Of a stretch of 64,000 nucleotides of DNA, positions 1-64,000 are shown piece after piece. The notes beneath the pieces are model-generated. The model had not been told where the DNA came from. It saw nothing but the letters and a program-made list of their open reading frames with translations, and searched no databases. The stretch comes from Polymyxa betae A26-41. Lineage: Eukaryota > Protista > Endomyxa: Phytomyxea. Location: NCBI GenBank assembly GCA_003693705.1, contig RBZT01000721.1:62001-126000 (forward strand), read 5' to 3'. The translations under genes were made by a program, and so were the position numbers. Every line of letters begins with the position of its first letter. Within the stretch, counting starts at the first letter, position 1.

Positions 1-189
1 TTGTTGGTTCTTTTCACCAAAACTGACAGTCCCAACTCAATGAAAGACGAGGATTTGATCGATGCCATGTTTCCCGACATCACAGAAGCTAGTCATTTGA
101 CTTACGAACGTATCACTTTGAATTCGACGTCAAGGGCGATTAATATAATCCGGGAGTTTATCAAGCATCTTCCAGGACGCATCATCTAG
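1..189 (+). mobile_element. Degenerate Helitron/PIF1-type helicase fragment
   Basis: DLIDAMFPDI...YERITLNSTSRAINIIREFIKHLPG resembles the Helitron helicase segment LIDxVFPD...ERAILxPxNxxVxxINxxILxxLPG; no intact continuation. Confidence 0.5.
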
Positions 190-488
190 ATAATACGATG
201 TTGTCTATAAGCATGCCTGAATTCAATATGACACTGCAGAGCCAGCTTAAGACCCTGAAAGGACAGAGCAAGATCACGGCTAGCGTGAAGAAGACGGGAG
301 GAGCTGGAAGAATTGCTAGTTCGGCTGGAAGCAATCGGGATGCCTACTGAGAAAGCAAATCAGCAAAATGGTTAAAGAGAGGAAATGGATTATGGAAAGA
401 GAGAGAGAGAGACGTGGCCAAGGTCAGCGATAGTGACCTGTTGCGCAGCCTAGCGTAGCGGGCTCAGACTCCAACTAGGGTTTTCTTG

Positions 489-773
489 ATGGCTATCTTC
501 GCAAGCGATGTCTCGATCCTATCGTCAGGAAGGTTCAGGAGCATTGAGGTCCGCGGTGATGTTGATAAGAAGCCCAGGCGATTCATGGACGATTTGGTGA
601 TGCACTACAACTTGGTCACGTCCCTCTATATGCTTGATCCATGGGAGAGAAACGTTTTTAGTATGGGACCTTACTAACGGGTTCCTATCACACTACTAAT
701 GTACTTGATTACAGATACGTTCTTGTTGGGAACTGTTGCCACCGCATCTTACTTCGCGATCTCGTATATCTAA
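489..773 (+). CDS. Serine palmitoyltransferase small subunit (ssSPT/SPTSSA-like), 1 intron at 661-714
   Basis: HYNLVTSLYMLDPWERNVF|NTFLLGTVATASYFAISYI* matches the ssSPT motif YxLVTALYMLEPWERxVFN followed by a TM helix; removing the GT..AG intron restores the frame. Start codon uncertain. Confidence 0.8.
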
Positions 774-1141
774 GCCTCCTGTCGGAGCCACAGAGAACAT
801 CTGGGCGAAAATCCAATTTGTCGTTAAATCCGATTCATTCTTTCTGGAACACTCTCTTCGGTACAAGAATATAAGCGCTCAATAAATCCTCAGAATTTAC
901 TTCCCATGCTCAACCTCGGCTCCTGGGGGCGTTCGCATCATTTCGTCTACACTTAGCTCAGATTCGACGACGTCAATTTAACTGCTAAACGCTGGATGTT
1001 ATACAGTTGACGAAAAGAGCTATGAGAGCGAGCCATGGAAATTGTCAAATTTGCTTTGTAACTTGATGTGTTTGATAGAGTGGGAGTTTTGTAGTTGGGT
1101 GACGGAGTCCGCATCCCCCCTGCACACATCTATTTAGAATC

Positions 1142-2125
1142 ATGTCGGCGTCGCAAGCTTTCGCTGGCCTAACCGGACGGATTGCCGGCCTCGCTATCGG
1201 TCTTGGTGCTGCTGCCACGGCCGTCCAGCAGTCTGTGTACGATGGTAATGCGGCCTCTATCGAGCTGTGATCAATGAAACTCACGAATTGCAGTGCAACC
1301 TGGTCATCGTGCTATCATTTTCGATCGATTCGCTGGTGTCAAGGATTACATTGTTCCTGAAGGTGACAAAAGAATCGCTCGCTTTATCTGCGTGTTTTTA
1401 ACTCGTAATAGGTACCCATTTCTTGATTCCAATTCTTCAAAGGCCTATCATATTCGATGTACGACAGTCGCGTTTTTGTCAGATCATTCTCTAAACGAGC
1501 TATTCAGGTTCGAACTCGGCCCAGGACCATCTCTACAACGACCGGAACCAAGGATCTGCAGGTTGTCAACCTTTCCCTGCGTGTTTTGTCGAAGCCCAAT
1601 GTCGATCGCCTTCCCGAGCTGTACCGTCATCTGGGTCTCGACTACGATGAGCGTGTTCTGCCATCGATCGGGAACGAAGTTCTGAAGTCGACCGTGGCCC
1701 AGTATAACGCCGATCAGCTGCTCACCATGCGTGATCAAGTCTCACGTGATATTCGTGATGGGCTTCACCAGCGAGCCAAAGATTTCAACATCTTGCTGGA
1801 TGATGTTTCCGTCACTCACATCAACTTTTCTCGTGAATTCAGCGCCGCTATCGAGCAGAAACAGGTCGCCCAGCAGGAAGCCGAACGATCGAAGTTTGTC
1901 GTTCTGAAAGCTGAGCAAGAGAAGCTCGCCGCCATTATTCAAGCTGAAGGTGAATCCGAAGCTGCTCAGCTGATCTCCGATGCCATGGCGAAATCCGGCG
2001 ACGGCCTCATTGCTATTCGTCGAATTGAAACCGCCAAGCACATCGCTGATACCTTATCGCGATCGCGTAATGTCACCTACCTTCCCAACGGCAACAACAT
2101 GCTGTTGGGCGTCAACGCCAGCTAG
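1142..2125 (+). CDS. PHB1: Prohibitin 1 (SPFH domain), 3 short introns
   Basis: [75 protein letters not shown]. Confidence 0.95.
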
Positions 2126-2338
2126 ACCTACTTGGTCGAAAATCAATAAATTGTATTCAACCCTCCCTGTATATGTTGCCGTAACTTTGGCCTGAGAAAT
2201 GGCTTTGTAGGAATCAGTATCAAATAGCTGCTGTCATGTTAAGTAGGATTAGGCGTAAGGAGGGCGCAGCCCATCGCCTTATCCAGTGTCTTTGTCGTTA
2301 CTCGAAGCCAGTTTTCGTAATTCGCTGCAAACGACATC

Positions 2339-3096
2339 ATGAGCTATAGTAAGGCCTGTACAATATCGCAGTTGGATGCATTCGCCAACCTCACCAAGAC
2401 CTATGCTGGTCGGGACAAATGCACGAAGGCGATTCAGTATGGGAGCCGTGTGCTCATGTATTTGCTGCTGAAGGACGATCCGAAGAATCAGCTGGGGAAC
2501 AGATTTAAGGGCCTGTTCGCTATGACTCGAGATGCTCGTAAAATCTGGCGCTTCCCCAACGTCGTCACCGAGTATAAAACCATCTTGACTGTTTTGGATA
2601 ACACCAAGGATGGGACGTTGATCCAGGCGCTGCAGATTTTATCGCGAGCTGCCTTCGCATAGTAATACTCGTTTTGATTAGTTTTTATGGATTTTTTTCT
2701 CAATGCCTGTTTAGCTACTGGATCAATGATTCTTTGGTGTTTCTCTGCAAATCCAAGTTCATGACTCGGGACCCAGCGAACTTGAACTTGCATGCTCAGA
2801 GAGGATGGTTCTTCGGCATCTTCTTTGGGCTTCTGATGCAATTCGTCCAGCTGAAAGAGAACTTCGAAAAGGAAGTGGCCATGAAAGACGGCCCGGATGC
2901 CGCCAATACTCAGCTCGCTATTCTGAAAGAACGCAATTCTCTGTACCTGAAGATCGTTGCTGGATTTGGCGACCTTCCCGTCGCTGCCAATGGATCGAAC
3001 TTCACCCAAGCATTACTCGGATGGCAGTTTAATGATGGTATTTTGGGAGCCGGTGGTTTGATCTCTGCCTTAATTGGAGCCTACCAATTATTATAA
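2339..3096 (+). CDS. PEX11: Peroxisomal biogenesis factor 11, 1 intron
   Basis: GRDKCTKAIQYGSR, ARKIWRF, GDLPVA and C-terminal DGILGAGGLISALIGAYQ are PEX11 motifs. Confidence 0.9.
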
Positions 3097-3152
3097 TGCA
3101 AATATATAATCATCCACTCGATAAAATTCGAATGTTTACTTTAAGTCGTGGT

Positions 3153-4297
3153 TTATTCTTTGAGATTATCTGCAAGCGATTTGGCAAAGCTTTTAATTTG
3201 TTTGACCTGGGTCTGAAAGGAACCTCTCAGTTCCGACACAGAGTCAGATGCCGATTTAACTGAAGCTTGCATGCTTGATTGCGACTTCTGACAATCTGCC
3301 ATCTGAGATTTGATATCTTTCAGATCGGATTTACAAGAGGCCACTTCAGCCTTGAGATCGGCAATGAGCTTTTCTTGAGCCTGTATTTTATCTTGCTGGG
3401 CTTTCTCATTGGCTTTCATCGTGTCCCTTAGCGAGCTGCTCGTCTGTTCCAAATCGGCCTTTAACGACGTAATCAGGGCTTTCAAATCGGCAATCTCGCT
3501 GGCCTATTCAAACAGAAAATTAACATTTAACAAAGACGAAAAACATGCACGACTCACAGATGAGGAAGTTGCAGCAGGAACCTTCGCTGCTGTAGATTTT
3601 GTACTGAGCATTTTGACTTCGGCTACAGGTTGCTGCTCTTGAACGGCTTCGTCTTCGCTATGATAGCCATCAGGTCGATCCCAAGTCGTCTCATGCGTGT
3701 CATTGTTCCTGCATCAGATCAGTTTACAAGTTGAGCTCGTTCAAGAGATTGCTTACGTATAGTAAGGATATCCATCGGCGCCCACGACCTTCGTCCAAAC
3801 ATTAGCGCTAGCCTAAACTTCAAATTAGGTTATAATCAACATATGATCGAAATTGTCGAACCGAAGTTTTCCCCTTTTGCTGCTGGAGATTCTCCATTGA
3901 TTTCTTGGCCATCTCTTCAACTAGATTGGATTTCGCTGGTGCGCCAATCCCGAATTTCGGAGCGGCCGCTGACATTTTCGCAGACGCTAACGTCTTAGTC
4001 TCTGTATGACAGTGTAAGACGAAGCAGATTTGCTGCAGCTGAATTCACGCGACGTACTTGTTTGCTGGATCTGGGCATACACCTCTTCGACTTGACTGAA
4101 TGGCGTCCTAGTCGCTAGTAAATTCCAATGCTATTTGCTTCTAATCAGGTGATTTACCAATCTGCTAAGGAGTCGCTCCAGATTAGGCAGTCTTCTTTCA
4201 GATGGCCTGCATTGTATTCGGTGATCAAGTCTTTATCAGGTACAGGGCCTTGCTGGTGGCCCGACGTGTCGCAATAGTACCAGAGCTTCGTCGCCAT
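3153..4297 (-). CDS. GYF_2 + WW + coiled-coil protein (multi-exon)
   Basis: WYYCDTSGHQQGPV...LKEDCLIWSDSLADW (GYF_2); WTKVVGADGYPYY..NNDTHETTWDRP (WW); C-terminal heptad-rich exon at 3153-3500. Confidence 0.75.
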
Positions 4298-5042
4298 GGT
4301 GGATTTGGTTATCTGACAACCAGCCTGGATATCTGCCTGTCGACCTTGTTGTACGTTCGAGATCACAGATTGATCATATCTTCGTCTGGTGCTTGCTGGA
4401 CTGTTCCTTTTAACGGCTGGTCTGCAAGCATTTTCTGAAAGTCAGTCACACACGTCTTGTCACTTCAAGATACTTCTTCGTCTTGTTTTTCATTTCATTC
4501 TCTAATCGATAATTTATAATTAAGAATTCAAATTTAAATACGAGTCCAACATATCAGATAATCCTTTCAAGTTTGGATCACTGTCATAACATCGGGATTT
4601 GGTACCGAGTTTTCATCGTGAAAGTGGGTTCAGAGTGCAGAAGGGATCGAGTGCGTTCTAGCCAGTCTCTCCCAAGCTAACGACGACAAATGTTGAATGT
4701 CTTAATCATAATAAAGTGACTGGGCTCAAGCCGACCAATGGTGTAGTGAACGAGACATGCTGTCGCTGTAATCTCGATACTACAGAGGCCACCTACAAAA
4801 GTTCACGCCTTCCATACTGGCAAGGCTACGTGGCCCAGTCGTCTTGCCACTTGCTGAAGGCCACATGGTCCCAGTGAAACAGCGGGGGGTTGGGACAGGG
4901 ACGTCAGTCATGTCATGACCGACGATGGGTAACGTTTCTGCAGTCGGAGGGCGCCTCCAAGCCATGACATTACTCCAGCTTCCCCTTGTTGCCTTTTATT
5001 CTGATTTCTACTGTCGCCTTCTCTCCCATCGCTTGTTCAACG

Positions 5043-7439
5043 ATGATGCAAGCGCAGCGCACCCAAACCAGTGAGATCAACGCCACCCATTCCCTGAACC
5101 TCATGAAGAACCTCCTTCGATCCGGCCTGGTAAGGCAGTCGCATGCAAATGCTGATCTGTCTAACTGCATAGTTAGTCTTGTATTGCCTTCATGAGGGGA
5201 ATGTTTCCTGCGGAATGTTTCAAAAAGCAGAAGATCTCAGGTATAACAGTCCATACGTTGCAGCCGAACGAGTCAGAACCGAGAAAGTTGATGGACTGGA
5301 TCGATCAAGGTTGCTTGCCTTCTTTAGAGAAAAGGTAGCTATCTGGGATGTTACCATAATGCTCGTAACAGTCTCGCTAAGATACTTGGAGGAGCTGGTT
5401 TTCGCTATCTACGCCAAACTAGATATCGCAGGAGAAGATCAGTTTTATCTGATCGAAACCTACAACTGTTAGGAATGTTTTAAGCAATGAGCGCTCTCTA
5501 ATTTGCAGTGCAGTCCAAATTCGTTATCACGAAAACGATGTGGTGATGACCCGAAAAGCACAAGGCGTGGAGGTGAATCCTACCAGCAATGCCAAATTCC
5601 GACTAACCTGCTTCGACAGATTTCTAGGAGCGTCCCAACGAAGCAAGAAATCTCTCAAGCGACGGTTTCAAGTAAGACTATCAGCTTGATGATGACCGCA
5701 TCTCACAAATGGTAGTGATTAGGTCTTTGATTACAATGGGAGGAACGATGCCTCCTTTACCTGGAGATCGGTAAACAATTAGTTTTCACACACAATTGTA
5801 TCTGAATTTGTTTAGGGCATTTTCAATCAAGTTATTATATCGGGATGATGTCACTCCAGAGGTCTTTAGTCACTGCTGATCAGAGATATTATGATAACCC
5901 AACAATTAGAATTATCAACCGATGCATTTCCATCCAGTGTCGTCAGAGCATCAGCTTCGCTTCTTTAGCAAACCAGAAGCGGTAGCAATCGGGAACATTG
6001 CGACCCCCTATCATGAACTGAATCTCCACGTTTTGGTCCCAGAAGAAAATCAGGTTTCTATGGTACACCTTCAAGTCAATTTGCTCTGATCAATGATACA
6101 GAGAGAGCTTGCAGCGAAATATTCTACAGGCGGAGGTGATAATATCGAAACGTATCCTGCATACACCGCAACCATTAATGACTCGATTTCACCGACTCTT
6201 TCCGAGCATATCGCTCCTAGTTTGAGGTATATTAATTAGGATGTTTCGTCTCAGAAGAATGAAAATCTTCAAGGGAAAACGAAGATGACACGTCCTTAGC
6301 AATTAACGCAGGCAATACACATCACCTTGCGACAACGGCTACGACAAATGAAGCAGAACGAGGTCGAGAATGCTCACAGAGCAAAGCTAGTCAGCCTCAG
6401 AGTCATATCGGGCACAAGAAATCTAACAGTAACCCCCCTCGTGAGATATACTTCTGTTAGTGATGCCATATTTCTAAAGCTGTAAAACAGAAAACAAACA
6501 TACCAAACCACAAAAGACTGCAAATGTAACGCGCAGTATTGCAACCAATTCGAATTTTCAATTTCACTGTAGCGCGACGAACAAAAGGAAACTGCAACCG
6601 TCGAAAAAGAAACAGGCGAATTGAGAACGAGCGCAGTCCAACGGCGTCGGAAGTTATCGCTTGCGGAGACCAGCGAGCTATTAAAAGCAGTACGAAACGG
6701 CGTATACAGAAAAGTCCCAGGCGATATCTATGAAATATCGCCAATTGCATCTGGTACAACACCGCTTATCTCGAAAATCACAAAATAATGTGTTTATTTA
6801 GAGAAGTTGGAACAACTAATCGAAATGTATTCCTGCCAGGAATTCGATGAACTGCAAAGTTGGAACCATGAAATGAACCCAAAAGATGAAATGTTGATTA
6901 CTCTATAGGTTTATATTTGCAACTAGAAGTCATGCTGTTCCTAAGCGGCAGTGCACCCGGAAGACCAATAGCATTGCATTTTCGGGGAACAAAACTCACC
7001 AGAACACTCATTCGTGGTAGGCCTTGAAATCAACAATCGAATATTACTAGTCATTCAGCACAAGATAGATCATCTGAACACACTAGTAGAATCGGGATTG
7101 GCGACTCGCGACTGTAGGAATCAGGTCATAGTAAACGAAGATGCCCTTCCGTGTAGTCAGACACAGAAGGTTGCTGTTGATGATGATGCAGAAACAATTG
7201 ACACAGATGGCCGTCCGATTGAATCCGTTGCAAACCAAACTGCACAGAGCCTCCAGCAATCAGCAATAGACAACTTAACCTTAAGACTGCAGAAGCACAT
7301 AGAAAGTGGCGTTGTAGCGTTTACACAAAGCGACATCGGAGCGTCGCAAACATCCCGAACATGCCCTAAAATTTTAACCAAACGTAAAATCTCCACATCT
7401 GAAGATATCTATCAGACATCGAATAAGCGAGTTCGCTGA
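5043..7439 (+). CDS. HOP1: Meiotic HORMA-domain axis protein (Hop1/HORMAD/ASY1-like), many introns
   Basis: Spliced: SLNLMKNLLRSGL|SCIAFMRGMFPAECF; LMDWIDQGCLPSLEK|RYLEELVFAIY; MPPLPGDR|AFSIKLLYRDDVTPE; YQPMHF; IGNIATPYHELNLHV; C-terminal KRKIS closure-motif-like tail. Middle exons uncertain. Confidence 0.8.
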
Positions 7440-7607
7440 ACAACTCTCCGTCCAGTCAACAGTCAACTATTGTTGATATGTAATATAAAAACATTAGGCA
7501 GCCTGTTTCTCGCCTTTTAGCATAACCAGGCTTATAGGTGAAACAATTACAGTACAGAGCAGACGAAGACAACCACAGACAGCGCGCAGAGTCGAGCATA
7601 TAGCAGG

Positions 7608-8498
7608 TTACTGATTTTTCCAAGCCAAAGGCTTCTTAATAACACTGGATTCGACACGACGTAATTGGTGTACATAGAGCAACATGAGATCATCATATCT
7701 GCCATCATACGATTGGCCATTTGTCCTCTCAAAATAATCGACAAGAAAGTAGTAGATAGCCTCAATAGTACCCAAGAAAGCAGGCCCATGATGGGTGAAC
7801 TATACATATAAGTAAGAATGATGATGATTGGATCGACTACAGCAGCACTACCTTCCAGAATGTAGTGTGCCTAGATTTCAATGCAACGCTGGGCAATCCC
7901 TGTAATCGGGGATCTCGCATAATCTGACGAGCACCTGCGCACGTACTATCGACCACAATCAAATTCTTGAGCGCCTTCAGCTTCGGCAACGCCTCCTCCG
8001 ATTCCATATCCAGAGCCGTATCATTTGGATACAATATCATGGTTGTTTCCGGATCCAAAGCACCTGGCGCCATTTCTCAATTCCTAATTATTAACAGACA
8101 CACGACATACGGATTGTATTCATCTGCGATGGGAACTCGATCAGAGAGCAATGATCAGGAGCCACTATACATGAATGTAGAGCTGTGCATTTCTTTGCCT
8201 GTCATGACGCATTCAGCACGAATCTACAGATGAGACATCTGACTTCTTACCCATTCTTTCTTCTTGGCGACTGTCATTACATTGATAGGTAGCGTTAGGT
8301 GCGGCATTGCCTTAATGTTGGAGACCGCCCAGCAATGACACTCCGAACAGTACAGATACACCTTCTTCGAACATGAAGGGCACAATTCACGCTGCACAGC
8401 AAATCAGCCAATGTGGCACACGCGGGGTCGTACTGTACCTCGCACGTTTTCAGCAGGTCCAGATCCAGGCTGAATTTCAGTTGGCTGAATGGGCCCAT
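7608..8498 (-). CDS. DTWD1: DTW-domain tRNA aminocarboxypropyltransferase (DTWD1-like)
   Basis: CPSCSKKVYLYCSEC, KCTALHSCIVAPD, ILYP, LIVVDSTC, DPRLQGLPSVALKSRHTTFWK, LGTIEAIYYFL, YDDLMLLY. Confidence 0.85.
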
Positions 8499-8653
8499 GT
8501 GCCTACCGGGGCACAGCAATTAGGGTGAAAGGGGTTTGGAGGAACTCCGGACACTTACTGATTCTCATCGCGATCAAATTCATCGTTCCAGACGTTATAT
8601 CGGGAGCGGCGCTGTTCTTCCATCGCCTCCTCCAGTTCTAATCGTCAATCGCA

Positions 8654-9179
8654 TCAACAAGAACCGCACGACGAGATTTCCAGGTGCGGATCAGTACTAC
8701 CTGGAGTCGGGGCCAGATTCTGGCGTTCGGCGCCGCCCACCACGTACGGCATCCGGCAGAAAACGCGTCGCACGCCCCGCGACTGATGATTGAGGAATTC
8801 ATGGTACGACTGCGCATCACGCAGGATGCCCTCGACCTGATCGTCGGGGACCTGTACGACCAATCGTCATCAGCAGCAGCGATCGAAGCCGTGACGGCCC
8901 CTGGATTCATACGTCGATGTTGTAGAGGCGTCTGCAGCAGATGCGGACCCATAACGCCATATAGTACGACTCCTGGGCGACGTTCCGGGCATTCCATCGG
9001 CGCCATCGCCGTCGTAACGAAACGATCAGGTTGCAAACGTTACCACGGGTCGGGACGCGGTCCGGCTGCGACTGGCCCAGACAGCCCAGAGCGGGGTCGC
9101 ATTGGCACGTGTCGGACACGATCAGGCAATCGAGCTCGGGGTCCGTTAAATGGACCGTGTCCAGACATCGGGTGGTCAT
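8654..9179 (-). CDS. Hypothetical protein, probably 2 exons
   Basis: GCC-ATG start; ORF 9179-8907 joins the 8863-8654 ORF in frame via a GTATGA..TACAG intron; no recognised family. Confidence 0.45.
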
Positions 9180-9224
9180 GGCGACTGATCGATCAAAGTC
9201 GGACTGCGAGTAGCGCGGACACCG

Positions 9225-9260
9225 CTGAGAACCCTAGACCCTAAAACCCTAGACCCTAAC
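9225..9260 (-). repeat. Interstitial telomere-like array GTTAGGG TCTAGGG TTTTAGGG TCTAGGG TTCTCAG; candidate 36-nt 5'UTR intron or telo-box
   Basis: Read directly: the + strand is ctgagaaccctagaccctaaaaccctagaccctaac. Confidence 0.85.
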
Positions 9261-9416
9261 TCCGGCCAAACTGCACTTTCCTTCAGCGAATTTCAGATCG
9301 CGTCACGTTATCGATCGCCGTCTGGATCTGGGTTTCGGTAGCTGTTGTCGCAGCGAGCGCCGCGATTTCGGAAAGGTTGAGGAGGGCGGGACGAGGCCGC
9401 GACGCAGTCCGTGGCC

Positions 9417-11561
9417 ATGTTTCAGATCGTGCGCCGGTCAAGGGCCAACATCACCAATCGGCTGTTCGCCACGATGGCATCTTCGGCTGAATCGGGTGCG
9501 ACTGACACCGGGGGCCGCTGCGCCTTGCGCATCCACCCGGTGAAACCGTTCTATAACGTCGCCCATCTGCAACGCATGGTACACGTTACCGTAACGTCAT
9601 CGTCGCCGACCGTCACCACTGACTTGCCGTCCAGATTCAGGAAGACGCCAAAGTTACCGATTTCATTGCCGTCTTCAAGGTTCGAATTACGCTCTCTCTT
9701 TGAGGAAGGCGTTCTGACCTCCTGTAACAGAAACCGAACCGTGACATCGGGTTCGTTTCCTTCGAATCGGAACAGGCCCGGGCGGATGCCCTGGTCAAGC
9801 TGCGTGAGCTACGTCGTCCCGGCTCGGATACACCCTACAGTCTGCAGGAGGTCGCCTTCATCACTGAGAGTAACACACAGAAACGTCAACGGGAGGCGAC
9901 CGTGGAACGTTCCCGGAAACGTCAACTGCGTAACACGGGCGATCCTGAACATCAGGAGACGATCGTCAAGACCGTGGCGGATGTCGTGACGCCGTGGCAT
10001 ACGGTCCCCTATCTGACCCAGCTCCAGCGGAAGATGGCCCAGCTACAGTCGGCCCTGACCTCGGTCATGCTGGCCCTGCGCAAGGACTATCGACACGAAG
10101 CGGCCCGGTATCCGGACCTGGACCTGAAAGGGGTCCCGCGTGAGGACGTTCCTCTTCACCTCCATGATCACGTTACGCTCGACGTCACGGACACGGCTGC
10201 GGCCCCGACCGAGGGCCGCGACCCGTTTCTGGCCTGCCCGATCGTGGGCGTGCACGGCTGGGCCACCGGTCGTCGCGGATACCGCAACAAGAACGACCTG
10301 ACGGTCGGGTACGACCAGGACGGCGCCGTCTGCGTCGGGTTCGTCGTCGGACGCCAACAGGGCCGTCTTGCGGTGGACGCCGCGGCCGACGCCCTGCCGT
10401 TGCCGCCCATCGCCGCACGGATCGCCTCCGACGCCCAAGCGCTGATGCGCGCGTCGTGCTGGACCCCGTTCGCGCAGCAGGGCCACGACGACGACGCGAC
10501 CGGCGTCTGGCGTCGTGTCCTGATTCGATCAGCTGGTACAACCGGACAGGTGATGGTGGCGATCGCTGCCGATCTGTCGCGGCTGTCGGCCGACGAGGTC
10601 GCCCTGCTCAAGGCGCAGCTGGCCACGGAGTTTCGCCCCGATCGATACGATGACGAAGAGATCGACGGACAGCGATGGCGTATCGAGACTGTCGTCATAC
10701 AGGTCACGACTTGTTTGGGAATTGTTCGCGCTCTGTGTACTGATTGTCGTTACATAGAATTTCGGCGGGTATGGTAACGTAATCCCCAGTGACATCCCGT
10801 ATGAATGCGTCACCGGTAACGGGTTCATCGTCGAGCACCTGGGCCGATTGGCGTTCCAGATTCAGCCCGGATCCTTCTTCCAGGTCCGCGAAACCCCATT
10901 TCGGGGTCCAGTACGCCCCTCCGGATTCCTGACCGATTGATTGTTCAGGTGAACACGCACGGTGCCCGTCTGCTGTATGATCTGGTCGGGGAATGGGCCG
11001 TGGCCGACCGCGACTGTGGTAACGTAATCGCGGCCGATGTCTGCTGCGGAACGGGGACGATCGGGATGACGTTACATGACCGCGTCCGGGAAGTGCTCGG
11101 CTTCGAGCTGGTCCCGTCCGCGGTCGATGATGCGCGTCTGAACGCTGAACGAAACGGCCTGGAGCGCTGCCAGTTCTTCGTGGGGAAGGCCGAGGTTTAG
11201 GGTTTTAGGGTTTGGCTAGGGTTTAGGGGTTCTTAGACTGCTCCAGGTTACGTTATCGCCGACCATCACCAAGCACATGTCCGGGATGGCATCCGATACG
11301 GAGCTCATCTGTATCGTAGATCCGCCCCGGCCCGGCCTGCACAAGTCCGTACTGAAAGCGATTCGGCAGTGCGAGCAGATCCGTCGCGTGGTTTACGTGT
11401 CATGTAATCCGAAATCCATGGCTGTTGATGTTACGGCCTTGATGAGGCCGCAGGGCGATAAACGCCCCGGACGTCCCTTCCGTCCTGTAAAGGCCACGCT
11501 GGTCGATATGTTTCCACATACAGATCATTGTGAGTCGATCGTGCTCCTAACGCGCGACTGA
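9417..11561 (+). CDS. TRM2: tRNA (uracil-54-C5)-methyltransferase (Trm2/TRMT2A-like)
   Basis: DVVTPWHTVPYLTQLQRK, GYRNKNDLTVG, GVWRRVLIRS, FQIQPGSFFQVNT, DVCCGTGTIG, IVDPPRPGLH, YVSCNP, DMFPHTDHCE. Confidence 0.93.
11195..11246 (+). repeat. 52-nt intron of TRM2 composed largely of telomeric repeats
   Basis: GTTTAGGGTTTTAGGGTTTGGCTAGGGTTTAGGGGTTCTTAGACTGCTCCAG; removal joins VGKAE to VTLSPTITKHMSG in frame with the DPPR exon. Confidence 0.88.
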
Positions 11562-11733
11562 ACTGTTAATGTTACGGTGATAACGTCATCCTCACATAAA
11601 CGTAACGTGATATGCGAAAGGAAAGCGCCGAACCTTCGCCAAAAAAAATTGTATCAGAATTAAACCGATTCAATTACGCTGATCTTACATTACAGTCTAT
11701 GATTCTTTATGTTACCGATTATGTTACGTTACG

Positions 11734-12815
11734 TTACTGTAGGTGGATGCGCAGGATCGGGTCCTGGATCGTCTGGTTGAGATCGGCAATGGCGGCGCCC
11801 ACCACTTTCGTTTCTAACGTAACAGACACGTTACAATCCAGGCCGTCCCGTTCGTGAGATAGAACTTACTGCAATGTCGCCACAGCAGTCCCAGGACGCG
11901 TGCGGCCCAGGTCGACCTCCTCACTCGGACCAGGTCGTACAGGACCGCGACCAGGTCCGGGTCGGCGGCCATGCGCGACTCGAACCTCGTCTCGATCGCC
12001 AGTCTAACAAACTCCCGGAACTGGCCCTGTTCGGCGTCCGCCATCAATCCGTGCACGACGCCGTCGTACTGGGCGTCGTTCAGGGCCTCGATCACCGTCA
12101 CCGTCCACTGCGCTGGCGGCGCTGGCGCCTTCTTCGGTGGTAACATGGCCAGTCGGTCACGGACCAGACGCCCCATCTCCGGACGTAACGTTGGACACCG
12201 CGCCAGGCACCGGACTGTCTCGTGGACAGTGGCGCTCGGCTCGATACTCACCGCTCGGCATAGTACCGTCAGCGGCGCCTGCGGCACGTGGTCGTGCTGG
12301 TCCGCGACGGCATCGACAGCGGCTGTGATCAGTTCTGGGGTTAGCAGGCGACGGAGAAGATCGGGTCGGATATCGAGCAGGAAGTGGAGACGATGGCGGC
12401 GGCGGGTCTCGTTAGCGATGAATGCGCCCAGACGATCGATGTTGTCGTCGTTCAATGAACAGCAGAGGCGTTGTAGGGCGTCGTCGGCGTCTTTGGGCGA
12501 TGGCGGTAGAATCGCGTTACCGATCAGAGAGCGAAGAGCGTCGTCCGGGTCGTGCTGGATTTCGGGCGTGGCGATGATGGTGGCGTCGGCGGACACCAGT
12601 TCGGCGGCTTTATCGGCGTCTTGGATATCGATACGGTATCCGTCCTGGGTATGTAACGAAATCCGACGAATCGATGCCAGGTCCGCATACAGGAGCTGCA
12701 GACGCGACAGGATACTGGCCCGCAGCTGCCCGACGTCGGCATCATCCGGGACCGCCAGCAAAAAACGACGCGGCTGCTGCTTTCCGCCGCCCCCAACATG
12801 GATCTGGAAACGCAT
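11734..12815 (-). CDS. Hypothetical protein with possible N-terminal ubiquitin-like fold and helical C-terminus
   Basis: 351-codon GC-rich ORF; MRFQIHV..RRFLLAVPDDADVGQLRASIL..ISLHTQDGYRID pattern; last intron GTAAGT..TTAG near 11815-11870. Confidence 0.6.
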
Positions 12816-13963
12816 TCTATCACTCACATCTCGCGTATGATCAGGGCCGGTACAGTTTCTGTAACTCAAATTTGAAACGTAAACTTAGTGTAAATTGAAG
12901 AGTCAAGATTGGTATCAGGAACAGGTGTATTAGGAATATGATTGATAAGACGATGATGTAGGCCAGCATTCTTATCGCCCTTCTAGATAGAGTTATGAAG
13001 GCCGATAATGGGTTGTTGGCCCAGATCGATCTACGCCTTCATACAACTGAATATGATAAGGAAGCGATCACCATACCAGCCAAGAATATAGGTAGGCGAT
13101 TATGTAACAAAACAGAGGAGGATATCTCATTACATGATGTACCTGCCAAAGACTGAGGGCTCGGTTCAGGAAATCGCCGAGCCCCGTGATGGTCCTCGGG
13201 GCAGAGTCAATATAGCCCCCGTGGTTGACTTAGTCGGTATCCTCGCTCGTTGAGCTCAACCCGTCGACCGTATTTGGGGGCATGTCACAGTATCCGATCC
13301 GGTAACGTAAACAGATGGATGCATCCGTTACCGGAGCGAATGCAGGAATGAGGCTGACGAGGGCGGCGGCGCCGCCTTTGTGGTTGATGGAGCTGCGGAC
13401 GGCGCAGTCCGTGCAATATATGACACAATGCCCTAACATATGCTGAGATCAAGGTCTTCATGTAAATTTTGAAAGAAAAGGGCAGCTTTTCTGATAGACG
13501 ACCGAGTTTTGCAATTTTATTGATAAAAATCATGAATTTTTATGCTGGGAATTTGGAAAAGTCAGTTTCATAACAAGTATTTGTCGCCGGCCAATCCGAA
13601 TCGCTAATGGATTGAACTCGCGCTTGCCCGACCAACCGGAGCTCAAGCCGATCATGAAGCTGGGCGGCGCGGCCTCCCCGGCTGGCTCGATAACGTTACG
13701 TTTTCTGGAGGCTGAGCCAGACCGAATGAGCCATCACTTCATAGAGCTTGACGTGGCCACCGATCCGACCGACTAATCACCCTGTGTTGAGTGTGGCGGC
13801 GCAGCCTGGCCCCATTCCATCCATCCTTCTTTTACATTTTTTGACTGGGTGATAACGTTACCCCTTGTATAGCTGTGGCTGTTCGCTGAGACACACTCCA
13901 CACGAGTCCATCTAGAAAGGCTCCTTTCATTTCCAAGTCCTTGTCGTCGTCGTCGTCTTGGCC

Positions 13964-16900
13964 ATGAGCCAAGGCGACTTGGACGAGAACGCTGCCGCCT
14001 TGGCTGATGTCTCCAAAAAGCTCGCCGATCTTCGCGAGCAGGTCCACGAGATGGTCTCGAAGCGGATGCCGGACGCGTCCAGGTTTAACGACATCCTGGA
14101 CCAGTATCTGATACAACTAGAGCTTATCAACCAGAAGAATTTGGACCCTAGCGATTTACTAAATGAGATCGGAACATTAGAGGAGGTCATTGAACGAATG
14201 ATGTTCAAAGCTAATACTCTAAAACCTGAAGAGAAAGAGATTCCTCATGATTCTAAGGTCCCTTGCTTTATGTCTTGGAAACCGCATGACTATACTTAGC
14301 TGCTGTACTTTAGATAAGTCCGGATACACTCAGCTTTCAGGTTATTGTTCACGTTCCAATCGCCATGAACGTCCAGGAGGTCACATTTGACCCTGTTCCG
14401 GCTTCCATGGATATTGGATACTTTCGGGAACAAATCGCCGATCTCATCGGTCTGGATCCGTTTTCTTTAGTCGTCAGATACAGGTGATATTAAATTCACA
14501 TGATACTCGATTGCGTTTCACTTTACTCATTGATGGTAGAGGGAATTTTTGTTTCCCCTCTGAAGATTCAATAACTTTAGGAATGCTGATCGGCGATGTT
14601 AACATGAGAAATGTTCAGCTGACGATTCTGACGGAAGCTGAAGCCGAAAAAATCGGCGTCATTCACGATTATAAGCAAGAGGTACAATCATCGTTTTCCA
14701 GTATTCCGTTGAATGACGCTGTGGCTCTAGAAAAAGAAGCATGAAATGCTAAGTCCTACAATCACTCCACCGCAATCTTTCAGAATGGCAAGCTGCATTT
14801 TATATTTCATTTTTCGTTTGAAGTAATGTCCTGTGTGCTGTAGTCAAATGGAAGGAAGCGGAGCAGTATACCTGAATACATGGTGAACAAAGAACAGGTT
14901 CACCAATACGTATTGGAACTCGAACGTGAGCAGCGTGAGCTGGAACAACTTAAAGACGATGCATCTGACTCTGACGATGGAATTAAGACGCCGCCTGAAA
15001 ATCAGATTGTCTCCGATTCTCGTCTCGAGACGAATGCGGAAGATCATTCTAGCAAGGCTCCTGTTGCTGAAATTGTTGCTGCTAAATTGCCAGAGGAGGA
15101 TCTGCCTCTACTTCCTCCGCCACCACCCCCTCCTTGTGGCGGTAATATTAAGCTCGTTTTTGTCTTTTCAAACGTTTGAAAGTTTTTAAGTGCCTCCTCC
15201 TCCACCACCACCGCCACCGCCTGGTCAGCCTTCTCTGGCTCTTGGTAAAAGGCTTCCGCCTGGTGCTGTTGAGTGCAGGAAATTACACTGGAAGACGCAC
15301 AGTATAATGTAAGGAAGCTTTCCTCAAAAGATCATCGTACTGACCTTTCATAAGGTTCGACTCTTCAATTTTTGCAGCGCTGCCCACAATATCTTTCATT
15401 CCGAGATCAGTGGTCGAAGAGAGCTGGGCAAATTCAGTCAACCGATCGGTTTTAGTTCGTAAAGACAGTAGAAGCTCTGTTGATTCCGATAAGAAACCGA
15501 AGACCAAATACGATCTGCCAGATATGAAGCAATCCGAGAATTTTGGAATCGTGTTGAAGAAGTAAGCTGATTCGCATCGATATGTTTATAGTTCAGTAAC
15601 CCTTTTTGTCCAGTTCGCCTCCAATCGATCAGCTGGCTTCAGGTAGCTCCCTTCTACCAAAGAATGCCAACGTTTTGAATGCTGTTGTTCTCAGCTTTGC
15701 AATCTCTTGACGAGACTGTTATTAGTGGGGAAGTTTTAGCGCGAATTTTCCAGGCTCTTCCTCGTAAAGACGATATTGATTTCGTTTCGAGCATTTCTGA
15801 AGAACTAAACCAAAGTAATGCAAGTACTGCCGTTTTATACGTCAAGGTCGAATTGTCGTTACGCTTTGATACTGGTGCTAATCCTGCGTGCTTGTAGGCT
15901 TTATCATCGATTCCATTCTGGGAAATTCGCCTCCGAGGATGGAAAACATTGCGGGAGTTTGACGAAAGAGCAACGATGTTGAAAGAGACGATCATGATTC
16001 TTTCTGAAGCAATGTCTTTCCTTCTCTCCAATGATTCTCTGAAATGGATGATCGCGGTTATTCTACAAGTCGGCAATGAAATGAATTTAAGCGCTGCCAG
16101 GGTTTTCAGAATTGATTTCCTATCGAAGCTAAGTTCATATAAATGGTATGATGTTTTCGTCGCACCTCCGTCTCGCTTCTTACCACCTGCATGGCAGCAT
16201 TGGACGTAACTCCAGCATGCTGGACTTCATCGTTAAGATCTTGGCAAAGCACGTCCCTCATGCGTTAGAGTTTCCGCAACAGGTAGCATCATAGGCTTGA
16301 GACGTTCGCCGTTCATAACGTTTTCTAAGTTGGGAGATCACTACCTGAAAGTATCCCGACGAACTTTACAGTCTGCATACAATGACGTCTCTGAATTGAA
16401 CACTCTTGTCGAGCAACAGTTCAAGTCTGTGTCTCGTGTGTCCAGCCAATTGCCACCAGACGATCCTTTTCTACGTATTTACAACAAATTTGAAGAAGCA
16501 GCACAACATTGTCGTGAGCTTCTCTCACTGTATCAGAATTTGGAAGCAACCGCGCTCAAAGTCCTTAATTATTTTGAGCTTAATGTTGATTCCGCGACTG
16601 CCATGTTCAGTGAGATGAATCCGATTCCAGAGTCACAAAGGAGGCGCCAGGAGCAATTACAGCGCGAATCTAACCGAGTTTGGGAGCTCTCCAAAGCTGA
16701 AGATGCCGCGTCTTCGTTTATCGCGGCCGTAAAAGCGCGATCGGCATTCCAGTTGGGTCAGGCTAGTATCGAAGAACGACAACAAGCCATGAATGCTGCT
16801 CGAAAGCACCTCAATGAGTGGATGTCTTTGATCGAGACGGATTGTGAGTTATCCAAATCCAGCTCTTCTTCTGACGTTTCAAACAATGAGAAACTCTCTG

Positions 16901-17166
16901 AAGCTATTCGTCATCTGTTCAGTTTCTTATGGGATTTCAGTGAGAAGTTCGCCAAATCAGTTAAAGTTCTAATCGAGCAGTCTTCTTCCAATAAGCCGTC
17001 ATCAGCAGTCAAAAGCAGGGAGAGGAAGAAAAGGACGATTTCTCATTTAAGAAATGATGGTATCTCAGATACGATGCTGCTTGAAAAAACCATTGATAAG
17101 GCTCTCGCAAGGAGGCGGCTGCCGTCTCCTGCCCGATCTGATGATTCAGTATCAAGTTTCATATGA
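13964..17166 (+). CDS. Formin (FH1 polyproline + divergent FH2), many introns
   Basis: PPPPPPPCG..PPPPPPPPPPG; RKLHWK; SENFGIVLKK; IPFWEIRLRGW; ILQVGNEMN..ARVFRIDFLSKLSSYK. Confidence 0.85.
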
Positions 17167-17464
17167 TGTATATCTACATATCGTTGATCGATTTATTCAA
17201 GCTACTTAAATATATCTATTTGTTAATTAAATATTCAATTGTTCCTTTGCTTTCATATTAATGGCTTGAAAACGTTCGCGGTCTTATAATCAATTTGTAT
17301 CCATGTTTACATTACATCTGTTGAGCACAATGTCATATATCTCTCGTTTATGTAGTTCAATGTTTGGAAATGGTTCCTGATCTTACGATCGCTCGATGTA
17401 CAGTTGCGTTTCATTGGTGAAAATAGATATCCGCTGTAATAGTCCTAATATTTAACCCCAGACA

Positions 17465-19726
17465 ATGAACGATTCGACACCATCATCAGATCGGGTCCTA
17501 AAGCTAGCACAACATCTCGAGAACAGACCAACAGCCGAATCATTGATTGAGCACAATATCCTCAAATGTAAGGCAGGAGAGTGCTCCGAGGTAGGTTTGT
17601 CCTGAATGTGTCCCTAGCATTCCGAGCAGATCCAGCACTTCATGAAGTAATGCAAGCCCTGATCCGTACTCGTCGAGAAAAAGAACTCGGCGCCCTGCTG
17701 AAGAAACGACGCTCGCTCCAGGATCTCATTGACCGCAATATCATGGTTGGAGGCCCGCCCGGTGCACCAGAAGTCTGCAAAGCGCGCCAGGCGCTCCTAA
17801 AGCATTTTCGCCGACACCAGCTCAACACATTTCTCGAGAAACGCCCAACGCTATCAGACGTCGCCAAGCGTAACGTTCTCGAAGGTAACGTAACGCCGGC
17901 CGCTCTGCCCAACGAATCGACACTCAGCGTGGCCATCAGACACGTTAATCTGGACTCGACTGGGACAACATGGGGTCCCGCCGTTGGCCCGTAACGGAGC
18001 GACGCTGACCTGTATCGACGATACGCTGTTCCTAATCGGCGGGTTCTGTGCCGAGGGCCGCCACTCCACCTACGATATCATGTGCTACAATGTGGCCTCG
18101 GAATCATGGACGCGGCCCATTTGTGCTGGTACGCCGGCGTCCCCGTCGTCGCGGCCATACCTGACCGTAAGATAGGCGCTCTGCCTTCAGATCGGTTCGC
18201 CCATAGCTGTTCCGTGGTCGGAAAGCAGCTGGTCCTATTCGGTGGGTGCAGCCCCGATGGGGTCTGGCTGAACGATGTTCATGTCCTTGATACCGAACAC
18301 GAACAAGCCTTACTCCCGAAACTCGACGTATTACGCAACCGATCCGATGCAGCATCCCACTGATGATCCGGATTCAGGGAACGAAACACAGCTGGAAGAA
18401 GAAGCTGCCGCCTCAGACCATGCTGTTATGGTATGCGCCAGAGGCAACCGGCGCACAGCCATGTCCCAGAGCAGCACATTCAGCCACGGTTGTTGGCACA
18501 CGAGTATACGTCTTCGGTGGCAACGACGGTACACGACTGTAAGTGCCCATTCGATGAGGGCCGGCACGACGCGGCTTTTCACACCTGATCATCAGATTCA
18601 ACGACCTGCACATTCTCGAGGTCGAGACCATGGGCTGGTCGAAGCCGAAAGTTCGGGGGATGCCGCCCTCACCCCGTGCCGGTCATGGGGCCGCCCTTGT
18701 CGGCGACCACGAGCTGTATATCTTCGGGGGCGGTACGGCCCAGGGACCCAGCAACTCGCTGCACATCCTCGACCTGGAGACGCTGACCTGGTCGGAACCC
18801 ACCGTCTTGGGGACGCCGCCTAGCCCACGTGTTGGCCACAGTCTGCATGTACGAGCCTGCGATTTCGTTTCTCGATCACGTTACGATGGCGTTTCGTTGA
18901 GCTGACACGCCGACGCAGGTGCTAATGGGCCCCAGCCCGATGCTGTTGGTGTTCGCTGGCGGTACGATGGAGAAGCTGTACGACGATCTGCATGTGTTCG
19001 GCTGCCAGACGCGACAATGGTCCCGGCCCAGTGATACTGGCTCGGGTTAGGGTTTTAGGGTTTCGGGACTTGGTTGTGTTCTCAACGACGCTTGCAGTTC
19101 CGGTAGCACGCACGGGCCATTCTAGTTGTCTGGTTCGCGACCAGCAATCGAATCGCGAATCCATCTACTTCTTCGGTGGTGCTGGTCCACAGGGACAGCT
19201 CTATAACGACCTGTATCTGCTGGATTGCGATTTCATTAGCGTCGCTTCGTAAGAGCATTGGCATAGGTTCAGCTCAATGCTTGAGAGAATATTGCAGATT
19301 GTCGGAGATTGGGTCCGATGGCGATCTAATCAAAGACAAACTCTCGCCCTCTGCAAGCTCAGTCTTAGATGGTGATAAATACCAACATGGTCCATTATGG
19401 GCCGAGAAGGTCAGTTGGGTGCGTGAATACACAATCTCCGATCTGATCGAAATGGAAAGGTGAATATGACAAGGGAGCGGATTAACGGCCTAATGACGGA
19501 CGTCAAGAAGAAAATCGATTTGGCGCAAGAGGATGCTTTGCAGAAGGAGAAGCAACTGGTTGGGTCCATCGAGGTAATATTTACTATAGTGACGGTGTAT
19601 GTAAAGTTAAGTGGCTGCCTGCAGAGATCTTTCACGGAGCTGCGAGCCGAGGTCGACGCCCTGACGGTGTTTGTTCGCACTGAGCTTGACAATCTACTGG
19701 GCCAACAACATCAGGAGCTTTTTTGA
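17465..19726 (+). CDS. RPEL-repeat + Kelch beta-propeller + C-terminal coiled-coil protein
   Basis: LAQHLENRPTAESLIEHNIL, LKKRRSLQDLIDRNIM and FLEKRPTLSDVAKRNVL (RPEL-like); PSDRFAHSCSVVGKQLVLFGG, PSPRAGHGAALVGDHELYIFGG and ARTGHS..IYFFGG (Kelch). Confidence 0.85.
19046..19097 (+). repeat. 52-nt intron of the RPEL-Kelch gene starting with telomeric repeats
   Basis: GTTAGGGTTTTAGGGTTTCGGG...CTTGCAG; removal restores the Kelch blade WSRPSDTGS-VPVARTGHS. Confidence 0.88.
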
Positions 19727-19953
19727 TAATACACAGCGTGCTTCTCTCCCTGTATCATTGCCCGGATGATCGGCGAAACATTACAGTACCGAGCAGAGGA
19801 CAACCATAAACAGCGCGCAAATTCGGGCAATTCACGACTGATCGAGTTGTCAGGGCCGATTATAGATTCTTGACCACGATCGGGGTGGGATGCAGCACGA
19901 CACAGCAGACCTGGTACGACCTCCCATTTAGCTAACGCTGAATCTCTGCTTTC

Positions 19954-20955
19954 ATGCCGGGCCCGCATGCCGGCGACCAGGACGAGCCCATGCTGCAGGA
20001 CAACCCGAATCGTTTCGTCATCTATCCGGTCCAGCACGCCGAGATCTGGGCCATGTACAAGAAACACGTCGCATCGTTCTGGACGCCGGCCGAGATCGAT
20101 CTTTCGGGGGACGCCGACGACTGGGCCCAGCTGACGGGCGGCGAGCGCCATTTCGTCCAGAACGTGTTGGCGTTCTTCGCGGCCAGCGACGGCATCGTCC
20201 TGGAGAATCTAGCAGCCCGCTTTCTGAACGACGTTCAATGGCCGGAGGCGCGCTGCTTCTACGGGTTCCAGGTCGCCATGGAGAACATGCATTCGGAGAC
20301 GTACGCGCTCTTGATCGACACTTACGTTCGCGACCCGGTACAGAAAGACGCCCTGTTTCGGGCGATCGACACAATCCCGTGCGTGAAGCGCAAAGCCGAA
20401 TGGGCCCTGAAATGGATCAGCTCAGAGTGCTCGTTCGCGACCCGATTGGTGGCGTTCGCCGCCGTCGAAGGCGTGTTCTTCAGCGGGTCGTTCTGTGCGA
20501 TTTTCTGGCTGAAGAAGCGCGGCCTAATGCAAGGGCTTTGCTTCAGCAACGAACTGATTTCACGCGACGAGGGCCTGCATACCGATTTCGCTTGTCTTCT
20601 GCATTCGATGTTAAAGCATCGGCTGGATAGCGAGACGATCACGAATATTATTACAGAGGGCGTCAAAATAGAGAAAGAATTCGTGTGCGAATCGCTCCCA
20701 GTCGATCTGATCGGCATGAACTCGAAGCTGATGTCGCAATATATCGAATATGTCGCTGATCGACTCTTAACGTCGCTGAATGTCGAGAGACATTTTAAGG
20801 CCGAGAATCCGTTTGAATGGATGGATATGATTTCGCTGCCGGGAAAGACGAACTTCTTCGAGAAACGGGTAAGTGATTATCAGAGGGCCGGCGTCATGGC
20901 CAGCATGATGAATGGATCGACCAGACCTCGGTTCGTCCTGGACGAGGACTTTTGA
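19954..20955 (+). CDS. RNR2: Ribonucleotide reductase small subunit (R2), intronless
   Basis: [90 protein letters not shown]. Confidence 0.97.
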
Positions 20956-21541
20956 AGCCGCCGTCAATGTTTCTTTCAGTTGCATAAAAACCTCCTTTAT
21001 TTGCTAATATCGATCAGCTTAGAGAGGACCCAATCGATATTCTAACCATTGGTGAGAATTCAGAACGCCTAATGGTGGGTAATCCTGACACCAGGCTACC
21101 ATCCATGAGCTCTTGTCTCAATTGCTCTCATGCCTTGATTTGCTGTGGCACAAAATGCCATATACTTCAAAATGCCTAACAGTTGGGCACCGCTAACGCC
21201 AGGGGGCCACCAGTGACGATAGTCTCTATGATGAACAACGGCTGAAGCTGTCTTGCCCTCGACGACGTTAACAGATGAGCCCTGCCGACAGCTCGCTATC
21301 CTGTCTGTCTCTATGGCTTTATAAACAATGACACATTCTGTGTCGGCTAAAAAGGGAATGAAACGTAACCCGATTGTCATTGCCTCTATCAGCTCTCTCT
21401 CGCTCTATGGCTTTACCATAACAATGGTATCGTGACAAATGAGAGAGAACCTGTAAGAAGGAACTGAAACATTATCGACTGTCATCAAGTGCAAAATTTC
21501 CGTTCTCTAATGCGCTTATTTGAATTTCTTCGTCGTCACAG

Positions 21542-24500
21542 ATGTTTGCATTGCCAGCTGTGGCGTTGACGGCCGCAGGTGCGGTCACATACCTGTCCCG
21601 ACCGAAGCCGATCCCGGTCAGGTCGGCGGCTGCCAACCCTGATCCGGATACGCTGTCGCAGTATGCATCCGATAGAGACCAATTTTGGTCGGTCAATGAA
21701 GACGCCGAAATGCCAGTTTTCCTTGCTAAAAAAGGGTATCGTACTTGTTCTTGATGGCAACGGGGTTTCATGTTTGAACCCTTCAGGCTTGCCGCTAAGG
21801 AACCCATCACGATTCTCGAATTGATGGACCTATCGGTTGCGAATTTCCCTGACGAAGCTGCTATGAAAGTCCAAGAGAAAGTAAACGACCTTCTGCAGGT
21901 TCCTCACCCTCACATTCCTGATCATCATTTGTGAAGAACGCCAATGGCGACCTGGAATGGGTTGACATGACCTGGTCCGAGTACCACGACAATATTCTGA
22001 AGGCGGCACGAGCACTCCTGCATCTTGGTCTGGAGCGATTCGGTTCGATCTGTATCGTTGGGTTTAACCGTCCGGAATGGTTGGATATTGTTTCGCTTCA
22101 TCATGAAACTGCTTAACATTTCGAGTAGGTTTATTGCTTATATGGGTGCTATATGGTGCGGTGCCAAAGGTGTCGGAATCTAGTAATCTAACTGTCAATT
22201 CTAAATCATCACATTGATATGCCGCAAAGCCCATCGAACAGTCCCGAATCGTCCGGTTATATCGCTTCCCATTGCAAAGCGAAAGTTGTCGTTGCAGAAG
22301 ACTGGAGCCAGGTATTTTCGAATTGTGGTAAAATGTGCCCGAATACTGAACAGCCAACGGTAGATCAAGAAATTCATTGCTGTTAAAGATCAGCTGAAAG
22401 ATGTCTCTGCGTTCGTAGTTTATAAGGTCGGATGCGTTAGAGACTGTCGCCTCCTTATAGTTTCCTTAATTTGACTGTAGGATATCTCTGCAGAGAACCT
22501 GGCTGAAGCCAACCAGCACAAACCGACCTATACATGGGCCGAGTTCCTACAACTCGGTGAAGGCAAACGCGATCTCGATAAAATGCTTGATTCGCGAATG
22601 TCGCAGATTAAGCCGGGTCATGTCTGCTCGCTGATTTACACATCGGGAACTACTGGCCCACCAAAAGCCACTATGGGTCGGTGCCGCTCCTGGCCGAAAA
22701 ATTACCCCGAACTTGATTTGCTGTTACAGTGACACACGATTCGATCATCTTTATGGCGTATGAGATTGCTGATGTCCTCCCTGAAGCTTTCAGTCATCAC
22801 GAACGTCTCGTATCATATCTGTAAGTTTATTCAGGAGAATCACTAATTGGTACGTTAATTTTTCGGTCTTAGACCTCTAAGCCATATTGCAGCCCAAATC
22901 ATCGATGGTGTGTTAAGATGTAACTCTGTTCAAAAATCGTGTTCATCATGGAACAGGTTTCGCTCCTTTATTACTGAATGCTTATGGTTCTAAACCGGCT
23001 ACTCTATGGTTTGCCCGCCCAGATGCACTGAAAGGTTTATTGCTGGCTCTGCTTTCTCCTTTGTTGCTTACTGGATAACCAGGATCACTTCCGGAAACAA
23101 TGGCTGCAGCACGACCTACCATGTTTTTTGTAAGTGATTCCATTGAATGGTTGCTTGCTCTGAAACTGGGTTGGTTTAGGGTGTACCTCGTGTTTGGGTG
23201 CGTTATCGCTCGACAAAACTTCTGCAGGTTCGCTCATAACGATACAGGAAAAATTCTCCGAAAAGCTTCAAATAACGGAGAGCAAGGCCACTGGCGTTCA
23301 GAAGCAATTACTTAACTGGGCCAAATCGATCGGTGTTCAACGATATCTGGATGGAGGTGCCACGGGTAGCCACTATACGCCATGGTTCGAAAATATCGCA
23401 GAACTGCTTGTGTTCTCCAAGGTCCGAGCCAAAATTGGTCTTGACAGGTCTACAAAGATCGCTTCGTTATAGAGATGAGACTAATAACAGGTTTTAGGTG
23501 CCGAATTTTTGCAACAGGAGCCGCTCCTATTCATTTAGAAACGCTCGAACATCTTGCTTCATTCGGCATTCGGATCAATGAGCTGTATGGAATGTCAGAA
23601 TGTGCTGGGGCGTGCACGATGAACTACTTAGACTCATATTTGCCGGGATCTGTTGGTCGTGCTCTTCCGGGCATTGAAATAAAGATTCATCACGTTCCTG
23701 GTAGAGACAAACCTGGAGAAGGTACATTGACTAAGCAAGTGGAGTCCATGTCGACCAAAACTTGTATGTAGGGGAATTTTGCCTTCGTGGCAGGAACGTC
23801 ATGGCAGGGTCGGAATTCTGTTTCATATACTTGTATATATCATTTACATGTGAACAGATATATGGCGGATCCAGAGAAGACGAAGGACGTGATCGATTCC
23901 AAAGGGTTCTTGCATTCTGGGTAAGTTATGTATTAGCGGTCTGTTGTTGGACTGAGAGTCTTCAGAGATCTGGGACGCTTGGATGAGCATGGCTTCTACC
24001 ACATTGTAGGCCGTATTAAAGAATTAATTATCACGTACTCACTTATTTTGTACGGTTTCTAGTTTTATTCTTAATATCTAATTCAGGGCCGGAGGAGAAA
24101 ATATTGCACCTGTACCTGTTGAATCAGCTATCAAAACCCAATGCCCTGGATTGGCCCATATTGTTATGATTGGGGACAAGAAAAAATACAATGTCGTTTT
24201 GTAGGTTTTCGATCTTCAAAGTTGGTACATAGACCTAATCCTTTTTTCCAGGGTCACACTCAAGAGCAAGATCAATTCTGATGGGACTCCATCTCAGGAG
24301 CTTGAAGGCGATGCCTTGTCAGTGAACCCTTCAGTTCACACTGTGAAAGACGCCATGAATGATGCTGTCTGGAAAAAATACATTACTGATGGCATTGCTG
24401 CAGTAAATGCAAATGTGAGCGTGTTGGTTTGACTGAATGCCTATATCTGAGCTGTAATTCAGGCTGTCTCGAATGCATCTAAAGTTCAAAAGTTTCGCAT

Positions 24501-24662
24501 TCTCCCTGTGGATTTCAGTGTCCCAGGAGGGGAATTAACTCCCTCATTAAAAGTCTGCCGACCCGCGTCAGTCTGATCACCTTCACTAATCATGGCATAC
24601 TTATTCTCTTTAGAATAATTACTAAGTACAAGGACGTGATTGAGCAAATGTTTAAGGAATGA
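21542..24662 (+). CDS. Long-chain fatty acyl-CoA synthetase (ACSBG/bubblegum-like), many introns
   Basis: IVGFNRPEW, IYTSGTTGPPKA, SYLPLSHIAAQ, ARPDALKG, ELYGMSECAG, GRIKELII, AGGENIAPVPVE, DFSVPGGELTPSLK. Confidence 0.92.
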
Positions 24663-24739
24663 TAAGCAATTGTTTCACTTTGGAAAATAGATAATGGCTT
24701 TGAACACGAGTTTTATAGTTAAAATGAAGTTGACTTTTG

Positions 24740-27322
24740 CTAAGAGGTTGGTTCTACTGGAGTATTAGACGCTCTTCGAGAGGTCGAAATTATGAAGACG
24801 TGTTTGGCAGTGACGTTGTAGTAACCTGTATGGTACCGGATCTCGTAGACACCTACTGATTTGGGCATTTTCTCAATTGGGAATTCGATGTCACCACAGC
24901 AGGTTTCTGTGTTCGGTACGAACACCCAGCGTCCCCTGGACAAACCTGGGGCAGATTCCACATCTGCTTTATATATTCCAACCCAGTCGGATTCAGGGTG
25001 CGGACCGTTAGTTCTCCACGAGCATCTAAGAGACGTATTGAGCGGGATGGCCTCTGGGCAGGAAATCCAAGATGAAGTATTGGACGAATTTTTTGAAAAC
25101 TGCCGATTGGCTAGACGTTTGTAGATCATGAATATTTCTTGAATCGCACGTTCTTCAATACGTTCGGCTTCAGAAACAAGCTGGTCGGATAGCTGATCCC
25201 GAACAATATTCCGCAATAATGATCCAGCAGGTGTATGCTGAAACGAAGAATCAGCCAACTGAGCCAAGACAAGAGAAGCTGCCTTACCTGACGTATCATC
25301 CCGGAATATATCTTCTCCATATGTGGAACTTCAACGACTTTGATGAAAACAAAATTCAGTGCTTGGGCTGTCAGTGCTAGCCAGAAGACGGTCCATGATT
25401 GAGTTATCAACGCAAGACCATGCAAACCAGCATATCCTGTAACGCATTCTGGATTGTTCAGGAAACGATATATTCCCCTTTTTTGACACGTTACTGGGTG
25501 CTGATGAACGTGAGCGACAACTAAGACATACATATATCGGGTTTGAAATTTGTAGAACTCTCTCGGTATAAAGAAATCTCCATAAAATGTACCGAATTCG
25601 CCCAGAACTTGATATGACGAGACGGTACTGTAGGTTGTGACGAATATTAGAGCTAATCCACCTGTAATACTCGCAATCCAGCCAGCTGTCACTTCCGAGA
25701 ATGACTGTGGAATCCAGCATAGTCGGAACGCACAAGCTGTCTATACATGTAACGTTAAGCAATGGTAAGAATACATTTTCAGCTTGCCTTACAAAAGCAA
25801 CCAGATATGAAGTTCGGCTGGAATTATACAGTATCTTCCAATGACTACAGGTATATTAATGAAAAGTTGAGACAATATAAACATGCTTACGAAAAAGCAA
25901 TATGAAGTGAGAATCCTTGTGAAAGAAAATGCTCATTCCACCACCCGGTTTTACTGACAAAGATGTAAGAGTGATTCTGTTTCTGTATTTTTTCCCAACC
26001 TTTGGCGTCGAAGAAGTGTTCCAATGCTGATCCAATGAGCAAGCAGCCAGAACAGCGCATGAGCAACACAGGCTGTTCTTGAAGGCAGCAAACATGTTAC
26101 GGTGATCATATAACCAATAATAACAACAAGCGATAGGTCGTTAGGACGAAGGAGGTCAAGTCGAAGGAGCAAGATTGCATCGGATTTCCGAGGAAACAAC
26201 CCTTCGACAGGATCGTAAAGAATTGGATCGACTGAATCACTTGGATTTTCATGCGCTCCATCTGAACAGATTGAGTTTCAATGGTTGTCAAGAGAAGAAA
26301 GCCTACATATGCGGTCGATATGAGGGTTCTCAACAAAGACTAAAAACCCGATCTGCAGCATATGGGCTATCAGAGAGATAATAAGCACAGTGTCTACGAG
26401 TAAGAAGTTAGACAAAGTCAAAGCAAGGAGCAATAGCACGTTACATGACCGCGATAACAATGCCAATCCGTAATACAAGGCGTATCCAGCTGTGTACATT
26501 GGATGCGGCACTATAGCTACAAGATAGGTCAGAAACGGCAAGGTACGATAAAAGCATCGTACCAAAGATACCATCAAATGTTAGCTTTTGATCGAGAATG
26601 AAGAAGGTATCACCCCAGTACCAGCTGTAGTCTATAACGAAACTTCAAAACGGAGTTAAGAATGGTTGATTCCTACCTCCAATGCACCGATGAGCGTCAA
26701 CTTTTGCCCAGTAATTGAATGCAGCCAAAAGAATGCCAAGAAAGTATTGCAACATTTCAAGCAGGCCAAGATGTTGAGGTAAGGTCCAGCATTTGAGAAC
26801 CAGGATAATATATGATAAACCGTCGTTGCATAAAATGATATCAACAATAAATCGGAATGCCACCCAAGCATTAAAACAATCAGGGTATTTTGAGGGATCG
26901 AAATCCTTGATATGCGACATTCTCCCGCGAATAATCCACAAAATCGCCTTCGAAGTTTTGGACTCTCGGTTCTGAAGATGTTTCGTAATGAATTTCGTAA
27001 TGGAGCGATAGTTGCTTTGATAATGGAGAGCGACCCCCAAGCCAATATTATACGACAAACGGAAGAAAGCGAAAATCGCAATCGCAACAGCAGTTGACGT
27101 CGGGATAAGGAAAGCAGATACAGTATTGACCAGCATCATCAAGACAACAATGAGTGTAGGCCCGGACCAAAGAAACGGCGACGTCAACGAATCATATACC
27201 GACAGGGTGGGTGGCACCTCGAACGTGTTCTTCTGGTCATCGAACCCGCGCCTGAAGCCAGATTCGGATGCATCAGGGTCGGTTGAAAGCGGGGCGATTC
27301 GGCGCCGAAGTTCGGCCGTCAT
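24740..27322 (-). CDS. CHO2: Phosphatidylethanolamine N-methyltransferase, Cho2-type (two PEMT domains + C-terminal Ig-like domain)
   Basis: [98 protein letters not shown]. Confidence 0.88.
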
Positions 27323-27661
27323 TGTATAATATGACAATACCAAGTGAGCTACCTATCTAGTCATAAATCACAGCGAGATTCTTCGTCTGCGCACTGTTGC
27401 TACACTTAGGCGACAAAGAGTATTTGATAATTCAGCCTGACCAAGCTCTCGTTTCGTCGTTAACCGGCACGCGAACTATACATTGAAAGGTCCCAACTGG
27501 ATACAGTTTTGACCAATTATCGCGGTCACGTGATGCACAAGGAATTGCGAGTAAAAAAGCCATTAAAGGTGGAAAACAAAGGCGTGGGCGCTGGGGAGAC
27601 ACAATCAACACCTGCATGACGAGAAGAAGGAGTTCATAACAATGAAGGAGAGGTGACTAGA

Positions 27662-28012
27662 GGCGAAAGGGGAGAGGGCGTCACTAAGAACATGAACTGA
27701 CTTGAGACATGGCTGCTACCACATGACTTGTAACGTGGCCACAGTCATGATGTGGGGTCTGTGTAATCTGTATTGCTGATGACGTAGTATAGTCTCACAT
27801 TTGAGCTTTACAGTCGCTTAAGCAGGGGCGAAAGGGAAGAGGGCGTCAATATGAACATGAGTGACATGCGACATGGCTGCTACCACATGACTTGTAACGT
27901 GGCCACAGTCATGATGTGGGGTCTGTGTAATCTGTATTGCTGATGACTGAGGCAGTATAGTCTCTCATTTGAGCTTTACAGTCGCTTAGGTCGTCGAGAT
28001 CGCTTAAGCAGG
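27662..28012. repeat. Tandem duplication, period 165 bp, with a 78-bp identical core
   Basis: Copy 1 starts at 27662 and copy 2 at 27827; the core at 27706-27783 is identical to 27870-27947. Confidence 0.95.
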
Positions 28013-28016
28013 TGTG

Positions 28017-28574
28017 ATGGCTTCCAAGGACAGGCGAAAGTTTGGTACAGATCTTACCAATCTCGTCCAAAATCCGAAGGCCAAGAAGCGGCTCAGTGAG
28101 TGATGCCTGTGACTTCGTCGTGGATTTACTGATGATGTGATTTAGCTAGGAAAGCAAGCCAAGTGAAAGACGCTGAAGACATTACGTCATCTAGGCCGAG
28201 TCCGAAATCTAGCCTTGCAAAAAGAATCGCAGCCAAGTTGAAAAAGCCTGCTGGAAGCGCACGTGATAGTCGTAAGCACCTCTCATTGGATGCCAATATC
28301 ACTGCTGAATATAATATTAGATCACAGTGCCAATCGTTTAGTTCAGCTGAGCTTGGACGACGCCAGGCCGACAAATCGAAATGTTCAGCCTTCGTCCAAG
28401 AACCAAGCGGAATTGCCCTATGTGAAAATTCGAACCTATTCGAAGAAGCCGGGAAAGCAATGGGCGTATGTAGAAAGCTCGAACAAGCATGTATCGTTCG
28501 TAAACGAGCCTCTTGATATTGAAGCATGGCTGAACAAGGACAAGGAGAACAAAAGACGTAGCAAGAAATTGTAA
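28017..28574 (+). CDS. Small basic protein with N-terminal D-box-like motif, 2 introns
   Basis: MASKDRRKFGTDLTNLVQNPKAKKR; GTGAGT and GTAAGC donors link the 28163 and 28263 ORFs. Confidence 0.55.
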
Positions 28575-28902
28575 AGTGTATTACACTCTCGATCTATTCT
28601 GGCACATGGGATCGTAACGTCTGAGGAAGTGACATCTGATTGCTTTAAGCGATGCCCATTCGATTCGGACAAGCACTTGGCATTTCAGTCGTAGAACGCA
28701 AATCAAATATTTAGATCAAGAGTTTACTGTTGTCAAATACCGCTGTTGTATTGACATAGTCTGCAGTTCAAACCTCTGTTTGCCGAGCACCCGAGCACAT
28801 TACCATTCAAACTAACGCAAAATCATCAGTAACAATTTTAGTTGTTATTCACATAATCGCCATGAGCGAAAGACAGTAGGTAGGCTGATTGCGAAATCGT
28901 AT

Positions 28903-29400
28903 AGTAGTACTAGTAGGTGAGCGATCCGCTGAGGAATTGGGGAGTTCTCTCCCCCTCCATACAGTTAAATCCCTCTTTTTTCTCAAAAAGAAACTCCCAA
29001 AAAATCCCCAAAAAATCCAAAAAACCCCACACCGATATAAAAAATCGATTCTCAAAAATATCATAAAAACTATTTAAAAATAAAACCTAAAATAACCCAA
29101 TGATAATCACCAATAAACCGATTTATCAAACCCAGATATTCAGCGAATAATTCAGAAATCAAAGTATAAATGTCTCCAATGTAATTTTCACTCGTGGCAC
29201 AAACGCAGTTGAAAATTTCATCTTCAAACAGAAAACCATAAAATCAATAGCGACCCAGAAACCAAATTAAAACACGAATTACGATTGACTTGCCAAAAAT
29301 GTAATTATACAGCAAGAGACAATTGCGGTTTCCAGCGACATTTATTCACAAGAAAACACAATAATAACCCCAAACTGATATAAAAAATTCATTCATCATT
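28903..29400 (+). mobile_element. AT-rich foreign segment: AGTAGT-type terminus plus a tandem C2H2 zinc-finger pseudogene (Polinton/virus-like relic)
   Basis: AGTAGTACTAGTAG at 28903; abrupt switch to an A/C-rich, G-poor strand; intronless YKCLQCNF...*KFHLQTENH and TCQKCNYTARDNCGFQRHLFTRKH at 29162-29383 with an in-frame TGA. Confidence 0.5.
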
Positions 29401-29989
29401 GATATCACCAAAAAAAAAAACACAAACCTTCTGAACCCAGAATTGAAACCCAGACCAAACGCAGAACAAACCCAATACAATACCAATCATGCGTCATATC
29501 ACGTTCCCCATCTGAATCAACAAATTATCACCTTTCGCTACATCCCCAGTTGAATCATCATTTAAACCAGCATCATCATCATCGGCATCCAATCGTCGTC
29601 TCTAATAAAAATTATAATGGTTAGAGATATAACATTCAAATACTATATTGTGTACAGGCCACGTTCGTTTATTACTGCAACAAACCAACGCTCTTGAAAA
29701 AAATGCAACTACAGGCTCTATAAAACCGATTATCAGAATATATGTTCAATCTAATCGATAGAATAACCTTTATAGTGAAGCTTGAACTGAGGGAACTGCA
29801 GAGTCTGCAACACGAACGGCAAACTGCCTTTATGAGTCAAGGCATAAGACATGGCGATCTTCGCCCTCTACCAGCATGTAGTTGTTGGCGAAAGTGATTA
29901 TCGCCCGTCCACCATATAGATAGGTACGGGTGTGCTTCCGGGTAAGCAGATTAGGCGGTACCCATCAGGCCACTCAATCCTCTCGCTCA

Positions 29990-30580
29990 GCACATCGAGA
30001 CAGGCGGCTGTTCGCGTTGGTTGCGACGGAGTTGCTATCTGGACTCGGCGAACGTGTACTTGGACTGAACGTCGCGGTACAGAAGCTGGCGCGCAGATGG
30101 GTCGTCGTCAAAGAGCTTGAAGAACGCTGTCAGCTTCGTGTCCGGATGGCCGTTCTGAACCAGACGTCGGAGCGACTCTGGATTGTCGGGGTCGAACGAA
30201 ACGCGTTGCTGTCCATCAAGGTGAACAGGGAGGCGATCGACACTTGGGCTGTGCCATCGCATCTTGAAACTCAGCAGTCGGTACACGGCCTCGATGACCG
30301 AGACATAGCGCGCGTTGATAAAGTCGTCAATCTCACTGACGACCTGCTCTCCATCGGCGACTATGGCGGACCCTCGCACGCGATTGCTCGCAGGATAAGG
30401 AGTGTCGAACCGGTGGCCCAGGTCGATGCCGAACGTCGCCATGTCGTGGCCCTTGTGCACATACTTGAACAGGTACTTGACCGAGCTCAGTGAGAAACAG
30501 CACTCGACATTAACGTGCGTGTCTTCTGTCCGGGATAACCAAGGACTGTATGTACGTGATGTTGGACCTGGGTGGCTGGA
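29990..30580 (-). mobile_element. Helitron Rep/helicase internal fragment
   Basis: YSPWLSR...HVNVECC..SSVKYLFKYVHKGHD, EIDDFINARYVSVIEAVYRLLSF, PSVDRLPVHLDGQQRV, TKLTAFF, ARQLLYRD; truncated at both ends. Confidence 0.92.
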
Positions 30581-30899
30581 ACGAACGCCCGTCGTCCCGC
30601 CTGCGGTAACTCGGGAACGAACCCTCGTGGATACAGCTTTGCCTATATCGGACTGAAGGTTCAACGTGCGTTTTTAGTAACCTCGTTCGTCTCGTCTCGT
30701 CTTCTAGCATCCTTCTCTTCTATCTCTCCCTTTCAATTATCCCTTATCTTCTCTTTATTTCTTATCTATCTCTTTGCTTGCGTTAGTTCATAACATCAAG
30801 CAATGGGGAAGGAACCGTACTTGAGCTGCCAGATTGATATACAAAGTGAGCCCACTTTTTATTTGTATTTAGATGATGCAATCCTCTTCAATATGTCTT

Positions 30900-32700
30900 T
30901 ATCTATTTGCTTCTCATTGGCCTAGGTGTCGTTGCACCAGAAAACCTGTCAGCATTGCGAGATCTCTCGTGGTCTTGCAAGGCCGCTGTTTCGAAGGATG
31001 TTCTGCATCCGCTGCCATTCTCTGATTGATCGCGTGAACAGATTGAAATCGACGCTAGAGTGTGTCCTAAAGCTGAACGTAACACGACCGCCATAGTTTC
31101 TGGCAGGCCTTTTAACATGCTGGGAATGACATCCCGCTCGATCCAGTGTCATAATCGGTGCCCCGCCGCAGCGGACCAGTAGCAGTAGGAGTTCACCTCG
31201 ATAGTTTATCTAACCAGTGTGTGACTGGAATCTGCTGATAAAGAAAGCCCTGGAAGGACGAACTGATCTTCAGTTCGTTCAACACACGCTTGAACCGAAT
31301 CTTGTCTTGCATTCGTAACCTTCCCTTGTCCCTGTCTCAAGTCTTAGTCCCCGTCCCTGCGCTTCCATCTATCCCTATCTATTGGTCGCTCGGTTCTTGA
31401 CATCCAGACGATGACATACGCCCGACAGCTTTCTATCGAGGTCAGAGATAGCAGCTGATCTGAAACTGGCTTCAGCTGAGTCAACGGCTTTTGACAATAT
31501 TGTGCCAGCATCCAGAACTTAGCAGCAAGGCCTACATTGCCTGTAGGCTGGAACCACCCTTCTTCTATTAGTAGACGCCCCAAAGTTATCAGTCTGGAAC
31601 GAATACTTTCTTGATCCGGTGCAGATAGGACCCATAGCACGAAGAATCCAACGTCCTCATCTATCACTCCACCGAAGCGTGATGGTCTAGATTCGAGAAC
31701 CTGTTCAGGTTCTAGAGCAGCAAAGGTCAGAGGCTTCAGAGCTTGGATCAAAACGGAAAACAGTGAGATCCATTGCTGGATGCGGTCTTCCATCATGAGA
31801 ACGAATTTCCGCCTGGTGAGAAATGATCCGAGAAGCGCAAAGTCTCGTTGCACTGATTTATTTGCAGGTCACCCCGAAGACGAATGTACCTGATCGAGCG
31901 GCGGTATATATTATATACCGCCAAAAAGCCTGATTTTTAGACAATCATAACGACTAATCTAATAAATTGATGACACTGAAATTTTGCACCAATATTTTTT
32001 ATGAGATATTTTAGCCATGGCCAATTTACCTGGCATTCATTGCTAAGGTGCCTCTAATTACTAAAGTGCGTTGGCTGATTCTGACGTAATTGCTGACCTG
32101 GACTCTTTTTTCATTGATGACTTGGCTGGGGATGAATAGGTTGATCGGGGTATGCTTCTGAGACCAAAATGGACCTTCATGAAATTTTCTCTATCCAGCG
32201 GCGCCGCGTACAAATGTGCGTGGGTAAATTGAGCTAAAATGGTCATTATCAACAGAGTTTCTAATAGCAACCCTAAACATTTTTTGTGCGACTTTTGGTA
32301 TACCTCGATAGGAAATTTCCTGTTCTTCATTCTGTTGTTAGAAAATTTCTCCGTAAACCCAATATTTTTCGAATTACGCTCAAAAATTCGTTGTGGTATA
32401 GAGTAAATATACCAGCACGGAGTCCGATCAGGGTTAACATAGAGGAAAATGACTTGCGTATTCTATTAGGAGAGGCTTTGAGCAATGATTTAGGAACGCA
32501 AGTCCAGGCGATCATGTACGATTAGAAGTTTTCCTGTCATTTCTATGTACAGAGAATTGTTGTTAATCAAGCAATTCATCAAAAATGCAACATTGGATAA
32601 GTGTTTGCTTCCATTGCGGTTGACATTCTGAATTGGTTCTCTGCGCGTTGGGATACTGGTCAAGATCTAGGCATCACGAAGTTATCAATGCAATGTATTA
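30900..32700. pseudogene. Decayed coding/transposon-like sequence of unknown family
   Basis: Broken intronless ORFs (31344-31853, 32061-32515) with no coherent gene model, adjacent to the Helitron fragment. Confidence 0.3.
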
Positions 32701-32918
32701 GGGAGGCGGTGCCTGATTGTTTAACTTATTGGAATTACTATAAAATGGTTTCTTAGATATCACCAAACATAAAAACATCTGAAATTTGGTTACGTTTGAA
32801 ACTAGGCGAAAATAATCGAAAAGTTTTCCGTGTTTATTTCAGACCCCATAGAACGGTATCCGACACATCGAGAGAAACAGGTTGGTGGCATTTCTCGTCG
32901 TTGATACAAGCTATCAAT

Positions 32919-33687
<769 letters not shown>

Positions 33688-33740
33688 ATCGAGTTTTGTC
33701 GTATGGCTTTAATACAAAACCTTGTGAGCAGGCTTTATTT

Positions 33741-34203
33741 CTAATCGGAACTGTCCTGGGCGCTGGCTGGCGTACGCCTTCTTCTCATCCTTCTTGCTGA
33801 ATCTGGAACATTACTGACCGGCTGCAGAGCAGCTTCTTGTAATCGGGTCGCTCGCTTGCTAAATCGAGCTGCGGCCGGCGTCGAGCTTAGCGCTTGTTTC
33901 TTACTTGCAGGCGATGATCCTGATTTCGCATCCGCATGTCTAAAAAGAACAGTTAAAAATCAGTTCAAAAGAAAGAAAAAAGACGAACCGCTTTAGGGCG
34001 GATCGTTCGAGCTCCTTCTCGCGACGAATCTTTAAAGAGCGGACGAGCATGTGAGTGGCGTCGGTCTCGACGAGAACCGGCGGTTCGTCGCTGATCTGGA
34101 TCTGTTTAGGACAATGGTTGATGAGGAGGACGGCGGGTCCATGGACGCCGCCTGATAGCAGCAGACCAGATGATGGCAGATCGCTGAGCATGGACCGTGA
34201 CAT
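33741..34203 (-). CDS. DDA1-like small protein, 1 intron
   Basis: MLSDLPS...PAV...VLVETDATHMLVRSL resembles DDA1 LxDLPS...QVIxTExxNILIR. Confidence 0.5.
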
Positions 34204-34288
34204 GATGTGATAGAGAGAGAGGGAATGATCTGACCCGAAGGTCTTGCCGACTTCACTTCCTCGGCAAACTACAAATGTCGCCGCACAC

Positions 34289-35500
34289 AGCATTAGGCGA
34301 ATTCGGATCTAAAGCAGGCAAGATATCTTGTGTCGTTTAAATCCGATTAATAATCGATATTGAAACAGTAAGCGGTTTTTAGGTTCGCAAGTAAAGCAAA
34401 GGATGGTTCGGGCTGGCGAATTGCTAACGTGTTGATAATTCGCTGATGTTGAGGCTTTCAATATAATCGATGGTTGCTGTTTGCCAAACCATGTCAAGGA
34501 CTCTATTTCAGCCGAAAATAAAAACGCGTCAGAGCATTCCGGTTTTCTGGTGCGCGGGCATCAAGCCAGATCAACAGCGATCTGTCTCCACGAAGTTTTT
34601 TGGATTTAATCACAGCCTGAAAGTCGGCGAAAACTGAGGACGGCATTCCTCCTCATTCTGCAGAGATGATGAAGAGTTGGGCCGCTTTTTGAAGGCAAAT
34701 CGCTGCTCCTCTTGACCACTTCGTCGAGCAAACCCTATCAAAATGGGATTGCAGAAAAATATGAAGACTGGGTAAGCAATCAGCATGGAGCAGCGCTTGT
34801 CGAATAAACGCTTGTATTGATACCTTGATGAGCACAGCGCGCGCTGTCATTCTTTCGCTTTCTGAAGACCCCAATTCATCAAACAATATGTTTGATAATA
34901 AAAAGCACTGACAGATTCTAAGTGACCTGAATTGCAATGATAACGTACACAGAAGCCGTTGCGCACCTCGTTTCGTTTTGCAATACAATGACAATTAGCA
35001 TTGTCTTTTCCGGAAACTATCAAGCAAGATTGCTAACGAATCTGCAGACTGCTAAGCGAATTGCACTTTTGAACAGGGAATATCATTAGAGCTTGCAAAA
35101 ACTGTTTGGTCGAACATAGATCATCTCCGAGACTGTCCTGAGGGATCTTCTCTCCAGTTTCTGTTGGGATCCAGCCGCTCAGAAAGCAAGCTGTATGGAC
35201 CGGCAGCTTCTCATCGTCACAACAATTGGCGCTCTCTCTTTACAGAAATTTCTAAATAGATATGTCTACTAAATATCTATACTCATTGAAATGTTTCAAG
35301 AGCGAAGGTGTAAAATTTCTCAGAAGTTAAGGAATTATTGGCTGCAAAAATCTTGCCTTTACCAAAACTGCACGGTTAGAATACGGCCAAGGAATCCAAA
35401 AGACTTTACGAACAATCAATTTGAATTCACTTATACACTTATTAGAATGGGTATAAAAACAGCAAGGGATTTCTTCATCATGTCTGAAAATGGAAACAGC
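34289..35500 (-). CDS. Hypothetical multi-exon protein
   Basis: Several open, protein-like segments bounded by GT/AG (e.g. DDEKLPVHTACFLSGW..., DELGSSESERMTARAVLIK...); boundaries uncertain. Confidence 0.35.
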
Positions 35501-35635
35501 AAGAGGTGATTCAGTATTGACAAGACAGAGGATAAACCAAAAGGCGAGACAGTCAAGCTTTCTATCTCAGTTGGATTTTCAAAATTGTTTTGTAATTCCG
35601 CACCAAAGCGCATCGCACCTATCAGTCTTTCCAGC

Positions 35636-35959
35636 ATGTCAACGACGCTGGCAAAGGGCGCTCTGCTCAGCATTGACGCCCTGCGTCGCAATCTCGTCAA
35701 CGAGGCTCGTAAAAAGATCTTCGGCACTGTGATTTCGGTGGACAATACACGTACCGGGCGCAAGCAGCTTCGTGCTGCTTTGAAAGGTCCTGGAGCTGCA
35801 GGCCACTACCCATTTCTGTACCATCATGGGTTCGACAAGCTCTACGAAGATGAAGCCGCGTTACGCCGACTGACGAAACTGGAAGCATTACGAAAACGAG
35901 GCAAAGGTCCACCCAAGAAAGGCCAAGGACGACGGTCGTCGAAGTCGAAGAAGAAATAG
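35636..35959 (+). CDS. MRPS33: Mitochondrial ribosomal protein mS33 (Rsm27/MRPS33)
   Basis: ARKKIFG..NTRTGRKQLRAALKGP..HYP; RKRGKGPPKKGQGRRS. Confidence 0.9.
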   Translation: MSTTLAKGALLSIDALRRNLVNEARKKIFGTVISVDNTRTGRKQLRAALKGPGAAGHYPFLYHHGFDKLYEDEAALRRLTKLEALRKRGKGPPKKGQGRRSSKSKKK

Positions 35960-36189
35960 TCGTATGAATAGCACTCTCATTGTCGAACAACCAGTGTATG
36001 TTTGTCCCTGCTTCAGTATCTCGCTCTCTCTACTTCCTATGTAGCATGTTGGGTCTGTCCTCTTAGACTGTCTAATGGGCCGTCATCAGTCGATTTTCGT
36101 TACACAATAAGGGGTGAACACTGCAGCAAAGTCATGAGGGTGTTTTCTTTGTATAATCACAAAGTTTTTTGTCCTCTGTTCGAGGAGCA

Positions 36190-39100
36190 ATGGATAGGCT
36201 ACTAGCTACACCCATGACGATCAGCGTCCAGGAGAGCCTTTACCAGGTTCCTGTAAATGAATCTCCCATCTCACATGGTAGGACTCCGATACCTCTGCGT
36301 CCGGTTGGGAGGCCTCAGGCTAGATTTGCAACGCCTGCCCCTTTTGCCCCAGCTGCTTGGACTGCTTCAAACAGCGGCAGCCTTGGTAAAAGGCGTCGAG
36401 CAACACCTGCACTGAACGGCTCTGCTTTGAGACTAAAGAAGCCTGTAATCGCTCAACAAGCGCCACGAAAGACGTTCAACACATCTACGCCAGCGCCGAG
36501 AAGCGCTTTTGCAGCTGCGCTAATCGAATCAAGAAACAAGCGGCAAGTAATGCTTTTACAATCTGAAATCTTAGCCCCAGTACCCTAATCATGTCGACTC
36601 AAAGGTTGGCATTGCGATCATGAATTTGAGATCCCCTGAACTTGATCTTTACACACTTGCCGATAACCCTACGTATTCCAGTACCCTAAGGCTCATGCAT
36701 CTGTATGATCCAGTTGAAGTAAGCAAGCTGGATTCTTCTGTCAAATCCCTTATTTCGTAGATTCTCATGTCGGACACTTCTGTTGGTTCGAATTTACATA
36801 CAATTTTGAGTACGGTCCTATTGCTTGGAGATGAGATAAACTAACTGACAATGTTTCAGACAAGGAACTTGAATTCTCGAGAATTACAGTGTGTGAGTAT
36901 CTTCGTTTAACATGTACGCTTCTGACTGTTCGAAGATCAAAGAAAATACTTCAGTGAAGATCAAGGGCAACTCGCCCTGGAACAAAAGGCCACCAAGGAT
37001 AGTTTAAAGCAACTAACTTTCGACCCGGCCTTGTAAATCGACTCGGCTACGTTCCTACAATTATTTAATGCCTGGTTGCAGATTCCTTTGCCTTGCTGCA
37101 AGCAACTGCTTGATGAAATGGGTAACGTTCGAGCAGTCAGAGAGGTTTGCTCCTAATTCCATCAAGGTTAACATTTGGAAGCCACTCTTTCCTGCTAAAT
37201 GCATTTCAGGTTACTCAAAAAACTTTGGACGGCCATATGGCCCTAAGTATGTCGGTCATCAAGAATCTCGAAATCCTCTATAATGCTGTTGACCCCAAAT
37301 CCAAAAAGGGTTCGCTTTTATCGACGATGAATCTGTGCAAGACCCCTCTGGGGGGTAAGATGATGATTCGTGCTAATTGTAGTCTAACTGAAATTAGAAC
37401 GACTTCTTCGTTCTAATTTAATGCAGCCACTAACCCGCATATCTGCTATTAACGACCGGCTGGACGCTGTGGAAGAACTTCTGCAAAATGAGGACATCTT
37501 TTTCAGCCTAATTGAAGCGCTGCCTCATTTCGCTTCTCTCGATTTAGTAAATAATGGGATTGGTATGATGCTCTTAAAGATTACTTCAAATCCTAACATT
37601 CTCAGCAATGGTGGCGAACGCTCCTAATGAGAAAACTGCCCAGCAATCCATCATCAATCTCGTCAGTGAATGTTGCAATCGTGAAAAAAGCCCACATTTA
37701 CTATGCTGTATAGCTTTTGCTCAAGCAGGTTCTCAAGAATATACCTACAATTACGAGTGTGTTACAGAATTGTAAATCTCAAATACTTGCGATGATGGTA
37801 AGTCGAATTCCTTCCAAGCCAAGCCACAGATGAAAGACACTTTTAGGTTCTTTCCCTATCAGATCCTCGATCTGAGTCAATGATTGACGAAATCCACGAA
37901 GTTTTATCTGAAGAATCGGCTATTACTGAAAAAATGCCCGCTCATGTACTCCATACAAAATTGGCATTCGCCGTTAAACCTGATTTGAATGGGCTTCTCG
38001 ATGTTGGGCGAGCAACGTATTGCGAGATTATCGAAGCCATTCATGCAGTGAGTTGCTGAAGTTATCATCTTTATCATTCATTCACCGCGTTGTAGGAAAT
38101 CCAATCTTATATCACTGATTTTGATATGCCCAACATAAGAAAACATTTCAACGCCACGAGAGGTTTGTGCGGCGATGGTTCAGTTGTTGTTTGTGATTTA
38201 GTTTAGGTTTTTTTCTATCACTTCCTCTAGCATCAGCTGCAAACCTGCCAGACATATTTATTCAAGTTACTCAACACGGAAAGCGAATCAATTTTTCTAC
38301 AGCAAACTTAATATCTTTAGACGATCGACGGAAGGAATCTCTATCTGATGTTCTGGTTTTGACAGGTACGATACTCGAAATATGACATTCCCGATCGCAA
38401 TGGATTTGTTGTTAGAAAGATGTCTGCAAGAACTATCATTGTCGATCAGGAAGAATGTAGATTGGCTTCTGACCGTAGCAGAAAATATTGCTTTGCTGGA
38501 TTTACTTCTCAATTTTGCAAATTTGGTCACTCAACAACAATCATACGTTCGACCGGTCATCACCCAGGATGGCCCTATTGCGATATCGAAAGGCAGGCAT
38601 CCAATTAAGGAAGCTATCAGTAAATTTCCTTTCATTCCGAATGACGTTTACTTAAACGAAACATCGCCCTTACAAATCGTGACGGGACCTAATGGCGCCG
38701 GAAGTTGGTACAATGCTCTGTTAACTCCAGGTATCTCAAGCGCTTTAGAATCGACATACCTTCGTCAAGTTGGATTGCTGTTGATAATTTGCCACATTGG
38801 ATCTTTTGTACCTGCTGCGTACGCCTCTGTTCCAATAATAGATCAGGTAGAATATCATATAAATTGGGCCAATTTGTAAATTTTCGAACAGATTTTCACC
38901 CGAATGACACATGGCGATAATCTTGAAGGAAACGTTTCTGGATTCTTGCTTGAAGCACAAGAAGCAGCGTTAGTAAAAGCAATGTTCTTGTGCAGTGGCA
39001 TTCTTATTCTCTTTTCATAGATTTATAGTTGGCAATACTTCCAGATCAAGTTTGGTGCTAATTGACGAATTCGGTAAGCATCATTCGAAAACCTGGGCTG

Positions 39101-39854
39101 TTTAACTAAACAGTTGTGTTTTAGGACGATCAACTTCAACTGTCGATGGAGTTGGCCTGGCATGGGCTTTGATTGAGGAGTTGGTAAATAGGAAGTCGTA
39201 CACTTTGTGTGCAACGCATTTCCACGAATTAACAGACATGGCTTCGCTATACCCACAGATCAAGAATATACAGTTAAAAGTGGCTCTTTTTCGGATCTGA
39301 TATCCAATGTATCTCTGAACTTGTGCAGGTATCCCATTCAAATCGTCGAATGAACTTCTGTTATTCGGTGGCTAATGGCTCTTGCAAAGAGGTATAAAGC
39401 TTTGGCGTTGATGTCGACCTTGGCATATGAACATTGCAACCAGGTATCGAAGCATTATGGTGTTCAGATAGCTGGTAGCAAGAGTTTGAGGCCATCATCG
39501 TTTTCCTGCTTTGACAACGCTCTTAGAAATGGCTCTGTTTCCTCCATCTACCATCAAATTTGCTCGAGCATTAAGCTCTCAGCTTCGGCGGCAATTCAAT
39601 ATCAATACTCCTGATTGTCCAAGAACTAGCTGCTTCTACGATGTCATCCAAAAACTGATTTCTCTACGTCATTCCAGTCTTCCAAGGGGGAACCTCGTAT
39701 TGTAAACTTGTCCTAAGTTGCAGGATGATTTTTGATAGTCCACAGATATCTACAGCAAATTCGGGAGGATATGTTGCATTTTGACGATGATTCTTCAGGC
39801 GAAATCTCAGAAGATGATGGCGACCATGCATCTGGTCAGCAAGAGGATAGCTGA
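36190..39854 (+). CDS. MSH4: Meiosis-specific MutS homolog 4, many introns
   Basis: ESRNKRQ|VGIAIMNLRSPELDLYTLADNPTYS (MSH4-type N-terminus, no mismatch-binding domain), NLEIL, KTPLG, GRHPI, TGPNGAG|KSTYLRQ, VLIDEF|GRSTS, ATHFHEL, HYGVQIA. Confidence 0.88.
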
Positions 39855-40939
39855 TAACGCTAATGTTTATAATTCAGTATTGTGCAGCAAGCCTGATTTT
39901 GTAAATTCGCTAAAGAGCCATTTATCCTGAAAATCTCATCACTGAAATGTCTCGTTGTGACCGCTTTCATCAAAATGGCGCGCAGGGAGAAACATTGAGA
40001 ACCAACTTTCGATGAAGAGAACATCATAAGAAAATTAGGAAAAACATTAACTTTCTCCAATTCATTTTCAATTTCCATCTTAACCATCTCCTGTTCTCTC
40101 TCGGCTTTGCTTCTCGTATTTTTCGACTTCTTCCTCCATTTCTTCCATTGCCTCATGTATATATTCGTGCATTTTTGTATCTGGCCTTGATTTGGTTGAA
40201 TATTATTTTCACCGCCTTGACGATCAGCGGAATGACGGCGTTGATGATCAGGACCTACGAGACGCGTCCGGGGAATGCATCGTTAGCCTCCATGAAGTGC
40301 TATGGTGTGAACAAAGTGAAAACAAGAGCGAAGGAATAAGCGAACAATTGGGTTCTATTTAGACTAATCCTGATTCCGTTTCAGTCGATGTTGAGACAGC
40401 AGGGAATGCGACTTCCTCAAAGAAGGCCCAATTCAGTTCAATCTGGAGCTAATGGCGAGGTTTACAACGTGACATCCAGTGATCGGTCTTGCCGAACGCT
40501 GGTCTGAAGCTCAAACCAGCTACTATCGATAATAGCGATCAGCGATGTGACTTACTATGTTCTGTTATATCGTAATACTATTACATCCCGATGGATAATT
40601 ACTGCTAATGCTGCTCTGTGTTGCTCTAATGTAATGTTAGCTTTCTATGGGGCATTTTTTCGTCGTCGCCCCTCTTGCTGTTGAACTCTAAATCCCTTTT
40701 CTCTTGACGGAATCCGAAATTCCATCCTCAACCCAAGCAGGTTCCTGGAGAACAATTAATCTATACGTGTTGCTTGCAATGTGTGAAATGTGAGACTGTC
40801 AGACAGTGAGGAAGGATTTGGCGCGCAATTCAATTGACGCTGCCACCCTTCCTAACTGATTATCATCATCGCGACTTCAGCTTTAGTCCCAAAACGGACA
40901 TCAAGGAAGAGAAGGGACGCGTGGTGATCTCACAAAGTC

Positions 40940-42064
40940 ATGCCGCGAATCGTCGCGTTCTCGCCAGCCACTGCTTTGACCAGGTCGTCGCAGTTCGACA
41001 ATCGCCAGGCTGAATTGCAGAGCCCGGAGCTGAAATCCTTACAGCTGAAATGGCTCTCATCACCTCGTACGAAAACGAATGCCTCCAATATCAAAGGCGC
41101 GCCTATTGAGCTAGATTTCGACCAATCTGATGACACCATCGGCGTCTTCCGTCTGATTGATTCGCAAGCGCCACCTGTATTTGATAGGCCGGATCAGCGC
41201 TGGACCGACGATATCCACGAGCTGCCTTTAGAATCTATTGCTGTTTATCTGTCCATGGCCGAACTTAGCTCCGTCATGCGAACATGTCGACGATGGCGCA
41301 GCGCCTTCTCCCACGACTCGGTCTGGAGAATGGTGTACGCCAGGACGTCCCATCCTCAGGTGATCTCTCGTCGATCTCACGCCCGAAGCTGGCGCTCTCT
41401 GTGTCTGAGCGGACCTCGGCTCTCCATTCCCGAGCTCCTCTCCCTACAACCAGAACATTGCTATTTCGATATGACGCCGCCATTGCCCTACCAATTCTCA
41501 CCGGCTTCAGCGAACGAAATTTTAGGTCATCCCCGTTCGCCGATCATCGCATGCTTGGAAATTCTTCCAGGGTTTTATTGGACGGTTCTTCAGACCGTTG
41601 TTGGATTTGTTCATACCGGGGTTGTGACAATGAACGGGTCGGTGGTTGTCGAGCGAGGTCTTGGTGTGGCCAGTCGGTATCTTGCGGCGTTATCGCCATC
41701 GGGATGGCGTTCCGTTAATCTGCGTTCGTTGACATTGTTGTTGGTCTCACTGCAAGCGATTCCGGCGGCGATCGCTGTCAGCGACGCCATCAGACATGAA
41801 GGATCGTTTCTGATGAAGGATCCATTTCGCCTGGTGTTACGATTCCGTCCCGATGCTCCATCCACTCATTATTTCTTCACACGTCCTGGACCCGCTCGTG
41901 CAAGGAACCTGGCCATGCTGCCCGATATTCTGGCTGAGGCTTTAGATCTGGACGAGAATGCATCGCCGGGAGATTCGGACTCATTTGCAACATTGGAGTT
42001 CTGCAAACGAACAAACGAGTTAATATGGACCGGAAGATATTCCCTTAACAAAGCGACCAGCTAA
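40940..42064 (+). CDS. F-box protein, intronless
   Basis: IHELPLESIAVYLSMAELSSVMRTCRRWRSAFSHDSVWR F-box signature within a 374-aa ORF. Confidence 0.8.
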   Translation: MPRIVAFSPATALTRSSQFDNRQAELQSPELKSLQLKWLSSPRTKTNASNIKGAPIELDFDQSDDTIGVFRLIDSQAPPVFDRPDQRWTDDIHELPLESIAVYLSMAELSSVMRTCRRWRSAFSHDSVWRMVYARTSHPQVISRRSHARSWRSLCLSGPRLSIPELLSLQPEHCYFDMTPPLPYQFSPASANEILGHPRSPIIACLEILPGFYWTVLQTVVGFVHTGVVTMNGSVVVERGLGVASRYLAALSPSGWRSVNLRSLTLLLVSLQAIPAAIAVSDAIRHEGSFLMKDPFRLVLRFRPDAPSTHYFFTRPGPARARNLAMLPDILAEALDLDENASPGDSDSFATLEFCKRTNELIWTGRYSLNKATS

Positions 42065-42270
42065 TGATTGCTTCTATTTTTAATCATATCCTGTGGCAGC
42101 CTCAAAACTGCCATTTAAATTGCTATAAAGAATGCCTGAAAGATGTGCGACTATTTTGCTTCTGTTTATTCTCTGAATCAGAACAATGGCAACAAAAGTG
42201 GGATCTAATCGGCTAATCTCTTGTCACGAACTTCGGTGATTCTAGATCGGAAAGTTTCAAAAAGCCGTGG

Positions 42271-42662
42271 ATGGATTCGGGTCGTGAAGGCGGCGACGAC
42301 CTGGTCGAATATGTGCTATTAGAGATTCCATCGAAGCCGGATTATCTCTTCAATGAAGACATGATAACAATCTCAGTATGTTCTATTCAGGCTGGTGGGT
42401 TTCTAAAGGTTCTAAGCCGCCCTAGGATCTGCAGACATCCAGGCCCAAGATGACGGTCGGCAGGAAGCATCTAACCGGCGATTATCAGGACGTGATGGGA
42501 ACAGCATTGATATTCGAGAAGCATGAAGAGCGTGCCGAATCGGATTCGGCTCCTACCGTATTCGGGAGCTTACCTGAGCGTACTGCACCCAGAAAACAAT
42601 CACAAGGCCAGGTGACCGTCAGACACTTTACAACAACTACTAAAACCATCGTCTTTAAGTAA
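42271..42662 (+). CDS. TFIIIC subunit 6 (triple-barrel domain)-like, 1 intron
   Basis: VEYVLLEI...ITIS|DLQTSRPKMTVGRKHLTGDYQDVMGTALIFE fits the TFIIIC_sub6 pattern. Confidence 0.7.
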
Positions 42663-42778
42663 TTGATTGGCCTAAAGAAGTTCCAATCATTTTTTTGGTT
42701 CTGAAAAGAAACTAAACTTTCTGCAAAATCCAATCACGATTTTCTGCAATTTTTGCGCTATCGCCTTCTCTATTTCAG

Positions 42779-43488
42779 ATGGAGATTTCGGAAGATTTTC
42801 GTCTCCGGCTGCGATCGACAGACGAGGCTTATCAGTCGTGCAGGAACACCTGGAGGTCTCTAGCAACGAATGCAGTTCGAATCGGCAGCGATTTTGTCAA
42901 TGCCATGCTCCGGATGGAGTCGGTGTATCGCAGCTCGAAAGACGACCTGACCAAGGAGAAGAATGAGGCCGACCTGGAGAAATCGTCCATCGAGATTGAG
43001 ACCGAGTATCGGACCTGTCTATCAGATTTCGTAAAATTCGTTTTGAAATTGTTTCTATAATCACTGATTTTGTTGTACAGAGACGTTGCTATACACAGTT
43101 CCGATCGGCTATCGATTCGTTTGAGAGATTTCGTCATGAATTGTATAATCACGATCCGACCTGCTTGGATCGTCTTCGGGCAGGTTCATCTACAGTTGAC
43201 GACATCTGTGAGCGTTTACGTGCTTTCATTTCATCAAAATCGCTCATTTCGTATTTAGTATCGGATCTGAGAAGCGTCCTGGCGATGTTCGCTCGCGAGC
43301 TGGTCGTGAAATCTGCATTCGCCAAGGTGATGTCGAGATCTCGCGGTGGCCGTTCAGATCGGCTCACTCGAGACCAATGGACCGCTCAGCTGAACTCGCT
43401 TCTACTCGAGCCATTCCTGCTGCAAGCCCGCTGTGATCGCCTATCTATTTTGTTAGATGTCATTAAAGAACCCAATCATTGCCGATGA
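42779..43488 (+). CDS. Hypothetical helical protein (CINP/C1orf109-like)
   Basis: AMFARELVVKSAFAK...LNSLLLEPFL resembles the C-terminus of that family; intron near 43031. Confidence 0.4.
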
Positions 43489-43657
43489 ACTGGTTCGCCA
43501 CGCTTCTTGTTGTATTTTTAAATGTTTTTTTGTTTTTCTGGAAGGTGATGCAACTTTTATTGCACTTTTTGGTCTTTTTTCAAGGATGGTACTATAACAG
43601 GAAGGCTTACGAGGAGTCCGGCGTCGGATTCCGTCCCAATTATAACTCGTCGTGGTT

Positions 43658-43913
43658 ATGGCGACGCTGCCTGGGGACATCGACACGTTCGGCAAGCGAG
43701 CTTTACGTCTTGGGACGTTCGTTGGGTGTGTAGCGACCGCCGCCTATCTGGTCCTGTTTCACGATTATGGCCTACCCGAGCCTCATTGCTTCACCGGGGT
43801 CGTCCTGTCATTGTTGGCAGGTTCTACAAGCTAACTGAATCTCTTAGATACGCAATCTGTACAAGGCCAAGAAAGCACAGCTATTATCGACTCCAGATCA
43901 GACCAAACAATGA
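43658..43913 (+). CDS. Small single-TM protein, 1 intron
   Basis: MATLPG...VGCVATAAYLVLFHDYGLPEPHCFTG|IRNLYKAKK...*. Confidence 0.5.
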
Positions 43914-43952
43914 AGCGATTTGTGATATTTCATTAGTTTAATCAGAAAGATT

Positions 43953-44341
43953 TCAAGCTGTCGATGTCTCGTATTTCAGTTTTCGGGCGAGATTCTGGAC
44001 AAACAGGTTTCTTCGTAGCGATTCGCGACGATTCGTTTTCTTGAGCTTAGCGCTGTCGAAGCTGACGCCCAGGACGAGCTCATCATCGCTCCCATCCTGC
44101 ATGGCAATGTCGAGCTTCAGCTTGGAGATGATTCTGGATAGATCGTCGTCGACCTCGTCTAGTACAACGTCATCTCGAAGGTCCATCTATTGGTGACTGA
44201 TTGTTCCCGAACGGCCGGTGGATTGATCCACCACATGCTTCCGTGGACGTCGCCATCGTCAAAGGACGCCCCCCATAGCGTGATTGTCGGACTTTCGCAA
44301 TCTTCTCCCGCTGCATTCTCGCTCTCTGCCCTCTCTGCCAT
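43953..44341 (-). CDS. Small acidic hypothetical protein
   Basis: Two adjoining ORFs (44159-44353, 43953-44186), probably joined by one intron. Confidence 0.4.
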
Positions 44342-44491
44342 CGCCTCTATCACAGCGACGACTCGTAGTAAACCCTTGCGACAGTCGAAACTGTGATTGC
44401 CCTGTCAGCCCCAGCAACAGTCTACTAGGCGGGACCTTCGTGCCAGTTGAACGAACAGCTTGTACAGTTGAGGCGGGACCTTCTACAGTCA

Positions 44492-46524
44492 ATGGAACCC
44501 GTGCTGCTGTCAGTTCTGTCATCAGATGGTTTTGCTACAGGCAATGCACCATTCTCGTCTCTATCGCCGCTTGATCTCGGGGCGGTCAATCTTTCTGAGC
44601 CAGCTTTCGCATGGTCGCCGGATCGTCAGCTTCTAGCTGCAGTCGGCAATGGCGATGAGCAAGTGTTCGTAATCCCGGCATCATCCATTCATGATGGCAA
44701 ACCCGTCCCGAAGTTACTCATTTCTGAGAAATCAGTCTCGTCCATCTGTTTTTCACAAAAATCGTCATGGATTTGCACCTGGCGTAAACCTGTTTCTGAC
44801 TCCGACCTGAATATGGCGGTATGGTCGCTGGAGACCGGCGCGTGTATTGTTCGTTCTCGTCGTGCTCGATTAAACAGCGCTGCTGGTGACCCTGTGCAAT
44901 GGTCCAGTGACGAGAAGACTGTCTGGATTCAATCAGGCTCTGAATTACTCGGCTACGAGATCGAATCGAATTCGACTCACGACCCTTGTCGTCATCCTTA
45001 CAAGCATCGTCTCCATGTTCCCGGTATGGTGCGATTTTGGCTGGCGCCGCTAATCGAGCCATCTTATCGCGTTCTGGTGCTGATTGCTGAGAAAAAAGGC
45101 GAGCCTGCGAAATGCATCGTTTACAATTCCAATGCTTTCGATAAACCGGTGTGCTCCAAGAGCTTCTATCAATCCGACGATGTCGAAGCTATGTGGTCTC
45201 CGGCGGGCCACGCCGTTCTTGTTAAGGCTTCAGCTGCTCATGATGCCTCTGGTAAATCATACTATGGGAGCGCATCGTTGTATCTGTTGCCTGCCGATGG
45301 GTACAATGCGCCCATGACTATCGTCGCAGCTGGGACCGATGGTGCTTGCGCTGATGCTCAGTGGAACCCCATTCGAAGCAAGCGCGAATTCGGTGTCGTC
45401 TGTGGGCGTCGTGCTTGGATTTGCAATTCCGTCAATGGAAAATGTACGATCGACTTTGGTAAGAATTCTTGGAACACATTCCGATACAGCCCATCCGGAA
45501 GGTCTGTTTATCTGTTCATGCCCGTATTCTTGCTCTCATGTTTCATTGAGTAGATACGTGGCGCTGGGTGGTTTTGGAAATCTTCCTGGAAAGCTCTGGT
45601 TCTTTGATCGCACGGAGAAGCGATTCTTGGGCACCGGTGTTGATCATGTAAATTGCTGTTTTATTGGGACATATTATATCCCTAATGTAATGATATACAG
45701 AGTAGCAAGTTCATTGGTTGGTCGCCGGATTCCCAGTATGTTCTCACCGCAAGACTATTTCCTAGTCGAAGAGTAACTCGTTGTGATGATTGTCTTGAAC
45801 GCTTATTGAGATTCGAACTTTAGGTCGAGAATGGGTTCACAATCTTCAAATATACAGGGGACGTCGTGTCAAAACATGAGTTCAATAGGCTTGTGGATGC
45901 TCAGATTCTAGCCTTGAAGCCGCCATCCGAGTATCCTAACGTTGCGACTCCAGCCGAAGTAATTGAGCGCTCTCAGCCCATTGAGGCTGCTGCTACAACC
46001 GTCCCTGGAGCCGCATCAGCTGGCGCCTATATTCCACCTAAAGCGAGAGCAGCAGCGGCTGCTGCTGCTGCAGCGGCTGGTGCTCCCGTTCAAAACAATG
46101 TCAGCTCAATGCTCCAACAGCTTCGTGATAGCCACGGCCCACAGAAGGTAATCTGTTAGAAACTCACAAAACAAGACACTCAGAAACAAGTCAGGTTGGA
46201 TTGCAACCCACGGCACCTGCTCCGCAACCGAAAAGCGACGATCCCAAACGTGCGGCTAAAAACCAGGCAAAAAGAGAAAGGAGGAGTAAGGCCAAAGCCG
46301 CGGAAGCAGAATTGTCTGCAAAAGCAGGGGTCGAAGATAAGGCATCAGCGGCTGCTGACAAGGAAAGGGCTCTCAAAGCTTTGAACAAAAAGCTTCGTCA
46401 AATTCAGCAGTTGAAAGAGCAAAAACAAGACGGCAAACTGGTGCTAAATTCTGAGCAAGAAGAGAAGCTTGCTAGAGAGCAAGAAATCATCAAGCAAATT
46501 GAGGCCTTATCTGTTCAGTGTTAG
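44492..46524 (+). CDS. EIF2A: Eukaryotic translation initiation factor 2A
   Basis: KSFYQSDDVEAMWSPAG, DASGKSYYG, GGFGNLPG, WSPDSQYVLTA, VENGFTIF, AYIPP, C-terminal KKLRQIQQLK...EQEEKL. Confidence 0.92.
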
Positions 46525-47220
46525 GCGTCATAAATTGTCGATTGTACATTCATCAATACGTTCTACTTTGTTGTTCCGTACTGCTAGAAAATTCGGAATA
46601 TCGCAAATCTTGTGAGAATATGTTCCGACCCGGTTGAATTTGCAATGATTAAGTTTTAAATGCTCCATGCGATTTTGCTGAAGTCGTTTAACAAAACATT
46701 GCGTCAGCACTCGATCACGGCAAGAATTTAGCAGCTCAGATTGTGTCTAATAGTGTGAAGGTGGAAGGATCAGAACGGAGATCGTTTAATCAATGGTTCA
46801 TGTTTCAGAGGGGGCCGTCATCTAACTCATCGATGGGTGAACTGATTGCTTTTCAAAGTGCAGAACAGACGACGCCTTATGTATCCTGCAAAGACTTCCC
46901 ACCAGCCTATAGATTCACAATACAATACCGTACGATACAAATGCAATAATAGAAAATCGTCTGGTCAAACACAGATGTACATTGAAAAACTGGATTTTGG
47001 CTTGAGACGGTACGAAGCAAGAAGCTTAGCATGCTTATCATGGCAGCAGACAGCATGATTGCTCCTCTTTAACCATTTGATTGTCGACTGTTGAGCCAAA
47101 AGACTGATTGACAGTTTGACTGGTGCGCGGCCTGTCCATTCTCCTTGACTGTTTTGGCCTTGGACCTTGGTTGGCCTTTGGGTCATTTTCCATACAGGAT
47201 TCACAAATCGCTATGTCCAG

Positions 47221-48905
47221 ATGATTGCCGACATTCTTGATCAGGTCGTTCAGTTCCTGGACGCCGATGAGGTCGGCCGACTGCTCTCAGTTTGCAAAGG
47301 CTGGCTGAAAACGCTGCATGTTCGCGCCGTTTGGAGAAGGCAATGCTTGGATCCTGGCTCCAGCACACGATTGGCACTTCCGCCCAGCATTCCTATTGCA
47401 GAGCTCGATGCGAACCAGATGAGGTCGCTTCTAGTCTGTATCAGATCGCTCTCATCGCCTGTGCTGAACTTCGTCATCATCAAAGAAGGCATTTTCGAGT
47501 CGTCGCGCGATGATGATTCTCAAGGCATAGAGAAAACGTTGGATTTTCGAAAGGACAGTTTCTGGTCTTCAACCGGATCTGAATCCCAAGATGAAGGCGC
47601 CTTGTTAGTTTATCAGCTAATCCATGGCCTTTGCGTGATCAAAAAGGTTTCGATTACCCCGTTTCGAGCCTTCTATCAACAGGTCTCCACTCTCTTTCAA
47701 AACGTTTACATTGGCCTCTAAATCTGTTTTTGAAGAGAATGCAATGTTATGGCCCCTTAAGAGCCCGTATCACGGTTCTGCTCTTCCCCGACGATGAATC
47801 GAGCATCACATACCGCGGTCCATGGTGCAATCTTGAAAATGTCGAAAGTGGGTTTTCAAAACATTTTTTATGCGTCGCTCATTTGCAAAAGAACCATTCT
47901 GGTTTGATATCGAAAGGGAAATGATTGTTGGTGGAGCATTTCGTGTTGAACTTGAAGGGCGATGGTCAAAGCAGCCCAGCGATCAGCTGTACTATGTCTG
48001 TCTACGTGATGTGATGTGCTGTGGCGTTCCTGTAGCAGCCGTACCGAGCCAGACATTTCTCAGTGCCTTGTACGGCAGGGTGAAGGAATCCGAACGTGGC
48101 CGTCTCATGTCGTACCAGCAATTTCATGCCTTGCTTTTTGACGAAGTCGAACTGATGCAGAATGCGGTCAAAAACGAACTAACCAAGCAGCGGGCGATGC
48201 TGAAATGCCGAGCGCTGATTAACTGTCGTCGAATCGACGATTTGATTGAAACCGTCTTCCCCTCATACTATTACGATCTGCATTTCCGCGACGAAGTCGC
48301 CCGCGATGTTTGCGAACTGGATGACGGTTGCATCTCCGCGTACATTGACGCTTTGAGCGATATGCAAGTCGTCCTGACCGAAGAAGAATCGATCTGCCAC
48401 GGAAAGATGACGGTTCGCTCGAAAGATCTCAAATCGTTTGTCGAGTTGGTTTCTGCTCTTCGCATCTCTTTCTCAGAACGGCTCGGTGATGTCTTCTTCG
48501 ACGCCGGCGATTATGCGTCTGCTATGACATGCTATTCGGCTGCTATGGTCTCAGATAAGGTTCGTTTTTGGTTCATTCGGTATTAATGTGTTGTCTGAGC
48601 TCAGTCAGGTGTTAATAACCTGTGCCCATCTCTGCAGCAAACCTCGAACGGTAACTTACCTGACCATCCTTATCCGGACCTACGACAACGGCCCTGAAGC
48701 TGTTGAGAGCATCTTCGCCATTTTGAAAAGACGTCACCATCCGCATATCGGCTGCCTGTTTCTGCAGAAAATGGTCCAGCAGCATTATATCGATATGCGG
48801 ATGGCTGCTAGGCTTTTGGAAATGCCATCAGCGAGTGCCGATTTGGTGCAGGACTATATGAAAAAACAGGAAGCCTTGTACAATCCGATGCTTAATGATG
48901 CTTAA
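47221..48905 (+). CDS. F-box protein (plant At4g00755-like beta-sandwich) with clathrin-linker-like C-terminus
   Basis: ILDQVVQFLDADEVGRLLSVCKGW; SFWSSTGS..LLVYQL..LCVIKKVSITPFRAFYQ; GGAFRVELEGR..DQLYYVC; FSERLGDVF. Confidence 0.75.
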
Positions 48906-50149
48906 TTCATCATGTCGTTGCGATTGCTGTGATTACCCTTTATTTAGACTATAGAAGGCATCGTTCCTTAAGCCAGTACTATTCATCTACCTATCTAGTA
49001 ATTTATTGTCCGGTTCGAATAAACAGTCATTTTTATCTGCATGCGAACCGAGCTGAAGTGGGCATTTTTCAAATTTCCGAATCTAATCTGGCACGTGTCG
49101 TTCACGAAGAGAGGTAAAAACAACAACTGCTGATCGAACCAGTAGGTACCAAGCCGGTTTGTGTCAGCCGCCTAAAGGCCACAATCGGCCGTCTGCCCAC
49201 CTCCGAATCCCATCACACTGTCTATTGGTTCGCCATCGCTCAGAACACTTCGGCCGATATCCCTTCGATAGCCAGAAACCTCTCGAAGAGGAACGAGCGA
49301 CGGCGCCGACTGCATTACGTAACGTTAACACCAATCCATTCAAAATTGAGCGCAGCCTGTATTGGGCTGTGCTCGCGCACTACAAACAGCAATCAGCAAT
49401 TTGCAGTCATTTTGACCTGATCGCTGCCGGCGTCGTCCAACCCGAAGCTGCTCGACCTGCTCCTCTGTCCGCCAACCTGAGAGCATCGCGCTGCTGAACA
49501 CGCTCGTCGTCGAGTGTGGCCATCGGTGCCGATGGCAACCTCGAAAGCCAGCTCGAAATTTAAGCCGGTCCGGGCGCGATGCCAGCGGCTGAAAATTGGG
49601 GATTGGTCCTATACGGCACCGAATGGGAGCGCGAAAACTGATTTCGAGGCCAAGTTTCTGTTTAGTCGGTGAGCTGGATGGTCTTTGTTTCGAACGCCAG
49701 CTTGACTGTCTATTACAGCAAGCGATTGGTTTGGGAGTGGAAAGTGGACAGCCAATCAAAGCGGAAAGTCGAAGTGAACTTTGCCAGCATCGAACAAATT
49801 TGTTAGTATGCAGCAAGATAGGAACGTCTAATATTCATATCGGGACAGATTCGGAAGGCAACAGTGCCGGCAATCAATGCAAATTGTTCATCGTTGTGAA
49901 AAGTGCCCCGACTCTTTACCATGGAACAATCTTGAACAATCAGCCAACAAAATGGTCGACTACCGAGGATTTCACAAACGGATGTTATATGAAATCGTCT
50001 CTTCATGAGCTGGATCTAGCGACCGAGTTGAGTGCTCTGAACGCCATTTTACAAACTCTTGGCGAGTTCGCTCCAAAGTATAATATGTCACTGTTTTTTC
50101 TATGTGATGCAATTCTAACGCATCCCGTCTTGCCTTTAGTTTCCGCGAA

Positions 50150-51091
50150 ATGCTGTCACGACGAATGTTCCCTCCTGAGCAGAAGTACCGGACCGTTGCG
50201 TCGCTTGTGACCTCTGAACCGCCCGCCAAACGCTTCCGTGCTGATTCTGCGGTCAAACGTGTTGCATCAGGTGTCGAGCAAGCTGTCGCAGTTAAGCAAG
50301 AGGTGGCGCCTGTTCAGCCAACGTTATTGCAAATCGGCTGTTCGTGTGTCGGCGCATGCGATGCGTTTCTATGCCCCTGCTCAGCTGCGTTGAGACAATG
50401 CAGCCCTCACACATGTAAATGCACGCAGGATTGCTGCCAGAATCCGCTGTCTTTGCTTGCAGCGAACGGCGTTCCATTGGACCGTTTAAGGAATCATCTT
50501 TGCCTTAACGACAACATCGTGTATCATCCCGAGCGTAAACCTCAACGTCAGCTGTACACTCGGATACAATTGCCCTGCTGCAAATCCGAGACCGCTTTGA
50601 TTCATGCTCTGGCTACCGATATACGATGCATGTGTGGCTCCTCCTGGAACTTCTCCTTCTGTCGACGTGCCCTCATCAATGAAAACAATCCGTCTTGCTT
50701 TCACTGTCCAAAGTGCAAGGTTTGCCAGAATATCGACGCGAAGCACTGCAACACTTGCGGTGTCTGTTCGAGCAATGCCAAGCCCTGCGCGTGTTTCAAA
50801 ATGCAATCGACGGCTTCGCTCAAGATGACAGGAACTGTTATAGATGAGAAATTTTCACCCATGGCATTGTTTGATGATGATGGAGAGCAATCGTTGGTGG
50901 TATCTCCAGCATTAGCAACTGACAGCCCAGCTTCGGTCTCTTCATTGTCTTCAATGACGCCTGTTGCTGCTAAAATGTCTGGAACCTCTTTTTCTGATCT
51001 GTCGCCTTTTTCGCAAGCCATGCTGGGGTTAGGCCGCAGTTCCGGTTTCTTTCAAGAGCTGCAAGGTCTTCTGAGCAATCTGTATTCATGA
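50150..51091 (+). CDS. Intronless cysteine-rich protein (CXC-like + CxxC/H zinc clusters)
   Basis: CSCVGACDAFLCPCSAALRQCSPHTCKCTQDCCQNP; HCPKCKVCQNIDAKHCNTCGVC; NLS-like PPAKRFR. Confidence 0.7.
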   Translation: MLSRRMFPPEQKYRTVASLVTSEPPAKRFRADSAVKRVASGVEQAVAVKQEVAPVQPTLLQIGCSCVGACDAFLCPCSAALRQCSPHTCKCTQDCCQNPLSLLAANGVPLDRLRNHLCLNDNIVYHPERKPQRQLYTRIQLPCCKSETALIHALATDIRCMCGSSWNFSFCRRALINENNPSCFHCPKCKVCQNIDAKHCNTCGVCSSNAKPCACFKMQSTASLKMTGTVIDEKFSPMALFDDDGEQSLVVSPALATDSPASVSSLSSMTPVAAKMSGTSFSDLSPFSQAMLGLGRSSGFFQELQGLLSNLYS

Positions 51092-51401
51092 TGTTCGCTG
51101 TCCTCCTGGAAGTTGCATGTACAATCATCACCTGTATACTGAATATGGTTTGCATTCTGGGGAAGTTTTGTTTGCAGAGAAAGACGTGTCTTCATCTTTG
51201 TCGCAATAGCATAATTAACGTATATAATATTAAAACATACAAATTCTTTAAAATCTATGACTTAATTTCGTCTCAGAATCAAAGTTAACTTGGGCTGCTT
51301 GCTGGCTTAGCTGATGTGATTTAATTCCTGAAATTGCGGATAAATTTCAGCATTACGCAATCCTTGTATCTTCGATAACCGAGTCGGTCTTCCTCGACGT
51401 C

Positions 51402-52205
51402 ATGTTCAAAAAGTAATCGTTCAACATCTTCCTGGTCGTCTTCTTCGCTGATAATCCGCATCTGCCAGGTTCACGCGGTCTGAGGATGTCGGGTCCTATT
51501 CTAAAATCAAATCGTCGGAGCAGAGGAAGATCAGGAAGTGTATCTCTGAGCATTACCCCGATGAGAACGAAAGTTTTGATATCGTGTTTAAGAAGAAGAG
51601 CCCCATGAATTTAGCAAAGTGGTATGAGACACCAGTCTTTTATCATTTTCTGAATTTGGCTCATTGTAAATATGTTAGCCATAATCATGTTCAATTGATT
51701 GCTTGCGAGAACAATCAAGTCTGGTTTTTCTCTTTTCGAAAATCGGAATACATTCCTACCCTTCGCACACTGCATAAATGTAGGCTAGACTATGCATCAA
51801 TCATTCAGGGAGTGACAAATTCTACCAGTTCCGAAAATGCTGCCCATCGTTCAAGTGGATCGTGGTGCCATCAAATTCATATTAGGCGGAGCGAATATCA
51901 TGTGTCCCGGTTTGACCTCAGCTGGAGGCAAAATGGAGACTCCATTGGAAGAAGGCTCCGTCTGCGTATGTAATCTGTATGCTTGGTTCACAGGTCTCAG
52001 AGATTGTCAGGCTGTTTATGCAGAAGGGAAAGAGCACGCATTAGCTATTGGACAGATGAGAATGTCCACCAATGCCATGTAAGATTTCGCTTCCAGCATT
52101 GATTTGATATTCAACGGTTGCCATAGTCGTTCAGAGAACAAAGGTATTGGAATCGAGGTTTTGCACCATCTGAACGATGGGCTTTGGGCCATGCCAACTC
52201 TTTAA
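51402..52205 (+). CDS. MCTS1: Translation machinery-associated PUA protein MCT-1/Tma20
   Basis: MFKK|[67 protein letters not shown]. Confidence 0.95.
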
Positions 52206-52313
52206 TATATAATTTGATAAAGATGTTTCTGCCTCTGGATATCCGGATGAAATCTTCGACGCGTGCCTATTGTTAAAATGCATTTCTGACCGATTCATTA
52301 CGCGACCCATCCG

Positions 52314-54818
52314 ATGGGAAAGTCTCAGAACAGCTCGATTCAAGTCGTCTGCCGATTTCGGCCTCAGAACGCGCTTGAAGATGAAATGCACACCGAAAAT
52401 GTCGTCGAAGTTTATGACAATAATGTCGCTAGTATCCAGAATCCAGGCCAGAAAGCGTATCGGTTCGACTTCGATTACGTTTTTGATGGAAATTCGCGGC
52501 AAGAAGATGTATTCGAGAAAACAGCAGCGCCAATGGTTGAAGAAATCATCCAAGGGTACAATTCCACAATATTTGCTTGTACGTTCATCGCACAGCATCT
52601 TTTCTGAGATGACAGAATGATCTATAGATGGGCAAACCGGTTCTGGGAAGACGTTCACTATGCAAGGAACTCCCGAAAATCAAGGCTTGATTCCTCGAAC
52701 TGTGCAGCGGCTATTCCAAGTGATAATGGCATCGCCCGATCAAATTGAATTCACAATCAGAGTCTCGTATATAGAAATTTACCTCGAGAAGGTCTGTGTA
52801 TTCGTTCTCAGACTTTCTTTTATGGTTGAGTAAGTTCTTCAGATTCGTGACTTGCTTGACTGCTCTCGAGAGAATCTTCGAATTCGAGAAGGCCCGACAG
52901 GAATGTGGGTGGAAGGCGCCACAGAAACCTACGTTTCTACTGCCAGCGAGCTTCTGAATATTATGAATTTGGGCATCGCCAATCGAGTGTTCTCGTCCAC
53001 CAGAATGAACTTGGAATCGTCACGAAGCCATGCCGTCTTCATGATCGCTGTCCAACAGTCGGACCGGGTGACCAAGTCGAAGAAGCACGCCAAACTGCTG
53101 CTGGTCGACCTTGCCGGCAGCGAGAAAGTCGAGAAGACCGAGGCCTGGGGCACCGCCCTGAAAGAAGCTCAGAACATCAACAAATCGTTATCAGCATTAG
53201 GCAATGTGATTAACGCTTTGACAACCAACAGCCCACACATCCCATACAGGTAACATTACTTTTGTTGCATCCAGAGGGCGGCCTCATGGGGCCATGGGGC
53301 ACCGCTGGGGCCACCAGTCTTAGCGCCGCGTCGCATGGGCTGATGCAACTATCGATTTCAAACAGGGCCTGACGCGTTCATAGGGACTCGAAGCTCACGA
53401 AGCTATTGACTGATAGTCTGGGTGGCAATTCGCTTTGCTGTTTGATCATCTGCTGCTCGCCCAGCCTGTACAATGTCGTTGAGACCATCACGACCTGTAG
53501 ATTCGGACAGCGTGCCAAACTCATTCAGAACAAGGCGAAGATCAACCAGGAGAAGTCGCTAGCCGAGTATAAGGCGCTTCTGGAGCAGGCTGAAAGAAAG
53601 ATCGCGCAGCAAGCTGAAATTATTGCTCGATTGGAAGCTCCATTGTCTGATATTCAGCTCTTGGATAACAACGAGCTGCTGGACGAGCAGGACGAGGAGG
53701 AAGCAAGAGATGGCTTTGGAGAGGAGCTTCCGAACACAAGAAGAGGAAGCAGGACCGTCAATCATCGCATTTCGGTGGCTGCAGGATCGGCTCTGAACGA
53801 GATGCAGGAGAAGATCCTCAATTTAGAAAAAGAGCTGCATTTAGCTCAAGACGAAACTGAAGGGCTTCGTGATCAGCTCTCAGAAAAACAAAGTGAAATT
53901 GAGATCTTGCACGAATCCCTAAACACAGTTGAAGGACAGCTTCAAGAATATAAAACCAAGGCAGACGAATCGGAGTGGCAAAGAAAGCACAGCCTTGACG
54001 AAGTTGCTATTTTACAAGCACAAACGCTTAAAGTGAATCTCGAGTTGGAGCAGCAAAGATTAAGGGCAGAACAAGCAGAGGTTGAAGCGCAACGATACTA
54101 TGATGAGAATAGGACTAGATTGGAAGGATTAGGGACCTGGACGAAACAATTTGAACCGAAGCCAACCGTGGACGAAACATTATCGCCTGCAAAGCAAATC
54201 CATGTTATCACGAAGCAATATGTTGGGCTATTTCATGAGTTAGTCGACAAAGTGGAGAAAATTTTAGAGCTTCAAGAAGCAAATTCTGATTTACAAGAGG
54301 AAGTGAAAGCGTATCGGAAATTCTTGGAGAAAGGCAGCATTGACGATGAGACCAGACGTCTATTTTCAAAGCGGGCCTTCGCTGAGAAGCAAGCGGCGAA
54401 GTTATCGGTTGAAAACGTTCAATTGAGACGAATCGAAGAAGAGCAGGCTAAACTACTGGATTCCTGGAAATCAAGAATATCGGACCTAGAGACAGGAGTA
54501 GATACCATGATAACATTGGGAAGGAGACGACAGGATCAGACCGAACTTACGATCTTGGATTTAAAGCAAGAAATCGATGCATACAGGGCCGAGCTGCAAC
54601 GCAGACGAGATACTGTCTCAGCCGTCATCCCACACATTCATAAGCCAATCGTGGGCGGAATGAAAACAGAACTAGTCCATAGCGAAGACGATAAATTGAG
54701 CCATGAAGATCAGGCGAATCTGGCTGAAGTCAAATTATCGATTCATGCTGAAGAGACGAAATCCAGCCATGAGGATGTCACGGACGATCCTTTCTTAATA
54801 GAAGATCTCGAGGACTGA
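52314..54818 (+). CDS. Kinesin heavy chain (kinesin-1-like) with coiled-coil stalk
   Basis: IQVVCRFRP, GYNSTIFA|YGQTGSGKT, SSRSHAVF, LVDLAGSE, NINKSLSALGNVI, HIPYR|DSKLT, SLGGNS. Confidence 0.95.
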
Positions 54819-54849
54819 TATAAATCGCAGCGATAATGTGTGCAATTTG

Positions 54850-56434
54850 CTAGAAATATATTCTGATACTACCAGCGATCGACATCTCTTGAAATTCGAA
54901 CCCAGACTGGCGCGCATAGTCCATCACCGCTGGTCGTACCTTTCCGTAGCCCGAATAGGAATGCCGGCCCACGCCTGTGATCACATCCAACCAACGACTT
55001 TGCCGACTCTGGCCTTGTCTCCGTCCGAATTCTGAGCACAGTCGAGACAGCTCTTTGTGAACTCGATCCAGGGCTTCGTCAGGATGTAAACCATGAACAT
55101 CGATGACATGACCTGACAATTGTCAACACAAACTCGGGAACGGATTGTTCAGCAACCTTGACGTTTCGGCGCTTTCAAATGACGATTTCTAGATTCAAAT
55201 ATCTGACCAGACGCCTCCTGGTGAAGCTGTTCCATCAAATTGTGATGATAACGACCTTTTCGTGACATTTCTTTCGCCAGCGCCCCATCACCTACAGAAA
55301 GCGTCACTCTCGAGCCATGTCGTATCTGTTTAGCACAAAGACCTCTCATGAAGGCTGCGGTTGCCGCAGTAAAGTAGGCATTCCGCTGCCTGGCATGTTC
55401 CATAGCAGCGTCACGCTGCTCCATGTACACATTGTTGATAGAGGCACCGGTTGAAACAATAGGTGTGGACGTTGGCAACGGATTCTACAACCACGTTAGA
55501 ACCGGCCGTCCTGATCCAAAAACTATTATTACAGCAACAGGGCGAGACGGCGTGCGTAGGGGTGGAGCCTTCAGAGGAGCTGCTTTTGGTTCAGACGCCT
55601 CGTTCGACGGCGGGCCGAAACGTGCCCGAAGGATCCCTTCCGTAACCGACGCCAGATTCTTGCCAGCCGTCCTAAAACGTTTTTAAGGCCAGAATTTGTA
55701 AAAGCTGTATTGGAAACCTAAAGCATTCCTCGACAACGTTCGCGTTAACATGCGACCATTGCCTTTGTAGGGATTCCAGTTTCATCTTGGCAACTAGATC
55801 AAAAGGTGCTGGTTGAGAGGGCCCGATCGGGGTTGGCAGCGTCTGCACTGGCTTTCTGTCTAGACAGACGGGGGATGATGGTTTGTTGGCCGTGCTGGTG
55901 ACCCGATCGAGTTCGTGAAGAAAGTTGCAGTCCGATCCACGAGCGCAATGACCTTTCAGCCAGAACGAGCAAATGGCGCTGCGATCGGTACGAGAATGCA
56001 AAAACTGGCAGTTTGCGATCAAGCAATGGCCGTTAAGGAAATATTTGCAGACGGGTTTCGAGGCAGGTTTCTGCTCGGGCTTTGGCGTTTGATCGGTATC
56101 AGAATCTGTCTCTCCAAGTGATAACAGCCTCTCCACACACACCATAAGATCGCTATTATGAGCGATTAGGAAGGATTCCAAGCTGGTCATTCGAATCAGG
56201 CCGAATTCAACAAAGCACGATAAAGCACCTTGCTCGGCTGAATTCAGGGAAGATATTGGCGAGCATTGAGACCATATCAGCATGGGCTGGAGCTGCAGCA
56301 GGCGTCTGGGCGCTCAATTCGGCGGTTTGCTGCTGCCAGAAGCAACCATCGTCGCTATCGCTGCCACCGCCATCATCCAGTTGCGCCGAAGTCTGCCACG
56401 ACGGGCAGAAATCCTTCGCGTCCGGATTCATCAT
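54850..56434 (-). CDS. PAM2-CUE-2xCCCH-DUF1771-Smr domain protein
   Basis: MNPDAKDFCP (PAM2); MLANIFPEF..LLSL (CUE); CKYFLNGHC..CQFLH and CSFWLKGHC..CNFLH; RNAYFTAATAAF..GDGALAKEMS; IDVHGLHPDEA..VITGVGRHS. Confidence 0.9.
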
Positions 56435-56747
56435 GATCGGCGTCAGCGAAAGCAGTGACCGGGATCCGGGTCTTGTCTATTGAAGTGGATATCTCAGCGC
56501 AAATTTCAGTCACGGTTGGTTCATGCGGGACCCGGACGCTTCACACTGTCCAATCACAGATACAATCTTGTATCAACTTTACAGTTTTCTATCTCGTCTT
56601 TGCTGCTCTGATAGATACGCACTGAAGCAGCGTCCTAAATCTTTCAAACTAAATAGGTCTTTCCCTTATTCGGATTGTTGATAGAAGGCATAAACACGGC
56701 GACGGAGTTCGCAATTTCTGTGAAGCTAAACTTCGTCATATCGCTCG

Positions 56748-57684
56748 ATGTCTGGCCGCAGCTATCTTGGTACGAAATCGTATCATCCAGCGCGGCAGAA
56801 GAACCAGGCCAAAGTCTGGCAGGCCGAGCAAGCCCTCCAGCTGAGTTCGCAACACGAGGCCGAACGTCGGTCTGCGCTGGAAAAAGAGCGGCGTGCTCTG
56901 GAATCCGCCTCGAATGATGCTGAGCTGACTCGCGAAAGCGTCTCTTTTCTATATCGTGCTCCACCGGGGTCGTATAATTCAGTTTTATTATTTTTAATTT
57001 CATTTATTATTGTTTATTTAGGTATTTTCGGGATAAAGAAGCGGAAGAGAGGGCCGATCAGCAGCGAAAAATGAAAGACCCGTCACTACTGACTCTGAAA
57101 GACAAATTTCCAGAGATTAGTGAGTCCTCATTCTGTCAGCTCAATGGCCTATTCGAAACCGATCATTAGAAAATGCACCAATGGTGTCTGACGTGGCCAA
57201 ATCTATGGACCTTCGCGTTAACATGCTGGGAAAGGTTCTTCGAAATGTTCAATGCACGAAATGCCAAGTTTGGGGGCATAAATCCGGCGATCGAGATTGC
57301 CCTCTGAAGGACGTCCTGCTTCCAGCCGATATCGAACGTCGCGATCGTGAAGATCCGATCCGCGCTTTTCAGACGGCGACTTTGAAGAACGATTCGGCGA
57401 GCGGCCTCGTGCTAAAAGAAGAGATTGTGATTCGCGGCGGCGGCGATGCCAGCTGCCAAAATCAGCAGCTGCTGGCGCCGGGCTCTGATGAGGACGACGT
57501 CCACAAGGATGACGACTCCGACCCGGAGATGTCGTTTCTGAGGCAGCTGACGCCCGAGCAGAGGGCAGCGCTGCTGAAGAAACTGACTAAAGATAAGAAG
57601 CGGAAACGGAAGAGGCACAGGTCGTCGTCGGCTTCTAAGCACAAACGAAGGCGATCGAATACCCCAGAGAAGGACTCTCGCTGA
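56748..57684 (+). CDS. CIR1: CIR1/CBF1-interacting corepressor-like splicing factor
   Basis: YLGTKSYHPARQKNQAKVWQAEQ (Cir_N), VSFLYRAPPG, VLRNVQCTKCQVWGHKSGDRDCPL, K/R/S-rich tail. Confidence 0.8.
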
Positions 57685-58078
57685 ACTTCATTTGGTGTCA
57701 GTATCCGAATCTTCTGTATTTATTCAGCCTATTATGTTTATATTTGAGCACTCCGAGGATAGTCTGCGATCTTGTATTGTTTGTTTAGAATAATTTGATA
57801 AGAAAAGCTTCCTCTTCTATATTCAGAAACCATAAAGCATACTCGCTTCAAGTATCATACTTGCTGAGGCAACAATCGAGTCGTCGGTATTTCTCTGTAT
57901 GGAGGCTCGTCTCTACCTATGAAGTTTTTAGTTCGAGGTTTCGTGTAACATTACAATCTGCATTGATGCGCTCTACGGACCCCATTGAGTTCTGTTACAT
58001 GGTCGTGAGCGGAGCCTTGTTAAGGACAATCACATTCCATTGTCTCATTGTTAATCTGGGCTTGACAAAGTCGTCATC

Positions 58079-60691
58079 ATGATGGAGAGCGGCGCGACAG
58101 CGCGTCCTCGCAAGGACACCGTCAAAAACAAGGCGGCGGCCCCGGTCCAGATCACGGCCGAGCAGATCCTTCGCGAGGCAATGGAACGCCAGGACGTGCA
58201 GCTTAAGGCGCCCGAACAGAAAATCACCGATGTTGATGAGCTGCTGCATTATCGTATTCGTAAACGAAAAGAATTCGAAGACGTTCTTCGCCGACAACGT
58301 CACAATATCGGCGTCTGGGTGAGATATGCGACTTGGGAGGCGTCGCAGCTCGAGTTCGAGCGCGCCCGATCTGTGTTCGAACGCGCTCTGGACGTCGATT
58401 ACAGGAACGCCAGCCTGTGGCTGAAATATGCCGAGATGGAGATGAAGAATCGCTTCGTTAATCATGCTCGGAATATCTGGGACCGGGCCGTCACATTGAT
58501 GCCTCGAGTCGATCAATTCTGGTTTAAATACACCCATATGGAAGAGGTATGGCTGCTATATTCCTGTATTGTTTTCTTCTTTCCACATTTTGTTTCGAAA
58601 CGTGTTTTTGCTTATTTGTTGTGTTCAAGATTCACTTAACAAGTTGAAGACATTTTGGTAAAGATTAAAACTTTCTTGTTTTCTTGTTTCTTCATGCTGC
58701 TTTTCTCAACGTTTTTTATGCTGTTATTGCTGTCTTGAATCTTATTGATAGCTGTTTGTAATCAGATGTTGGGTAATATCGCCAATGCACGAATAATCTT
58801 CGAGCGATGGATGGCATGGGCGCCCGCCAAGAATGCCTGGTCGTCATATATCCATATGGAGATGCGTCATCGTCGTGATGACGATAAGATACTGGAACGT
58901 TGTCGGGACATCTACGAACGATTCATCGTCTGTCATCCGATTATCGAGTCGTATCTATCGTATGCGAAATTCGAAGATAAACATGGCGATCGTCATCTGG
59001 CGAGGGCAGTCTTTGAGGTAATTTTTTGGGTTGGTCATGGGCTGGTGCGGCTGATAACGCTGTTTACTTTCAGCGATGTTCGAACGATCTCGGCGACGAC
59101 TGTTTAACGGAAGAGTTTATTTTGGCTTTCACAAATTTCGAGCTGTCGTTGCATGAAATCGAACGCACTCGCGCCATCTACAAATACGCTTTGGAGCGTT
59201 TGCCCAAATCGCAGGCGCACGAAATCTATCAGAAATTTACGAATTTCGAGAAGCAATATGGAAATTGCGAGGGTACTTTTTCATTCGATTTCTGTTTCGG
59301 GCACTTTGTGATTTGAGGAAAGGTATCGAAGACGTGATCATCAGTAAACGACGCTCGCAATACGAGAACGAAGTCGCTGAAAACCCGCATAATTATGACA
59401 GCTGGTTTGATTATATCAAGCTCGAGCTGGCCCAGGAGAACCCTGACCGTATAAGAGAGGTGTTCGAGCGTGCTATTGGTAACGTGCCTTTGATTAAAGA
59501 GAAACAGTAAGCTGGGTTGTAATGCGGCTCTTAATGCGGTTAATGTTTGTTTTTTAGGTATTGGGGTAGATATATCTATTTATTCATTCAGTATGCGATT
59601 TTCGAAGAACTTAAAGCTGAAGATCTGGAAAGGGCCGAGCTCGTTTATCAAGCGGCCCTCCAAGTCGTCCCTCACAAAAAGTGATTCGCCGTTTGGTTTG
59701 TTTGCACAGAATGTTTCAATGTTTGCAATAGGTTCACATTCGCCAAGATCTGGATTCTGTTTGCAGAATTTCTGATCAGACAGCTGAAATTGAAGGAGGC
59801 GAGATCGGTGCTTGGGCAGGCGCTGGGTCGATGTTCTAAAGAGAAGCTGTATAAATATTACATTGAACTGGAAATGCAGCTCGGAGACGTCGATAGATGT
59901 CGTGTTCTCTACGAGAAATATTTACTGTAAATTTTATTTTGAAAAATGTTATTAACAATCTAATTGATGGCTTGTAGAGCTTATCCCGAGAACTGCCATG
60001 CTTGGTCGAAATTCGCTCAGCTGGAGAAGACTCTACAAGAATTCGGTATGGTTCAATCGTAGATAGATAATCATGTTATTCTGATCTGGCGGTCTTTAGA
60101 TCGTGCCAGGGCGATCTTTGAACTGGCTATGGCACAACCTGTTCTGGATATGCCCGAATTACTGTGGAAGGCGTATATCGATTTCGAAGTCGGACAGAAA
60201 CTGTACGATCGCGCTCGCGATCTGTATGAACGACTGTTACAGAAGACCAAACATGTCAAAGTAAAGTTTATTTCGAGTATCACAGACTTTTTTATAAGAG
60301 ACTCTACCAGGTCTGGATCAGTAATGCTCAGTTCGAAGCGTCTATTAGAGAAGTGGAGAACGCCCGAAGCGTTTTTGAGAGAGGCAACCAGTATCTGAAG
60401 CAGAGCGGCACCAGCGATGAACGTGTTCAGCTGCTGGAGGCATGGCGCGATTTCGAGCGGCATTATGGCGATGCAGCCGCCCAAAAGAAGGTGGACGATT
60501 TGATGCCTCGGCGTCTGAAGAAGCGACAATTAATGATGAACGACGACGGGACCGATGCCGGCTGGGAAGAATACTACGATTATGAATTCCCCGATGATAA
60601 GAAGGGCGCCGCTAATATCGCCTTGCTGGAGCGTGCTCGTCAATGGAAAAAGCAGAAAATGGTTGAATCAACGGGCAACACACAACCATGA
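58079..60691 (+). CDS. CRNKL1: Crooked neck / Clf1 HAT-repeat splicing factor
   Basis: [63 protein letters not shown]. Confidence 0.96.
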
Positions 60692-61248
60692 TAAATCTAA
60701 ACTAATTGTCGAACATTCTGACAACGTGCTTCCAGTAGACTGTTATTGTGAATCTCATTTCCGAGTAAATAGCGATTTTGTGATCAATCGCCTGCCCTTC
60801 CACTCTGCCGTACCTCTCTAGAATGTCAGTCCAACCCGCAAAAAAGCAGAAAGTTTCGGCTTCGGTCATGTCAACGAGACTGTGCAGCGTCTTCAAGGAA
60901 GGCAGGCCTCATTGAGACAGCAATCTCTGGAAACTGAAGGACGTATCGATCGGATGAAAATATGGCGTTTGCTGAGGTCACTGAAAACGCCGAAACTGTT
61001 GACGATCGGACGATGTCATTTGCGATACTGCGATAATTTCGGAATTTATTGCATTGATGCTTGAAACCCTCTTAAAAGGGATTCTGTTGGATCAAGAGCT
61101 CTTCGTTGATCTCCGGAGCAGAACATCTGGACAAGCTATTAGCAGCTGTCGCAAAAATGCTCAGTACTTCAACACTACAGAAGAAAGTTCTAATCAGCAC
61201 CAGATACTAGAGAGAATACTCAGAGACATCAGATACACTAACAGACTC

Positions 61249-61329
61249 AAGAGACCCTATCCAGATAAGAGACACTATCGATGTAAGAGACGATAACAGA
61301 TGCAAAGAGACGCTATCGGGTGCAAGAGG
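61249..61329 (+). repeat. Degenerate minisatellite, about 4.3 copies of an 18-20 bp unit AAGAGAC-N-CTATC-GATGC
   Basis: aagagaccctatccagat / aagagacactatcgatgt / aagagacgataacagatgca / aagagacgctatcgggtgc / aagagg. Confidence 0.75.
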
Positions 61330-62269
61330 AAAAGGTATCTCTATCTCATCTCTGCAGATTTACCGCTCTACACTGAGAAGAGACAGTAGACAAGACCAAC
61401 AGTCAGATCTAACTGTCAGGACCAACTATCAGATTTAACTTTACTTCATCCGTAGAGATCTGTAAGGTGGACTACAGAGGATCAGGAGATCTATACCTGA
61501 TCTAAGAGACTTTATCTCTGATCTATTTCTCACCTAAGATACTCTATTCTGATTTGAGTGAAGTTAGTTGTCTGTAGGGGTGCGGAGATGAGGGATTTTG
61601 TTGCCTCGTCTGTGGCCGACTTTAGCCTAAGGTCCGGAGAATGTTTCTGGTTGGCTGTCTTCTCAGCAACTGCCATTGGCCATTGGTGTTACAGCCTCGG
61701 GGCAACCAGATATCGATGTTTTTTGGCCTAGCTCCTCCTACTCTAACCGAATACTTAGGAATGATTTGACTGGGAGAAGAATGCAAAATGTGTATTGAAT
61801 AGATATCGTCGATAAGGGAAAGGAAATTACATTTTCTCAATAAATTTACCCATCACTTTTGTCAATCTTCAGGACTGAGTCACAGTGCTCAGGAGATCCG
61901 GGGGCCGCGCCTCCCCCAGTGCTCCCAACATTTTTTGAAAAAACCACTTATCTTATTTCACAGAGAGTTAAGTTGTTCGTTGGTCGAGGTTCGAGGTTTG
62001 ATTTCACACAGACAGGATGGTGTCAAAACCGAACGACAATCAGATAAGGTTAGACGGGAGCGCAAGGACTGGGACTATAACAGGAGTAGGGTTTGGGACA
62101 GGAACAAGGGGAAGTCTTTCTTTATTAGCAGATTCCAGTCACACACTGGGTAAATAAACTATCGAGATGGGCTTCGTTTCCTCCTCTACTGTTACTGGGC
62201 CGCTCCATCGGGGCACCGAATCGTGCGTTCCAGTCTAACCTTATCTGATAGTCGTTCGGTTCTTGACAG

Positions 62270-62538
62270 ATGGCGGCAATGCAATGCAACATTTGCGACA
62301 AAGTGTTTTCTCGCTCGCATAATCTCAAACGTCACATTTCTCAACAGCATCAAAGAGATGCTGAGCAACCAAACATTCTATGCCCTTTTTGTGATAGAAT
62401 CTATACAGATCAGCGTACGCTAGACGGCCATATTGCAGAAAAGCAACTCTCAGGAACAACATGAACGTGATGAAGGCAACTTCCATTGTGAGGAATGTGA
62501 AGACCATGTATTCAAAAAAGCCGAAGACCTTTCCTAAA
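62270..62538 (+). pseudogene. Frameshifted multi-C2H2 zinc-finger gene fragment, probably transposon-derived
   Basis: CNICDKVFSRSHNLKRHISQQH and CPFCDRIYTDQRTLDGH, then FHCEECEDHVFKK in another frame followed by a stop. Confidence 0.65.
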
Positions 62539-64000
62539 TAGTATGCCCTTTTATATAGTTAATCCGGTTTGATTATGTCGCTGAATCGTTAATAAGGGTC
62601 ATGGCGTTAACTCCGTTATAAATTTAGAGTTTAAGTTAGAAGGTATGCTGCGAAACTATATCGGATCTATCGAAAAAGCCCAATATGCCCAGGTCCGAGG
62701 GAGAGAATCCTTGAAAAACAATGCTGTTTTGATAATTTTCGTTTGTCGTCGCTCTGCTGAATCTCGACATCATAAGGAGAGCAGAACCGAACGTTTGATA
62801 ACTGCACTGTGCGCCCGAGCGCTCGCCTCTGCCCAATTATGGCGATAACGACGATAGAGGAACGGGATGCCGTGGCGGTCTGAGCCTACAATTGTTCTGG
62901 CAGTTGGTCAAGATGAATGCCAAAGACATTCTGATTAACACTTTATTGTATAGGAATAAAGTATCATACGAACTGTTAGTCGGCTTATGGTATCAGAGAT
63001 TCTCCTCTTCATGCTTTGTATCTAGATTGCTTTCTCACTCACAAACAAATATTAATCAACTCCTGCATGTCTGATTCGCTCTTGAAGTATTTTATGAAAT
63101 ATTTTTTGGGTTTTGATACTGTCAGATTGCTGCAATCACAGCTTGATCATTCGATGGCGATTTGAATGCTGGACAAAAGTCACGAGCTGATCTGCCCTAG
63201 TCTGAACCTGAATCAGGCCGATTGCCTGAATCGACGTCCGGCTCCTTGTAGTGATGGTAATTGGACTCATGTCGATGCAAAATCAGTGCTAGCTTAAGAT
63301 CTTTATTGAACATGGGAATTTCAAATACAGGGTGATTCGACCGCCAGAGCCTGGGGAATCGGTAGTGGGCCGTAGGCGATCGGATCCAAGGGGTCCCGAT
63401 CTGGGACAAGCGACTATCGCAGGACAACAAGCTATGATATCGATGGGACGGTGCGAACCAAATCCTCCGTGCTACATATAGTCCGGATCGGTCTAACAAT
63501 CCGTTTTTGGCGATATTGAAAACAGAGTGAGGGCCCCGGCGACTGACTCCGTGGGCCAATTTGAATCCACAATTGTAGACGGAAAATTGACGAGGTCTCA
63601 GGAATCACCAGAAATAGAATTCTATAAAGAACGTCATGTATTCGTTTTCACCTGATTACAGATTGGACAGGCAGGACAGCCCAAGCTGTCGATTTTTGAT
63701 GAAATATTCCGAAAAAGTTGCATATCAACGAATGAAACAGACAATTTGATATAGTCGTATACCTAAATACGGCAGTATTATTTATAGTAATTTATTAATT
63801 AGACTCCGAATCGCCTGCCGATTCGTCCGAGTCACCGTCATTAGTGTCCGGTTTGGGGGGCGGTCGGTCGGACAGGCAGCTTCACGTCCGGATGTGCAGT
63901 GACCCAGGACTCAGCTGCTCAAATTCTGCCTGTGTCATGAATGTCTGCATATTCGGGTGGTGCTTGCTATCCAAGATTCGCTGGCGCCAGACGGCGAGAG

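What the first reader, a model, noticed from the sequence alone, without database searches (positions are those of the whole stretch)
11195..11246. Spliceosomal intron built from telomeric repeats (TRM2): candidate telomere-repeat intron class
Seen: the 52-nt intron reads GTTTAGGG-TTTTAGGG-TTTGGCTAGGG-TTTAGGGG-TTCTTAGACTGCTCCAG. Its donor GT is part of the repeat, and splicing is required to join GKAE to the catalytic DPPR/SCNP exon. The same GTT(T)AGGGTTTTAGGG-type head recurs at 19046 and, with TCTAGGG variants, at 9260(-). Each is G-strand-sense, in unrelated genes, within GC-rich islands. Known: TTTTAGGG/TTTAGGG are telomere repeats (TTTTAGGG is recalled for Plasmodiophora and Chlamydomonas), and telomerase can add repeats at double-strand breaks. 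Inference: either (a) intron gain or remodelling through telomeric-repeat insertion at breaks, tolerated because GTTAGG is a usable donor and TAG/CAG provides acceptors, or (b) a selected telo-box/G-quadruplex element at 5' splice sites read by a telomere-repeat-binding protein. The four G-runs could fold an RNA G4 that masks the donor.
Basis: partly seen in the sequence, partly recalled or inferred. Interest (0 to 1): 0.88.

Follow-up and report, generated by a model that had tools for sequence, protein, structure and literature searches.

The report
Telomere-like DNA tags inside tiny introns
In the sugar-beet root parasite Polymyxa betae, about a thousand short runs of two to four telomere-like repeats lie in introns, in front of genes and in repeats, on either strand; they look more like docking sites for a telomere-type DNA-binding protein than like a new class of intron.

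Summary
In detail: 11195-11246 is a 52-nt GT-AG intron needed for the TRM2 reading frame, and its first 35 nt are four telomere-like units. The genome matches Polymyxa betae. Two-unit runs are 21-fold enriched genome-wide (1439 vs 68); single units only 1.4-fold.

The 'telomere-headed intron class' is not supported as a class. Of 40 runs inspected, 12 are G-strand-sense intronic (5 at the donor), 7 are C-strand-sense intronic, 14 lie outside introns and 7 are unclear. Intron length is the genome median. The likely telomere (contig-start arrays) is a T2AG3/T3AG3 mix, not T4AG3. In adenylate kinase 7 a motif-bearing intron is shared with Plasmodiophora, where it has no motif, so at least some runs entered old introns. 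Most runs have only two G-tracts, so a G-quadruplex cannot be general.

Best reading: a tandem telo-box (consensus YTAGGGTTT) read on DNA by a TRF-type Myb protein, with weak donor rules letting it overlap splice sites. No RNA check was possible. The scan noted the same motif in many other introns of this genome.

The parts
11195..11246 (+). 52-nt U2-type GT-AG intron, last intron of the TRM2/TrmA-like tRNA m5U methyltransferase gene, phase 0
   Evidence: length equals the median of 409 predicted introns
11195..11229 (+). four telomere-like units (G-tracts separated by 5, 8 and 4 nt); the first unit supplies the donor GT
10949..11194 (+). upstream exon with SAM-binding motif DVCCGTG, ending GKAE
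   Evidence: family assigned from motifs by established knowledge, not searched
11247..11561 (+). last exon with DPPR, YVSCNP and DMFPHT motifs and the stop codon
9417..11561 (+). whole predicted TRM2-like gene (6 exons, about 620 aa, GC3 0.74); 5' exons uncertain
19046..19097 (+). second 52-nt intron with a two-unit run at the donor, in an RPEL+Kelch gene
9230..9260 (-). four-unit run with TCTAG3 variants in the divergent gap between a DTW-like gene (ATG 9179, minus strand) and TRM2; promoter/5' UTR, intron status unproven
8503..8558 (-). intron of the neighbouring DTW-like gene carrying a degenerate motif in the opposite (C-strand-sense) orientation behind a canonical GTAAGT donor

Best explanation
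The run is one of about 1,100 short tandem telo-boxes (2-4 units, consensus Y-T-AGGG-T-T-T, linkers of 2-4 T or TCT) in non-coding DNA of P. betae. It is most likely read as double-stranded DNA by a TRF/telobox-type Myb protein that wants two half-sites, to set transcription or chromatin state over GC-rich gene regions (inferred). The genome is compact, so its 50-nt introns are a main place where such sites fit (shown). Splicing only filters placement (inferred): donors here are very degenerate (+3 is T in a third), so a unit preceded by G gives a usable GT-N-AG donor and a GTRAG donor is a few substitutions from a unit; internal TAGs are harmless when too close to the donor to act as acceptors; C-strand copies carry neither GT nor AG and sit mid-intron. 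Origin by telomerase priming or by point mutation plus slippage is not resolved.
For: Tandem dimers enriched 21x but single units 1.4x. Both orientations in introns plus many non-intronic runs: 12 G-sense, 7 C-sense, 14 non-intronic of 40; C-sense introns split Tubulin_C and a kinase gene. Behind GTAAG donors 113 G-sense vs 94 C-sense hits over a background of about 77 each. The outer unit has C at the Y position in 12 of 30 and never A, while the T after the G-tract pair is 96% fixed, which fits the YTAGGGTT half-site; TRF1 dimers bind two YTAGGGTTR motifs regardless of spacing or orientation (PMC3241663); the S. pombe HisBox is two units bound by Teb1 (PMC4839565). Interstitial linkers include 18% T4 and some TCT, nearly absent from the long terminal arrays. 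Motif present in an intron shared with P. brassicae that lacks it there. A second DNA word, GTAACG, behaves the same way and also builds splice sites.
Against: No binding or chromatin data. A TRFH domain was not found (no positive control), and telobox-Myb genes in this genome are known only from unchecked scan notes. A roughly 2:1 G-sense excess in introns and a donor excess (4 of 10 at offset 3 or less; AG|GT 70 vs AC|GT 30, but only 32 vs 19 once AAG is dropped, p=0.09) leave room for an RNA-level role. C at the Y position could be transition bias (p=0.1 under a 4:1:1 model). The half-site ends in T, not R. The sample is 137 kb, partly selected, with ab initio gene models.
Confidence: 0.55

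Rival explanations
1. Functionless scars: telomerase adds one to a few units at breaks or free 3' ends in open, GC-rich chromatin; the units survive only where they do not break a reading frame and then drift by slippage.
For: Units match the T2/T3 mix of the contig-start arrays; TERT is present; orientation is close to random; this is the model proposed for plant telo-box spread (PMC3022908); none seen in 40 kb of P. brassicae, including the orthologous AK7 gene.
Against: G-tracts and the following TT stay nearly invariant while the Y position varies; runs cap at 2-4 units; T4 and TCT linkers are common inside but not at ends; motif introns are not longer than others (52 vs 51 nt), so the run replaces sequence rather than adding to it. 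The P. brassicae blank is weak (about 2 expected).
Confidence: 0.22
2. RNA-level splicing element: UAGGG/G-runs near the donor are read by an hnRNP A1/H-like protein, or fold a G-quadruplex, and tune use of weak 5' splice sites.
For: G-sense copies are about twice as common in introns (37 vs 15 units); mild donor excess; UAGGG is a known hnRNP A1 site in animals (own knowledge; reviews listed, not read).
Against: A third of intronic runs are C-sense and a third of all runs are outside introns; the strand difference is not significant (p=0.2-0.7; the acceptor test has low power); 20 of 36 runs have two G-tracts and 4 have four; the TRM2 run misses the strict G4 pattern (8-nt loop) and ViennaRNA with G4 enabled prefers a hairpin.
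Confidence: 0.13
3. Intron gain: telomerase-made insertions in exons became new introns because the unit supplies a donor and TAG/CAG supplies an acceptor.
For: Donor-coincident cases exist (TRM2, Kelch, two in a WD40 gene, C50). Two motif-bearing AK7 introns are at positions absent from P. brassicae, and one is flanked by a 7-bp direct repeat.
Against: Two motif-free AK7 introns are also P. betae-only, so intron turnover is high regardless of the motif; the one shared intron carries the motif; the 3' halves of motif introns are unrelated, ordinary sequence; the run is 13-35 nt, less than a viable intron (5th percentile 39 nt); many motif introns have canonical GTAAG/GTGAG donors.
Confidence: 0.1

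Closest known systems
Plant telo-box (AAACCCTA; Arabidopsis, rice; PMC3022908) and its TRB Myb readers, which recruit PRC2/JMJ14 (PMC11287191)
   Same: Short interstitial copy of the organism's telomere unit; the 8-mer core is the same; found upstream of start codons; depleted in coding sequence.
   Different: Here the signal is tandem 2-4 units, not single units; introns anywhere in the gene are the densest compartment (in Arabidopsis intron density equals the genome mean and favours the first two introns); runs overlap splice sites; Rhizaria, no reader shown.
Fission-yeast HisBox/Teb1, budding-yeast Tbf1 sites, and the TRF1 dimer site (two YTAGGGTTR half-sites)
   Same: Two adjacent telomere-type half-sites, Y tolerated at the first position, variable spacing, used away from telomeres.
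   Different: Those are promoter or telomere elements at few loci; here about 1,100 runs, half or more inside gene bodies; the half-site ends in T.
Short interstitial telomeric sequences made by telomerase at repaired breaks
   Same: Telomere-like units inside chromosomes, either orientation, TERT present.
   Different: Much shorter, far more numerous, degenerate in a patterned way; no empty orthologous site shown.
Intronic G-runs / UAGGG splicing elements; introner-type intron gain
   Same: G-tracts near donors of small introns; high intron turnover in this lineage.
   Different: Not strand-restricted; introns share only the short run, not their whole length.

Membership tests
U2 spliceosomal intron | GT-AG ends, typical length, removal restores a conserved frame | tested here: met
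   (the only other in-frame acceptor would give a 25-nt intron, below the genome's range)
U2 spliceosomal intron | junction seen in RNA | not testable with these tools
Plant-type telo-box | unit equals the organism's telomere unit | tested here: met
   long arrays at the starts of C97, C649, C665, C871, G-strand outward, are a T2AG3/T3AG3 mix; telomeric nature inferred from position; no triple T4AG3
Plant-type telo-box | concentrated in 5' UTR/promoter rather than introns | tested here: not met
   units per kb of strand: intron sense 1.44, intron antisense 0.59, intergenic 0.64, CDS under 0.1 (selected sample)
Plant-type telo-box | single unit over-represented | tested here: inconclusive
   6010 vs 4388; the excess is explained by tandem runs
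Plant-type telo-box | bound by a telobox Myb protein; acts with a partner element | not testable with these tools
   PF08558 blank without control; GTAACG co-occurrence weak (rho 0.19)
TRF/Teb1-type dimer site | two half-sites starting YTAGGGTT with flexible spacing | tested here: met
   matrix; linkers T3 44, T2 30, T4 18, other 8 in the first 100 hits
TRF/Teb1-type dimer site | purine after the half-site (YTAGGGTTR) | tested here: not met
   T in 69 of 92 units
Telomerase-inserted short ITS | insertion relative to an empty orthologous site, exact telomere copies | tested here: inconclusive
   P. brassicae introns too diverged to align; interstitial linkers differ from terminal arrays
Intron gain by repeat insertion | motif introns lie at new positions | tested here: inconclusive
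   AK7: one motif intron shared, two P. betae-only, as are two motif-free ones; donor-coincident introns not tested (blank)
Intron gain by repeat insertion | motif fixed at the 5' end in G-sense orientation | tested here: not met
   5 of 19 intronic runs
RNA G-quadruplex element | four G3 tracts with loops of 1-7 nt on the transcribed strand | tested here: not met
   TRM2 run passes only the relaxed 1-12 pattern; 4 of 36 runs have four units

The most novel reading that the evidence does not exclude
A subset of P. betae introns (the donor-coincident ones, roughly estimated at a few hundred) arose or had their donors rebuilt by telomerase-templated DNA, and the same runs now serve as gene-body landing sites for telobox-Myb proteins. 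This would tie telomerase to intron gain and to gene-body chromatin marking in one genome.
Probability: 0.12. Interest if true: 0.85.

Novelty: new variant of a known kind. Interest (0 to 1): 0.5.

Why it matters
Telomere-like cis-elements are known from plant and yeast promoters. I found no paper describing them in Rhizaria or concentrated in tiny internal introns (searchable library only). About 1% of introns carry them, and unchecked scan notes say some genes have them in many introns. The genome therefore offers hundreds of replicates to test the old proposal that telomerase seeds telo-boxes in open chromatin, and to ask whether DNA-binding sites can shape splice sites. It also gives a first candidate for the Polymyxa telomere unit (T2-3AG3), different from Plasmodiophora's. 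The specific claim of a new intron class is the weakest part.

Tried and rejected
So TRM2 itself was not searched against Pfam or homologues.

T4AG3 as telomere: no triple copy. The acceptor-side orientation test (140 vs 133) sits at background level and has low power. The RNR2 search found no plasmodiophorid genomic contig. The C50 exon search was blank. The metagenome scan gave only a 29% relative. Distant AK7 outgroups have introns 4 nt and 4 codons away from the P. betae sites: not identical, so uninformative. The TRFH search was blank without a control. My first by-eye reading of L005 as a G-sense intron was wrong; it is a C-sense intron on the other strand.

Full report
Source. The window is C648:62001-126000 of a 27,085,814-base, 1001-contig assembly. 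This matches the Polymyxa betae draft (1,001 contigs, 27,085,946 bp, 45% GC; PMC6328671); the identification is an inference from those numbers.

Observation. The 52-nt stretch 11195-11246 reads as described. The unspliced frame stops after GKAE; removing the stretch joins it to an exon with DPPR, YVSCNP and DMFPHT, motifs of TRM2/TrmA methyltransferases by established knowledge. I wrote a self-training gene finder for the window plus 40 loci (137 kb). It predicts 409 introns, median 52 nt, quartiles 47-58, with very loose donors (+3: A 44%, T 33%), and recovers this intron and the one at 19046-19097, also when blind to intron content. The intron's length is thus ordinary. The run at 9230-9260 lies in a 237-bp divergent gap, upstream of an ATG, and needs no intron. 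No RNA evidence could be obtained.

More than chance. Single hexamers are not enriched in the window (21 vs 16.9) and the 7-mer only 1.4-fold in the genome. Two adjacent units occur 1439 times against 68 for the reversed control, about 1,100 separate runs by my estimate. The feature is the tandem run.

Where the runs lie. Of 40 multi-unit runs inspected, 12 are in introns with the G-strand in sense; five of these start at the donor, the rest lie 6-30 nt in, several behind canonical GTAAG or GTGAG donors (for example in a PCMT gene). Seven are in introns with the C-strand in sense, among them introns that split Tubulin_C and a GRK kinase and the long AK7 intron fixed by homology. Fourteen are outside introns: just upstream of start codons, between genes, or in a dispersed repeat beside retrotransposon integrase ORFs. 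Seven are unclear. Genome-wide, a GTAAG donor word is followed by the G-sense unit 113 times and by the C-sense unit 94 times, over a background near 77 each. The acceptor-side test gave 140 vs 133 and has little power. AG before a GT-starting unit outnumbers AC 70 to 30, or 32 to 19 without AAG, which can be a degenerate unit. So there may be a roughly twofold G-sense bias and a modest donor excess, neither established. In the window 2 of 205 predicted introns carry a run.

Telomere unit. There is no triple T4AG3 in the assembly, although that is the P. brassicae unit (PMC6823432). Arrays of four or more units are rare (28 hits); the longest lie at contig starts with the G-strand running outward and mix T2AG3 and T3AG3. 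I take this as the likely telomere; C649 has about 90 non-repeat bases beyond its array, so this is not certain. A TERT RNA-binding domain is present. Interstitial linkers are T3 44, T2 30, T4 18, other 8 per 100, so they are not fresh copies. The unit matrix is Y-T-AGGG-T-T-T, with C at Y in 12 of 30 outer units. TRF1 dimers bind two YTAGGGTTR motifs at free spacing and orientation, and the two-unit HisBox binds Teb1.

Age of the introns. AK7 was the one gene testable against P. brassicae. P. betae has five introns; P. brassicae three; only one position (residue 587, phase 0) is shared. In P. betae that intron carries a three-unit run at +6; in P. brassicae it has none. Two other motif introns and two motif-free introns are P. 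betae-only. So the motif can enter (or leave) an old intron, and new positions are not special to it. No two-unit run was found in 40.5 kb of P. brassicae, where about two would be expected at the P. betae rate: suggestive only. No donor-coincident intron could be tested.

G-quadruplex. The TRM2 run has four tracts but an 8-nt loop; ViennaRNA with G4 enabled folds a hairpin instead. Twenty of 36 runs have two units and four have four.

Mechanism. Shown: tandem telomere-like runs in all non-coding compartments, both strands, GC-rich surroundings, ordinary introns. Inferred: they are double-stranded binding sites for a TRF/telobox Myb protein (0.55). Splice rules then decide where they fit: loose donors accept a unit, internal TAGs near the donor are too close to act as acceptors, and C-sense copies carry no GT or AG. 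A second word, GTAACG, saturates the same region on both strands and likewise forms donors and acceptors, which suggests that DNA motifs shaping splice sites is a general trait of this genome. Rivals: neutral telomerase scars (0.22), an RNA element (0.13), intron gain (0.10). These are not exclusive; telomerase could seed what a protein later keeps.

Comparison. It works like a plant telo-box or yeast Teb1/Tbf1 site, but fails the telo-box placement test: in Arabidopsis the box is 5'-UTR-enriched and at genome average in introns, whereas here introns are the densest compartment and the runs are tandem. I found no paper on this in plasmodiophorids. Other first readers of this scan noted the same motif in many introns, in both orientations, and several telobox-like Myb genes; these are unchecked notes, not support.

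Limits.

Verdict. Real and genome-wide, a new variant of a known kind of element; not shown to be an intron class. Interest 0.5.

Noticed in passing
window 9000-14000; also C7, C17, C19 loci: GTAACG/CGTTAC is the most over-represented 7-mer family of the window (28 vs 4.8 expected), on both strands, in exons and introns, and forms many donors (GTAAC) and acceptors (GTTACAG).
   Followed up: partly
L006, L007, L008, L009 (around locus position 1500, 1500, 1071 and 1519): A two- or three-unit run sits about 90-110 nt after a TATA-like box in a dispersed repeat family; in L006, L007 and L009 it lies next to retrotransposon integrase ORFs, so possibly an LTR promoter. Observed only.
   Followed up: no
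G000 C97:8-62, C649:94-319, C665:134-169, C871:198-221: Long mixed T2AG3/T3AG3 arrays at contig starts: candidate P. betae telomere, different from P. brassicae T4AG3.
   Followed up: partly
G000 C940:36930-37375 (-): Telomerase RNA-binding domain (PF12009) in two exons.
   Followed up: no
C19:35274-35328 (L040): AK7 motif intron is flanked by a 7-bp direct repeat and lies 4 nt from an intron site shared by Paratrimastix and an AT-rich eukaryote: possible sliding or new gain beside an old site.
   Followed up: partly
C19 AK7 vs L044: Only 1 of 5 P. betae and 1 of 3 P. brassicae intron positions are shared, and neighbours differ: fast intron turnover and little synteny between the two genera.
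   Followed up: partly
window 13964-17150 and 17462-19726: Formin FH2-like gene followed by an RPEL-repeat plus Kelch gene; GC content switches within the second.
   Followed up: no
window 19954-20955: Intronless ribonucleotide reductase small subunit (70% to Spongospora) in an otherwise intron-rich region.
   Followed up: partly
C19:32349-33852 (L037): Divergent alpha-tubulin-like gene with two C-sense motif introns, next to AK7; several motif-rich genes look flagellar (AK7, WD40/EF-hand, tubulin), not tested.
   Followed up: no
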